A stretch of DNA of 63,947 nt, counting the filler. It is 12 parts of 12 records of this genome, joined end to end, with 100 filler letters (N's around TTAATTAATTAA, not from the genome) between each part and the next. Parts side by side here need not be neighbours in the genome. Positions count along the whole stretch, not along the records: positions 6,691 to 13,204 come from SRR15195285_2079; 11 more parts are not named here. One strand, written 5' to 3'. Numbering within the stretch: the stretch's first letter is position 1; each line of letters opens with the position of its first letter. A program made the position numbers and the translations under genes. Below, in pieces: positions 1-63,947 of this stretch. Below the pieces are notes generated by a model that searched no databases, had not been told where the DNA came from, and saw only the letters and a list, made by a program, of their open reading frames with translations.

Positions 1-15
1 GACCTACAAGATACT

Positions 16-2580
16 GTGACGACGGACCGCAGGTCGAAGGTATATTATTCCGTAGGTGAGGAGCGCACAATCATTTCCAGAGAACGACCCCGGCGGAAAC
101 TCAATGCACAGATTTCACGGCTTCTTCTCACGCTTCTCGCGGGCTCCCCAGATCCGCAGGTCATCCAAGCAATCGCTGGGTCTCTGAACTGGTCACTGAT
201 GTCGCGACATCTCCGAACGTTGAAAATCATCATGGTGGAAGGATTTGTACCAGATGAGGTCGATCGTGCGACTGAGGTGCCCCAGAGGGGGAAACACAGG
301 GTTCGAGAGTTCGTAGATAGGGACGGCAAACCAGTTCATCGGTTGGAAAAAGATGCGAGATCAGCTACCTGGATAAAAGAAGAAGCCTTCAAGTTCATCA
401 CCATTGTCCAAAAGTGTTACCAAGGCGCGGCTAACACAGACCTGGAGATATTGTTGGATCCTGTGATGGACCAAACAGCGTTGGTAGCGTTCTTTCAGGA
501 GAGGCTTGGCGAAGTTGAGGTCGTGCGTGATAACAGCCTGGAGCGTCTTTTCTTCTGGATGCCTGACAACTACCTGGACAAAGATCAACGCCAACGTGCA
601 GAGCGAAGTCTTGCCATGTTCATGAATACCATTGATAGGGGTGATGACGAGGTGAAGCTGCGGCAATTTATCGACGCTTGTGTAGAGGTAGTTTCGACGA
701 TTGATCAAGAAGAACGGATGGCCAGTGACTGGCTGGTACGCCTCAACTGGGCGGTCAACTACTGGCTTCCAGGCAATGCCGTCATGTTCCTGTCGTTGCA
801 AATTGTGCTCATTTGCGTCGTTGCCTTCGATCATACCATCTATAGCGAACTCAGCCCGTGGGACGAAAAAGAAAAGTTCAATCTAGTGACCCATTATGTA
901 CCCTTTTACGGGCGACTGTGGGATGAAAATGACCTACCAGCAGGGCTGAATGCAACGGACTGCTATCCAGTTGATGACGACGGGCGCGGCCCATGGTTTC
1001 CGCCTATCTCAGAGTGCCAGTGGCCATACATAGCGTGGTATGCGGTCGCGTTCGTCGCGCTTGTGCACCTCATTGTTTGTGGCCTCGCGTTCTATACCTT
1101 CTTGGAAGTTCGTGTCCCTGTGCTGTTAGAACAAAGTGATCGAAACGCAAGGCTGAGCCATCTAAACCGAGACTCTCACCATGCTCGCGCCGACCGCATC
1201 CATTTTCTATCCTGCACGGTGCATGCGTACGGCTTTGCAGCGGACCTGGCCGACCCCAAACTCCTCAAATTGGCCTTCGGTACATTCGGAGTTGTTTCCG
1301 TAGTACGCGCCATCAGGGTTAAAGGTGGGAACAACAGCTGGGCAATGGTGACATTCTCCGATCCAAAGGCGGTGGACTTACTGAATGCTGCCTTAGAACA
1401 AAAAGCAGACGTGAAAGACAGCGAAAAATGGATTGAGATCGATATCCGGGTCAGAAACGGTCAAGACAAGGATCGAATTTTTATTCGTGACATCACACCG
1501 GACTATATCGAGGAGTCAATTACGCTGAAGCATCTTGTGGCAGATGCTGAGTTCGAGATGTTGTCACGTGGCGACGAAGACGTGCTGTACCATCTCGCTA
1601 CGGCGGTGCAGCAAGTGCTTAACGTATCGCTCGGCAGCATCGGCCGGAAGATTCCGCTGCAAGCGATGGTCATTCTACGGAGGAACACGGAACTGTACTC
1701 TTCGATTGCAGATATCGTCTTCTCGGTAGCTGGGTTCTGGTGGTCTCCGTTGCTTTTCAGCTACCACCTGGGCAAGCTCACAGTGGCTACTCCAAGTGCA
1801 CAGATCGTCGTCCAGTCCATTACGACCAACTGGGGCCGGCTCCTGACTACAATACTCTTGTCCATGTTGGCTCTGTATCTGTTTGCCGTGATGGGGATAC
1901 TTCTCTTTGTAACGGAGCATCAGACAGACGGGAGAGAAACCGGCAATGATGGTGGCCCGTGTGCCAATTTGCTGACGTGCACAATATCCTATACCTTCTC
2001 TGGTTTGATGCAAGAAGGTGTCGGGAGATGGCTGAAGGCCCCCACATTACCAGAACGCCCAGGCGAGCTGTGGGATTTGAAGAGCGGAAGGATTATGTGG
2101 GAGGTCAGCTTCATGTTGGCCACGTCATGTGCTGTCATTGCAATCATCACGGGTATCATCTGCGACACGTTTGGTGAGCTCCGCATGCAGCAGGATGAGG
2201 CAGCAGCCTATCGCACCTCAACATGCTTCATAACTGGAATCAGCTACGCGCACGTCCAGCAGGAGAAAAGCACGCATTTTCTCCAGTACATGTACCTATT
2301 GCTGTACCTGCGACGGATTGAAAATTCCGAGCTGATGCCTCTTGAGCTGATGGTAAGACATCAGGTCCAGCGCGGCGATGTGCGTTGGTTGCCAAACCAA
2401 CGTTGCCTAACCCTCGAGAGCATGGAGGAGGGCAGCGCAAAGCTCGAGAACAGCGTGCAGGAGATGCAAGGGGCGATCAAGGAAGTACAGTCGAAGCTGA
2501 GCGAGATAGAGATGGGGCAGAGCGATCTCCGTGCGGTCCTGAGCGAAATCCGTGGCGACGGTGGCCAAGAACATGCTTAA
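16..2580 (+). CDS. IP3 receptor / ryanodine receptor family Ca2+-release channel, C-terminal part (5' truncated by window start)
   Basis: Motifs GEVEVVRDNSLERLFF (cf. IP3R IEIVRxDRxMEQIVF), several TM segments, CANLLTC luminal motif, pore region GLMQEGVG, inner helix IITGIICDTFGELR (cf. LIFGVIIDTFADLR), CFITG, W-LP and a C-terminal coiled coil. Confidence 0.85.
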   Translation: MTTDRRSKVYYSVGEERTIISRERPRRKLNAQISRLLLTLLAGSPDPQVIQAIAGSLNWSLMSRHLRTLKIIMVEGFVPDEVDRATEVPQRGKHRVREFVDRDGKPVHRLEKDARSATWIKEEAFKFITIVQKCYQGAANTDLEILLDPVMDQTALVAFFQERLGEVEVVRDNSLERLFFWMPDNYLDKDQRQRAERSLAMFMNTIDRGDDEVKLRQFIDACVEVVSTIDQEERMASDWLVRLNWAVNYWLPGNAVMFLSLQIVLICVVAFDHTIYSELSPWDEKEKFNLVTHYVPFYGRLWDENDLPAGLNATDCYPVDDDGRGPWFPPISECQWPYIAWYAVAFVALVHLIVCGLAFYTFLEVRVPVLLEQSDRNARLSHLNRDSHHARADRIHFLSCTVHAYGFAADLADPKLLKLAFGTFGVVSVVRAIRVKGGNNSWAMVTFSDPKAVDLLNAALEQKADVKDSEKWIEIDIRVRNGQDKDRIFIRDITPDYIEESITLKHLVADAEFEMLSRGDEDVLYHLATAVQQVLNVSLGSIGRKIPLQAMVILRRNTELYSSIADIVFSVAGFWWSPLLFSYHLGKLTVATPSAQIVVQSITTNWGRLLTTILLSMLALYLFAVMGILLFVTEHQTDGRETGNDGGPCANLLTCTISYTFSGLMQEGVGRWLKAPTLPERPGELWDLKSGRIMWEVSFMLATSCAVIAIITGIICDTFGELRMQQDEAAAYRTSTCFITGISYAHVQQEKSTHFLQYMYLLLYLRRIENSELMPLELMVRHQVQRGDVRWLPNQRCLTLESMEEGSAKLENSVQEMQGAIKEVQSKLSEIEMGQSDLRAVLSEIRGDGGQEHA

Positions 2581-2671
2581 GTCACCCGCGAGTGTACGCT
2601 CTTAAGCTAGAGTGCGGAACGATGAATCACGAATTCGTTTGCAAGTTTGCATTTTGTGGCTAGCGATATTG

Positions 2672-2728
2672 CACGCTGCGTGTGCTGCGTGTGCTGCTGT
2701 TGCTGTTGCTGCTCCTGCTGCTGCTGCG
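2672..2728. repeat. (GCT/GCGTGT)n low-complexity microsatellite at the SEC31 3' end
   Basis: gctgcgtgtgctgcgtgtgctgctgttgctgttgctgctcctgctgctgctgcg is seen directly. Confidence 0.7.
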
Positions 2729-5700
2729 CTATCGCGGTGCACTTGTCTTCGCGGTATCCATGAGCCGCTTGATCGCAATGATCCAAGTCGAGTTTTCTTC
2801 CCAGTCGTGAGTCGTCAACGCAACCTGCAGTTCGCCAGCGGTGTTAAAGTCGTTCGCATCCAGCGCTGCGCAGACCACCACGCCGAGGCACCCACCCGTC
2901 AGACCAGCAAGACACACATTCGCCCGGGGGCACTGCTGGGGGCAACGTGAATCACGTGCAAGACTCGCGCGGTAGGGCGAAGGGGCGCGGCGAGCAAGGC
3001 GCGTCGTTCACCTGCGCAAAGCTGGAGCAACTTGTCACACGCCTGGCCGCTAATGCCACCCTGGTTCAGCCGTTCGAACAGTCCTCCGATCCGCTTGTTG
3101 ACCTGCCCGCACAGTACAGCCGACGTTCAGTCTTCGTGCAATCGATACGTTTGGATAGTAATCTGGCCGTGCCAGCTGGACAACGCAGTCTCACATCTTC
3201 CAATTTCCGCTTGTTGACCGCCGACGTGGCGGCTGCTGCCGACTGTTTGTAAATTCTCGTCAGCGAAGCAATCACCGGCTACGAAACCGTCACACCGTGG
3301 CAACCATCCAAGCATGCACTAATCAGTCTTGGCCAAGGCTGCTGACAAACCCAGTACCAGGTCCGTATGCACCCGGCCGTCGTGTAGAGAGCTGGACATA
3401 CCTGAACAGATGCTGGTACGTTCGATGTATCAGCAGTCTCCACCGTCGCTTTCGACTGGGTTTTCTGGATTCCCTGCGCCCCCGGCTGTCCAACCACCGC
3501 ACTAGGCATGACGTTAACTCCCTGCAGATGACAGATGCAGACCCAGCAAAAACGATAGACCACCAGAAGGTGAGGACAAGCAGACTGTGTAGCGCAAGAA
3601 CTAGTGGCTGCGCGCATTCTTACCGCCCCGGTGCCAAACGTTGTCCCCGTCTGTTTGTGGGCCTCAAACTGGTTCTGCCACTGCTCAGTACCCTGAGACA
3701 CGTACTTGCCACCGCCTGGAACTGGCATGCGCTCGACCGTCTGTGCTTGTGCCGGTGGCGCAGCAGCAGGTGCCGGAACTCCAGGCTGGAAGACAGTAGG
3801 CGGACCTGCAGCCGCGGCAGGTGGCGCCATTCCAGCCGTCGGCGGCCCAGTCGACGGGGCACCGCCCCCATGATCGAATGTCTGGAACGGCGGCGGAGCG
3901 GGAGCTGGCGCAGGGGCCGGCATAGCCGGCATAGCCGGCATAGCTTGCATAGGGGCCGGAACCGCTGGTGGAGCAGCGTGGCTGCCGCCTCCATGGTTGA
4001 ATGTCTGGAATGGTGGCGGAGCTGGTGCCGGCGCTGGGGCTGGTGCCTGAAAGGTTTGGTAGTTGCTAGGCGGCGCCGGGGCTGGAGCAGCCGGCGGGTA
4101 TCCTGAATATCCGCTCGTTGCCTGGTATTGGGGCTGCGGCGCTGGCGCATTCGGCCAGAATGTGTCCTGTGACGGCGTGTACGGTGTCGGTGCTGTGTTT
4201 GCTGGCTGACCCGCACCGATCGCTGATGATGCGTACGGCGACGGCGGGACCGCCACACCCATGGCGGCCCCTGCGCCGTTATGGTATAGCCTGTCCACCA
4301 GAATTGCCGTAGAATCACTCGTGACGCCGCCACCCGCCGCCTTCTGCATGTATTTCATCGCTATGTCGACACGGCCTTGTGCAGCGAGCGTCTCAGCATA
4401 CTCACAGTATCTCTGCGCCGTGCGCTGGTCTACGCTCTCCAGGCCAGTTGACTTCTGGAAGACGCAAACCTTTTCGATCAGGTCCTGTAGTTCGCCCGTG
4501 CCAGAAGGCAGGTTTGCAGCCCACGCAGCACAAGCTTTCTCGACGCTGCCAGCGCACACGTAGCAAATGTTGGCGCCACGGGTATCCCCGGCTCGATCCA
4601 GGCGTGATCCAAGTTCCTCAGCTAGGGTAGATATCTGCGCTTGATCGGCAAACGTCAAAAGGATGGCAAGTGTCTCTTGCCAGGTACTAAGGTCAGCCCT
4701 GTCCACTACTGTGTCAAGGCGCCGGTCCTTGATGGATGCCACCGTCTTCATGAACGGTTCTTTGTGCACGGCCAGGAAGCGGTCGCGCGTCTTCTGCCAG
4801 AGTGCTTCAGACTTGCTGGCTGCTAACACCAGCGCGTCAGCGGTGCGGCCTGCGCGTAGGCAGCACTCCACAGCTGTCTCGTAATCGCCCACGATCAGAG
4901 CTCGTTTGATACTGCCACCGTCGGGAGCCGACTCCCAGGAGTCGCTGGGGACCACGTCGGCAGGGGCTGTTTCTCCGGCCATCTGCTCTGCGCGCGTCTC
5001 CCGAGCTGCTGCAGCCTCATCTTGTGCAGCCAGGCTAGTGTCGTCTTGCTCTGCAGTAGCAGCAAGCGAGCCAAACAGGTCCTCTGCACTTTGCTCAGGT
5101 GCACCAGTGGGTGCTGCTGGCGGCGCCTCCGGTGGGGGAGGCGGTGGGGGAGGCGTATCGTCAACTGTCTTTTCCGGAGGCTTGAAGCCGATAAATTTCA
5201 GCATCTCGGTGCGTGGCTCGTCTACGAACCACAGCTTCAGTAAATTCCACGTGTCCTGGTCCATTCCCGGGGGCACCGCCGAAAGCTTCTGGTCACAAAA
5301 GCTCAGCATCGACGCGCGATAGTCTTGATTCGAGAGCGCTTGCTCGAGCGAATCTGCCTTCGCAATCAAGCCAGTATCTGTCACAATTTTCGTGATCTTG
5401 ACCTGACCTGTGCCCTTCCCGAACGAGCACAGCTGCCCACCAAAGCCAAACGTTGCACCGGCTGGTCGTTTGAGCCACTTCGGGGCCCGCTTCGAGACTG
5501 GCGCAGCCGCAGGTGCTTGCTGCTGGTTGCCAAGAAAATCGCTGGCGCTCGGCTCTGGGGCTGTCGGTGCGCATGTTCCGTCTTGCAGCGAGTGGATGCT
5601 GACCTTACCGTCATGAGCACAGCCTGACACAATAGCGGGCAAACCGGGCGACCACTGAACGTCGAAGCTCGGCGCGCCAACGGAACTCGGCAATTCGGAG

Positions 5701-6548
5701 AGCACCTCGCCGGTGTTGGGGTCCCAGAGTATGTTCCTGGCGTCCTTGCCACACGAGAGCAGCATGTCCGGGTCGAGGGGGCACCACGACATCGAGAGCA
5801 CGCCCTTGCTGTGGCCGCTCAGCTCCTTCAGCGGCTGGAAAGCCTTACGTAGATCCCAGAGTTGCAGCACCGGGCAGTTGTCGTCCTCGGACGCTACCAT
5901 GAGCTTGGTGGCATCCTCAGGGTTCCATGCCACCGACGAGCAGCGCGAGATGCGCCGGTTTGTGTCCGAGATGGCGATGACGGGGCGCTTGACTTTGAGG
6001 TCCCACACGACCGTGACGCCGTCATACGCCGTCGTCGCTAAGATGTGCTGGAAGTTGCAGTTCCACGCCAAGTGGCTGACGTCGTCAGCCTGCTTGCTAC
6101 GCGCCTCCGGCTTGAACACCGAGGGCGAGCTCGCGTTGGTCAGGTCCCAGATGGCAAGCTCGGCCCTGACCGAGCCGGTAGCAAGCAAATGCGTCGAGTG
6201 AGGGTTGAACTGGCAGCCCTTGACCGGCCCCGCGTGGTGCTGTCGGTCCTGCAGTACGGCCGCGCCCGCGCCCGCGCCCGCCATGATCTTCTCGGCGTCC
6301 CAGACCGCGACCGTACCGTCCACCAGTCCTCCCGCGATCAAGCCGCCGGAGAACTGCCCATCCGCAACACCTTTTGTGCCCCATGACAGCCGCTCGACCC
6401 GATCATCGATGGGCACGCTACCCATCGTCGCCATGCCCTGCCCACCCGCCGACAGATCCACAGCGAAGATATCCAACTGCTCCCACGCAACAAGAACCTT
6501 CAGCAGCAGACCACTCGAGCGCACCGACGGCGCCGAGAAGGCAACCAA
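2729..6548 (-). CDS. SEC31: COPII coat protein SEC31 (multi-exon, 5' truncated)
   Basis: WD40 repeats, the APKWLKRPAGATFGFGG signature, an ACE1 helical region and a Pro-rich linker. GT-AG introns join C-terminal exons PVIASL...KRKLED / VNKRIGGLFERLN...LLQLC / ALDANDF...WIIAIKRL ending at TAG 2729. Confidence 0.95.
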
Positions 6549-6549
6549 A

Positions 6550-6590
6550 CAAGACAGACAGACGGACGGACGGACAGACGGACGGACGGA
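6550..6590. repeat. (GACA/GACG)n microsatellite at contig end
   Basis: agacagacagacggacggacggacagacggacggacgga. Confidence 0.85.
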
Positions 6591-6690
6591 NNNNNNNNNN
6601 NNNNNNNNNNNNNNNNNNNNNNNNNNNNNNNNNNTTAATTAATTAANNNNNNNNNNNNNNNNNNNNNNNNNNNNNNNNNNNNNNNNNNNN
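6591..6690. other. Artificial contig linker N45-TTAATTAATTAA-N43 (also at 13205-13304, 17569-17668, 24712-24811, 28590-28689, 33098-33197, 40072-40171, 43680-43779, 47246-47345, 54358-54457, 59605-59704)
   Basis: The identical 100-nt spacer, with stops in all six frames, occurs 11 times. Confidence 0.99.
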
Positions 6691-6785
6691 GGGTCAACCT
6701 AAGACTACTAACATCAACCCCAACTCCACCTCGACCTTCGAAGAGTTACGATGCGCTCCGTATGGAGCCGCCCAAGCTCGCGCCT

Positions 6786-8111
6786 CTACAACCGTGGAGC
6801 GAGCATTGTTGTCGCCAAGCCGACCATCTCCGACTGGTGCAAGAACGTGTACGACTGGTCCGGCGTCTCCTCAGAACGCCATCTCCCATGCGCAGCACGC
6901 AGGATGGAGCTAACCCCCGCTGCCGCCGCCGCCGAGTTGCCACCCCGTCGCAACGCGATTGCTGACAAGCGCTTCGGATCGATTGACGCATCAATAAGCC
7001 CCTCACGCTGGCCCGCCGCGAATAATCCCCGCAGTTCAGCCGTCAATGTCCCCTTGCCAATAGCGCTGCGGGATACGCGCACTTCCCTCGCCGCCAGCCG
7101 AGGGAAAAGAGGGCCACATGCCACGCAACGAGTTCTGGGGTCCGTAGCCTTGCTGCATTGACCTGAGACCCGCAGCCCTGACGCTTCAATCCAGTCCCAT
7201 ATCGTTGTTTCTACGCTCTGCGCGTCGCCACATGCCGCCCCAATGATCGACACCCTGCCTCGACCAACTGGATCGTTCTTGGCCTTACAGACCCGCACTT
7301 TCGTGCAAACTGGCTCTCTCCATACATCACATCGGTCGAGTCCGTCAACTTCTGACTTCCTTAAGTAAGCCATGAATCCAATGCATACCATCGCCTTTGC
7401 GCGAGCCAGCCGCAAACTCGACCATTCAGTCCCTTTTGGTGACCAAGCCCGTCGCAATTGCACAAAGGACTTGATGTGCTCCGGCGTCACTACCACCGGC
7501 TCGTCGACGCCGCGCACCCGCCCGGTTCTAGCTACGGCCTCCAGTAACGTGCGGATCTGGGGGCCGCCCGTAGCCGCCTGAAGTCCGTAGCTCGCGTGGA
7601 TAGCTGCCACCGCCGCCAAGCTTGTCGATATCGTCGAATCTGCGTATCGTTCGCTCAGCCAAGCCACCCACATCGTCACGATTGTCGGTGGAACAGGAAG
7701 TGGCACTTGCTGCCATTGCGATGCCCAATGCAGTTCAACGCAAAACTCAGCAAACACCCGCCACCAGTGTGTGTACGACCGCTTCGTGGACTCCGCCCGC
7801 GCTGCCGCTTGCAGCAAACGCGCCCGTTCTAGGAGCTGCGCCGCGTCAGGAACCGAGTTCAACGGCGTCCACGTGCTCGGATCGGACGTCTCCAGCACCC
7901 AGTCTTGTGGCACTGCCACTGGCACGCCACTCTGGGCCAACCCCACCTGTGCTGAAGCCCTTTTCCTACTCCAACTGTTGGTGTGGCGCGATACCGCCTG
8001 AGACGCCAGCGGGCCCGGCCCGTGGCTCGCGGTTGGCCCTTGTAGACTGAACAACGTGCTGGCCTCGCGCCTCAAGTCATTCCAAAAGCCGTCTTCCATG
8101 TCTCCTGACAT
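6786..8111 (-). CDS. Tyrosine recombinase (YR) of the DIRS-like element
   Basis: N-terminal core-binding region (STKRSY..WWRVF..FC; STISTSLAAVAAIH), YLRKSE (Arg), KAKNDPVGRG (Lys), IALRRGG (Arg), HGRWRS (Trp) and DQSY (Tyr). The ATG at 8111-8109 overlaps the pol TGA. Confidence 0.92.
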   Translation of the reverse strand: MSGDMEDGFWNDLRREASTLFSLQGPTASHGPGPLASQAVSRHTNSWSRKRASAQVGLAQSGVPVAVPQDWVLETSDPSTWTPLNSVPDAAQLLERARLLQAAARAESTKRSYTHWWRVFAEFCVELHWASQWQQVPLPVPPTIVTMWVAWLSERYADSTISTSLAAVAAIHASYGLQAATGGPQIRTLLEAVARTGRVRGVDEPVVVTPEHIKSFVQLRRAWSPKGTEWSSLRLARAKAMVCIGFMAYLRKSEVDGLDRCDVWREPVCTKVRVCKAKNDPVGRGRVSIIGAACGDAQSVETTIWDWIEASGLRVSGQCSKATDPRTRCVACGPLFPRLAAREVRVSRSAIGKGTLTAELRGLFAAGQREGLIDASIDPKRLSAIALRRGGNSAAAAAGVSSILRAAHGRWRSEETPDQSYTFLHQSEMVGLATTMLAPRL

Positions 8112-11100
8112 CACACAACACGCTCGGTCAAGCTAGATTCACTATGCCTCACAGCGCTGCCAACCCGACCCCGTGTTGACCAGGCTCGCATCTCCGCAGT
8201 TACCGTGAACACCCGTCGCTCTGGTCGCAAGTCAAACGAGACTCTACGTTGTGAGCTTGCCCGTTCACCTGCTCCGGTGAAGTCCAGTATCACTGCTGAC
8301 ATCGGCCATGCTGGTATCCGGCGCTGCGCTGCTGGGCTGCGAAACACCGCGTATGCCGGCCCCAATTGAATCGCCGCCAGTGAGAATTTTTCCACCGCTG
8401 CCATTGCAGGGCCGTGCCAGCGAGGTACAAGCACACATGCGCGGCTCCGCCGTTGACGCAAGTGCCCAATGTAGTCGGCGATGTGGTTGCCACCGGGGAA
8501 AACGATTGGGACCGACCTCTCGTCTGAGTTTTCACCGTATGCCGCTCCTGACACCACTTCCCGCGTGAAAATCATCTTCGGCTCGCCCCACTGTCGAACC
8601 CACAGTCGTAAATCAAGCGCAACTTTTCGGAACAACGTCCAATCACATGCCTGTGCCCACCGCTGACGGCTCAGTGCGTCTGTTCCTGACGCCTGCATGT
8701 GCACCCCTGACATCCACTGCACTTCGAGCCGCGCCCCCCGAGCCAGAAGCCACCGCCAGATGCGTTTCACCACCCCGTTGAACTGCAAACTGCCACTGCC
8801 ACCACTGTTGACCATCGCCTCGACCCCTTGATTATCGGAACCGTAGCCTATCACAGCTCCTCCCAGTGCCCCGTTTGATCCCTCCCGCAGCATTGCCGCT
8901 GCCTGACCTGGCGGCATGTCCAGAGCTGCCCGTGCTGTTGCGCCCTCGACGTGAGCCCGCACCACCCGGTCTGAGAAATCGACGCCCCGCCTGTCAAACG
9001 CCAACAGCGATTCTTCCAGACACATCAGCTCCCGCATCGACTGATCTTCACAGGCTTGCTGTGGCGGCCACGCATCGAACGACTCCTTCACCACGCCTGA
9101 CCCTCCATCGCTGCAAGACGCCCATGTCCCCCTGGCTCCCCAACCCTCCGGTCCTGCATCACCATCGATGCGCACCGTGCACGGGGTGCGATCCGGCAGC
9201 AATTTTCGCCCGAACGCGTTCCAACGCGACAACTCTCTTGCCCAGAAAACCAGCTCCTCCACGCATCCAGGCGACAATGCCAACTGGGCATCCCACTCGG
9301 CTGCCGTCTCGCACCGCACCAGTGCGTACGTCTCACGGCTCATGAGCCGCACGGGTTGAAGCGCACGACTGCAAGCCATCAGTTTCCCTGTGATTTTGGC
9401 GAGACGACGCGCCGTAGAGAACGAGCCCAGCGTCCTCTCCTCATTTTCCAACAGCGACAAGATCTCCGCTACTTTCCGGTTCGACACATGAATTCGCCCG
9501 CGCGTCAAGTCGATGACGTATCCGAGCCATTCAATCACCTTTACCGGCGTCAAGACACTCTTCTCGAAGTTCAGCGGTAGACCCAATCGTTTGCAATCGT
9601 TGACCACCCCCGTATAAACCTTGCCCTGATATTCACCACCGTGGAGCACCGCCTCCATTTCCCCATCCGTCTCCGTGAAAAAAATGCAGTCATCTAAATA
9701 CCATAGGCAATCGATTCCCTGTGACCTCCATCGCCGTGCCAAACAACGCATCGTTTTCGTATACACCCACGCTGAGAGCTTGTTCCCCATTGACAACGCC
9801 CGCCATGTCAACGTGACTTCAATGAACTCGTCACTCTCTCCTGCGATTGGAACCGCCGATAGCCCCGCCGCCACTCTATCGCCAGTTGGCAGCCACGACG
9901 GCCGCACCCGCGCGTAGAAGCACATAATCTTCGCAGGGCCGCAGAAAATAGCGTGATATCCGGATTTCATGTCCAACGAGGCCGCCCTACCGCCTCTCGT
10001 AGCAACCGCAGGCAAGTGGCGTAGCCCTTCGAAACGGCACCGTCGATCCGGCAGGCCTCGTTCGCGGTTCGGCGTTCGCCAATCGTGTATCACGCGGAAA
10101 TCGTTCTCTACTTTCTTCGGCACGCAGTCGATCGGTGTGACGAAAACTGGCTCCCCGTCATCGTCTCCCCACACCCGCACTGCCCGCGTCCGCAGCAGTT
10201 TCTTCACACCGTCGTCTAGGTGCTGCCGCGCTGCGCCCTTTACTGGCCGCGCAGGTTCGTCCACTGGCGTCAAGTCTGGCATTTTTACCTGAAACCCTGA
10301 AGGATGCTCAATCCATTTCGCCACCATCTCCGGCATCTCTGGGACCATCTGCCTCCACCTCGCCGCGCATTCCGCTGGGGTGTCGGCACCACAGGACGGG
10401 TCCGCACCATGTATCGCCCCTGCCACGAACGGCGGCGAGACCCGACAGCCTGGTGGGTTCTCATACTCATCAGGCTCCGGTGCCAACGACAGCTGCTCCC
10501 ACTCGCTGGGTGTTGGGAGATCAGCCAAGCCATGCAACGATGCCCGCTTGCCTCGTAGTGGCCGCAACCTGTCTTCGTACTCCTCTACCTCGTCTACCGA
10601 CCCTGAGCCCACCTCCGTGAGCCAGTCACCATCATACGCGGCCGGATCCGCGATATCAAAAAACGACCATTCCTCATCATCACCTTCACTGTCACTGCCC
10701 TCGTCCTCGCTGCCTTCGCTGTTACCTCTCTCAGCCGCCGTCTCCCCATTACCAGCTGCCTCCCAAATCGGCGGGTTCTGGCGGATGAACTGGTCCACCG
10801 ACTCGCACTGCTTATCGCAGGTAATCAGCTGGCCGAGCGTTCCGTCTTCAAACGCGTCAATTGCGTCCGCCGCTGATACCGCGCCTTGGCAAAAACGCTG
10901 AAAGTCCTGCACGTACGCAGGCGTCAAGCGGTCCGAGTATCGCTGTGTGCCGACCCGCGCCTGCTCCTCCACCAGTGCATCAGTCGTCACCGACGGCCTT
11001 TCCACCTCCATACCGCCCTCCACCTCTATATCTGTCACCATATCCGTTGTGTCTGCAACCACCCCTCGAGCCAGCTGCTCCTTATATCGCATCTCAACCT

Positions 11101-11383
11101 CTCCATCCGACCTGCCCTCATAATTCCCAACACCAACTACTGCCTCTCCGCCCACCAGCGCTGCCTGTGAGCCATTCCCCTTTGTCAGTCCACCTGCCTT
11201 GCCTGTCCCACCCACTCTCTCCGTCCCTGGCACCCCATCCACGTCACTCCCTGTTTCGTGCCCCGTCACTGCACCCGTTTTACACTGCCACTCCACTTCG
11301 TCACCGCTCTGCCCTTCCGCACTACCCCGCTTCACTCCTCGCCGTGCAATCCCTGGCGGAAATCGCTGCGCTCCAGGGTGTCC
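8111..11383 (-). CDS. Pol: reverse transcriptase + RNase H + degenerate methyltransferase-like tail, preceded by an acidic N-terminal region
   Basis: RT motifs PIDCVPKK..FRVIHDWR, SLDMKSGYH, LSMG, WYLDD and EWLG. RNase H motifs DAGPEGWG, RELM, SDNQ and DALSR. The frame is open right up to the gag stop. Confidence 0.92.
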   Translation of the reverse strand, partial: GHPGAQRFPPGIARRGVKRGSAEGQSGDEVEWQCKTGAVTGHETGSDVDGVPGTERVGGTGKAGGLTKGNGSQAALVGGEAVVGVGNYEGRSDGEVEMRYKEQLARGVVADTTDMVTDIEVEGGMEVERPSVTTDALVEEQARVGTQRYSDRLTPAYVQDFQRFCQGAVSAADAIDAFEDGTLGQLITCDKQCESVDQFIRQNPPIWEAAGNGETAAERGNSEGSEDEGSDSEGDDEEWSFFDIADPAAYDGDWLTEVGSGSVDEVEEYEDRLRPLRGKRASLHGLADLPTPSEWEQLSLAPEPDEYENPPGCRVSPPFVAGAIHGADPSCGADTPAECAARWRQMVPEMPEMVAKWIEHPSGFQVKMPDLTPVDEPARPVKGAARQHLDDGVKKLLRTRAVRVWGDDDGEPVFVTPIDCVPKKVENDFRVIHDWRTPNRERGLPDRRCRFEGLRHLPAVATRGGRAASLDMKSGYHAIFCGPAKIMCFYARVRPSWLPTGDRVAAGLSAVPIAGESDEFIEVTLTWRALSMGNKLSAWVYTKTMRCLARRWRSQGIDCLWYLDDCIFFTETDGEMEAVLHGGEYQGKVYTGVVNDCKRLGLPLNFEKSVLTPVKVIEWLGYVIDLTRGRIHVSNRKVAEILSLLENEERTLGSFSTARRLAKITGKLMACSRALQPVRLMSRETYALVRCETAAEWDAQLALSPGCVEELVFWARELSRWNAFGRKLLPDRTPCTVRIDGDAGPEGWGARGTWASCSDGGSGVVKESFDAWPPQQACEDQSMRELMCLEESLLAFDRRGVDFSDRVVRAHVEGATARAALDMPPGQAAAMLREGSNGALGGAVIGYGSDNQGVEAMVNSGGSGSLQFNGVVKRIWRWLLARGARLEVQWMSGVHMQASGTDALSRQRWAQACDWTLFRKVALDLRLWVRQWGEPKMIFTREVVSGAAYGENSDERSVPIVFPGGNHIADYIGHLRQRRSRACVLVPRWHGPAMAAVEKFSLAAIQLGPAYAVFRSPAAQRRIPAWPMSAVILDFTGAGERASSQRRVSFDLRPERRVFTVTAEMRAWSTRGRVGSAVRHSESSLTERVV

Positions 11384-13177
11384 CTATATCGGGTGCCCCT
11401 GTCGGTCGATCTTGCCTGCTGCTAGCATCGTGCGGAGCTCCGGACACTCCCACGCAAAATGACCTACTGCCGCGCACCAACGACACTGCAGAGAGTTCGG
11501 CACCGTGCCTCCAACGCCTTGAGACCGCACCTGATCGTCCAGGTAGTTGTTCTCCAGGTGCAGCAGCATCCCTGACTTGCCACGGAGCCTGTTCTGCTGC
11601 CCCCCAGCGTGCACTCCTGGAGGCTGCTGCGGCATCCATGCAGGCAGTACTGCACCTGCTCCTCTGCCCATGGGCGCTGCCTGACCACCAAAACCGCCTG
11701 CCTGGAAACCCGCGGACTGACCACCCCCTGCTTGGAATCCACCGCCTGGGCGACCTCCACCAAAACCGCCCATGCTCCCCCCGCCGCCCTGGAACCTCCC
11801 AAAACCACCTGCCTGGAAACCCGCGTTCTGACCCTGGAAACCACTCCCGCCTTGACCCCAGACCGTCCCACCACCACTGTGCACGTGACCTGCTGGCCCA
11901 TTTCCAAACGTCTTCTCAGCCCGCTTCTTCAAAGACTTTTCCATCTGTTGGTACTCCGTCATCGCCTCCGAACCATACTGTTCTGTGTCGTCCAACTGAG
12001 ACAAAACCCGCAGTCCGTACGCACCATCCCTGGCCGCTACCGAGTACAGCTTGAGCTTCTTACGCTGCGTCGCCAGCTTTTCCGTCAAGCACTTGCCTGG
12101 CGTCCCCCCTGCCGCGCAAATCTCCGCCTCCATATCCTCAGTCTCATTCAACTCTCTCTCCAATGTCATAATCTTGTCCCTCCACGCGGCTTGGTCGGGT
12201 GGCAGCGCAACAGAGGCGAGAGTAGCTGCGGTGGCGCGCGCACGATTTTCGAGTCGCTCCATCTTGGCCTTCGCTTCGCCCGTCATGACGCCACTGCGCC
12301 GCTCCGACGCGTCTAAGATCGCCTTCAGCCGCTGCTCTTGGAGCGATCCGCCGCTGGCGCCACCTGCTGCCGGAGCCCCACCTGCTGGTGACTCCGCGGC
12401 GGCGTCCTCGTCCAGTATGCCGATGACCCGGTGTACTACCGTGCTGATGTCGCCAACCGCCTCCATAGCTTCGTCGTTCTCGACGCCCTGCAGCAGGATC
12501 GCGTGAATGAGCGGCTTGGTCGCCGGAGTGAAACTGCCTGCTGTCAGCAAGCGGCGGCGGGCTGTACGCTGGTCCGGGCCGAGGAGGAACTGTAGCAGCC
12601 GTCGGAAGCGCCGCTCGACTTCCACCTCCTCGTTGTCGTACTTCCGTTTTTCTCCCTTCTCTTGTGCAGCCGGTGCCACGCTGATGTCCTCGTGGTTCGC
12701 ATGCGAGAAGGCCAGGAACTGGCGTAGCATCCAGAGCGTGTAGTTCATCACAGGGGCCACGCCTGTCAAGGCTGCTGGCAGCCCTGCTGGCAGGGCACCC
12801 AGGTCGTTGAGGGCAGCCTTCACCTGCTCGTAGTTCTTGGTGCTGACTACCATCGTCGCTGAGTCCATGCAGCCTATGTCCCAGTCCGCAGGCAACGAAC
12901 CCCAGTCTCCGCCGTCGAGCGCATTCCGGTCAGACTTGACGAGCCACGCCCTCAGCTGCGCCACCGTGCCTGAGGTGTCAAGCCCACGTGCCCGGGTCTC
13001 CAAGAGGAGAGGACCCTTGAGACAGTTCGAGTAGAGCTTGAAGACGCCAGCCACAGGAGCCTGCCCTTTTCGGAAGCCGAGGCCGCGCAGGATGAGGGTA
13101 GTCGGGCCCATGGACGGGAGAGAGCCAGCCGCTCCGATGGCGTGGCCGATGTCGCTGATCGCAGGTTGGGTAGACAT
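11384..13177 (-). CDS. Gag-like protein with CCHC zinc knuckle
   Basis: CRWCAAVGHFAWEC = CX2CX4HX4C (11444-11485), Gly-rich GFQAGG repeats, a coiled coil, and an ATG in an AAAAATG context. Confidence 0.85.
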   Translation of the reverse strand: MSTQPAISDIGHAIGAAGSLPSMGPTTLILRGLGFRKGQAPVAGVFKLYSNCLKGPLLLETRARGLDTSGTVAQLRAWLVKSDRNALDGGDWGSLPADWDIGCMDSATMVVSTKNYEQVKAALNDLGALPAGLPAALTGVAPVMNYTLWMLRQFLAFSHANHEDISVAPAAQEKGEKRKYDNEEVEVERRFRRLLQFLLGPDQRTARRRLLTAGSFTPATKPLIHAILLQGVENDEAMEAVGDISTVVHRVIGILDEDAAAESPAGGAPAAGGASGGSLQEQRLKAILDASERRSGVMTGEAKAKMERLENRARATAATLASVALPPDQAAWRDKIMTLERELNETEDMEAEICAAGGTPGKCLTEKLATQRKKLKLYSVAARDGAYGLRVLSQLDDTEQYGSEAMTEYQQMEKSLKKRAEKTFGNGPAGHVHSGGGTVWGQGGSGFQGQNAGFQAGGFGRFQGGGGSMGGFGGGRPGGGFQAGGGQSAGFQAGGFGGQAAPMGRGAGAVLPAWMPQQPPGVHAGGQQNRLRGKSGMLLHLENNYLDDQVRSQGVGGTVPNSLQCRWCAAVGHFAWECPELRTMLAAGKIDRQGHPI

Positions 13178-13304
13178 TTTTCTTGTAGATGAGGTGGTGT
13201 AGTCNNNNNNNNNNNNNNNNNNNNNNNNNNNNNNNNNNNNNNNNNNNNTTAATTAATTAANNNNNNNNNNNNNNNNNNNNNNNNNNNNNNNNNNNNNNNN
13301 NNNN

Positions 13305-15085
13305 CACCAGCAGCAGCACCAGCAGCAGCACCACTAGCAGCACCAGCACGAGCCAAACATATGCACCACAAAGCAGCTTGCTCCCTCCCTTCATCCTAGA
13401 CGCTCGCTCTCACCGAAGGCGCTCAGGGTGGTTGCAGCGCGCGGCTGCAAGAACCAGTGCCGCCACAGCTGCGCACACATAGCACCCAAGAACGGCAATG
13501 ATGCTGTCCGTGCTGGCGCGATGTTGAAAACTTTCAGGTGAGAGCAGGAAGAAGAGATCCAGTAGGAAAACTAATATGCCGCCAAGGATGAACAGGGCGA
13601 GGGAGAACGCATCAATCCGGGCGTGGTATCGCGCCCCCTGCGTCCACAAACATGATCAAGCAACGTTGAAGAGCAACGAGTAGGTGGAATCAACGGGTGA
13701 GAGAAGGGCCACGTGCGTCTCAAGACAATTTTGCTGTTGCATCGTACATAATGTCTAAGACAGCGTCGCAGCAGAACGACAGAAACCACAGTGCTAGCGT
13801 CGGTGAGATCAAACGCGATGTGCGCAGACGGCAGGACAAGTTTTGGAGAGAGCAGATCGGGATCGGAACCATCTCCTGCTACCGGTGGCCCCGTCTCTGG
13901 CTCTGGCTGTGGCTGCGGCTGTGGCCCTGGCACCTCTGAGTCCAGCGAGTCGAGCTCTGTCGAGGCGATCCCAACCGAGCACAACTCATCGAACAGCTCC
14001 ATCGCCTTGGCGCGACGATTGTACGAGTGCAGTGAAAGGCGATGGTACCCACACATCAGCCAAATGTACGAGAAAGGTCCCCATATCTGGCAGAAGGCAA
14101 GAAGTTTGGGGCCCCAAGACATCCCACCACCAAACGCAGGCAAACCAGTGGCAGCACGAGCGACGGCCGGAAGAAACGGAAGCGCTATCCCAGTCAGCAG
14201 GGCGATTGGTGTAGCGCTCGCAGCGAGTGGCTTGCCGTAGCATCGCATTGCGATCATCAGCCCCAGCTCGTGCGCCGTCATCGTCGTTCCAGAGGGGCTT
14301 CCCGGCTCGGTATCCGAAAGTCGTAGCTGTAGTGGGCAGCGACGCAGATCGACATCGACCATCCACATGGCAGTGTCGATCTCCTGTTCTATGATATCGA
14401 ACCCAGGTGCTCGCGGAGTCGCCCATCCACCTAGAAAGATGCCTTTCGCAAGCTGCACTGGTCCGTACTGCTTCGAGTACTGCGCCACAATCTCTGACGC
14501 CGGCAGGTAGCCGTACTTCACCGCTACTACAAAATGGCGCATCAGGACGACCAGCCACATCACAAAAAGCTCCCACGGATCAAACAGCTTCTGCGCGTCG
14601 GCGTCGTGGTACCAGATCACGATTCCGCAGACCATGCACCAGTTTGGCAGCAAGTAGAGGAGGACCTGGACGGGAAGGGGCACTAGCGCGCCCTTCCATG
14701 TTGTCAGGTACAGCATGCGATTCCGCGCGAGCGTCAGTGCGGCCCCAAGGCTGCGCTGCCCAAGGACGCACTCGACGAACAAGATTACTGGGAGCGAGCC
14801 ATACATCGGCAACGCCTCGTAGAGGAAAGTCTTTGCGCACTGCGCCATGCTGAACACTATCTCCTCCGACCGCCGCTCCCCTACTCCCCCTCCTCGCAAA
14901 CCCTCCTCATCATCGCCGAGGTTTGTTGCCAACGGAGCAACGGAAGCGTCGGACTTGATTGGTGCGTGCTCGCGCCGGGCCTGTGGCCGGCGTCGCCTCA
15001 GGCCGTGTGGCCCGGCGATGCTCGAAAGTCTGATGCTATTGCTGCTGCTGCTGCTGGGAGAGCAGGAGGGCGGCGGTGGCGCCAT
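13305..15085 (-). CDS. Uncharacterised multi-pass membrane protein (3' truncated by contig end)
   Basis: A long ORF with several hydrophobic segments. A probable intron near 13640-13745 leads into a further TM exon (GARYHARIDAFSLALFILGG). Confidence 0.6.
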
Positions 15086-15436
15086 CCGGAGAGGGCAGCC
15101 CAGCACAGCAGCCAGCCAGCAGCTCGGAGTCAGCTAGCAGCGGTAGCGATCGAGGGAGGCGGTCCGTCCGCACCGCGCGCGTGCAGCCGTGCACGCAGCG
15201 ATAAGGCCCGCGCGGCGGCGGGGCTGACGTCAGCCTAGGCACGAGGCAGGGTTCCGTTATCAATCGGCAATCGCCAACAACCGCGCAGGCGTCGGTGATT
15301 CCTGAATTGTCAGTGACATTTTACGCGACACCCCGGCGCTTCAAGCCGCGGACGCCGCGAGTTCAGAATTTGTGACAAGGAATACAACTGCCCCCCCGCG
15401 GGCATTGCCATTTGGAAGCAGAGTATCAATCCGTGA

Positions 15437-15578
15437 GTACAGTACAGCTGTCCGTAGTCGAGGGGGTACGCACGGGGTACAGTCCGCGTACCGCCGCGCC
15501 CGGCGCGCCGGTACGTTCCAACGCACGTCGATCCTCAGTGTACTACTAGTACTAGATCTAGTACAGCTGTACACGTAC
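15437..15578. promoter_or_regulatory. GTAC-dense divergent intergenic region (putative promoter)
   Basis: 11 GTAC in about 145 bp between two divergently oriented genes. The function is inferred. Confidence 0.45.
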
Positions 15579-15621
15579 AGAGGGGCGCGCGGTTGCGCGC
15601 GGTGCAACGCCGGCCAGGGCG

Positions 15622-17235
15622 ATGGGGCGGCTGCGCGGTGCAATGACGGCCGTTTTGTGGGCGGTGCTTTGCGCGAGCCCACTCGTGGACGGCTTGCCGC
15701 AGCGGCAGGAGGTGGCGCGTCGGGGGCTGCATTACAGCGCTACGTGTACTGGTGGGAGCGCTTGCAGCGCGGTGGTTCTGAGCGATATTGACGGGGATGC
15801 GGGTGGGTTTTGCGCGCTCGCTGCTGCCGTCGATGAGCCGTCTCGCTCCCCTCCCCCTTGCCCCCCCCCCGTCCGTCAGCTAAACTCCGCCACGCCCGAT
15901 GTGCCCGCAGATCGCGCTGCGTGCGAGGCTGCAGGCGCTTGCACATACAACGCCGACCCGGAAACTCCGCCGGACAGCACTTGCCCGGAGATCAACCTGC
16001 TCCTGTGGTGCGGGAAGGCGCGCCGTGCTAGCCGCGGCAACTGTGCTCTTTGTGTCTCAATTAAGGACGATCTTGCCGGCTGCACGGAAGCGGACACCGA
16101 TGCTTTCTGCGCAAAGCGCGACCCGTGCGATGGCTTCGACTGCGGGGACCATGGGACGTGCAGATACGAGTCTCTCAGCGAGGTTGGCCACTGCGAATGC
16201 CGCGATGGCTGGACTGGCGACCACTGCGAAGAAGATGGCTCCGACATGTTCATTCCCTGCTGCAACAGCTGCGGCATGTACTGTCCGCGCGGGCGGCGCA
16301 CTCCACAGGCTTGCACGGCGATCGACGGGGCGAGCTTCTTCGATGCCGAGCGCTGTGACCACGTGACTCGCCCGCCCGCCGGGGACGACGAACACGACGT
16401 GAACGGAGGCAGGGACGACAGCCAAGACGTACTGGGACTTTGGGGCAACGACCCGGTCGCTGACCGCACAAAGTGCGAAGGGGTCATTCAGATCGATCCA
16501 GATTCGAAGTACGTCTGTGACGACGCCACGGAGGAGATCAATCCAGACCACAGCGGTGATATCTCCTGGCCACCTGGCGTCCCGTGCGAGGATCAGACCG
16601 GATCAACCGGCGACGTCGATTGTGCCACCGTCGTTGCCCTGTATGGCTGCAATTTTGACGTGCCGCCTGCCAGCCCGGGCAGCGAGGATGCCACGGGCGT
16701 TCCTGGAGACCCTGATTTCTCGGGCCTCATCGCGGACGATCTCTGCCCCCGCAGCTGCGGCCGGTGTCCATCCGAGTTTGAAAGGACTACCCCGAAATGC
16801 CAAGACTGCCAAGAATGCTACTTCCACAGCGATAGTGGCTGTAGCGCAGACTCCTGCGAGTTCTGCGACAAGTGTCCACACTTTCTGTCTCTAGACGGGG
16901 CACAACAAGATGATGGACGCTTCACACATGGGCAGCCCACGTGTACCTTCACCCCTGCGGGTCAGGGCACCTGCCAGCCAGCCACCGCTATCGAGGATCC
17001 ACATGACTGCATCCGCCACTGCGCTCAAGCTGGTGCGCATGTCGACCCTCGTCACCCTGGCTTCGGCCTCGCGTTCTGCGCGTCAGGCTACGATGCGATT
17101 ACAGGCTGCCAGTGTGACGAGACGCCACAAGGCAGGTGTTCGCTCGGTGCAGTTAACGGCGTTCCCAATATTGACAGGGAGAACGGCCCAATCGAGATAC
17201 AAGACGAGGGCTGCGATATCCTACCCGGCCACTGA
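15622..17235 (+). CDS. Secreted cysteine-rich protein with EGF-like and ShKT-like modules
   Basis: Signal-peptide-like N-terminus, EGF motif CDGFDCGDHGTC...CECRDGWTGDHC and ShK-like CED...DC...GC...LCPRSCGRC. Confidence 0.7.
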   Translation: MGRLRGAMTAVLWAVLCASPLVDGLPQRQEVARRGLHYSATCTGGSACSAVVLSDIDGDAGGFCALAAAVDEPSRSPPPCPPPVRQLNSATPDVPADRAACEAAGACTYNADPETPPDSTCPEINLLLWCGKARRASRGNCALCVSIKDDLAGCTEADTDAFCAKRDPCDGFDCGDHGTCRYESLSEVGHCECRDGWTGDHCEEDGSDMFIPCCNSCGMYCPRGRRTPQACTAIDGASFFDAERCDHVTRPPAGDDEHDVNGGRDDSQDVLGLWGNDPVADRTKCEGVIQIDPDSKYVCDDATEEINPDHSGDISWPPGVPCEDQTGSTGDVDCATVVALYGCNFDVPPASPGSEDATGVPGDPDFSGLIADDLCPRSCGRCPSEFERTTPKCQDCQECYFHSDSGCSADSCEFCDKCPHFLSLDGAQQDDGRFTHGQPTCTFTPAGQGTCQPATAIEDPHDCIRHCAQAGAHVDPRHPGFGLAFCASGYDAITGCQCDETPQGRCSLGAVNGVPNIDRENGPIEIQDEGCDILPGH

Positions 17236-17756
17236 ATCAACTGCGTCACGATGTAGCACCGTAGCCTGTAGCTAGCTCTGCAGATATACCGTACCTGCAG
17301 CCGTGACCGTGGCAAGACAAGTCAGCCACTGCCTCAGGGCAAACGGCTGGCGGGTTTTGTTTGTAAATAGCAATGTGCATACAGTAGAGATCGGGTCTCC
17401 TCATCCTCTAGCGCGTGGTCCGTGTACTCACACAACGCTTCAATATCGACCCCAGTTCTTCGGTCGGCCGTGCTTAATCGCTTCGTAGAGCTCCGAAAAT
17501 GACAAGCGGTCATGCCTGTCTAGCTGTAAATTCACACCGCTAGTGTGAATCAATCACATTCGGTCAAANNNNNNNNNNNNNNNNNNNNNNNNNNNNNNNN
17601 NNNNNNNNNNNNTTAATTAATTAANNNNNNNNNNNNNNNNNNNNNNNNNNNNNNNNNNNNNNNNNNNNCCTCCTCGTCGTCCTCCTCCTCCTCCTCCTGC
17701 TCCTCCCCCTTCTACTACTGCTGCTGCTGCAACTGCCACGCTACTATGCGCCTCAG

Positions 17757-18883
17757 TCAACGACGGTTTTGGTGGTGGTGACGAGATAACTGAGGTAAGT
17801 AAGCGGCTCGAGTAGCAATCAACCAGCTGTCGTGACGTTGACGCCTGAAACATTGGTGCACTGAATTCACGTTGATCCGCGTCCGCTCGCAGAACCTCGT
17901 GCTGAACATGGTACGAGAGAGCAAAGATCAGTGCGTAGCCTCTTTATTGGTGTCGGGAATCGATCTACCTATCTTGAGGCACAGATCAGAGTCTCACAAG
18001 CTATTCTGCCTCTCTGTTGATCAGCGGGCCTTGGAATAGCTGGGATCGTGTTCCGTACATTACGACGCTGCGCAACGGCAGTGCCAGCACAGTGCCAGCT
18101 GACCGCCAAATTCATCACAACTTCATCATTGCGAATTACAACAGCGAAGGCGCCATCGATACAGACGACGGTTCTGCATATTACTCGGTGTACGACAACT
18201 TTTTTGCGTGAGTGTCTTTGCTGTAGCACTCTGGATGATCGCTTCGAGACACTGTAGGTAGCGCTAGTAGGGAAGCAGTCACTAGTACTTTGGTGGCTGA
18301 TTGTACGCCATGTCGACAGTATGGGTGCTAATGGTCTCAAGTCTGATTTCGGCGGGCATGACAACAAGCATCACCAGAATATCTACGCGTATGTTTCTGT
18401 GTGTTTTGGCGCACCGATGCCGTTCCGGTACTTTCATGGCTTTAACGATGCCTTCGTAAACAACACGTGTGCGTTTGAACGCCCTCCGCGCCCTCTTTAT
18501 GCAATGTTCTTGAATGAGGCACAGTGCTGCATGCTCACGGCTGGATGCATATGTGCTTTCTGCAACGTTGCAAATTCCACAATCCGCCCACAGGCATAGC
18601 AGTGGGCCAGGGACTAGGGGTCGGAGTGTACTCAAGCGACTGCTTGCTTGACCAGTCGTGGGACGTGAGCCAGAACCGTATCTTCACACAGACGGGCCAA
18701 GCGGAGATCTGTGGAAAGCCATGGGTTGAGTGGTATTCGCCCAGCAACTACACTGGGCGGGACTACAATTCGAGCCTCGGAAAGTGGCCAACAGATATGG
18801 AGTTGTTGGGATGGGTTGAGTCACTCCTGGACTTTCACGTCAACAGCAGTTACAGAGCTAGCACTAGTGCTAGTGTCAGCTAG
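17757..18883 (+). CDS. Right-handed beta-helix domain protein, C-terminal exons (5' truncated)
   Basis: Spliced peptide NDGFGGGDEITE/NLVLNMVRESKD/GPWNSWDRVPY...HHNFIIANY..AIDTDDGSAYY.VYDNF/YGANGLKSDFGGHDN. Several short GT-AG introns. Confidence 0.6.
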
Positions 18884-19059
18884 AGGTAGTGTCGCAACGC
18901 ATGAAATGAACGGTGGCCATTCGTGCGGCGGTTTTCTTTTGCAAATCGTGACACAATCGTGACACAAGGGCGAGGTTGGCACAAACTTGCATCGAATTGA
19001 GATATACTGATGCAGTAGTCATTGAACTGCAACTGTCATTGTGTACAAGTCAGCGCAAG

Positions 19060-21098
19060 TCACGCTCCCTGCCGTGCGCCCATTGCCTTAGCCACAGAAA
19101 TGTCCACGTGTTTACGCAGTATTGCCGCCACTTCAATGTGGCCTTCGTGAGGCTGTGCCTGCCCGTTCGGATTACTCCGGGTGGTCGCCTCGTGCCATGG
19201 TGTGCGGCCCCAGCGGTCCATCGCGCTTGGATCCGCGCCAGCAGTAAGGAGCATTGAAGCAATATGTGCGTCGCCTAAAGCAGCCGCAACATGCAGAGGG
19301 GTAGTGCTGCTGTGGTCGGCAACACAAACGTTGGCGCGAGCCGCTATGTAGCAGGCCAATCCATCCTTATCTGACGACTTGACCAACGAGCACATAATCC
19401 CAGCGAGCCGAAGGTCAGACAGCGTCAGCCTTGCACCAGCATTGACTAACAACTTTACAACTTCGCGGTGGCGAAATTTGCAGGCATTTGCTAGCGGGGT
19501 ATTGTCGTTGCGATCGAGCGGACAGAGATCCAGGGCATGCTCCGGTTGCAGCAGGTACGTGATAACGCCCAATCTTCCCTCAGAAGCTGCCAGATGGAGT
19601 GGAGTGCGGCCATCGTAGTCACGAGCAGTCCGTAAAATGTGAACACCGCCATCATTGATCATGCTAATGATAGATTCTTTGTCGCCGATTCCAGCTGCTG
19701 CGCAGAGCAGTGTTGGCATCAGCGCCCGCCGCAGTGCTACGAGGCCTGTCTTGCTCCCACCGATCGGCTGAATCGCGTCTCCCCAGGCTGGCTCGCGTTC
19801 ATGGATGGCCGAGAACACTGCCCTGCAACAACACAGCAGTGGAATTGCGTTCAAAGATTTTCAGCCACGAAACTGCAAGTCGATTTATAATTCCAGTGGA
19901 TGTCAGAGTGATGCCTAACACACCGCAGAAAACCACCATCGCCGAGCGAGAAACGCTGAGTCCGCCGGTCAGTGAGTTCTCCGCAAAGGTCTGTTCGCAT
20001 CATCTTTCGGACCTGCTCAGCGTTGAGACCACATCCAAGCAACCACCCAAGCTTAACCAGCGCTGCCTCTGGGGTCATGTCTCCCCCTGGTATCACGCCC
20101 GCGGTTTCAAGTGATTGCCCAGTTGCGTAATGTGGCTCTACCGTTCCTGAGCTGCACTGTGTCACGTTAACAATCACAACTCCTCGATCACTCGCCTCGC
20201 GCAGAGCTTGTAAAAAATCTGGATCGCGATCAGGTGCATTGCCAGCTCCAAAGGTTTGGAGTATTGCTCCTCGCAATGGTGGCCTCAGCGTGTTGCGAAG
20301 CGTGGTAAAAGGTCCAGGGAAAACCCGAATTATCACAAGATTAGTCTCGAACTCCGGCTTCAGCCGCAGCCGCCCTGGGGACGCTGGACGCACAAGATCC
20401 CATCGCACAGAGCAGGTGACACCAAGGGTTGCGAGCGGTGACATGTTTGGTGACTTGAAAGCATGCAGCCCGCTGGCATCAACTTTTGAGGCTCTATTGC
20501 CTCGATAAAGCTCATCAGCGAAGTACAGAGTCACTTCTGGGATGTTGAATGTCCCGGCAATGAGCAGGGCGCCTAGAAAATTTGAGATGCCATCTGACCG
20601 GGATCTCGACAGCGGTATTTGCGAACCAGTAACCACAACAGTTTTCCCCAGATTTTGCAGCATGAAGGAGAGCGCCGAGCAGGTGAACGCCATGGTATCT
20701 GTACCGTGGAGGACGACAAAGGCGTCCCATTTGCTGTATCGTGCGTCGATGTCGGATGCGATGCGTACCCAGTCCACATGTGTCATGTTCGACGAATCCA
20801 GGAGAGGGTCGTAGTCGATAATCTGAAAGCTGGTGCGCGTGCCAAACTCGCCCAAGGGTGTTACCATCATGTGGTCTTCGAATTCCTGCTCTGCAGCAGG
20901 CTGGCTAGTAGTAGACAGCTGCTTCGCGAACGCTGAGTCGTGGATCATCGGAACAGAGCGGCAGATGTCAGTGAGGAAGCCCGGCGGTCCACATGCACAC
21001 CCGTGTGGTGTGTCCTGCATACCAATCGTGCCGCCAGTGTTCAGAACCAGTACGCGCCGCATCCTAGTATGCGCCAGCGCCAGCTCTGTCGCCGACAT
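19060..21098 (-). CDS. ASPG: L-asparaginase type I with C-terminal ankyrin repeats (60-kDa lysophospholipase type)
   Basis: Motifs TGGTIGM, LDSSNM, HGTDTM, TGSQIP and GAGNAP. An intron at 19823-19923 (GT..AG) joins the ankyrin exon (DYDGRTPLHLAA, DRWGRTP). Confidence 0.92.
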
Positions 21099-22163
21099 CC
21101 GTCGCGTCGCGCGCCGACGCCAGGGACTCGTATTCAAAATCAGTCTCAACTCAATGCTGTTGCTATTAGAAAAACACAAATGCTGACGACTTACGGAGGT
21201 ACTTCCAAATACGAGTTCCTGGCGTCGTCGAGGACCCCTCGCCTATATAGCTCGCATTCAAAAATTGTTGAGTGCTGTAAGTTTCTACGGGCCGGTATCT
21301 CAGGATACAGCGTCCGGCGCGGGATACAACATCCACATGGGTATTCATGGAAACTGTACGTACTCGGCTGTACACACAGCAAGTGGTATTTGTTTTGGCG
21401 GATGTTTGGCGTTTTCATACTGCACACATTATTTCAACCCTACTGCTCCATAATGCGTACGAGTTTAGTAGCTTGTGAAGCAGCAGCAGTGCCCAGGTTG
21501 AGCTCTTGAGTCGGGGATTCTGCTGAGCATTCATATTTGACATATTGAAATATGGCAGATTTGTAGTGCCCTATTGCGCCGGTCGCAGCCCGCCGCGGCG
21601 TATACGCGTTGCGCGCGGATCAGCCGGCAGCGAAGCTGTTTTCGACATGAGCTGGCTGCTAAGATATATGTGATGCTTTCATCCCTACTGGTCGCGAAAC
21701 AAGGGACAGCTCGTCAAAGCCATGGTCGTCAGTAGCACGCGCTCGGCGGCGTGTTTGTGTGCGACGGACAACCAGCGAAGGCTTCCTGGGATGACGAGCA
21801 ACCACGGTGTTGCATTCATGCGCACTATCAGCGGACGTCATCTGCCAAGTGCCCCGTGTCTCGAAGGGGTGAATCCTGGCGATGGCCCAGTGTAAGTAGG
21901 ACCAGGCTTAAAATAAGGGCCGAACTCGCATGGGGTGTCAGACCACGTGCATCTCCCCGACCACTTCGTCGTGGTGGTGACACAGTTTGCAGTGGCGAGG
22001 TGCTTGTTGCCAGCGACGGCAGTGCATGGACGACTCTGGTTCCCACCTGGTCCGCCGAAAACCGAAACGACGAATTAGCTGTTGGGCATTAACAGAACTA
22101 AGGTACAATCATGAAATCTAACATTCTGATCAAATCAGGTTCGATGGTGATGGGACCATACGA

Positions 22164-24249
22164 TTAAGCAACTGTACCTGGTCCACGTGATTCTTTCGGA
22201 AGCGATGCGTCACAGATGTTCTTGCCCACGTCCGTCTCAAGGTTGCACTGCATGGGCGTACCCAGCGGGGAGCAGTAGTCGGCCTGCTTATCCATGAATG
22301 ACCGAGTGTTCGCCGGATCCTCAATATGCGGGAGGGAGCCACACTTGTCACGATCCGTGCTCGGCGTCCCAGCCCCAACTCCGATATTGAAGCACACACC
22401 TCTCCCTGACTCAGCTTTGCAATAACACTCGCATGAGCCTTGCATCTCAATCCCACTCGCTGCTGCTGCTCTCTTTGCTGCCTCTCCTATCTCGGCTTGC
22501 TTCTTTCGCCCGTCCACATCGGGCGGTATAGATCCGGCCATGACCTCACGCTTCAGTCGATTCTCCTCGGAGCGCCGCAACTCGATCATCTTGCTATGCT
22601 CCTCAGGATGTGATATGTTAGTACGCGGTTGAATCGCCGGCCCAAGCAGGTTCCAGACAATTGCGACGGTGTACGCATCGTCATACCCACCCCTGAGAGA
22701 CCACGAAACGCGCAGACGTGTCTCAAACGCACCAGGCAGACGGCTAATATCAAAGGAATTCATGATAAGCTGGTCAGTAGTGCTACAGTCCTTGTCGGCT
22801 ATGCCGAGCGCACACGCACCAGCAATTGGTAGCCCACCCCTTGGCGGAGCCGAGTGAGACGACGGTCAACTCACTGGCGGGGTCAATCATCAAGTAGCGC
22901 GCTGCTTCACCCATCGCCGTCGCCAGAGTAACTGGGGCGGGGAACGTGTCTGGAACATTGTCGCCTATCATCTGCGTCCCAATATATGCCGAGCCGACCC
23001 TTTCCATCCACTGCGAACGAGGTTCGCCAGGAGTGATACGTACTGATGCAACGTGCTCGTTCAGTGTGGTGGAGTTGAGGTCGCACATGTAGCCAGGCTG
23101 TATTGGACCAGGGCTGCCTCTCTCCTGGCAGCACTGCGCTCCAGCTGGGTCCGCAGCTGTCTTGACGACTGCCGCGTGCCCCCAGCGAGGCGCACAACAA
23201 TGCACGCCGGGAGCCAGCTTCTCAACGTCTGTGTTCAGCCATGTGAGGAATCCATCTGACAAAATTTCAACAGCGGTGCACGAACCAACACGTGCTGAGG
23301 TGTGCACGCAGGAGAAGGAAGTCTATTTCTCAGACAGGTGATTTCAGACTTACAGGCAGGGTTGATGTCAGGGAACGACGGTTGCACAAACCCCTTTGCA
23401 AATGCTGACGACATCAATCGCATTTCGTTCCCGTCCGCATCGGCCCACACGCCGCCGCTAGCAATCAGCTGCCCAACTCGGGCCGCGTCCCGGCATGTGT
23501 ACAGCTGACCACCCCCAGCGGATATGTCACCAGTCTCAAGGCCATCGTAAAGGAAGATCGAGGGGATCCCCAGTGGCACGCCCAGCTCGCGTGTCGCCCA
23601 GACCACCGGCCGTTCTCCTGTGACCGCACCGATCACGTAGGAGAGATACTGGATGTAAGCGTCGGAGTCGTCTGAGAACACACAGAGCAGAGATAATGAG
23701 CTGCCACACGAGCCACGACACAGGACAGGCATGGGAGCATGCGCAACGTTGCTGAGTCGTCTCACATGTGAAAAAGCTACCCGGTTCAACGCGGCCGTAG
23801 CCCGTCGCCTGCGACAGCACGTGGCGCAACGTTACGTTCGGGAAATAGTCGACCCCCGTGCTGTTCCAGGTGGGGCAGGTCGTCGGTGGCGAGCACTGTG
23901 TGCTTGTAACATTGTAGTTGGCGATCGGCGTGTCCAGGTCTACGAGGCCGCGATACTCGAGCAGCCCAATGAGTGCGGCGCTTGTGGCCTTGCCCATGGA
24001 ATCGGATTCGAAGGTGGACTCAGCATTCGACCCGCCGTCGTAGAACTCGTGGACGATGTAGCCGCCCTTCACAATCAGCGTGCAGTTGCGCACAGCTGCA
24101 GCAGAGTGCACCTCGCTCGTCGCCTGCGTCAGCTTCGCTTCATCCAGCCCAAAGGCGCCCGGATCCATCGTTTGCCACCCGCCGCGGCCAGGGCCGAGAC
24201 CGCCAAGACTCGCAGCCAGCCACGCGGCGCTGGCAGCCGCAGCGAGCAT
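22164..24249 (-). CDS. Secreted beta-lactamase-related serine hydrolase (multi-exon)
   Basis: Signal peptide MLAAAASAAWL, LIVKGGYIVHE, SxxK motif SMGK, LRHVLSQATG, RDAARVGQL and a Cys-rich C-terminus. Exons span ORFs 23536, 23235, 22783 and 22164. Confidence 0.75.
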
Positions 24250-25085
24250 CGCGCGCGCACGGTGTACACAGGGCTCACGGTCGGTGGTGTCGCACACACT
24301 GAGCGTGTACCTGCGTCTCTTAGAGCGCTCTGAGAGCAGCTCCGGGCCAGTGTGCTCTAGCTCAGCTGCAAAGTACGGAGGTACATGTCATGAGTACAAG
24401 CCTTCCGTGAGCGAGTGAACGCCGTCGCGCCACGATCGAGGACGTCGAAAAAGGAGCGGCCCGCGGCGCAACGGGATCGAACTCGCGTGACCTATAATTT
24501 TATGGAATTATGCCCAATTTTGATATTGGCCATCGGCATATGCCGCATGCCATGGGCATGCCGATTCTGCGACATGTCGCCTCCTGCACGTTCAGCATCA
24601 AAATTACATTGGCGAATGCTTTGGCCAGCACCCCGGATATTACAATATGTACGTCATTCAGGTGTGTGGTGAGTCGTACCGTTGCATTCTGCATATGTTT
24701 GAGTTTTTCATNNNNNNNNNNNNNNNNNNNNNNNNNNNNNNNNNNNNNNNNNNNNTTAATTAATTAANNNNNNNNNNNNNNNNNNNNNNNNNNNNNNNNN
24801 NNNNNNNNNNNTTGCAGCGAGTCGTACTTGTTTCCTGAGTACGTTTGAGTTTTTCATACTATGTTCATTAATCTGGAATCTAACTCCTGCATTTACCCTA
24901 CGAGTTTTAAGTAGCCTGCTTCAGTGCCCAGGTTGACTTACGGATGTCCAATTACCTGAAGGTATATGGAATATGCGCATGTGTGGCATGATTATTATGC
25001 GCATAGCGCGAGCGCGCGCGTTGCACGCGCGTGGGACGACGTCCGGACTCTTCTCGGTACGCGGAACGGCACGCACGCGAGCGCG

Positions 25086-27210
25086 ATGGCAGTAGTGTAC
25101 CGTGGGTGCCTGGGGATCGTTGCGACGGCTTTCCTGCTGGGCGTCGAACCCGTCGCGCTGGATCCGTCGAACCCGCCGCTGCCAGCATCGTCCCCAGCGA
25201 GCGCCGCCGCCCACATCAACGCCAGCTTCGAGGGAGGCAACGCCGACCTCTCGGTGACGCGGTGGGTCGGGGACAACACACTGCAGTACCAGGGGGCGCT
25301 GAAGTGTGGCCCTGCGTCGACCAAGTGCTCGCCCTACACAAACTGGGCCTATTTTGCCGTGTCGAATCTTTCGACGACGGAGCCTACGACGCTGCACACG
25401 CTGAGTGGCGACTGGCTCTCGGACCCTTGGGTCTCGTACGACGACTCGGACGATGGCCTAGAGTGGACTCGGCTCACCACGCCCTGCGCAAGCTGTGGCC
25501 ACTCAGACCGAGCATGTGGATGCCACTCACACCAGTTCACCAGGCCGCTGGCGTACATTGCATTCAGCATTCCGTACGTCCGGAGGCAGCGGGCGAGGCT
25601 GTTCAAGGACCTGCAGCAGAGCGCTGCAGGGGCGGCAGTGACAGAGTTCAGCCTCACCACGTCTGAGGCGGGCCACGATGTCAGCGGTATCAATATCTCC
25701 GCGTCGTCAGCCGTCGGTGTGGCCGCTACACCACGGGCTTTGGTCTGGTTCCAGGCTGGCCAGCACGCGTGGGAGAGTGGAGGGCGCTGGGCGAGCGATG
25801 GATTCGCGCGCTTCGCTGCCTCCACGGATGGCGCCACGCTGCTGCAACACGCTGACGTACTCGTCGTCCCAATCATGGACATTGATAACGTCGTCGTTGG
25901 TGGTGCTGGCAAGGACAGCGACCCAGTGGACTTCAATCGAGACTGGTGTCCGGTCGGTGGCATCGCGCGCAACGAAACTCGCGCGACCTGCCAGCACTGG
26001 AGGGCCATCCGTGCCGCCGTTGACACCATCCGCCAGGCGATGACGAGCGGGCGGTACAGCGATCTGGTCTTTGTGGACTCTCACTCGCCAGGTAATCAGA
26101 ACGAGGCTGCTCAGGTGTGGACGGCTTGTGGCCACGGCCCGTCGGCCATCGAGGCAGGCGCGTGGAACCGCACGCAGGTGTACAAGTCTGAGCTTGCTTC
26201 ACGCAGTGCAGCATGTGGCAGGCTTGCCTACAATGTCACAGACTGTGCCCAGGTGGGCCCCGCGTACGGAAACAGCCACTCTGGTTTTCACTGGATGGAC
26301 ATCTCTTTCATCAATATTCTATACACAGAGTTCCCTGCGCTGTAAGTTTCGGTTGATCTCGTTCTACGGTACGTTGTGCAACAGCAGAATTTTATCTGAT
26401 ACCACTGCGTACATCTGACTGGCTCATACAGGATGAACCGGAAACATACGCGCTCAATGTCATTTAGCCACGAGACAGCCGAAGCGACCGTACTAGAGAA
26501 CCGTTGCTACGGTGCCGCAATTGGAGCGACACTGGCGAGTCTGCTGGGGAACGCTGGTCCCATCTCCGCCGACGGTCAGAACCAAACAGCTTTATTCTCA
26601 TGACTGAACGCCTGCAGTGACTTCGATTCCACACGAGCTAGCATTTCAAAATATATTTATCTGCGTAACGAAGATGATTGAACGATACGAACTGATATCA
26701 TCGAAATATGTGTGCTTGCGTGCTTGTGCACGAGACAGGCATCGAGACCAGCTGTTCCTACCCAGATAGCTGCCACTCTGTTGAACCCACCCAACCCCCG
26801 GGTCCGCCGCCACCTCACACAGCAGGTTATGTGGTATCTGGTGCTGGCAACAAGGGGTGCAACGGCCGTTACTTGCCTGTGCCGCATCCGACTGGTACTA
26901 TATGACACAGGACATGCCATCTACCGTAGTTAATTTTTTTACATCGGTGCACTGAACTGGAACTGTTATGAATGCGTTTGCATGTGCAGGCGCAGATGTA
27001 GGAGCCCCAATCTACTCGAAAGACGCAGATCATCAGATCTATCGTTACTACGGCACTTGGCACGTAGCGCATAAGGGTGTGGTTGTGTTCTACGACCCAC
27101 CTGCGAGTTCTTACTGGGCGCCAGAGCCACCACTTGTGGGCTGGCGACAATTTTCGAATCGAACCTCAGCGCTGCCAGCACCGACACTCTCACCGATCGC
27201 ACCCCGGTAG
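25086..27210 (+). CDS. Secreted M14-family zinc carboxypeptidase-like protein with C-terminal accessory module
   Basis: Motifs ASFEGGN, QHAWE (HxxE), DFNRDW, FVDSH and a later SHE. Phase-compatible GT-AG introns near 26342-26431, 26575-26738 and 26895-26989 extend the gene to TAG 27210. Confidence 0.75.
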
Positions 27211-27443
27211 GCAATCGCTGGCCATCCAAGGTAAAGCATAAGCTTGTGCGGTGGTTTTGCAGTGGGGAAGCTGGTGTAGTATCGGTGATCGGAATGGATT
27301 TGTGTGACACTCGCGCACAGAAGAGCACAAACATCCATCGCAGCACAGCCCGCGCACGAATCTGAGAGTGAGAACATCATCGTCCACAATGTCATGTAGC
27401 AGTTCGTTCTGATCGATGACTCCACGCTATCTAACCAATCATA

Positions 27444-28520
27444 TCAGAGGCCCAACAGGCCGCCAGCCTCTGTGAAGGTACGAGGCTGCTGCACCAGCTT
27501 GCTAACACTCTTGAAACTGGGGTGTTTAGCATCTGCCAACAACTGGAACAGAGTTGCCTCAGCGGTGCTTAGCACCGCACCAGCCTTGGCAAGCCGATCG
27601 AGTGCCACAGACCGGTCTGTTGGTCGCTGTGAAGACACACCATCGACGATAATGGTGACATCAATGTCCATTGCCAATAGGTCAAGCGTCGTCTGCAGCA
27701 CGCACACATGGGTCTCAACGCCGCAGAGGAGCACCTTGCGAATGTCATTCCCGATGATGAAATCATGCATCATTGCAGTGGACACCGGGTCTTCGTTCTC
27801 GCTGCTGCACATCATGGAAAATGTCACCTTCTCCACAACTGCGTGCTGCGGAGTGAGCAGCTCGCTGAGCTCCGAGACAGTATGCCCTAGCCCGCGTGGG
27901 TACTGCTCTGTTACAGCGACCGGCAGCCCGAGTTCAATGGATGCTGCGAGCATGAGCCTGCTCGTATCAATCACGGCTCCCATTTCGTGAACGACGGGTC
28001 GAAACTTCTCCTGCAGGTCGCAGAGGAACAGCGCCGTCTTGTTCGCATCAGGCCGTTGCGTCATGTTGGCTGCGATCGAGTTGGCTGTGCGCATGTGGGT
28101 GCACAACTCCTGTGCACCGTTGCGCCAGAGACAGTGAGTTATTGGAAGCAGCGTAGGCTGGCTCACACACAGAGGTGGGGGCTGAGGCGCTGAGCATTGA
28201 ATTCGATGCATGCCCAAGCAAGTACGCACGATAACCTGCTCGAGGATGATTTCATCAGGATCCTCAACCACGCCCTCACCGAGTTGAGCGACCAGGGCCT
28301 GCTTCACGATATCCGTTCTAAACATTTCTTCGAGCCGAGCGTTGATCTCTGGGTCGTCTGAGTCTCCGCTGGAGCTTGCAAACCAGCGAGCACCACGCGG
28401 AGTAGCATTCGCAGCTGGTGCGCAGGAAACGGCCACGTGTGGACCAGTCCGCCTTGACCCCGCAGCCAGCCAGCTGGAGGCCGTAGGACTGCAGCGGAAC
28501 ACTGCTCGGCAGCAGAGCAT
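27444..28520 (-). CDS. Isochorismatase domain-containing protein (ISOC1/2-like), likely mitochondrial
   Basis: Motifs FLCDLQEKF, TEQYPRGLGHTV, EKVTFSM and GVETHVCVLQT. Arg/Ser/Ala-rich N-terminus. Probable in-frame intron at about 28113-28234. Confidence 0.88.
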   Translation of the reverse strand: MLCCRAVFRCSPTASSWLAAGSRRTGPHVAVSCAPAANATPRGARWFASSSGDSDDPEINARLEEMFRTDIVKQALVAQLGEGVVEDPDEIILEQVIVRTCLGMHRIQCSAPQPPPLCVSQPTLLPITHCLWRNGAQELCTHMRTANSIAANMTQRPDANKTALFLCDLQEKFRPVVHEMGAVIDTSRLMLAASIELGLPVAVTEQYPRGLGHTVSELSELLTPQHAVVEKVTFSMMCSSENEDPVSTAMMHDFIIGNDIRKVLLCGVETHVCVLQTTLDLLAMDIDVTIIVDGVSSQRPTDRSVALDRLAKAGAVLSTAEATLFQLLADAKHPSFKSVSKLVQQPRTFTEAGGLLGL

Positions 28521-28709
28521 ATACGTGTGTGTATGTACGTACGCCGTGTGCTGCACGCGCCGCACCGGGGGGTCAAAGTGATGTTCGAANNNNNNNNNNN
28601 NNNNNNNNNNNNNNNNNNNNNNNNNNNNNNNNNTTAATTAATTAANNNNNNNNNNNNNNNNNNNNNNNNNNNNNNNNNNNNNNNNNNNNCAGCCACGCCC
28701 CCGCTGCGT

Positions 28710-28870
28710 ATCTCTCTCTGTGATCTGTGTGCCTCTCTGCCTTCTCTCTTCTCTCTTCTCTCCCTCTCTCTTGCGGTGTGTGCGTCTGTGTGGGTGTCTC
28801 TGGCTGTGTCTGTCCGGTCCTTGGCGCTCTCGGTGTGTCCTGTCTGGCTCGGTGTGTCGCGCTGTGGTGA
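28710..28870. repeat. CT/GT-rich low-complexity tract (likely intronic)
   Basis: Runs of tctctctc and gtgtgtc at the contig start. Confidence 0.7.
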
Positions 28871-28932
28871 TCGCTTGGGGAGAGGGTGCAGCGGCGCTCT
28901 GACACGGCTCGGCTTGTCGTCTGGCTGCGCAG

Positions 28933-31900
28933 ACTACAACGCCCGCGTCACGCGGCTCTTTGAGCGGCAGACCGTCGCCGCGATCCGCGAGACCGAGAAG
29001 TCCAAGCGTCAGGAGATCAGCGCCAAGCAGGATGAGATGCGGGATACCGTCGGCGCCCGGTATCGGGACATCATCGAGAGCGCGGACTCGATTGCAGAGA
29101 TGAAGAGCTGCTGCGGTGAGATCATGTCGGCGGTCGGCTCGATGAACGGCCGGTGCGCTGGGCTGCAGGACGCAGTGCGCGAAGCAAGCGCCACGGCTGG
29201 CGGCGGCACGCAGCATTCCGAGCTCGGGAAGCTGGTCGCCGTCGGCACGCAGGTCAAGTTCGTGCTCGACACCCCGAGCCACATCTTCGACAGCCTCGCA
29301 AAGAGCAGCACTCTGGATGCGACCATACGGTTCCACTCCGCCGCAGGAGTGTACTCGGACTTGCAGGGCAGCGCTGGCGACCTGCTGGCGCTGTTCCCGT
29401 GGCTGGGTGCACACTGGGAAGAGGTACAAGGCTGCCGCTGCAACATTGCCGACAGCTGCCGCTCGCAGCTAGCCACCACCGGTCTCAAGAGCGCGGAGTA
29501 CGCCGAGTCACTCGCATCGCTCATGCTTGTGGAGCGGGCGTCTGCGTTGGACGCCCTAGGGCTGCTTCTGGATGCCGCGAAGCGATGGGTGGAGCGAAGC
29601 GTGGCCGAGCTTCGTGGCACGGATGGAGCAGTCGGGATGAAGGGGCTGACGACAGGGGTGGAGCGACTGGGTGAGGGTCTAGCTTCGGTGCTGTGTCTGG
29701 TGCAGCGGGTGTTTGTGGCTGCAGATGCTCCTAACGTAGAGGACCCGAGTAACGACGCTGATCATACCGGGCTGGTGATGCAGATGATCCAATCAGCGGC
29801 TACGGCTGGTGTGGTTGGCTCGACGAACGACAGTGACAAGACAGTTCCCCATGAACTTGTGCAAAGCAAATGTCGCGCATGGGTCATCGAATGCCAGGAG
29901 CTCATCTCTTCTGACGATAGCTGGCTGGCCCCTGCAGAACGAGTCTCGGATCTGCACAAGCTGTCTCGTGCGATCGCGAGTGGTATCAACACGGCCGTCA
30001 GCAGAGTCGGTGAAGGCTCGCAGGATTTCACCTGGGGCTATGTCTGGGACAGCACACTTGGAAACAACAGCGGCGGTGCCGGATCACAGCCCACCGATGT
30101 ATGGGCATCCGTTTTCCGCTCTCCCTTTTATGCGCGGTCACAGCAAATTGTAACGGCGGCCCTCGACTTGACTCGTTTTCATGAAGAGCATGTCAAGCCA
30201 TGGCTAGCTCAGCTGGACGGGCCAGGTACAGCAGCGCAGCACAATGGTATGGCTAGTATCGGTAGCTACATGTGGGCACACCAACGGGCGTCGATGAGCC
30301 AGGTGGATGCACTGGTGCACGGGGATGCAAGTGTCGGAGAGGGTGCGTTGCTGCTTAGTGGGAAGGCTGCTATCAAGGGACGGACAGAGGATGTCGAGGC
30401 ACTACGCGTCGCGTTCGAGCGGCAGTTGGAGCAGACTTCAGCTGACGCGAGTGTGGATGGCGGGGACGGGGACGGAGTCACAGGCTCAGCGCTGCCTGAC
30501 CTCCGGCCAGTGCTCCAGGAAATTTGCGAGACGGCGATTGGGTCGTGGCTGAAGACGATCGAATCCATCGTTGCCAAGCTTTGCGAAGACGTTGCACAGC
30601 TTGACTTTTCATCGCCGAGTCCCACCGGCTTCTCCAGCAGTCTGCTTCAGCGGTACCCGGCACTTCGGGTTGCTGTCGCGCTCAGTCGACTTCTAGCCGC
30701 AGTTGCAGAGTCGGAGCTCCTAGCATGCATGCTCGCGGGAACAAATCAAGCTACGGGCCATCTGGGTGCAGCAATTCGCGAGCAGGCTCTAGCATCGATG
30801 CATGTATGGGTGGTGAGCTTCCAGATGATCTATCTTGTGCTCTACGCGCTTCACTTTTGCATTGGCCTGATCTCTCTACTGTGGCGTGGCAGGATGCGGT
30901 TGTCGGTAGTGCTGCAGTCGCCCTTGATGGGCTTAGCACAGCCACTGGGAGCGCCATGCACGCTGTCCAACGACGCGGCTGGCAAGAGATTTCAATTGGT
31001 GGTGAAGTTGGTGAGGAAGACGATGGCGACATGGAAGTGTTCCAGTTGCCGGGTTCTTGCTCTCCGCTCGTCTTTCAGTTCTTGTTCACTCTTACCCGAG
31101 AGCTACATTGCAGCGGGAGCCATGCTGTCGAACGGTCTGTGCTCAACACTCTCCGGCAGCGCAGTGGTCAAGCATTGGTCAAGGCTTTTACGCAGGCAGT
31201 TGCTCAGGCTAAATCGCAGCGTGGAGAAAAAGAAGGCCTAGTGCTGCAGCTTCTCTTCGACTGCAGGTTTGCCAGTCTCATCTTGAGGTAGGCCCCATGG
31301 AACTGCTCCATCGGATTGCATTTGGTTCGCTAGTCTAGTAGCTCGCGCGAGTGCTGACCTACCTTTTTGTGCTGCGGCGAATTCCAGTTCCAGCGATGGT
31401 GCCATGGAAAGCCCAGCTGAGGAGTTCCGAACTCTCCAGCAGGACCTGACTGAGGAGCTCGACCCGGTCCGCATCGCACCTCCGTCTGACTGTCCGCGAT
31501 CCATCAGACTCAGACGGTGTCTCATTGCAGGTGGATTGGGCAACGTACGAGACGCATTTACATGATCTGGTCGCGCAGCATGCATTGCGTGCCGCAAATA
31601 TACTCGGGCCGCTCGGGCAACTCCACCCAGCCTCCGCCAACTCTGGTTCGGCTTCAACTGCTTCGTCAGGGCTGGCAGCGCGCGGTGGGGGTCGAGTTGT
31701 GACTCGTCCTACACAAAGTATGGTAGATGCCGACCTCACAAAGTCGGTAGTGCCGCTGATCAGCGGGGACACGCCACGATTTCATACCCTGCCGGTCTCC
31801 ATGCCAGTGAAGCAGCCGACGAAAAAGCAGGCAGACAGACCTGGCGGTGCGCCAGGCGTGCAAGATGAGTGGCTGCCGACGAAAAAAAGTGAGCGCTCAA

Positions 31901-32064
31901 ACCTGCTTTCCATCCTCACTGTCTGCCACATCGTGGGCAGCCCTGCCAGCAGGAAAGTACTGGCTGTGTTTGACTGCGCGGGCAATGTTTGGCGCTCAGG
32001 CGCTGGGTTTGCATCGTCCATGACAAAGACCATGTCAAAGTTTGGGTCGTCATTTTTCTCGTGA
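28933..32064 (+). CDS. COG1: Conserved oligomeric Golgi complex subunit 1 (multi-exon, 5' truncated)
   Basis: N-terminal LFE...I...EI.AKQDEMR.TVGARYRDIIESADSI.EM, plus LQLLFD and LDP/VDWATYE in downstream exons. Confidence 0.85.
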
Positions 32065-32163
32065 CGAAAGCAGGCACCAGCTAGAGAGTACCAAACGCTT
32101 GCAGAAGCATTCTAATATCCTAATGAAATGCGCCGCAATGCAAATTCGTTTCGATGCACACTA

Positions 32164-33027
32164 CTAACGCTGTCCAACCCGGCCGCACAGAAACCCAAGA
32201 GCTAAGCCGACTATTCCAGCTCCGACCGCCACCACAGCAGCTCCCTCCATGCTGACGCCCGTATGTTCGTCGTCACCTGTCTGTGATCTCGCGACACGGG
32301 CCATCGGCTCCGGATTCATACGGCTGTTGACATCTATGAGCGTCTGCAGCAACACCTGAATCTTCTCGAGCTCCCGTTCTAGTAGAGCCTTCGTCTTAAG
32401 TTGGCTCCTGGTCGAAATTTCGGCACTGGTCTTGTCCTGTACCGCAGCCGGGCTCTGCAACTTGCTCCGAGTCCCCACCTCCTCTTGCCGCTGTGGCCGT
32501 GCCACCGCGGCATCGGCCCATGCAGCTGCCGGCGGTGTCTGCGTCAACACGTCGAGGACTGCCTGGTGACCTTTGCGCTCAGCCAGCTGCAACGCGGTTT
32601 TACCGCTTGAGTCCACTGCGTCCACATTCGCTGACACATCGACCAGCAGTTGACAGCAGCCCGCTGCGCCATAGAGCGCTGCCCAGTGCAGTGGCTCGCG
32701 CCCCGCCCGGGCCTGGGCGGCGTGGTTCGTACCGCACGCCAGCAGCAACGCCACCACTGAGTCCTGCGCCCCCATCGCTGCTAGGTGGAGTGGCCGCATG
32801 CCGTCCGCATCGCAGGCCTCCGCGTTCGCCCCCGCCTCGAGCAGCGCAGCGGCGACGGCCTGATGGCCACACATGCAGGCGCGATGCAGTGCGCTCTCCT
32901 GGGCCGCATTGCGCTCATCGACCAACGCGCCGCCCGCCAGCAGCTCGCACACCTGCTGTGACTCACCGCGCTCTGCGGCACCGTGCAGCGGGGAGGACAG
33001 CGTGTCAGGGCCCATTCCGGCAGCCAT
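32164..33027 (-). CDS. Ankyrin-repeat protein with coiled coil and C-terminal tail anchor
   Basis: Repeats SPLHGAA, SALHRAC, RPLHLAA and EPLHWAA. Hydrophobic C-terminus AAVVAVGAGIVGLALGFLC followed by basic residues. Confidence 0.85.
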   Translation of the reverse strand: MAAGMGPDTLSSPLHGAAERGESQQVCELLAGGALVDERNAAQESALHRACMCGHQAVAAALLEAGANAEACDADGMRPLHLAAMGAQDSVVALLLACGTNHAAQARAGREPLHWAALYGAAGCCQLLVDVSANVDAVDSSGKTALQLAERKGHQAVLDVLTQTPPAAAWADAAVARPQRQEEVGTRSKLQSPAAVQDKTSAEISTRSQLKTKALLERELEKIQVLLQTLIDVNSRMNPEPMARVARSQTGDDEHTGVSMEGAAVVAVGAGIVGLALGFLCGRVGQR

Positions 33028-33274
33028 CGGTGCGATTCGGAGCAGGACACGCCCCCACGATCACATGGGGCGAGTGACTGCGTGCTCGACCCTCGAANNN
33101 NNNNNNNNNNNNNNNNNNNNNNNNNNNNNNNNNNNNNNNNNTTAATTAATTAANNNNNNNNNNNNNNNNNNNNNNNNNNNNNNNNNNNNNNNNNNNNCGA
33201 GCGCGGCGCGATTCCGCTGATTTATCCACCACGGTTTTGGCGATTTTCCGGACGCGCTGCCCTGCCTTTGCCCG

Positions 33275-35290
33275 ATGTTCGCTGGCGGCGGCCTGAACGG
33301 CACCTCGTGGCCGGGCGGTGTCAACGACGTCAACGCGGTGTTCCAGCACAAGGGCGTCTGGCATGTCATGCACCAGTGTGACGGCGGGGATGCCGGCGTG
33401 CCGTGTGGCGGCGGGTGGGAAGGGCCGACCATTCATCCGAACCCACGGACGCAGACATTTTACCACTCGTGGGGACATGTCGTTAGCACGGATCTGGTGC
33501 GGTGGAAACGGGTGTCTGATGCACTGGCGCCGAACACCACGAATTTCGAGCACGGCGCAGACTGTGACGGCAGTGTCTCCTTTCCGGCCGGGCTGGGGCC
33601 GGTGATGATGTATGGTCCTGGCTGCGGCTACCACGGCCCTGACAATGCTAATCATATCGAGCTGGGTGACGCACCGGTCGTGGGTGTTGCCCTGCCAGAG
33701 AATGCTTCGGATCCTGAGCTCGAACACTGGGTGCGGAGCCCGGATCGCCCGGTGTCCTTTGCTGCCACCTCGCCGCCGTGCTCCTTCGCAGGCAGCGTCT
33801 GGCAGCACGACGACCACTGGAGTCTGCTGTGCACGGCCGACGGCACACGAGCACGGTACACGGCACCAAGTGCACCAGGCCTAGCAAGCCTGGCCGGACC
33901 GTGGTCACGGGTTGACGCGGCATTCGGTGGCAACAGGAGTGGTGGGAACATCGGTGGCAACTCTGGCCCGGCCTTCCTGCCACTCCTGCCGCCATCGCCG
34001 GCTGCGCAGCAGCAGCAGCAGTTCCAAGGACAGCAGCCGACGCACATTATGAGCGATGGTTCCGGATCGACGTTCTCCGTCGGCATTTTCGACCAGCAGA
34101 CGGAGATGTTTCGTGCCACTGCACACTTCCAACTGGACCACGGCCAACTAGCCTGGACGGCGGGAGGGCTTGCAGACGATGGGCGGGTGCTACTCGTGGG
34201 CTGGGTGGCTGGTGGAAACGACCCTCCCACCCACGCGGCAGGCTGCCCGACGGTCGGCGGGATCAAGGTTTGCGGAGTGCAGACAGAGTCAGCGGTTCGC
34301 GTGCTGTCATGGGAGGCAGGCACACAGCAGCTGCTGGCGTACCCACCTGCAGAAATGGCAGGGCTGAGGAATGCAACCCTCTGCAACCAGTCGGCGGTGG
34401 TGCTGAGGCAGCGGCATGGATCAGCGGCAGCGCACATGCTACCATTTCCAGAGGGTACGGGGGCGGCAATCGACTTGGAGATTGAAGTTGCCCTGCCTGC
34501 TGTATCGGCCCCAGGGTTTTCGTTCGGCGTCCGCGTTTTTGCCACACGACGTCCTCGGGATGACGAAATTATCATGACCACAAGCCAGCCGAGAGTCCTG
34601 AATGGCACCAACTTCCGCGGTGGCAATGTCGGCTTCCAACCGCTGCCGGCCGCCACCTCTGATCCAGCTGGGCATTTGATCTGTTCCAAACTCTGCGAGG
34701 CGTGGTCCAACTGCAGTGCGTGGGTGCTGGTCAAGGCTGGTGAGAGCATAGGGAGAGGAGCAGGGTGCGCTCTGAAGGGCCAGAGCTACTGCGTGAATGC
34801 ACCGAGCCACCCTTGCGATGGGTGTGAGGACGAAGGTGGGATGGCTGGACGGTGCTACTGCGATGCCGGGATCAAACCTGGCTTCACGCCACCGGCTCCT
34901 GGCAAGTGTGGCGGTCCGAAGCCGTCTGGCCCAGCGTTGCCACCTAACAGCTCAGACGATGGAGTGGGCGTGGTGGTGCAAGTCTCAGCCGCCACACAGA
35001 ATGGGTCCCGCCTCTGCTCGCTCATCGTGAACAAGCAAGTCCGTGGGACGTTCCTGGTGCTGGCTGGCGAGTTGTCCATGGCAGTGCGTGTGCTGGTTGA
35101 CCGCTCAATTGCTGAGTTCTTCTTCGCTGGTGGCAGAGCTGTCTACACTGCGCGGTCATACCCAGAGGTTGGGGCTGATGGGGCCGAGTTGTTCGTGCCA
35201 AGTGTAGTGGGCGCAGGTGACGAGGTGCAGAGCGATGTGGTGGTTGTCAAGGCCGTGGCCTGGGAGATGGGGTGCGGGTGGGTGGATTGA
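33275..35290 (+). CDS. GH32-like beta-propeller protein with inserted PAN/apple module
   Basis: Motifs NDVNAVFQHKGVWHVMHQ, SWGHVVSTDLVRW, DGSVS, GRVLLVGW and VLVDRSIAEFFFAGGR. PAN-like CSKLCEAWSNCSAWV...CALK. Confidence 0.8.
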   Translation: MFAGGGLNGTSWPGGVNDVNAVFQHKGVWHVMHQCDGGDAGVPCGGGWEGPTIHPNPRTQTFYHSWGHVVSTDLVRWKRVSDALAPNTTNFEHGADCDGSVSFPAGLGPVMMYGPGCGYHGPDNANHIELGDAPVVGVALPENASDPELEHWVRSPDRPVSFAATSPPCSFAGSVWQHDDHWSLLCTADGTRARYTAPSAPGLASLAGPWSRVDAAFGGNRSGGNIGGNSGPAFLPLLPPSPAAQQQQQFQGQQPTHIMSDGSGSTFSVGIFDQQTEMFRATAHFQLDHGQLAWTAGGLADDGRVLLVGWVAGGNDPPTHAAGCPTVGGIKVCGVQTESAVRVLSWEAGTQQLLAYPPAEMAGLRNATLCNQSAVVLRQRHGSAAAHMLPFPEGTGAAIDLEIEVALPAVSAPGFSFGVRVFATRRPRDDEIIMTTSQPRVLNGTNFRGGNVGFQPLPAATSDPAGHLICSKLCEAWSNCSAWVLVKAGESIGRGAGCALKGQSYCVNAPSHPCDGCEDEGGMAGRCYCDAGIKPGFTPPAPGKCGGPKPSGPALPPNSSDDGVGVVVQVSAATQNGSRLCSLIVNKQVRGTFLVLAGELSMAVRVLVDRSIAEFFFAGGRAVYTARSYPEVGADGAELFVPSVVGAGDEVQSDVVVVKAVAWEMGCGWVD

Positions 35291-35540
35291 GAGTCCTTTA
35301 AGCAAGCTCGTTGTTTGTTTCTATCGAACCCATCTGGCTGCAAGCCTTTTTGGTCGCACGTTGTAATATCTTTAGGGCAGCTTCGCTTTGTGACACTCCA
35401 CATTTGCGGAGCTTCCCCGACCCGGCTACAAAGGACCATAGCCTACATGCCCTATGTTGCCACCACGCATAGAAGGGGCCAGTAGCCAATGGCAAACCGG
35501 AGCGGGCCCAACAGTCCTCTAGGATCATAGTTCTCTACGG

Positions 35541-35624
35541 ACTAATAAGTCCTACTAATAAGTCCTAATAATGATAGTCCTCCAAGGAGTGTCACACTTG
35601 TCAAGTCAAGTGTGACACTCCTTG
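35541..35624. repeat. 13-bp tandem repeat followed by a perfect 18-bp inverted repeat
   Basis: ACTAATAAGTCCT occurs twice plus one degenerate copy (35541-35581). CAAGGAGTGTCACACTTG-tcaagt-CAAGTGTGACACTCCTTG lies at 35583-35624. Confidence 0.9.
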
Positions 35625-35792
35625 CCCTGGCTGGGATCCGGGGTTAACGTCATCGCTTTGTGCGGCGAGGTCGCATATTTTCGCACTGCAGGGTCCTGAA
35701 TGCTTGACTTCGATGACGCGGCCGTGGATCCGCGCAATTGCAATTGAATATATAATGCCGCGCGCGCGCGCGACTGGCCGGCGCCGCCGGCG

Positions 35793-38700
35793 ATGATGCG
35801 GCTCCACATCCTGCTGCTCTCATCGCTGGTGGCGACGTGTGCACACCAGCAGCCGTCGTCCGCCAGCGACGACGGCCCGGACTGGTCCGCCTTCCTCGCA
35901 CGCAGCGATCCGATCAACAGGTTCACCACCGCCGAACCGCTGACGCTGCCCGACGAGTGGCTGGAGGCGGCATTCACCGGCAACGCGATGCTTGGCACGC
36001 AGGTGCTCGTCTGCCCTGGTGGCATTTGTCGTCAGAGCCTGCTGACGGGCTCCAACAGCAGCCGGCCTCCCGCCGGCAAGCCACTCCAAGTCGTCCTGCC
36101 AGTTGCTCGGGGCGACGTCAGCGACATTCGCGCGGGCAACGAGAGCGTGGTCTGCACGGAGTGGCACAGCAAGATCACTTGCGCTGGCTCCCCTATCTGG
36201 TCGCAGCCGAAGCTCGGGATCGGTGCGCTGGTGCTGCGACCGACCCGCGGCGCGATCGTGGGCGGCGCGATCCGCACGCACCTGCACAACGCGACCATCA
36301 GCGTGCTGGTGAACACAACGCTCGGTCGCGTCTCCTTCCGGGTCTATGTGCACGCGCAGCGCCAGCTGCTGGTGATCGATGGGCTCAGCGGCAGCGGTGG
36401 CGAGGCCGGGCAGCCGCTGCACTGGGACTTTCGCCCGGCGCCGGCACTGCCACCAGGCCTCTTCAGCGAGCTCAAGGACCCCGCGACCAACTTCACGCGC
36501 TTCGTTGGAGCCACACCACCCAGCAGCTACACGCCAAACCCAGACCCTGTGTGCTCAGGCAGCCACACCACAGGCCGTTGCGAGCAATCCCTGCTCGCCT
36601 CACCTGAGGGGCGCGGGTGGGTGACGGCGTGGAGGGCGGAAGCTGACCGTGGGGGAGGAGGCGTGGAGAAGCTACTGTTGACAGTCACCAGCGACATCCC
36701 TGTGCGCGTTGGGATCAAGCCGAAGGCCGTCCGGGCGGCTGGCGAGGCCACTAGCGTACTGTCCCTGGCTGCTGCGTCGCTGGGTACGCTCGCTGCCGAG
36801 CACGCGCGCTGGTGGCAAGACTTCTACTGGTCGGACGCTTCTGGCTCGTTCATTAGCCTCCCGGCGGCTGGCGCGCAGATCGAGCAGTTCCACTGGATCC
36901 AAGCATTCAAAATTGGCGCTGAGAATGCGTGCCGCCGCTTCGTCGACTCTGCGTTCGAAGCGGGTGTGCTCGACAACTGCATGCTGCTCGACGGCCTGAA
37001 CTTCATCGGACCGATGCAGAAGACGAAGTATCCGCACGCCATATGGGACCTGAACGTAGAGGCAGCTCAGTACGGTTCGCTCTCAGCCAATTATGTTGAG
37101 CAGACTCTGGCCCTCACCAGGCGGGTGCCTGAGCAGCTCAACAACATGATCGTCAGTGTTCCACCCGATCTCCGCAACGACTCAGCCTCGATATACATGA
37201 ACACCGCCGCGTTCAGCTTCCTGAACGAGGCGGCGATCGATCGCTGCGATTTTCCATTGTGCTCAGATTCAAACGTGTCAGCGGTACCCGATCTACCGAA
37301 ACTCACACGGCCTTGCAGTGCGGAAAACAAGGACGCGCTCTCGTGCTACTTCGGCGGCCTGCCTTGGGTGTGTCATGGCATCTGGCTGGTGTACCGGCAC
37401 ACAATGGACGAAGGCATCTTGCGAGCCTTGATGCCTGTGCTCAAGCGGGCCACGGCGCTGTACCTGCACACCGCCGTGCACAACTCAACGGACAGAAAGC
37501 TTCACCTCCCAATGACGTTCAGTCCTGAGTATGCGACGTTAGCTGACTGTACTTTTGACCTGGCCCTGTTCCGCTGGTGCTTGCAAACCTCCATCCACAT
37601 CGGATCGGCCTTACTGCCGGGCAGTGCCAGTCTGGACGAACTCACGAGCTGGCGAGTGGCACTGCAGCAGCTTGCACCGCCGCAGGTCGACCCCAAGACA
37701 GGCTCGCTTATGATCGGCGAGGGCGTTCCGCTGCATTCCGGTCTCAAGATGTGGTCGCACATCTTCTCTGTCTTTCCCCTGGGTCAGCTAGACTGGCATG
37801 CTAGTCCGAAGGATCGTGAGCTGTGGACGAAGAGTCTTGAGCTCTTTAAGTTCTTCAATAATCCGGAGCGGTGTTCGAGTCCATCCTGTGTTGATGGCGA
37901 AAGCAGCCCAGCCGGCACCGTACAGAGCCGCGAGGGTTTCGCTTACCTATCGATGGGCTTGCTCACGATGCTGACTAAGCCATCGCTGCCGGGCGGTGCT
38001 CCTGCAGACTGGGCGGACTGGGGCCTTGGCAACGTGACCGAGCGCTTTTTCAAGCCGCTGCACGTGCCACAGCTTGGCGTGGGAACGATGTATGCAGATC
38101 ATGCCGCGTGTGGCCCCGTCCCAGGCTGCCGTGAAGGCATGGCGGGCCCGTGCAACGAGTCGCCGATTATGGCTTCCCTGGCTCTGCAACAGATGTTGCT
38201 GCAGTCATGGAACGGTCGACCCATTGCCGTCTTTCCGGCGGTGCCAGCATCGTGGAAACACGCGCGATTCGCACGGATGCGAGCGGAGGGGGCCGTGCTC
38301 ATCGACGCCGTGCGTGACAACTTCACCACAATCTTCGTAGCATTGAATGCTACCATTGGAGGCAATGTCTCAGTACATACGACGATAACAGATTTGGTCA
38401 GCTCCAATGCTGAGGTGACTGTGAATCCGTCGGTGACGCCCAGCGGCGAAGCAGCAGCAGGGGTTTTCGACCTGTCGGTCAATCACGGTCAGCCGTGGGC
38501 AGCGGTGCTCTACTCGAAGGCGCGAGGGCCACCTTCGGCAGAGGAACTTGGTCTGGCGAGGACACCCTTGCCTCCGGGAGCGAGCAACCTGTGGGGCTCG
38601 AGGGTACCCGGCAACTGGACTCCACCATCGCCACCGGCTCCGCCATCGCCATCGCCACCGGCTCCGGCTCCGGCTCCGCTGCCACCCCTGCCGCCATGCG

Positions 38701-39002
38701 CTCATTCGACTGGATGTGCTGGTTGTGGCGGCTGCAAGTGGCCGTACGCGAATGCGACGCTGCCCGAACCGAAACAGCCCGTCTCAGGCAGCCTGACGGG
38801 CGCAACGACTCTGGCGTGCGAAGCCAAGTGTGGAGCGATGGCCGACTGCGCTGGCTTTACGCGCAAGCACGCCGAGAAGGACTGCTACTTCTACTCGAAG
38901 GCCCAGGTCTCCGGGCTCTTCTCGCACACTCGGCCAGACGTATCGTGGCATCCGAACCCGCAATCAGGCTTGCCTCTTCAGTTTCAGTTAGGTAAGGACT
39001 GA
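35793..39002 (+). CDS. GH95-like (alpha-L-fucosidase-related) secreted glycosidase with C-terminal PAN module
   Basis: Signal peptide, WLEAAFTGNAMLG, HARWWQDFY, WDLN, SPEY, MLLQSW..IAVFPAVPASW..FARMRAEGA, a Pro linker and CEAKC...CAGF...CYFY. Confidence 0.8.
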   Translation: MMRLHILLLSSLVATCAHQQPSSASDDGPDWSAFLARSDPINRFTTAEPLTLPDEWLEAAFTGNAMLGTQVLVCPGGICRQSLLTGSNSSRPPAGKPLQVVLPVARGDVSDIRAGNESVVCTEWHSKITCAGSPIWSQPKLGIGALVLRPTRGAIVGGAIRTHLHNATISVLVNTTLGRVSFRVYVHAQRQLLVIDGLSGSGGEAGQPLHWDFRPAPALPPGLFSELKDPATNFTRFVGATPPSSYTPNPDPVCSGSHTTGRCEQSLLASPEGRGWVTAWRAEADRGGGGVEKLLLTVTSDIPVRVGIKPKAVRAAGEATSVLSLAAASLGTLAAEHARWWQDFYWSDASGSFISLPAAGAQIEQFHWIQAFKIGAENACRRFVDSAFEAGVLDNCMLLDGLNFIGPMQKTKYPHAIWDLNVEAAQYGSLSANYVEQTLALTRRVPEQLNNMIVSVPPDLRNDSASIYMNTAAFSFLNEAAIDRCDFPLCSDSNVSAVPDLPKLTRPCSAENKDALSCYFGGLPWVCHGIWLVYRHTMDEGILRALMPVLKRATALYLHTAVHNSTDRKLHLPMTFSPEYATLADCTFDLALFRWCLQTSIHIGSALLPGSASLDELTSWRVALQQLAPPQVDPKTGSLMIGEGVPLHSGLKMWSHIFSVFPLGQLDWHASPKDRELWTKSLELFKFFNNPERCSSPSCVDGESSPAGTVQSREGFAYLSMGLLTMLTKPSLPGGAPADWADWGLGNVTERFFKPLHVPQLGVGTMYADHAACGPVPGCREGMAGPCNESPIMASLALQQMLLQSWNGRPIAVFPAVPASWKHARFARMRAEGAVLIDAVRDNFTTIFVALNATIGGNVSVHTTITDLVSSNAEVTVNPSVTPSGEAAAGVFDLSVNHGQPWAAVLYSKARGPPSAEELGLARTPLPPGASNLWGSRVPGNWTPPSPPAPPSPSPPAPAPAPLPPLPPCAHSTGCAGCGGCKWPYANATLPEPKQPVSGSLTGATTLACEAKCGAMADCAGFTRKHAEKDCYFYSKAQVSGLFSHTRPDVSWHPNPQSGLPLQFQLGKD

Positions 39003-39330
39003 TGAGGTGGCGCAGACAAGGCAACGGTAGAGAGCCGAGTGGACGGCAGTGAGAGTGTGAGAATCAGTCTACGAGACGCAAGTGTCCGACCGCGCGGCCT
39101 GCCGTCGCCTGCTGGAATTCGGACAACCACTACTACAAGTGCTGCGGCCGCATATCGCAGCAATGCACACATTAATGTAATGCTTCGGGTGTGGTTGCCC
39201 AGTCTACGTTGACTCTAGCTTGCCCAGGGCTGTGTGAGAAAGCTAGCCACTTGTCTAAACGCACATATCCCATAGCGGCAGCTAACGAGCATGTATCCCA
39301 GCTGGAATGCCGGTGTTTTGATTAACCGCC

Positions 39331-39396
39331 GCGGTCACCCGCGTGGGTGCGTGCGGTCACCCACGTGGGTGCGTGCGGTCACCCGCGTGGGTGCGT
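39331..39396. repeat. 3 x 22-bp tandem repeat with palindromic core
   Basis: GCGGTCACCCRCGTGGGTGCGT occurs three times. Confidence 0.9.
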
Positions 39397-40634
39397 CTCC
39401 CAGCGCATGGCGCGCGACGTTGTACATCAGCTGGCACGCGTACTGGTTTAGGTCTATTGCCGCCGCTTTCCGTGACGTCACGGCCGGTCGTCGGGCCGGC
39501 CAAGTCGCGACGGCACGAGGAGGCCGCTACGCCCGCGTGGAGCCAGAATGATGCGGACCGCCATGCACCGTGCCATGGCACCCCTGCCAGCGGTTCCCGC
39601 CTCAGGGTTGATGCAGGGTTGAGAGCTTTTCACTGCATTTACGACGAGGGGTGAGCCCCAAATTTTTTTTGCTGCGCAGCGCTTTCCCACATCAACGTTG
39701 CTATATCAGCACCACGAGAGAGCCGTCCGTGCCGGTGGCTTGCGGTTGCATACCGTGCGCGCCGCAGGCGCGACCTCCGGCGCCTTGTTCGGCTGCTTGT
39801 CGAATCCATTGTGCAAAATCGAGACCGCTCGGGGAAACAATCACAGATCCTGTCTCGCAGCCCCACTATGCAAGCTGTCTCGCCGGCCCCTTGGAACGGA
39901 TCACGAAGACCCAGATCAAGCCCAGCCACGCCCTCGGCAGCCCCCTGTAGCGCGCGCGGCAGCAACAAACGTAGGGCATCGCGGGGGTCAAGGGGGCTGG
40001 CCCCCTTGCAGTCAGGAAATTTTCAGGATCTGACTCGAGTCGACTGCAGAATTCTCGTAACTCTTGACTGCNNNNNNNNNNNNNNNNNNNNNNNNNNNNN
40101 NNNNNNNNNNNNNNNTTAATTAATTAANNNNNNNNNNNNNNNNNNNNNNNNNNNNNNNNNNNNNNNNNNNNACTCCGCGGAGTGTTGAATTCTGAGCCAG
40201 CATGGGTGAGAATTTGTGTTTGATGAACTAATCTCGGAGTCATTTATGGTGGGTGGCTGTTATTTCGTATGTAGAATTGTGCGGATGAACGTGAGTTTGG
40301 GGAGAGCTGTCAGGTCAGAAATTGGAGCGGACCGCGCGATCGCCGCTGATGTGCCCCGGTGAGTCGACGGCCGGATGGGCCGCTCCCGGTACTGTACTAT
40401 GAATAGTAGGAATCCTACTAAGATGATCTTCGGAATATTATCACCACGGGCAGACTCTGAGTCTCCCCGTATCACCGATCACGGCAGTTAATTTAATTCG
40501 CACCGGGTTGGACTCGATCCCGTTACCTTTTACAGGGCAGCCTTGTGTGTCATGACATCGCCGCCATTCCCAAGCCAGACCCAAGCGTCGCATAGTATTG
40601 ACTAAATTCAGCAGGAAAATGTGTATATGAAGTA

Positions 40635-41211
40635 ATGGAAAAAATTGAACGGGAACACGCCGAATGCCTGGTCGTTTTGCGCAGGCGCCGAGCGAGGGGC
40701 GACTCACGAGGCGCTGCTGCGGCGCCGAAACGCACTAAAACCGGCCACATCTCCACTGCTGGTGCCGTGAGCATAGGTCCGAGCGCCCTCGATCGGAAGG
40801 ACGGGACCGTCCGCGGCCCTGTGCGAAGCGGCTGCTCCATCTGCGCGCTACGCTGCGAGCCTCGGCGCTGGCAGTGGCCTCCGTCCTTGGGGTTGACTGC
40901 CGTTTTGACGCCTCTCTGAGGTGGGTGTGGCGATATTTCTTCGTCGTGTGTGGTAGGTCAGCGTGCCTGGTCGGTATGTGCAGCAGCCTGTCATAGCTAC
41001 CAAGGCAGGCAAGGTGCTCGAGCCTATGCTCCCGGCATCAGGACGGGAGCGGTGGCCAGTTTGCGTGCCTTTTGGCGGGCACGCGCAGACTTACCGCCAG
41101 ATCAGCCAGACTGTCGTAGATGAGCTCGAGACGGAGGACTGGCGGCTATCGCTGCCGTCAACGCCCACCAGATTCGTCGTCAATAAGGAGCTAGGTCTAT
41201 TGGTCGGGTGA
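40635..41211 (+). CDS. Possible small spliced hypothetical protein
   Basis: An ATG at 40635, a GTGAG donor near 40767 and a TAG acceptor near 40956 lead into ORF 40963-41211. No recognisable domain. Confidence 0.3.
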
Positions 41212-41474
41212 GCGGATCGCACCTGCGTGCTCGTGCTTCTCTCCGACTCGATACGTCCCAAATGGAGGTGAATCCACGCTCAGGCCAGGTACCACAGGTG
41301 GAGTGACGAGGCTACCACAGTGGCTGGCCGCGCTAGTATACAACTCGCTGCCAAGGTCGCTTACTGTAAGATGAGCAATGACGATGCCAAACGCCTTTGG
41401 AAAACAAGATATCGACTCTGAATCGTCTCACATAGTACATTTCATTCCGTTCGGATCGCTCGGCATAAGCTTGC

Positions 41475-43466
41475 TCACCGGCGGCCGAATGCCCCGATTA
41501 TGCCGTAAACTAGTAGCCCGCTTGCAACGCCCAGCGTCACACCTACTGCAGCTGCCTCAATCTTCTCAGCAGTGTCCAGCTCCGCCACCTTTTCGCTGAT
41601 GGCCGCCTCCGTGCCAGCGCCTTGTGCAGCGCACGCCTTGCGAAGGTCTGCAGCCGTCGCGTGCAAGAGCTTCATCCTGTCAGGATCACGTGCGTTCCCC
41701 GCACCTGCTGCATCGCTCAGAAGCTTTTTGGCCTTGAGCAACGCATCGCGCCGTGGGTTGGGCCTCTCCAGGTTCGCAACCTCATTCTCGATCCGGTCCA
41801 ACCTCTGCACGATGCGCACCACTGCCGCCATCTCCTCTTTGCCGGCCGCCCCAAGCTCCGCCGCGCTCACATTCTTTATTGCCTGGGAAATTGACTCGGT
41901 GTTAGGTGCCGATGGCGGGATATCGTCGGTCTTCGGCTTGTTTAAGTAGATGCTAATGAGGCCCAGCGCCCAAGCCGCTGCACCAGCACCTACCATATGT
42001 GGAACCGAGAGCTTGTCAAGCGAGAGGCCACCAGGGAGCGCGAAGCCGCCCAGAGCAGACCCCACGCTACTACCTGTGCCACCTGCCTCTGTGCCGCCGC
42101 TCCCTCCGCCCACACTACTGTTAGCCTCCGGTGTAGTCTTCGTCGGTACTTGCTTGCTGAGCGGCGCTGCCTTGGGCTCCGCTTTTGGATCTGCCTTGGG
42201 CTCCGCTTTGACAGAGCTCTCCATTTTCGCCACCTCGACTTCGGCTGGAGTTTTTGGTGCCACTGCCACCCTCGACCTTGCGCTAGTCGCCTCTTTGAGC
42301 TGCTGTACCACATCCAGCTTTGAGCGCGTGCTCACTGGACTATACCGCGGCCCCGTTGGTGCGGCAATGATTGAAGTGTCGTGCACGGGAGCGAGCTGCC
42401 CTGCGCCTGTGTGCATCGTCGGCGTCGGCCTGGGACCCCGTGGCATGGTGCGCGAGCTAGGCGCCGCCAAAATCGTCCGATTTGGGCGCGTTGGCAGCGC
42501 TGCAAGGTCCTCCAGCAGTGCACTGGTCGGCTGCGGTGCAGCTGGTGGCGCAGCTGGCGGCGAAGCTGGTGGTGCGGGTGCGGGGACATGCTTTGGAACA
42601 GGCTTTGGCAGAGCACCCGCCTCGACTAGCACCTCAGCTAGCTTTCCTGACGCATGGGCGGCAATGGTATCGTCCGCCCCTCCGATAAAGTTCCCGTCCA
42701 CGAACACACGTGGCACACTGCGCGCTCCGGTAAGGTCCTTCAAATGATCTTGCATAGCATCCATCCGCTGCGGCTGGAGAAGGTCGAGCTCGACAATATG
42801 CGGCTTCTGTGTCAGACCTAGCTTGTCGAACATGGCCACAACGTCCTTGCAGTGGGGGCAGAACGTCTTAGAAAATAGGACCACAGGCGCCTCGGCTAAG
42901 GCTTCGCTGACCATGCCGGGCGCTTCGAGCACCGCAGCCGTGGGCTGGACGAGCTGCGGAACACGCGGGCCCTTTCGCGGCGCAGCCGGAGCTGCGCTCG
43001 CTGCTTGCGGGCGGTCGCCTCTCTTCAGGGTGGATAGCGCCGCTACGACGTCGGTCGTACTAGCCCGTAGCTTTCCTTGCACTGTCGCCGGGATTTTCGC
43101 CACCACGGGCTCGCCCAGCGCAGGTCTTGGTGCCAGCTCGCCGCTTCCGGTGTACAGCGACGGCGTGCCGCGAGGTGCGCGTAAGGTGCCCTCTTTGGTG
43201 CGGTGCTCGAGGATGGCATCAATCAGCTCGGCCTTTCGCTTGTGGCGCATCCCTCCACTCATACTCACATTATCGGTGCGGACGATCTCCTTCAGCTGCG
43301 GCACAGTCAGCGACTGCAAGTCGCGCTGTGCCGCCGCCGCCGCCGCACTGTGCTCCCGCCGTGCCATCGGAGCCGCCGAGGTGCGCAGCACCACCGGCTT
43401 CGCCGCCAGCCCCCGTACCACCACCCCTCTCCGCACCACTCCCCCTCTCCGCATCGTCACTCGCAT
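41475..43466 (-). CDS. Multidomain dithiol glutaredoxin: Rho-N/SAP-like HeH + Grx (CPHC) + two TM segments
   Basis: Motifs FSKTFCPHC and SVPRVFVDGNFIGGADD; HeH-like LQSLTVPQLKE...KAELIDAIL; Arg-rich N-terminal presequence; two hydrophobic segments in the C-terminal third. Confidence 0.85.
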   Translation of the reverse strand: MRVTMRRGGVVRRGVVVRGLAAKPVVLRTSAAPMARREHSAAAAAAQRDLQSLTVPQLKEIVRTDNVSMSGGMRHKRKAELIDAILEHRTKEGTLRAPRGTPSLYTGSGELAPRPALGEPVVAKIPATVQGKLRASTTDVVAALSTLKRGDRPQAASAAPAAPRKGPRVPQLVQPTAAVLEAPGMVSEALAEAPVVLFSKTFCPHCKDVVAMFDKLGLTQKPHIVELDLLQPQRMDAMQDHLKDLTGARSVPRVFVDGNFIGGADDTIAAHASGKLAEVLVEAGALPKPVPKHVPAPAPPASPPAAPPAAPQPTSALLEDLAALPTRPNRTILAAPSSRTMPRGPRPTPTMHTGAGQLAPVHDTSIIAAPTGPRYSPVSTRSKLDVVQQLKEATSARSRVAVAPKTPAEVEVAKMESSVKAEPKADPKAEPKAAPLSKQVPTKTTPEANSSVGGGSGGTEAGGTGSSVGSALGGFALPGGLSLDKLSVPHMVGAGAAAWALGLISIYLNKPKTDDIPPSAPNTESISQAIKNVSAAELGAAGKEEMAAVVRIVQRLDRIENEVANLERPNPRRDALLKAKKLLSDAAGAGNARDPDRMKLLHATAADLRKACAAQGAGTEAAISEKVAELDTAEKIEAAAVGVTLGVASGLLVYGIIGAFGRR

Positions 43467-43998
43467 CGTTCCCAACCACCTCCGCCCTCAAATCGCCAGC
43501 TGCAGGGCCCAAGGAAGGCGCGCAGGGGCACAGCAGCGGCAGCCCAACGCCGCCGCGTGGAATGAATGAACGGGCGGTGTCAACGGACGTCCGGGCTATA
43601 CTTAAGGTGTTGAGTACCATATCTCACAATCTATCGGTACAAAATTACTCTGTTCAAATCATCACTCAATTCCCGAGTANNNNNNNNNNNNNNNNNNNNN
43701 NNNNNNNNNNNNNNNNNNNNNNNTTAATTAATTAANNNNNNNNNNNNNNNNNNNNNNNNNNNNNNNNNNNNNNNNNNNNAGCAGCAGCAGCAGCAGCAGC
43801 AACCACAGCGCAAGCAGGAGTACACGGCACGGCCGAAGCAAGCGCAACCGACATCGGCGACAGGTACAACTACGAAATCCAAACACGAGTTGTAGCCCTT
43901 TGGTTGAATTTTTCACAGTGCGTTGACCGCACTTTTTGTTCTAGTCATCAACGATTGTCCATGGCCGTGGCTACGCTTGATTTGCCGCTAGTATGCGG

Positions 43999-46900
43999 TT
44001 ACTGGGACACAGTCTTTTTGAAGAGTGGAAACTCGTTCAGCGGCGCGGGCACCATTTCTGTGCTTCCTCCTTTGTAGACCTTACCCTGCAGACCGACAAA
44101 TCAATACGATGAGAATCTAGAGCTCTGCGAACTGCTGTGAAGCAATAGCAGCTGGTCTAGATGTTGACTTTTCACTCCGTTGTCAGTGTGACGCACCGTG
44201 TAATGGTGTGTCCAGTCGACTCCAAGGGGGAAATACACCATTCGGGCACGCTGTCCAAGGTTCAAAACCGGAGCCGCCATGTAATCATCGCCCATCATAT
44301 ATCTGCGCATTGCATGCACACGCAGCCAAGCCAACCATACTGAGTGCCCAATCCACGACTCGAAACGTACGGGTGCGTCTGTGGACTATTGCTATAGGAG
44401 GCGGTCCTCGCATTTGTTGTAGCAACACGTCAGACAGAGGTGTCTACGATCTATCTATACTTACTGGTCGATTACACCACCTGCATTTGTGCTGGCCGCC
44501 TCGACAGCAAGGCAGCTGCCCGAGCCTGACTCGATGGCGCCGCCAGACGTGAAGGTCCATTGCTGGGTTTTGTCAGAAGATGAGCAGGGAGCGAGCGCAG
44601 GGTGGCCGGCAGTTCCACTGGTCAGGCAGTGGTGCGACTGAGTCTCTGTGATGGATTTGCTAGCCGCGTCGTATTTCCATGACTGTGCTCCAGCCCAGTT
44701 CTTCGCACATTTCCACATGTGTACAGGATAGGGACCGTCCGGTGGTGGCCCACCAACAGCTCCCCCGGAGTCTACGCACATGCCTTCCAGCTGAATATTG
44801 TTGCCAACTTGCTTGAACGTTTGCAGTGGATCCGAAGTGGCACATGGCTTAAGTACAACAAAATCGCCATCTTTAATCTTGACAGAGGGGCTGTTTGTCA
44901 TGTTTTTATCACCTGTCACCAGCACATGAGTCAGTTTCTTCTAAAAGTGCAGCCTCTGTACGAATTGCAACAAAGAATCCATTGGTGGCATGCGCTCACC
45001 GATGCCATTCTCCGCAAGCTCCCACGTTTTGCTGTCCGCCTGTAAACCACAGCAATCACCAAGTTGCGCACACGGATGTTTTGTGTCAGTTGCTCGTTTT
45101 CGTGGCAAATGATCGGTGACTGCTGACTACCAAGTAGCACGACGAAACCGGGTCTTCTTCTTACCGGGAAGTCCCACATGAGTGGACGGTTGAAGGGGCG
45201 CCCTGTTTCGTTGAGCTTGTTCAGCTCTGCGGTATAGTAGGGCTTCATGGCATGGCGCAGCTTAATGATATCTTCTATAATCTTCTCCGTCTCGGGCCCA
45301 TAAAACCATGGGCAGGTGTGGTCGCGTGCACCATGCTGACGAAGCATCGGGCAGGTCATTCCTACGTGCATCCATGCCCGCCAGAGTTATGGCCAGAAGA
45401 CACAGAAAGCACACACAGTGCTGGCAGATCACTGGGAGACGATCGGCATCCCAAACTCAGAAAGTGAGTCTGCTCCACTCACCGTACTGGAACCAGCGAC
45501 CGACAGTTTCGTGGTACTCTGGATCCTCAGCATGCCCACCGCTGTAGCCACCTACGTCAGTTGTCCACCATGGAATGGCGCTGGACTGTGCCGAAATGCC
45601 GATGTTTACTTGCGACTTCAGCACCTCCATCGTGCTACCGATGTCGCCGGACCACAGCACGGCCCCATGACGCCAAGTGCCCACCCATCCAGCGCGTGGC
45701 AGCATAACAATGTCTTCTTCACCATGCCCTTGGAGCCCGTCGTAGAACGCTTGTGTCCAGTACAAGGTGAACATGGAGCCCATGTCACGCATGTCACCTG
45801 CGGCCCAGGAGGCATTTGTGGAGAGGGGCCCGAATCCCTCGGGCTCGCTGGCATCAAGCCAGAAGATCTTAATGCCATACTTGTAGTAGCCACTCTCGAT
45901 CAGTGACCACACGTACTTCCTTGCTGGTTCGGTGGTTGGATCGACCAGGTGACAGCTCTCGCCATGTGTCTCGATGGGCACGTTGGTGCGTTTGCCGTCC
46001 TCCCCCACGTACGTAGTTACCCAGCTGTTGTTGACGAGCATGTCGTACGAGCGTGAGCCGGGGCATGTGAATGCCCACACTGAGACCATGATCTCCATAC
46101 CGTATGACCTGCACTCGTCCACCATAGCCTTCGGGTCTGGCCATGCCTGTTCGTTGAAACTCCAGTCACCCATGATCTTCCAGTGAAACCAGTCGATCAC
46201 GATGACGTCGACCGGCACAGAGCGATTGTGGAAGCCGCGAGCGGCCGTCAATAGCTCTTCCTGCGAAGCGTAGCGGTTCCTGCTGTGCCAGTAGCCGGGG
46301 TAAGGCATCTTGCGGGCGTGGCCCACTGCGTCCACGTACTTTTCCATCATCTGGAACGGCTTCTCCTCTGGCTTTGCGTCGGCGGAATGCGTGGTGATGA
46401 GGAAGTCAAACTGCTGCCGCAGCTTCTGGTTGCCAGCGTCGCCGGCAATGGACCACGTCATGGTCGTCGTGGTATGGTTTGCGCCACCGAGCGCGGGGGA
46501 GTTGAACAGCAGGCCGAACTGAAAGCCAGTCTTGGGGTCAGCGCCGAGGACCCATGGCAGCGAGTTTGACGGGCCGCCCTCGTAGCTGATGGACTTCTGA
46601 AAATCGTACACGTGCCCGACGACGTTGACGCCCATGCCGGGGCCGTTCTGGTCTTGGCGGTTCTGGCCCATGCCGTACAGCTTCGTGGCCGTGCCGGAGA
46701 AGTCGAAGGTCACGCTCGACTGGGCGCCGCTGGACGGCGGTGAGAAGGCGCGAACGGTCTCCTTGAAGAGCACCTTTGAGTCGGACACGCGCGTGAACGA
46801 GAGCATCCCATCCGCGCCAACTTCTGCCTTGATGTTACCGGAGCTGACGGGGCCAGCCTCGACCTTCGGGAGCGCGGAGCCGAATCCCACCGTCCCGAAG

Positions 46901-47082
46901 CCGCTGTCACCCGCGCCGAGCGCTCCTCCTGGCGCGCCGCCGGGCAGGTACGCAGTCGGGAGCTCGTCGGTCAGCGTCCACGATGGCGGCGCCACCTGCA
47001 CCCGCAGCGTGTTCTCCCCCCAGGGTCGCACCAGCACGTTGTCCGCCGCTGCGAGGGGAAGCAGCGCGAGCAGCAAAGCCAT
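43999..47082 (-). CDS. GH31 glycosidase (alpha-xylosidase-like) with ricin-B lectin insertion (multi-exon)
   Basis: Signal peptide, VIVIDW, nucleophile WLDASEP, acid/base WSGD, TDVGG, RQHG, RPLMWDFP, YMMGDDYMAAPV and FPLF. Ricin QxW/F repeats at 44465-44915. Confidence 0.92.
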
Positions 47083-47345
47083 ACCACGTCCCTCGTCCGC
47101 GTCAGGGAGTCCAGTCGCCGCCTTCTCGAACACGTCCCACTTCACAGCCCCACCCGCCCAGGAGACTCTAGATCTATTCATAGGATTCCTACGGCGCCAG
47201 ACACTCTCGGCCAGAGGCGTGGCCCCCCTCGATTTTTTGAGACGGNNNNNNNNNNNNNNNNNNNNNNNNNNNNNNNNNNNNNNNNNNNNTTAATTAATTA
47301 ANNNNNNNNNNNNNNNNNNNNNNNNNNNNNNNNNNNNNNNNNNNN

Positions 47346-50300
47346 TGTTTAGCCTATATTCCGAGGGGTGCCTAGACATCAATCTGAGCCCGGCCTTTCT
47401 GCAGGGGCTGTGGTTCAGTAGCATGAACCACACAGGACCCAGAGCCACGCCAAGCAAGCCTTTTGATCACATCAATGTTGTCACCACCGCACCCATTAGG
47501 GACGACATGGCCAACGCGAGAACTCATTTGCAAACACAAGAAGCGCAACGAAAAGCGCCGGTGGATATTGGAGCACAGGAGGCAGCGTCGGACTTGAACG
47601 CCTCACCATATTGGCTTCGCAACTCCTCAGGCAGTGCAATTGAGGTGCGGCTGAGAGCTGGTCGGGAAGAGTCAGGCCCAGCATATCTGCCAGTGGCGAA
47701 CCAAGAACGGGTTGCACTTGACGCGGCTGACTACGGCGCCCCAGCGTTGGACATCAATGGCATACGAATGGAGGATATAGGTGGCTGCGACCTGCACGTA
47801 CGCTTTCAGCACGAGGGTGAGCAGATTGAGTACGTTTTCGAGAGTGTGAACAGAGTTGACACGCACCAGCCGAGGGAAGAACTAGTCGGGAGACCTGATG
47901 TAGTATGCTATGTGCACATCACCTCTGAAGGCAGGAAGATCTGCGAGGTGTGCTCGAGGCTGCGAATGCAAAATCGTACCCGTGGGCCGCTTGAGTTTGG
48001 CTTCAGTGAGTCGGCAATGACTGTGTTGGTAAAAGCTGGCGAAACTGGCTACGCCCCACCGCAGTACTGCGGCGCTGCAGCTACCGCAGATTTGGTCTTC
48101 GTGCGGCCGAGCAGAGATTTTGAGTGGGCTGAGATGCGTTTGGGAGGTCAGGAGGTCCACAGAGGTGTTGCTCGATGCGAACGCATCCGATCTGGCCGCG
48201 GACAGGAGCATATCCACGACCCGGGTTTCACAGCCTGCTTCTCTTGCGCGCTGCCGGATCAGCAGCGCCCAGTTAACGTGCTCACACTTTTTGATGCGTT
48301 GACCCTGCAGAATATGATTCCAAGCACGGTGACTCTAGACGTTTTCAGCTCGGCCGGTGAGACGGCTGCAGAGGCCAGTGTGTCGCTGGAATTCGGCGAC
48401 ACCTATGTAGTACCAAATTGGCTCCCTAAGCAGCCCGCATGGCTGGCAGTGACAGACTGCTGTGGGGCCACATCACACCGCACGCTCATCCACGAGGCAG
48501 AACTCGATAAGAGTTGGGCAAAGTTCGGGGCGACGCCACAACACGAACTTGGGCACGTGGGAACTGCAAAGCGCAAGGTCGGGGCGCTCAAGATGACAGC
48601 GAACGTCGAAAGCAGCCTCCGACTGCGTGGGGGGCAATTCGCGGTGAAGCACGTTTCGAATGGTAAATTGACTGCAACGGATCATTTTGACGTAGCAGTC
48701 CACCACACGGACCTGGTTGATGCAGGACATACAGTCTCACTGCACGTGACCCACTGCGTCATAAACCGGACGGAGTACCCACTTTATATGAAAACGGACT
48801 CCAAAGAATCCTTTGTGGTGGTGCCAGCCTGGGTCCCTCCAGCGTCTTCTATGGCGCCGCTGCAAGAGAATCCAATTATGCTGCCTTGCTCAACGCAAAG
48901 CACGGCACCATTTGGCGGTGACAGTAGCCTCGACAGTGTCAACGTGCGCTTTGGTTGCCCTGTGCAGCAGGTTTTGCTTGAGGATAACAGTCACCGTTTT
49001 GTACTACTCAGCGCTGCCTTCAAGCGGAACACCGATGCATTTGGTAGCGATGACTTGACCTCGTACGCCAAGGTGGTTTGGAACTCGCGAGTTATTGCCG
49101 AGACAGAGGAAGTTCGCTCTACACGCTTCCCTGTCTGGAACAAGTCGACGCCGATCAATCTCAGTGGCCGGGTAGCTCCAATGGCCGTGGCGGTGTACGA
49201 TAGGCGAAAGATCGTGTCAGACAGCCTGCTTGGAGAGGCATTAGTTCCGATTGAGAATCTACGATCAAATGCGGGTAAGGATGTCATCCTCCCACTCTTC
49301 ACCCCATCGGGGAGGCAACATGCGGAGGCCGCGGAAGCAAAGCGAGCACAAGCAATAGCGGAGCAGGAGCGAGGACAGGGAAATGTGCGAACTGATATAT
49401 CTGGTGTCTGGCGGGCAACTAGCTCCGACCAGTGCACCACAGAGTGTATTCTGCTGCGGGAGGGTCGCAAATGCGAATTGACTGGAGGTCATGTCTGCGG
49501 AACTGGTGATGCCTTCGTGATCCAGGCAGGGAAGCACGATCATGAGGGGAATGAGGGTATGGAGATAACGTTTGAGCAAGTGTACGAGCAGGACGGTGCA
49601 CGAGTTGACTGGGTTGGCACGCTGACCTCTCCCGACACCATGGTCGGGACGTGGCATGGGACGGGGATCCATGGGAGCTTTGATGCAGTGCGGCTTCGGG
49701 AGCTGGACTATGCAGATCTGGCGGTCGGGTTCCTCACGTTGCGGCTGGAGGATGTTGGAGCGGTATCGACTTCGAATATTGCTTCGGAGACAAACCGTCA
49801 CCGTGACGACGTTCACCACTATGTGGGCAATTGGTCGGACAAGTTGCCGCTAAGCCATGATTTAGCGGTCGGTGCTGGGCTGCCTCCGATTACGATTGAT
49901 GCTGGTCGGCAAGGGAAGCGGCAGCTTGGAATCTACGTTGAGCCTCCAGCAATTCCATTAGCACCCATGGTGATCGCAATCGTGCCCCGATTCGTTTTCT
50001 TCAACTGTTCTGGCGCAGCCCTGATGCTGGTGGACGTCGACTCATCATGGATGGCGACGATCGAGTCGAATGAACACTGTGAAGGCTTCACAGCTCCTCG
50101 GCAGACTCTGCACACCCACGATGACGTGCGGCACCGGCTGGTGGTGCGTAAGCTGCGTAGCGCGGGGGTCTTTGTCGACTCTGAGATCATCGATGTGGAG
50201 GAGCCTGGCGTGAAATGGGGAATATTCCCAACAAATGCCGATAGACAGGCTGGAAACGAAGACCAGGAGGATGCAGTTGACGTGCTGACGCACCTGGCAG

Positions 50301-53300
50301 ATGATGTCCACGCACACTGCCAGCTGGATGAACAAGGCACAATGGTGGTCACGCTACGCAAGGCGGCAGACGTGGAGCCGCCGTACCATATCGTAAATCT
50401 GAGTATGATTGAGCTTGAGTATCGCCCAAAGCTTGAAACTCCGACTGATGACCTGGTGCCATCAACAGCTGACGCAGAGGCGGAGCCACCGAGGTATCGA
50501 AAGCTTGGAACAAACAAGACAGCTGCACTACATGAGCACCTTTGGCCACGGGATCGATCACAGACGACAGCAGGTAAAGTGCACAGGTTGGAGGTCCGCA
50601 TCGGTGGTGGTGAAGGCGGGGAGACGCGGGTGTTTTCATTAGACAAGGTCAATGACCGCTGCCCCAAATGGGAGGTGGCCAACCCGACTGCCGAACCAGG
50701 AGCTGGGGCAGGAGGGCGCATACGTCTACGGCCACAAGTGTTGGTAGATAGACAGGGTCTGAGCCTTCGTTTCAGCACCACGCGGACGGGAGGCCGTTGG
50801 ATCGACCAACATGCTTCTAAGATTGACGTGCAGATGCTCGGCGGGATGAGCATCTCTGTAATTTCAGCGCAGCAATCGCGTGGAGAGCAGCAATTTCAGG
50901 TGCAGCACCAACGGCAAGAGCTTATGTACGGTCGGCTGCATGGGATTCATTACACGTCCTACATCGGCGATGGTTTGCGCACGGTCGAACTGATAGTCGC
51001 TAGAGCGCAGCTGGACGACCAGATCAGTCAACAGGTGGTGCTACGTCCACGATTGAGCAGTACTGACCGGCAGCTGCACTTATGCATTGCCAAAACTTCC
51101 CCTTCCACTATCGATCGCGTCGATCTGAGTATACTACCTTTCGTTTTTACCCTCAAGTACCCTACGGCCAAGCGAATGTTTCTGTGGTGGAAAAACATCT
51201 TCGATGGGAGTGGAGACAACCTGTACCCACATTCGATGCAATTGCACACGACGCATGGGCGAGTGCAGGCACGATCACAGGCTAAACAGGTCCTTTTGGA
51301 CCTGGTTGACCCAAGCTACAAGGCGTGTATCCTACCGGACAGTTGCAGCCAACGTTGGAAGGGTGACACAGCCACCAGCACCCGTGGGAACGATTGCGGC
51401 AGCAGTCCGGTGCTGCAACGGGTGTACATCAAATCCCTGCGGCTACGGCACGTCAAACTAGAGTGTACAATTGACATGGTAGGGGCGGTCCGGGACCCGA
51501 TGGCAAGTGAGCTACTCCCGTTCATGTTCGGTATCGGAGCCGGCAGCTTCTCCGCCATGGCTCGCTTTACTTTTGGACTCGCAACAAAAGCTAACAGCGT
51601 CAACCGTATGCGGTTGAACATTGACGAGTTTGAGCGCAGTCACTGGTTTGACACCAGGGAAAGCGCCTTTACGACAATGCACAACCATTACAGTGAGCAA
51701 ACGATGAGGCAGTTGTGCTCTCTACGTGGCCTCGCCAGTCTTGATATTTTCGGCGCTCCATTGACGAAGGTCAAGATCGTGAGCGAATCAGCACACGAGG
51801 GCTGGCTGGCCGTTAGAGATAGAGATGGGATCGGAATGGCACTGAGTGGTGTGAACATGGGCAAGGAGCTTGTCGCCAATACTCTCACCACCGCCAGCAC
51901 GATGACACAGGCATTCAGCGGCACGTTGAAGAATATCATCGGCGATGAAGTTGCCATGGACAAGGCGGCAACGACCACGGCTACTGGCGCCGTAGCAAAT
52001 GTGGGTGGTGCGAGCGATGGTGTGATCCAAGGTGGGAAAATGCTTGGCGAGGGCTTGGTTGATGCTGTGACAGGAGTAGTGCAAAGACCCATGGAAGGCC
52101 TACAGCAAGACGGCGGCGCTGGGCTAGTTCGGGGTACAGGCGAGGGTCTGCTTGGTCTGGTGCTCAAGCCTGTCGCTGCCGTCTCTGACTTCGTCAGCGC
52201 GTCGACTGAAGGCCTCGCTCAGACGTTGGACTCGAATCCATTGACAGACACTGCGCCACCGTGGGCACATCGGGCTGGCGGTGGTACGCGCGCTGGCCGG
52301 ACCATGCGGAGCGCAAGGTCCTTTGGACAGTTTGGTGAATTGAGTGAGTTCTCACCGGGCGATGTTCTGCTAAGAAAGCTGGCAGATCGCCGGCGACGTT
52401 CCATTCAGTCGATACCTAGAAACCCTCGTCATCAGCCAGGCGTCCCGCCCCCGATCCGGCCAGAGGATGAAAGGTGCTTAGATATGCTGGTGGAAACAAC
52501 TGCGTTGCAACGGCGTGAGCACGGTCAGCAATCCGTGGAGGTGAAGATGACGTTGCTTACCGAGTGCTCGCTCGTGCAAATTGTCACTGTCGAAGCTGCC
52601 GAGTCCGCCGTGGCCCGTGCTTTGCAATTGCAATCACACCCTCAGTTCCCCTTCGCCACAGTCATCTCGGAAGCGGAGCTGGGTGAGTTGATACACAGCA
52701 GCAGAGCACAGCACTGGGAGATTGTTGAAGACCGCAGCTTGCAAGATCTATTCAGCGTGAATTTTGACCCTACCCACCAGACAGTCACGCTGACATTAGG
52801 CCCACGGTGGGATAGTCGAACTGTGGGCCAGACTGTTGATCAAGGTCAAGAGCGCAAGCTCAGGCTGTCTCGCAGCCCTCGAATTGTGGACGATACGAAG
52901 GTGTCAGAACCAGCTGCAGGCAGTCTTGGCGGTGTGCGAGACTTGCTCCGGTTCATGGGCGGTGTGGTCAAGACAACATCACACCACCAGGGGCAGACAC
53001 ACACCTTGGTGGACATCACCAATGCAGATGCAGCACCAGGAGGTGAGACTAACACAACTGTGGCAGCTCCATCTGTACGCATTCAATCACCGGCAAGGAA
53101 GGTAGCCAGGACGCTGATGCAGTCACAACATTCCGAGCTACTGCAGGAAGGTGTGGCTATGGAGGACCACGGCTGGCTGTTAGTCATTTACCTTACGGAA
53201 CTAGATCACAGTCATTTGTACAACGAGCAACCCAGAGGTCAACCGCCGCATGCAGGCTGGCGATACAGCTTAGAGGTATATAATGCGCAGGATGGTGTGA

Positions 53301-54357
53301 TTGGCAGCGGCACCGTCGCAGGACTTACCTCAGCAGACTCCGCTGCGATTGAGCTGCAAGGTCACCACGAGGACTGCCGGCTACGCGTGCGCCGATATCT
53401 ACACACCAGCACTAGGGTTGCGGTGCTGCCACAGGCGGTGCAAGACAGTGCTGTCACCGTCCTTGATGCTGATCTTCCCAGGCTGGGTACAGCGTGGCGC
53501 CGTGATTGGCGCATTGATGACCTGAATGATGTCAGGATCGACAGTGCTGGCGAAGTAGTTGATCTGACATCTCCACAGTCTGACGTGTCGGTCGATGTGG
53601 CGGCGTCGATGGAGCGCCGCCTACTGGGTTGGAGTGTACCCGCTCGTGTGCTTGCGGAAGGTGCCACCCACGGGACACACCACAGCCACATGTCTCTCTC
53701 TTCAACTACCACTATGCATGGCAGCCAACGGCAGCAGCAACGCGGGCCGAAGCTAACACCCGTGCTTGATATAAGCCATGAGGTAATCGACTTGACCAGC
53801 CCGGAGAGTTCCGTTATCAGTGACATCGAGGAGGCAGAAGTACAGGAGGCACGAGTAGCTGAGATGATTGTCGCAGCAACGGAAGGTGATGTCGAGAGTT
53901 TGGCGAGGCTCTCGTCTCAGGACCCAGCACTGCTTCACGCCAGGCTGCCGCTGAGCAACAGTAGCGCCAACAGTGGATCAGTAGCGAACGCATTTACTAC
54001 TATAGGCGACGGTACAGCCACTGCATTATGGCTGGCAGCTTGGAAAGGTCACGCGGAGGCTGTACGGTGGCTTTTGGAGCGCGGGGCTGACGGTAGTACC
54101 TCCTACCACTGTACTTCCCGCACAGGTGCGGACAGTTCTGGACGCACGGCTCTGCATGCCGCTTGCATCGAGGGGCACTCGTCTGTTGTGCGTGCGTTGG
54201 TCTGCGATCCACGTGTGAGCCTGACCAGTCGGGCAGAGGCTGGGCGGACAGCCGCGCACTGTGCTGCCGAGCGTGGGCACATGGAATGCCTGCGTTTGAT
54301 TCTCCATGAGGGCAGGCGACGCGGCCCTCCTGCGCCGTCAGTTGCGGCTGCGATGGC
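47346..54357 (+). CDS. VPS13-family lipid-transfer protein, C-terminal part (VAB repeats, C2, ATG_C-like) with ankyrin tail; truncated at both ends
   Basis: Motifs LDINLSPAFL, PYWLRNSSG, VINRTEYPL, PRFVFFNCS, PPYHIVNLS, QLDDQ, LDIFGAP and GLVDAVTGVVQRPMEG..GGAGLVRGTGEGLLGLVLKPVAAVSD. Ankyrin repeats TALWLAA, TALHAAC and TAAHCAA. Confidence 0.85.
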
Positions 54358-55100
54358 NNNNNNNNNNNNNNNNNNNNNNNNNNNNNNNNNNNNNNNNNNN
54401 NTTAATTAATTAANNNNNNNNNNNNNNNNNNNNNNNNNNNNNNNNNNNNNNNNNNNNCCTCCCCTCGAGGGGTAGAGAGATAAACCACGCTGGGCGTGGT
54501 GCCAAGCGCGCAAGCGGCTCAGGGGGTGTGAGGAATGTTCTCTACAGTTGTACGAATGAACTCTCATTCTCAGTCAGTCAGGGAGTTCGATCGTTTCCAT
54601 GATCGTTTCACGTTTGGCCCGGTATCAATTATGCAACCCCAGTGACCTACCGTACTCTTCGATGAGTAGGCGGAGCAGCTGTACCTGGTAGTCCTGTAGT
54701 GCGGGGGTACCGCAGGAAGCGGAGCAGCGTGAGGGCGCCGGGTCGTTGGCAGCGTGGCTGCGTGTGCTTGCGGTGGTGCGTGGTGCGCGGTGGTGCTGAT
54801 TGTAAGAGCGCCCGCCGTCCAGTTGCACTGCGCAGCTGGGGGCGCTGGGGGGTCCCCTTGCTGCGGAGTCGGGTGCTGGCGTCGTGGTGTGGCGCACGTC
54901 CTCACCCACTGGACTGGGTCGAACAGGAATTCTGGAACAGTCTGTGCGTCCCTGCCGGTGCGGCGGACTAGCTAGCGAGTCTACCTAAGTCGACTGCGCA
55001 GGCCGAACCAGGTGGAGACAGGCCGCGGTGGCATGAGGTCGTCGCGTGCTTCGTGCTAAGTCGGTGGTGCTCGAAATCGCTGGTGAGGCAGTCGGGAAAC

Positions 55101-56333
55101 ATGGAACCGCCAGCGGTCGCGGTGCCAATGACTCCTGACCAGGCAGCAGAGGCTGCTGCTGCAGCAGCTGCCGCTGCTCCGCTGGTTGTCTCCGCATCCC
55201 GTGGCATCGACCAGTCACCGTTCGAGATGCTCAACGCGATCATCGGCAACCGGTATCATTTGGTACACGGTATCGGGCGTGGTAAATATGGCAAGGTGTA
55301 TGAAGCCCGGGACCTACACACGTCAGAGGCTGTTGCAGTCAAGGTAATCATGCGCATCGAGCTGCCCACAGACAGGCAACGCAAGGCGGAGCGCGAGTGG
55401 ATTGTCGCATCCAAGCTGCATCACCCAAACGTGATACAGCTGCGCGACGTACAGGTGTCGGAGGATCACGTTTTCTTAGTGATGGAGCTTGCGTCGGGGA
55501 GCGAGCTGTTCGAACGTGTAAGCCGCAGCGGCGGACTGAGCGAAGATCAGGCTCGGATGTACTTCCAACAAGTTGTGTCGGGCATTCAATACTGCCACCA
55601 TGAGGGCGTGTACCATCGCGACTTGAAGTTGGAAAATCTGCTGATGGCCAGCGAGGAGTCTGACCAGGTGAAGATAATGGACTTCGGATTCTCGAAAGAT
55701 TCCACGATGAGTGTGCCTAAAACTTACTGTGGGACGATCAGCTACATGGCACCGGAGGTGACCGACCTCATCTCGGGCACAGCGGTCTATGATGGCGCGA
55801 AGGCGGATATCTGGTCATTAGGTGTGATCCTCTACGTCACTGTCTGCTGTTCCTACCCGTTTGGACATGATGGGCGTCCGGAGCTAGGAGGTGAATCTGC
55901 GCATGTTGTGTATGAGAGAATACGGAATCGCTCGTTCAAGGATGGCCCGGAGGAGCTGGCACGTTATTGTTCGCCACCTCTTCAAGAGCTAATTGTAGGG
56001 ATGCTCACTGTAGATGTTGACAGCCGCCTTGACATTGATGCGATCGCGGCGCATCCTTGGATGCAAGTTGGGCCGCAGTACGAGCCACAGGACGTCGTGC
56101 CGCTAGCAGATTCTAGCACAGAGTTGCAGGTGCACTGGCCTGCACACAGCTCCAGAGGAGGCCTGATGGGCCACGGCGACTCTGGGGGGGGTGCTAGTGG
56201 CCATGGAGGTGGAGGACATGCTGATATAGATGACGACCGTTACCACAGTGAAGATGATTCCGAAGCGTGCTCTGATTTGGGTGACGTCGACATGGATGAG
56301 GCTGGGGACCACGCTCCACCATCAATTACGTGA
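55101..56333 (+). CDS. Ser/Thr protein kinase, CAMK group (SnRK2/CIPK-like) with acidic tail
   Basis: Motifs IGRGKYG, VAVK, HRDLKLENLL, DFGFSK, CGTISYMAPEV, YDGAKADIWSLG and HPW; Asp-rich C-terminus. Confidence 0.93.
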   Translation: MEPPAVAVPMTPDQAAEAAAAAAAAAPLVVSASRGIDQSPFEMLNAIIGNRYHLVHGIGRGKYGKVYEARDLHTSEAVAVKVIMRIELPTDRQRKAEREWIVASKLHHPNVIQLRDVQVSEDHVFLVMELASGSELFERVSRSGGLSEDQARMYFQQVVSGIQYCHHEGVYHRDLKLENLLMASEESDQVKIMDFGFSKDSTMSVPKTYCGTISYMAPEVTDLISGTAVYDGAKADIWSLGVILYVTVCCSYPFGHDGRPELGGESAHVVYERIRNRSFKDGPEELARYCSPPLQELIVGMLTVDVDSRLDIDAIAAHPWMQVGPQYEPQDVVPLADSSTELQVHWPAHSSRGGLMGHGDSGGGASGHGGGGHADIDDDRYHSEDDSEACSDLGDVDMDEAGDHAPPSIT

Positions 56334-56434
56334 TTTCCAATACACGCGTGCGGAGTGTTCTACCTCTGCCTGCCACAGGTACAGTTGCAGATCTACCTAG
56401 ATAGCGGTGCCAAGCAACGTTGATCATTACTAGG

Positions 56435-58918
56435 TTAAGGCCGCGGAACAAGGGACTCGTCCGCGATGTCTTGTCGCGTAGGCGCTGTGCTGCCGCCTCT
56501 GTTAGCAATAGGTCGGCTGACCTCCACATCGCCATCATCACAGCATAGAGTGCGCATAACCCAATCTGGAACGCGGTCCATGAGCTTTTCAATGCACCCA
56601 GTTGGCTGCCCTTCCGCAGCAGCAGCAGCGGCTGCTGCCACATCATGCTTCGGGTCATACTTCGGCGGTTCCGGATCGCGCGGTATCGCTGTCCAGTCGC
56701 CTTCCATGGACATGCGGTCGAGGTATGTAGATGGCGTCAGGGCCTCAGTCCCACCGATCAACACTGTGCAGCCAGTGCGCCGCTCGATTTCGGCAGCTGC
56801 CCGAACCTCGCTGTACGACACACCACCGAGGACGCAAATGATTATTGTGCGTTGCTTATCGACCGCACCGGCACGGTGGCGGCCGCCAATTTGCTGCTGA
56901 GCTTTGTCGTACGAAAGCCACTCCAACCGCTTCTTCAGCTTGTAGTCTCTACACGGTGTGCTTTCATCTGCGTTAAGGCCGCACCAGTAGCTCAGGTGTG
57001 GGTTGTCTCGCCCTTTCGCAAGGTCTTTCATCAACCAGTACAGTGTCGGCTCAAACCGTGACAGCGAGTCTCGGTCGGATATTTCACCTTCCGAGGCCCC
57101 ACCAAGCTTTTCACCTAGTCTGTCGAGCAACCCCCTCTTCGGTGAAGCAGCCGCACCACCAGGCCTAACCCCTGGCTGGGGTGGACGCCGAGGGTTGTAC
57201 TCCTCGCCACTGGGTTCGGTGCTGTATCGTCTGCGAGCCTTCCCGTAGCCGTAGCTCACACTCTTTTTGGCTCCCTGTCCAGTCTTCTGCACCTTCATAT
57301 CGAGATGGATTTGCACATTGTGAGATTCAAGCTGCTTGATCACTGCCGCATACTTACTTGGAACTCCTTGTGGGAAGGCCTGCTGCCGTAACCCTTGGAA
57401 CTCAACACCCCGTGCCCCTGCTGCCGCTGCACCATTATCATCTGATTCGGATGCAGCGGAACCGAGCGCTACGTAGTAGACCAAGAGCAGCCGCATCTTG
57501 TCTTGATCACCCAGGTTGACGTTTCCTAGCAAGCCGGACACCGAAGCCAGTACATCCTGAGGGTCCACGCTCTCGTCCCAGATATCTCGCCCAGAGGTCA
57601 TCAGCATCTCTAGTTCGCACATTTCACGCATATGGCGGTCGTTGAAGGCATTTGTCAACAACTTGTGGAGATGCAAATGCTTCGAGAACTGAGCATTCTT
57701 CTCGGCGTATTCAGTCATCCGTTCCATCCGTGCTTTCAAGTCTGGGCTGGTGCCCTCGCTAGGGAAGAACTCTGGAAAGTCATCCTTAAAATCGCTGAAA
57801 GCCTTGTTGATGTAGCTTAGAAAGTCTGCGAGGTGCATGTGCTTACAGCGTGTCCAGATCGGGTCATCGGGATCCGCGAGCGGGGTGTGTGTCACTTTCT
57901 TCTCCCCCTGTGCATTTTGGTAAGCGAGTTCCAGGTCGCCGTACTCCGTCAGTGGCACGGTGTCGTGTATCAGTGACTCGTAGTAGAGGTCGTGCAACAG
58001 AGGTCCCACTGGGTCGACAGAGCGGTCCACCAGGACCAGCAGCGCGTTGTTTCTTGGCGGTCCCTTCTTCGCCGATTTCTGTCCGCCGAAATTCTCGCGG
58101 AACACCCCACGCATCTCAGAGGAGAACGCTGCTGAGGTGTCCTGCATTGAAAACATGCGCAGCCTTTCTCGCAGCAAGATCGCAATCTTGCTCACGTCTG
58201 TCTGCACTTGCATAGAGACCCGCATCCAGTCGTTGGTATAGCCTGACTGTGGCGCGGCTTTCGGTGCCGGTTCCATGTCAAAGAACGCTATATCCGGCGT
58301 CTCGCCAATGTTCATGCAGAGGTGGAAAAGCCGCTCCACGATCCGGTCGTAGTTTTCATCCTCGCCTATCACCTCACCGTGATCCCGCGGGCGGTACGTC
58401 TGGAAAAAGTACTCCGGCATGTCGAGCGAAAAGAGGTTGCGCCCTAGAGGTGAGAACTCAAGGTTGAGCTCGCGGCACAACACCACGGCGTGCCGGAAGC
58501 CCTCGTTCAGCCTTATCTCCAGCTGAATCTGCTCAAAAAGAAAGTCGGGGATAGCACGGGTGAAGAAGAGCCAGGCCTCGCTGTACATTTTAATGCTACG
58601 CTTCTTGTGAAAGTCGTTTACAATCCGGCGGACGCTAGCCTGCGTGGGTGCGACGAAATAGATCGCGCCCAGCTGTGGCTGCGGCTGGCGGTCCTTGGTC
58701 AGGTCGTCCGTGTGCGTGACGCCAAGTGCCGCGATCTGACTCATGCTGCAGCACGCAGCGAGAACACGAGTGCCTTCGCGATCCATGACCAAGCATTTGA
58801 AGTCATCGCCGTTGCTCGTGGCCACTTTGATCATCTTCTCTACCACCAGATGGCGGCATACGCCCAGAAGTCCTGGCCGTGGGCTCTCAGCCGCCTCCGT
58901 TGCTGCACGCCGCTTCAT
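56435..58918 (-). CDS. Sec1/Munc18 (SM) family protein, exocytic Sec1/STXBP-like
   Basis: Motifs KCLVMD, RQPQPQLGAIYFVAPT, LVDRSVDPVGPLLHDLYYE, DKMRLLL, LSRFEP and VLGGVSYSEVR..IGGT. Confidence 0.92.
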   Translation of the reverse strand: MKRRAATEAAESPRPGLLGVCRHLVVEKMIKVATSNGDDFKCLVMDREGTRVLAACCSMSQIAALGVTHTDDLTKDRQPQPQLGAIYFVAPTQASVRRIVNDFHKKRSIKMYSEAWLFFTRAIPDFLFEQIQLEIRLNEGFRHAVVLCRELNLEFSPLGRNLFSLDMPEYFFQTYRPRDHGEVIGEDENYDRIVERLFHLCMNIGETPDIAFFDMEPAPKAAPQSGYTNDWMRVSMQVQTDVSKIAILLRERLRMFSMQDTSAAFSSEMRGVFRENFGGQKSAKKGPPRNNALLVLVDRSVDPVGPLLHDLYYESLIHDTVPLTEYGDLELAYQNAQGEKKVTHTPLADPDDPIWTRCKHMHLADFLSYINKAFSDFKDDFPEFFPSEGTSPDLKARMERMTEYAEKNAQFSKHLHLHKLLTNAFNDRHMREMCELEMLMTSGRDIWDESVDPQDVLASVSGLLGNVNLGDQDKMRLLLVYYVALGSAASESDDNGAAAAGARGVEFQGLRQQAFPQGVPSKYAAVIKQLESHNVQIHLDMKVQKTGQGAKKSVSYGYGKARRRYSTEPSGEEYNPRRPPQPGVRPGGAAASPKRGLLDRLGEKLGGASEGEISDRDSLSRFEPTLYWLMKDLAKGRDNPHLSYWCGLNADESTPCRDYKLKKRLEWLSYDKAQQQIGGRHRAGAVDKQRTIIICVLGGVSYSEVRAAAEIERRTGCTVLIGGTEALTPSTYLDRMSMEGDWTAIPRDPEPPKYDPKHDVAAAAAAAAEGQPTGCIEKLMDRVPDWVMRTLCCDDGDVEVSRPIANRGGSTAPTRQDIADESLVPRP

Positions 58919-59849
58919 CGCTGATCGCACTGCTGCGTCAGTGGCGATCACTCAGCTCTGCGGCTGCGCGCACCGGCTCTCCTCTCCCCACGCTACCGGT
59001 GTGGCTGCTCCAGAGGGTATGCGACGGCACCGCGGATCAGCCGAAAGACGTGTACGCGCTGCTACTGCTTCGAGCCAGCGCAGAGCACGCCGGCGCTCAC
59101 CATCAGGAACATCCCCAGCAGCGCGGCCGCGCACACCCCCGACCTCTCTCCTGTCTTGAAGAGAGCGGAATCGACCAATCAATCATCCAGCTCGATTCTC
59201 AGTACTAGCTATTCATAGTATAGTATACCCTGGCGACGCGCTGAGTCTGTGACTCTCCGCGAGGTACACAGAAATGGTACAATTTTCCAGTACGAAAAGA
59301 TCAATTCCGACGAATTGCCACTGCGCTGGATCGACTGGAACAATCAGAATCCTGCTGATTTCTGGATGGTCTTCGGACTTCGCGGGACAGACTGGATCTT
59401 TCGAATCTTGATCGATGCCCGCCACCCAGGCAGGATAGCTCACCATGCGGCAACAGCCCTGTGGAAGGAGCAAGCAGCATGCCACGATGCCGTGATGCCG
59501 GCGAGAACATTTTAACTGAAATTTAGCATTTGATTCACAGTGGTCATCGTAGAGAAATTGTCTCACCAATCTCTAAACGCTTTGTGACACCCTGTGATCA
59601 CATGNNNNNNNNNNNNNNNNNNNNNNNNNNNNNNNNNNNNNNNNNNNNTTAATTAATTAANNNNNNNNNNNNNNNNNNNNNNNNNNNNNNNNNNNNNNNN
59701 NNNNGGTACGATTTTCCGGTACAGACTGCACAAAATTTGAAAAGAAAAATACCCCGACGATTGATTTTGCAAGAATAAGAATCCACCTGGATACGTGGGA
59801 CCGGTGAGCCGCGGGAAGTCCGGCCGCCATGAGGATGAGCTCGGCTCGG

Positions 59850-59956
59850 TAGGAATCCTATTGCATTCGTACTGTAGGATCCTACTATGAATTGTAGGGA
59901 TGGATCCCTACTGGTACTGTACCGCAATTCTGTACTGTAGGATCCTACTGTTGTAC
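59850..59956. promoter_or_regulatory. Cluster of GTAGGATCCTAC-type palindromes and an 18-bp direct repeat upstream of the transporter gene
   Basis: GTACTGTAGGATCCTACT at 59869 and 59932; GTAGGGAT-gg-ATCCCTAC at 59894; TAGGAATCCTA at 59850. The regulatory role is inferred. Confidence 0.45.
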
Positions 59957-60616
59957 CGTTGTTGCACATCGAGAATCAGAATGCTGGGGAGGACTGGGAC
60001 CCGGCCGGTACCGGATTGAATCCTCACCGCTCATTCGTGAGGTCCGGATGCTCGCTCGTCCCCGGGTTCCTCGCGGGCGGATACCCGTCCGTCATGCTGT
60101 GTTTCATGCCATGTGTTGCAAAATCACCACTCATGTTGCGTCACCACTCGCATGTTCATCACCAGACGCCACTGAAAATCACCTGCAAATCACAAATCAG
60201 TGGAGGCCAGACCTGGGCACTCCATAAATTCCGGGCAGAACAGGACAGAGAACAGCAGAACAGCAGAACAGCAGAACAGACTCAAAGACACTCAGACAGC
60301 AGAACTCTTGATCAGTCTCACGGCTTCAACGCTCGAACACTGACCGACTCACCGCGACTCGCGACTCGGGATCGAGACGTTGGCTCGTCGTTATTATGGT
60401 GACTACCATTGTCGATTGTGATTTATATACATCTGGATAAATCAGTATCACCGCCGCCCACCTGCTGTTGCGTGATCGCTGAACCGCCGGCGCCGCCGAC
60501 GGACCCGGCCTCGCTGCTGGTCGGCGTTGCAGCCCCTCGTGCTGAACGCTGCCGGCAGTAACATGGCGGGCGGCGCAGGCTGAGGGTGAGGCGCGCGGTA
60601 GGGCTCGGGCTGAGGA

Positions 60617-62373
60617 TGGCGGAGGGCTGGGAGGCGCAGCGGACGGTGGGCCTGCATTCGAGCGGAGGGATGGGCATGCAGAAGGGCGGCAGCGACGTGC
60701 TGGGCGATCCGCTGCTCGCGGGTACAGCGGACAGCGAAGGCGGCGCCAAACTAGTGGTGTCGGACAAGGGGCGGGAGCCGACCGCCGGGATCATCTCTAG
60801 CTGCATATCCTACTGCAACAGCGTCATCGGCGCCGGAATCCTGGGGCTGCCGTTCGCGTTCTCGCGCACAGGCTGGGCTTGGGGGTGCATCCTGCTGTGT
60901 GTCAACACCGTGCTCTGCACAGCAACAATGGCCATGCTCGAGTACTGTATGCGGAAGACGGACGCCAGTAAGTGCAGCGCTGCCTGTCAGACCTGACCGC
61001 CCAGACACGTCTCCGCGTGTCTCTGAAGCGCGTGCTGGAACGGTGCTGGTGAGTAGGTACCTACTCGGAGACGATCTTCAACACCTGTGGCTGGGGATTC
61101 AAGGTCGCGGGTGAGATCTTCATGATCCTCAACTTCTGGGGCACAATGATTGCCTATCAGCAGATCGTACCGGGATCCTTGCTGGATATCCTCGAAGACA
61201 GGCAAGTGCTGGACCCTGTCGCAAACGCAAACTTCTTCTGGCCGTTTTTCCTGGACAACCGACAGTGGCTGGTTGCAACGACTACAATATTTCTCTTCCT
61301 CCCACTCTCGCTGGCGCCTTCAGTCGATTGCCTTGCAGGAGTATCCGCCTTCGCAACGGGCGCTATGGTCTACATGATTGCAATCGTTTCAAAGAACGGT
61401 TTCACCCGCTTCGCCCAGGAGAACGGTACCGGTGTGCCACCACTGGCTTGCTTGGGCGGCGAGGCCGAGGAGTGCGGCAACGTAGCAGCGGTTGCATTCA
61501 ACATCAACTCCGAGCTGTTTGATTCCTTCGCGACGTTCACGTTCGCGCTGGCAGGCCACGGTATTGTGGTGCGTCTTGCGTTGCATCGTCTGTCCAGCAT
61601 CCACAGGCTGCTTTCTTGCGTCCCGTTGCACCATTTTTGAGTCCGAGCATGTCTGCCGACGGCAGGCCGTGGTACGCGGCGAGCTAGTCAACCCGACGGG
61701 GACACGGTTTGCAATGGTGGTCCTGCCGTGCATGGTGGTGGTCACGCTGTTATACGCAGTGGCAGCAGTGATGGGCTACTTGCAGTTCACGAACTGGAGC
61801 TGCGCTAACATATCCGAAGCGTACGCTGACGACACGTGGGTGTTCGTTGGCCAGATTGGCGTGGTTCTGTGCATTACTGGCGGCCATCCGGTCAACATGT
61901 TCCCGCTGAAAATTGCCGTGGACAAACTGTTGTTCTTCGAGAGACCAGAGTCCAACAGTCGGCGGGGCATAATCTCGGCAGTGTGTGTTCTGACTGCTGG
62001 GTGTGTGGCAATTGTTGTCGACGATCTTTCTGACGTGCTCGCGCTCTCTGGTTCGATCGGGAATGGCCCAGTTTGCTTTGCGCTCCCGGCAATAGCGTAC
62101 ATGAACCTTCGTCACAGGGAGCGACCTGTGGCCCAAAGGGTCTTCTGTACCTGGGAGGGATGGGTGTCGATCATTCTCACCATTTTCGTCATCGGCACGA
62201 TCGTCGTGGTCATCGTGAACATAGCCACTCTCGGGCAGTCAGATGGAGAGGACCCAGGTCTGAAGTGTGGGGTAGCCTGCGAGACTCTAGCACCGGGCGA
62301 ATGTGAACCCGATGCGGCGACGCTCGGTGATAGTGAGACTTGGCTGGCACGAGCTGCACGGCTGTTGCCATGA
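60617..62373 (+). CDS. Amino-acid transporter, AAAP/SLC38 family (3 exons)
   Basis: Motifs NSVIGAGILGLPFAF, FTFALAGH and GYLQF; many TM segments; introns near 60968-61056 and 61569-61664; N-terminal DPLL dileucine-like motif. Confidence 0.9.
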
Positions 62374-62557
62374 GACAACTGAAGCTCACTATGCGCTCAG
62401 CATTAAGCGTTCTGGCAGCGCAGCTGCGTGGTGGGACAGTTGAGCAGGTCGGCATCGCGGGGTGCCAACAGATAGGACCGTGCGTGACTGAATGCAGTTT
62501 CGATTGGCAGTGCAGTGTTTGGATTGTGCAAGCGATCACTGTACAGTCATCGATTTG

Positions 62558-63509
62558 TCATGGTTCGGACTCCCCCACCCGCCCCGTGTACGCGAACTCA
62601 GGATCGTCCCATGCTGGAACTGCGTCACCACTGACTGGGCCGCGCTCGGTACCTCCGAGCTTCTGCAACTCCGCGGCAGCAACCTGTGTGCATGCACAGG
62701 CAAGGGCATCCAGCAAATCAAGCAGCCGTACACCATCCGAACATAGCGGCCAGACGGGCAAAGTATGTTGCATTCGTGAGTTAGCTAGCTAGGCCCACAC
62801 ACAAGAACGCTGAAGAGCTTACGCGATTGGACAGCATGCGGTCAAGAGGCGTCATCGCGTACGCGTCCATCGCGTTTGGATCCGCACCCTCGCCGATGAG
62901 TATACGCACAACTTCCTTCGGATTGCCTCCGTGAGTCATCCCAGCCATGTGGAGTGGACGGGCGCCGCCGGCCATGACCAGATTTGCCAACGTCTTACGC
63001 TTCGCCCTGTCGTCACCGAGTTGCTCAAACAGCTGCTGCAACGCTCGGGCGTCTCCACTAGTCACCAGATTTGAGATGTGCGCGTAACCGCGGTTGGTCT
63101 GCGTGTACTGCGACATGTCAAGGAACGGCGACTTCATGCCCTTGTGTGGGGCGACGTTGTTGTGTGGGCCATAAGCCCAGTCGGCGTTGTTCTCTGGCCA
63201 CTCGTGCCCGAGGAGCACGCTGCCCGTTGCTGGGTCGCGCTTCACGATGCCACCGTAGACCCCGGCCCCGACTACGTCCATGTACGGGTTCCAGCCGAGA
63301 ACGCTACGGGCCAATTCGCGCGCGACAACCTCGCCATTCCACAGCTCATGTGAGCTGTCCAGCATGTTGTCGCCGACGGCGCTCATGCTTGCCTGCCCAC
63401 TGGAGCTTGCGACCTGTCCGATGGTGTAGAGGCCACCACACAGCAGCGGTAGCAGCAGCAGCGGAGAGGCGCGTGCAGTACCTTCAAGCCGTCGGGGCAG
63501 CCTTAGCAT
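62558..63509 (-). CDS. Secreted or signal-anchored protein with C-terminal ankyrin repeats
   Basis: Hydrophobic N-terminus; GARPLHMAG..LIGEGADPNAMDAYAMTPL; an intron near 62690-62822 leads into the VAAAELQKLGG exon. Confidence 0.7.
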
Positions 63510-63641
63510 GCACCAGCGGGTGCGTGGTTGTAGGTTGTTGTGGCCGCCGTCGGTGACGACAGCTGTGTGTGTACGGAAACCTCGCTGCCGAATTCCCGTC
63601 GCTCAATCTTCATTCGATTCATGGGAAAGAATTGTTTGAAT

Positions 63642-63834
63642 GTACCGGTATTCGAATACAGTGTACTGATGCAACACTACTGAGTACTGTGTAGTGTGTA
63701 TAGTACAAAGCAGGTACACTCGGTCCCGGTTCACTTGTGTACTTATTATAGTACCATCAGGATCCTACACCAATGGCAATGCTGACGAATGGTACCACGT
63801 ACTATCATAGTACTAGTACTCGACGTACATGTAC
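63642..63834. promoter_or_regulatory. GTAC-dense region upstream of the ankyrin gene
   Basis: 13 GTAC in about 195 bp, plus AGGATCCTA. The function is inferred. Confidence 0.45.
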
Positions 63835-63926
63835 CCGGAGTAGCACCTGTGGCCAGGATCGCCTGCAGGCCTGCTCGCCGCAAATGTGTTCAAGGATTGT
63901 TCCTACTCCCAGTGCACCGCACCGGG

Positions 63927-63947
63927 CATTGACATTGACATTGACAT
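63927..63947. repeat. (CATTGA)n tandem repeat at window end
   Basis: cattgacattgacattgacat. Confidence 0.7.

Follow-up and report, generated by a model that had tools for sequence, protein, structure and literature searches.

A gag-like ORF and the pol frame of a protease-less, apparently tyrosine-recombinase-type (Ngaro-like) retroelement lie in one reading frame, interrupted by a single UAG whose position is shared by related elements. The in-frame layout with its conserved single stop suggests, short of proof, that this codon is now and then read through by ribosomes, and we put the chance that low-level readthrough of the UAG yields a Gag-RT/RH fusion in this element at about even.

The window, i.e. 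the whole stretch of DNA that was analysed (63,947 nucleotides), consists of 12 separate contigs with spacers of the form N44-TTAATTAATTAA-N44 between them. The element is a stand-alone contig of 6514 nt (window 6691-13204) with its genes on the minus strand, and its own termini are absent. No other copy of the element was found elsewhere in the window, and no matching repeats, terminal or internal, on the contig. Elements of the DIRS order characteristically have termini either with inverted repeats and an internal complementary region or with split direct repeats. Contigs from the runs X1 and X4 (depth 17.9 and 7.76) link position 6720 to 13168 with 25 nt between, and these end-joining contigs have about three times the depth of the interior of the contig. 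They are compatible with an A-B repeat junction or a solo AB, the split direct repeats themselves not being on the contig.

The minus-strand translation of 13177-8111 is 1689 positions long and is interrupted by a single stop, at position 598, before it terminates with a TGA. That gag and pol share one frame across a single UAG-G, as stated in the original prediction, and that no further stop occurs up to the end of pol, is directly seen in this translation, in which only the TGA terminates the frame. The minus-strand junction reads CCG AUA UAG GGA CAC CCU GGA GCG CAG CGA UUU CCG CCA GGG AUU GCA. The features are compiled in Table 1.

Table 1. Features of the retroelement contig, in positions of the window.
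Feature	Position	Strand	Remark
Leader, 27 nt to contig end	13178..13204	-	frame open to end, before gag ATG
Gag-like ORF1, 597 aa	11387..13177	-	P0152, P0153 and P0156 align along ORF1
CCHC zinc knuckle CRWCAAVGHFAWEC, near Gag C-terminus	11444..11485	-	zf-CCHC families below cut-offs
UAG ending gag, then G; candidate readthrough site	11384..11386	-	in frame
Hairpin of the original prediction, CCCUGG (11378-11373)/16-nt loop/CCAGGG (11356-11351)	11351..11378	-	present, unsupported as signal
97 codons 3' of UAG, no stop, no AUG	11093..11383	-	frame 0 has top codon score
First in-frame AUG of pol frame (GAGAUGC)	11090..11092	-	start site if pol is initiated separately
Linker, ~220 residues (221), Gly/Glu/Asp/Val-rich	10720..11383	-	no Pfam family
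Whole pol frame after TAG	11383-8114	-	same frame as gag
Conserved pol: RT, RNase H-like part and C-terminal region	8114..10719	-	relatives 41-62% identical
Pfam RVT_1 match, pol residues 498-624	9512..9892	-	E 5.2e-8
UGAUG: pol stop UGA (8113-8111) overlapping ORF3 AUG (8111-8109)	8109..8113	-	
ORF3, 441 aa, tyrosine-recombinase-like (lead)	6789..8111	-	stop at 6788-6786
3' tail, 95 nt to contig end	6691..6785	-	

Pfam assigns no family to the gag ORF at E<=0.01, and the zinc knuckle reaches E 0.023-0.057 against the zf-CCHC families, which is under the family cut-offs. In all six knuckle-bearing relatives (P0030, P0152, P0031, P0153, P0154 and P0155, from source contigs of 541-4742 nt) the aligned Gag C-terminus ends at the same residue, ...GHP[I/M], corresponding to ...GHPI and the stop here. 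These six form two 90% clusters with knuckle domains that are 59-68% identical, and the residues G, H and P, the last of them penultimate in Gag, do not vary. P0156 and P0028, which represent a third Gag lineage and break off within the Gly-rich region that precedes the knuckle, by a stop or the contig end, were excluded from this count. As far as the alignment tells, the position of the gag stop is a conserved trait of the family and not a lesion of this copy. A private nonsense mutation, the objection that the original prediction had raised against itself with regard to sister copies, is removed because the Gag proteins of all six relatives share this end residue. The genetic code looks standard and TAG an ordinary stop in this assembly, because TAG terminates five other long ORFs of the window; ORFs of up to 2336 aa are free of it. 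The 24 longest ORFs listed end with TAG (6), TGA (12) or TAA (4), and two run off the contig end.

Scans of genome contigs and viral contigs with the pol and gag alignments gave no match, and neither did the 68-aa Gag C-terminus in the word-indexed search of proteins of 120-2000 aa and 37-119 aa. For the full fusion 8000 candidates were scored in the same kind of search with 0 matches, low-complexity words having swamped the query, and that no fused Gag-Pol relative turned up in the word-indexed protein searches is weak evidence. The language-model atlas search returned no usable match for Gag. All nine metagenome loci matched by the Gag C-terminus alignment (L001-L009) proved to be copia-type Gag from plants, the knuckle of which is similar, and are irrelevant here. 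The N-termini of P0011 and P0003 were considered as fused Gag, but gave best BLASTP E values of 4.8 and 0.18 with Gag and are therefore not of this kind.

The RVT_1 match in pol (33.3 bits) lies above the family cut-off of 29.6, and the domain is also found in the relatives P0002, P0003, P0005 and P0011. RT/RH and recombinase are joined in one ORF in P0003 (2095 aa) and P0011 (2372 aa), i.e. giant unprocessed fusions are tolerated in this family. A protease or DDE integrase family was not detected by Pfam in gag, pol or ORF3, an absence of match which is weak evidence, and the last 362 pol residues match no Pfam family, methyltransferases included, even at E up to 5. For ORF3 the best Pfam match is only Phage_int_SAM_4 (E 0.12), PHROGs, NCBIfam and the PDB profile gave nothing, and the AlphaFold model (pLDDT 36.6) is unusable. 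In the language-model atlas the features of ORF3 lead to tyrosine-recombinase clusters (0.98, a lead only), and the ten best matches bearing a family are all within one family or clan. By eye, a pattern R..K..RRGG..HGRW..Y is visible in the ORF3 alignment A4, which we take to be the tyrosine-recombinase motif. From these model features and motifs ORF3 may be tyrosine-recombinase-like, which we treat as a lead only. The designation DIRS-like given in the original prediction is reasonable at order level, but the gene order gag, RT/RH and recombinase-like ORF fits Ngaro/PAT better than DIRS1 and, without a methyltransferase domain, agrees with the Ngaro arrangement.

Parts of the contig occur in 19 runs from 15 studies of the indexed seawater metagenomes, and three DNA runs from three studies were confirmed by Logan contigs placed on the element. 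Cover by Logan contigs in the bin 11269-11486 is 3.01 for X1 and 1.5 for X4, with none for X2, and no listed contig piece crosses the TAG. Among 40 of the 76 variant places there is no variant at 11025-11592; in the same set the conserved pol shows 10 synonymous and 3 non-synonymous variants and the recombinase ORF 7 and 3, respectively. Pol and the recombinase ORF are under purifying selection. RNA-library contigs cover gag (12071-12279) and pieces of pol, RNA ends being not resolvable from contigs, and one such contig crosses the overlap of pol and ORF3 (8031-8188).

The lack of an AUG for about 100 codons after the UAG, as originally described, was confirmed: over 97 codons frame 0 contains 0 stops and 0 AUG, versus 4 and 6 stops in the other two frames. 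By local composition the chance of an open frame is P ~0.02 for these 97 codons and ~1e-4 for 222 codons, while a shared frame of gag and pol is expected by chance in 1 of 3 cases. The ORF layout is moderately beyond chance. Scored with a codon model for which RT/RH and the recombinase ORF served as the training set, frame 0 is top in every one of the 22 150-nt windows that follow the TAG. In the first and second window the scores are -3.83 vs -3.96 and -4.24, and -3.94 vs -4.08 and -4.29, which is a margin over the runner-up of 0.13-0.14, vs 0.2-0.5 in most of the others. The stretch 3' of the TAG looks coding in frame 0.

The linker is also where the serious rival to readthrough finds its arguments. 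Pol could be made separately, with initiation at the first AUG (11092) or one further downstream by means of an IRES, of reinitiation or of an RNA that is subgenomic or internally promoted, in which case the 97 codons before this AUG would be untranslated and the shared frame a coincidence, with the odds of one in three given above. We regard this as rather unlikely, though clearly the best of the alternatives. It agrees with the linker having no relatives among the 150 matches listed of 2450 and with its three variants among 40 of the 76 variant places, all of which are non-synonymous and past the first AUG. The called pol proteins of P0002, P0004, P0005 and P0157 each begin with a Met or GTG of their own near the conserved region, a stimulatory structure was not found, and the available text on the Candida element Tca2 describes a cryptic promoter within its gag-pol junction (PMC2194720). 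Against separate initiation stand the 97 codons, which are open in frame 0 alone, and the best score of this frame straight after the TAG. Scanning ribosomes, moreover, must cross the entire 1.8-kb gag ORF and its AUGs, and there is no RNA sign of a shorter message, the RNA-library contigs on gag and pol being of a kind that cannot show RNA ends.

The original prediction had further proposed that readthrough is stimulated by a hairpin or pseudoknot. The arms are present, as CCCUGG, 5 nt past the UAG, pairs perfectly with CCAGGG over a loop of 16 nt, and the isolated stem has -9.5 kcal/mol. As a stimulator, however, the structure is supported neither by thermodynamics nor by background frequency nor by Rfam. 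Ten foldings of the junction, over lengths of 34-150 nt, had z values between -0.35 and +1.29, and in the 99-nt ensemble each pair of the stem has a probability of 0.002-0.003. Trimmed to 34 nt, the RNA has the hairpin as its minimum-energy fold, and 64 in 200 shuffled versions of this 34-mer fold equally well. Perfect 6-bp stems starting 2-12 nt downstream follow 87 of the 1665 gag-pol codons (5%), and stems of the same type occur in 91 of 2000 dinucleotide shuffles. The proposed second stem of the pseudoknot, GCAG/UUGC, comprises 4 bp including one G-U pair, and no Rfam family was found near the UAG at E up to 10. From the retroviral type of readthrough signal the in-frame UAG-G is present, a stable downstream pseudoknot or extended stem-loop is not supported. 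Tobamovirus-type readthrough uses the context UAG CAR YYA, which is absent here, the UAG being followed by GGA CAC.

A full programmed readthrough like that of murine leukaemia virus (MLV), with UAG-G, this hairpin and possibly the pseudoknot, is consequently improbable. The complementary arms, the stem energy, the fold at 34 nt and the UAG-G, which agrees with the gammaretrovirus context, are in its favor, but they are outweighed by the pair probabilities, the shuffles, the frequency of such stems along gag-pol, the short second stem and the Rfam result. If the low-level readthrough has a stimulator, it is probably the immediate context (the GHP-I/M codons and UAG-G) or an element unrecognisable from one sequence, and probably not the 6-bp hairpin.

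Slightly less probable still is a bypass of the stop in another way, either by an intron removing the UAG in some transcripts or by a non-canonical mechanism. Nothing direct speaks for it, except that room is left for it where no readthrough signal could be recognised and that the authors of the Tca2 study, in the text available, inferred the need for a non-canonical bypass (PMC2194720). No contig joint over the junction was seen in one RNA run, which itself has no cover there, and the frame runs straight on past the stop, as an intron would not require. Finally, it is hardly credible that a lesion or an error gave rise to the UAG in this copy, or that the organism uses TAG as a sense codon, as no support was found and both the shared Gag end in six of six relatives and the use of TAG at the end of five other long ORFs, with ORFs to 2336 aa free of TAG, oppose it.

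In the reading that we prefer, with the UAG read through, the contig would represent the interior of an active tyrosine-recombinase retroelement from an uncultured marine protist. The single genomic RNA of this element would give Gag terminating at the conserved UAG. A near-cognate tRNA would decode UAG-G at a low rate and the ribosome would go on in frame, resulting in a Gag-linker-RT/RH fusion of ~1690 aa. With no protease encoded, this fusion would stay uncleaved and would carry small amounts of RT into Gag assemblies. Readthrough, its rate and its signal we infer from what is observed directly, namely the layout, the stop position and the open coding-like frame. Whether one RNA even serves three proteins in this protease-less marine-protist family, with readthrough of the gag UAG for the uncleaved Gag-RT/RH and termination-reinitiation at UGAUG for the recombinase, appears doubtful to us.

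In the available texts Pol expression of tyrosine-recombinase retroelements is essentially unstudied and no mechanism is given (PMC3266345, PMC3783388, PMC6681497, PMC9210276). No literature on readthrough in these elements was found, in a search whose incomplete coverage makes a statement like 'not described' insecure. A conserved in-frame gag stop would make Pol expression testable in a family which is widespread in seawater metagenomes. If true, readthrough here would add a third class of retroelements, one that lacks a protease, to the retroviruses and some LTR elements in which stop codons are read through. The Gag-RT/RH fusion of this class would have to function uncleaved, and readthrough together with reinitiation would be the first expression strategy based on recoding to be described in the DIRS order. 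If pol initiates separately, the element is an ordinary case.

The well known example of gag-UAG-pol readthrough is murine leukaemia virus, a gammaretrovirus, in which a defined pseudoknot, ~8 nt past the stop, acts as stimulator and the fusion is cut by a protease. The element has in common with it the shared frame, the UAG followed by G and the expected minority of Gag-Pol fusion, and differs from it in having no supported structure, a spacer of 5 nt between the UAG and the candidate stem, and no encoded protease. Termination-reinitiation occurs at overlaps of the UGAUG/UAAUG type in caliciviruses and in influenza B segment 7. The UGAUG of pol and ORF3 resembles these stop/start overlaps and is a candidate for such coupling by analogy; in contrast to these systems, P0003 and P0011 have the pol and recombinase ORFs simply fused.

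Another comparable system is Tca2 from Candida albicans (Ty1/copia), for which the available text describes an in-frame gag-UGA-pol arrangement with a putative downstream structure predicted from the sequence, and a Pol that must derive from the gag-pol RNA (PMC2194720). Tca2 differs in that it belongs to the LTR elements, encodes a protease and an integrase and has UGA as its stop, and by experiment its junction alone fails to drive readthrough (PMC2194720), which is a warning for our interpretation of the element. The tyrosine-recombinase elements themselves are described, in the accessible parts of the papers, with overlapping or frameshifted ORFs and not with an in-frame stop (PMC3266345, PMC3783388, PMC6681497, PMC9210276). 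Compared with Ngaro-type elements, the terminal split direct repeats are not on the contig, which lacks the element's termini, and Pfam, NCBIfam, PHROGs and the PDB profile fail to recognise the putative recombinase. Ngaro-type elements such as those of Cafeteria burkhardae, as far as the available text describes them, are likewise GC-rich, ~6-7 kb long and found in a marine protist, and likewise consist of a Gag-like ORF1, an RT/RH ORF2 and an ORF3 for a recombinase, putative in the present contig, without protease or DDE integrase (PMC8547959).

The retroelement occupies a contig of its own (6514 nt, window 6691-13204, 61% G+C). The sequence features described in the original prediction, gag and pol in one frame with a single UAG between them and a potential hairpin behind it, were all present at the coordinates it gave. 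RVT_1 in pol is the sole Pfam match above the cut-off, and no protease, integrase or methyltransferase domain was found by Pfam in the element ORFs. The window, 63,947 bases long, is not a single locus but consists of 12 contigs with N44-TTAATTAATTAA-N44 spacers between them; because these contigs are separate, neighbouring genes in the window are not genomic neighbours of the element.

Features of the retroelement and spacers in the window
Feature	Position	Strand	Remarks
Spacers	6591-6690, 13205-13304 and nine further places		
Leader	27 nt before gag	minus	
gag	13177 to 11387	minus	597 aa
Gly-rich part of gag	11678-11977	minus	GGFQAGG-type repeats; 35-nt direct repeats at 11688-11722 and 11799-11833
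CCHC knuckle	20 residues upstream of gag end	minus	
UAG	11386-11384	minus	
pol	11383 to 8114	minus	1090 aa
pol stop UGA	8113-8111	minus	
UGAUG (pol stop overlapping ORF3 AUG)	8109-8113	minus	
ORF3	8111 to 6789	minus	441 aa

Stop/start overlaps of the UGAUG type are familiar from termination-reinitiation. One contig of the RNA library X16 covers 8031-8188 and thus runs across this overlap. In the relatives P0003 and P0011 the pol and recombinase ORFs are instead fused. ORF3 itself, a candidate tyrosine recombinase, is not recognised by Pfam, PHROGs, NCBIfam or a PDB profile, and its AlphaFold model (pLDDT 36.6) is unusable. Its protein-language-model features adjoin tyrosine-recombinase clusters (score 0.98), and when ORF3 is aligned with the C-termini of P0003 and P0011 it shares with them the pattern R..K..RRGG..HGRW..Y, which we take to be typical of the tyrosine recombinase class. 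The reverse transcriptase, a feature of the DIRS order, is present, and gene order and the absence of a methyltransferase resemble Ngaro-type elements. The element is best filed as a Ngaro-like member of that order. In P0011, which is only distantly related (31% identity in pol), AAA_28 and ubiquitin domains lie at residues 1542-1894, between RT/RH and recombinase of its single 2372-aa ORF, which indicates capture of host-like domains by this element family. Two pol fragments of a 59%-identical relative, P0160 and P0161 from the cluster of P0002, are assigned by their source to an Actinomycetales MAG; apparently the binning placed a GC-rich contig with a eukaryotic retroelement in a bacterial genome.

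No second copy of the element was found in the window, and no terminal or internal repeats on its contig. The other contigs encode long ORFs on both strands, e.g. a Sec31-like WD40 protein, which identifies the window as eukaryotic genomic DNA densely packed with genes. The element contig is indexed in part in 19 public runs from 15 studies, all of them marine or seawater metagenomes or metatranscriptomes except one coded organism, and three DNA runs from three studies match it mostly at 99% or above. Among the assembled contigs of public runs that were compared, no listed piece spans the TAG. In runs X1 and X4 contigs link position 6720 to 13168 with 25 other letters in between, at a depth of 17.9 and 7.76, respectively, about three times that of the interior. 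The stretches joined are 6691-6720 and 13168-13204, the latter including the gag start codon (13177-13175). An A-B repeat junction or a solo AB repeat would look like this, and the joint could also be an internally deleted derivative; Ngaro-type elements are described as A1-[ORFs]-B1A2B2 (PMC8547959). The sole contig of run X2 covering position 9587 has an extra C there that would shift the pol frame; either the copy in that population is broken or the contig is misassembled.

A HMMER scan of 1.84 billion representatives with residues 300-1499 of the read-through product gave 2450 matches, and relatives were examined among the 150 listed. Two of these, P0030 and P0031, align with the Gag C-terminus, their last residue being the one before the UAG; P0152 (471 aa), P0153 (262 aa), P0154 and P0155 belong to the same 90% clusters. 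All six proteins, from differently sized contigs, end in GHPM or GHPI, aligned with GHPI* of this element. Gag is conserved as far as its stop codon. The Gag relatives P0156 and P0028 end sooner, within the Gly-rich part, and are uninformative either way. Judged from these aligned ends the gag stop is evidently real and old, and a nonsense mutation in this copy is ruled out. Across the UAG no match had its best stretch (one per match, 150 of 2450 matches); those of the listed pol relatives do not start until query positions 520-537, about 220 residues past it. A metagenome scan for the relatives' DNA matched only plant copia-type Gag, and no relatives were found in genome and viral collections. 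Gly-His-Pro codons flank the UAG on both sides as a short imperfect direct repeat (11369-11398, minus strand: GGGCACCCG AUA UAG GGACACCCU).

That gag and pol share a frame has a chance of 1 in 3. From the UAG to the first AUG the common frame holds no stop in 97 codons, while the other frames hold 4 and 6; from composition such an open stretch has P about 0.02, and the 222 open codons up to the conserved RT region P about 1e-4. The ORF layout thus moderately exceeds chance. When 150-nt windows were scored with a codon model built from RT/RH and ORF3, the common frame ranked best in 31 of 33, including every one past the TAG, with a small margin (0.13-0.14) in the first two past it; both exceptions fall within the Gly-rich gag repeats. 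The linker between UAG and conserved region is rich in Gly, Glu, Asp and Val and contains no Pfam family. Among 40 of the 76 variant places, its three variants are all non-synonymous, and synonymous to non-synonymous counts are 10:3 in conserved pol, 7:3 in ORF3 and 4:10 in gag.

The most likely reading, to which we give about an even chance, is that the conserved UAG-G is read through at a low level: ribosomes would occasionally pass the stop and produce an uncleaved Gag-linker-RT/RH fusion. The open, coding-like frame directly past the stop fits this, as do the conservation of Gag to its last codons and the family habit of large unprocessed fusions (RT/RH and recombinase in a single ORF in P0003, 2095 aa, and P0011, 2372 aa). 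Somewhat unlikely, but the main rival, is separate initiation of pol, on a shorter RNA, at AUG 11092 or downstream of it. This agrees with the non-conserved linker, with start codons of the relatives' own pol and with the precedent of Tca2, where an in-frame UGA with a predicted pseudoknot was not read through and a cryptic promoter accounted for the reporter signal (PMC2194720).

Readthrough driven by an MLV-like hairpin, a subset of the preferred reading, is improbable, as the hairpin proposed in the original prediction is unsupported. Alone, CCCUGG/CCAGGG has -9.5 kcal/mol, but it is the minimum-energy fold only in a 34-nt RNA, a length at which 64 of 200 shuffles fold equally well, and in a 99-nt context its pair probabilities are 0.002-0.003. 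For ten folds of 34-150 nt that began at the stop or immediately past it, z ran from -0.35 to +1.29. Perfect 6-bp stems at the same position follow 87 of 1665 gag-pol codons and occur in 91 of 2000 shuffles, and the suggested second stem of a pseudoknot comprises four pairs including one G-U. Rfam (E up to 10) gave no match at the junction and two chance-level matches elsewhere on the contig. A splice or other bypass of the UAG is slightly less probable still. A lesion or a variant code is hardly credible, given the shared Gag end and the TAG that terminates five other long ORFs in the window, which makes a reassigned code unlikely.

In tyrosine-recombinase retroelements the ORFs overlap or are frameshifted, according to several reports (PMC3266345, PMC3783388, PMC6681497, PMC9210276, PMC7192593, PMC8547959, PMC12440569). 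Neither these reports nor the other full-text literature searched mentions readthrough in this group. What made the finding look special was the MLV-like hairpin, which is not borne out; the conserved in-frame gag stop is a genuine lead that can be tested. The element lacks CAR-YYA, the readthrough context of tobamovirus, and the structural feature of the retroviral readthrough signal, but in design it is similar to the retroviral gag-stop-pol arrangement.
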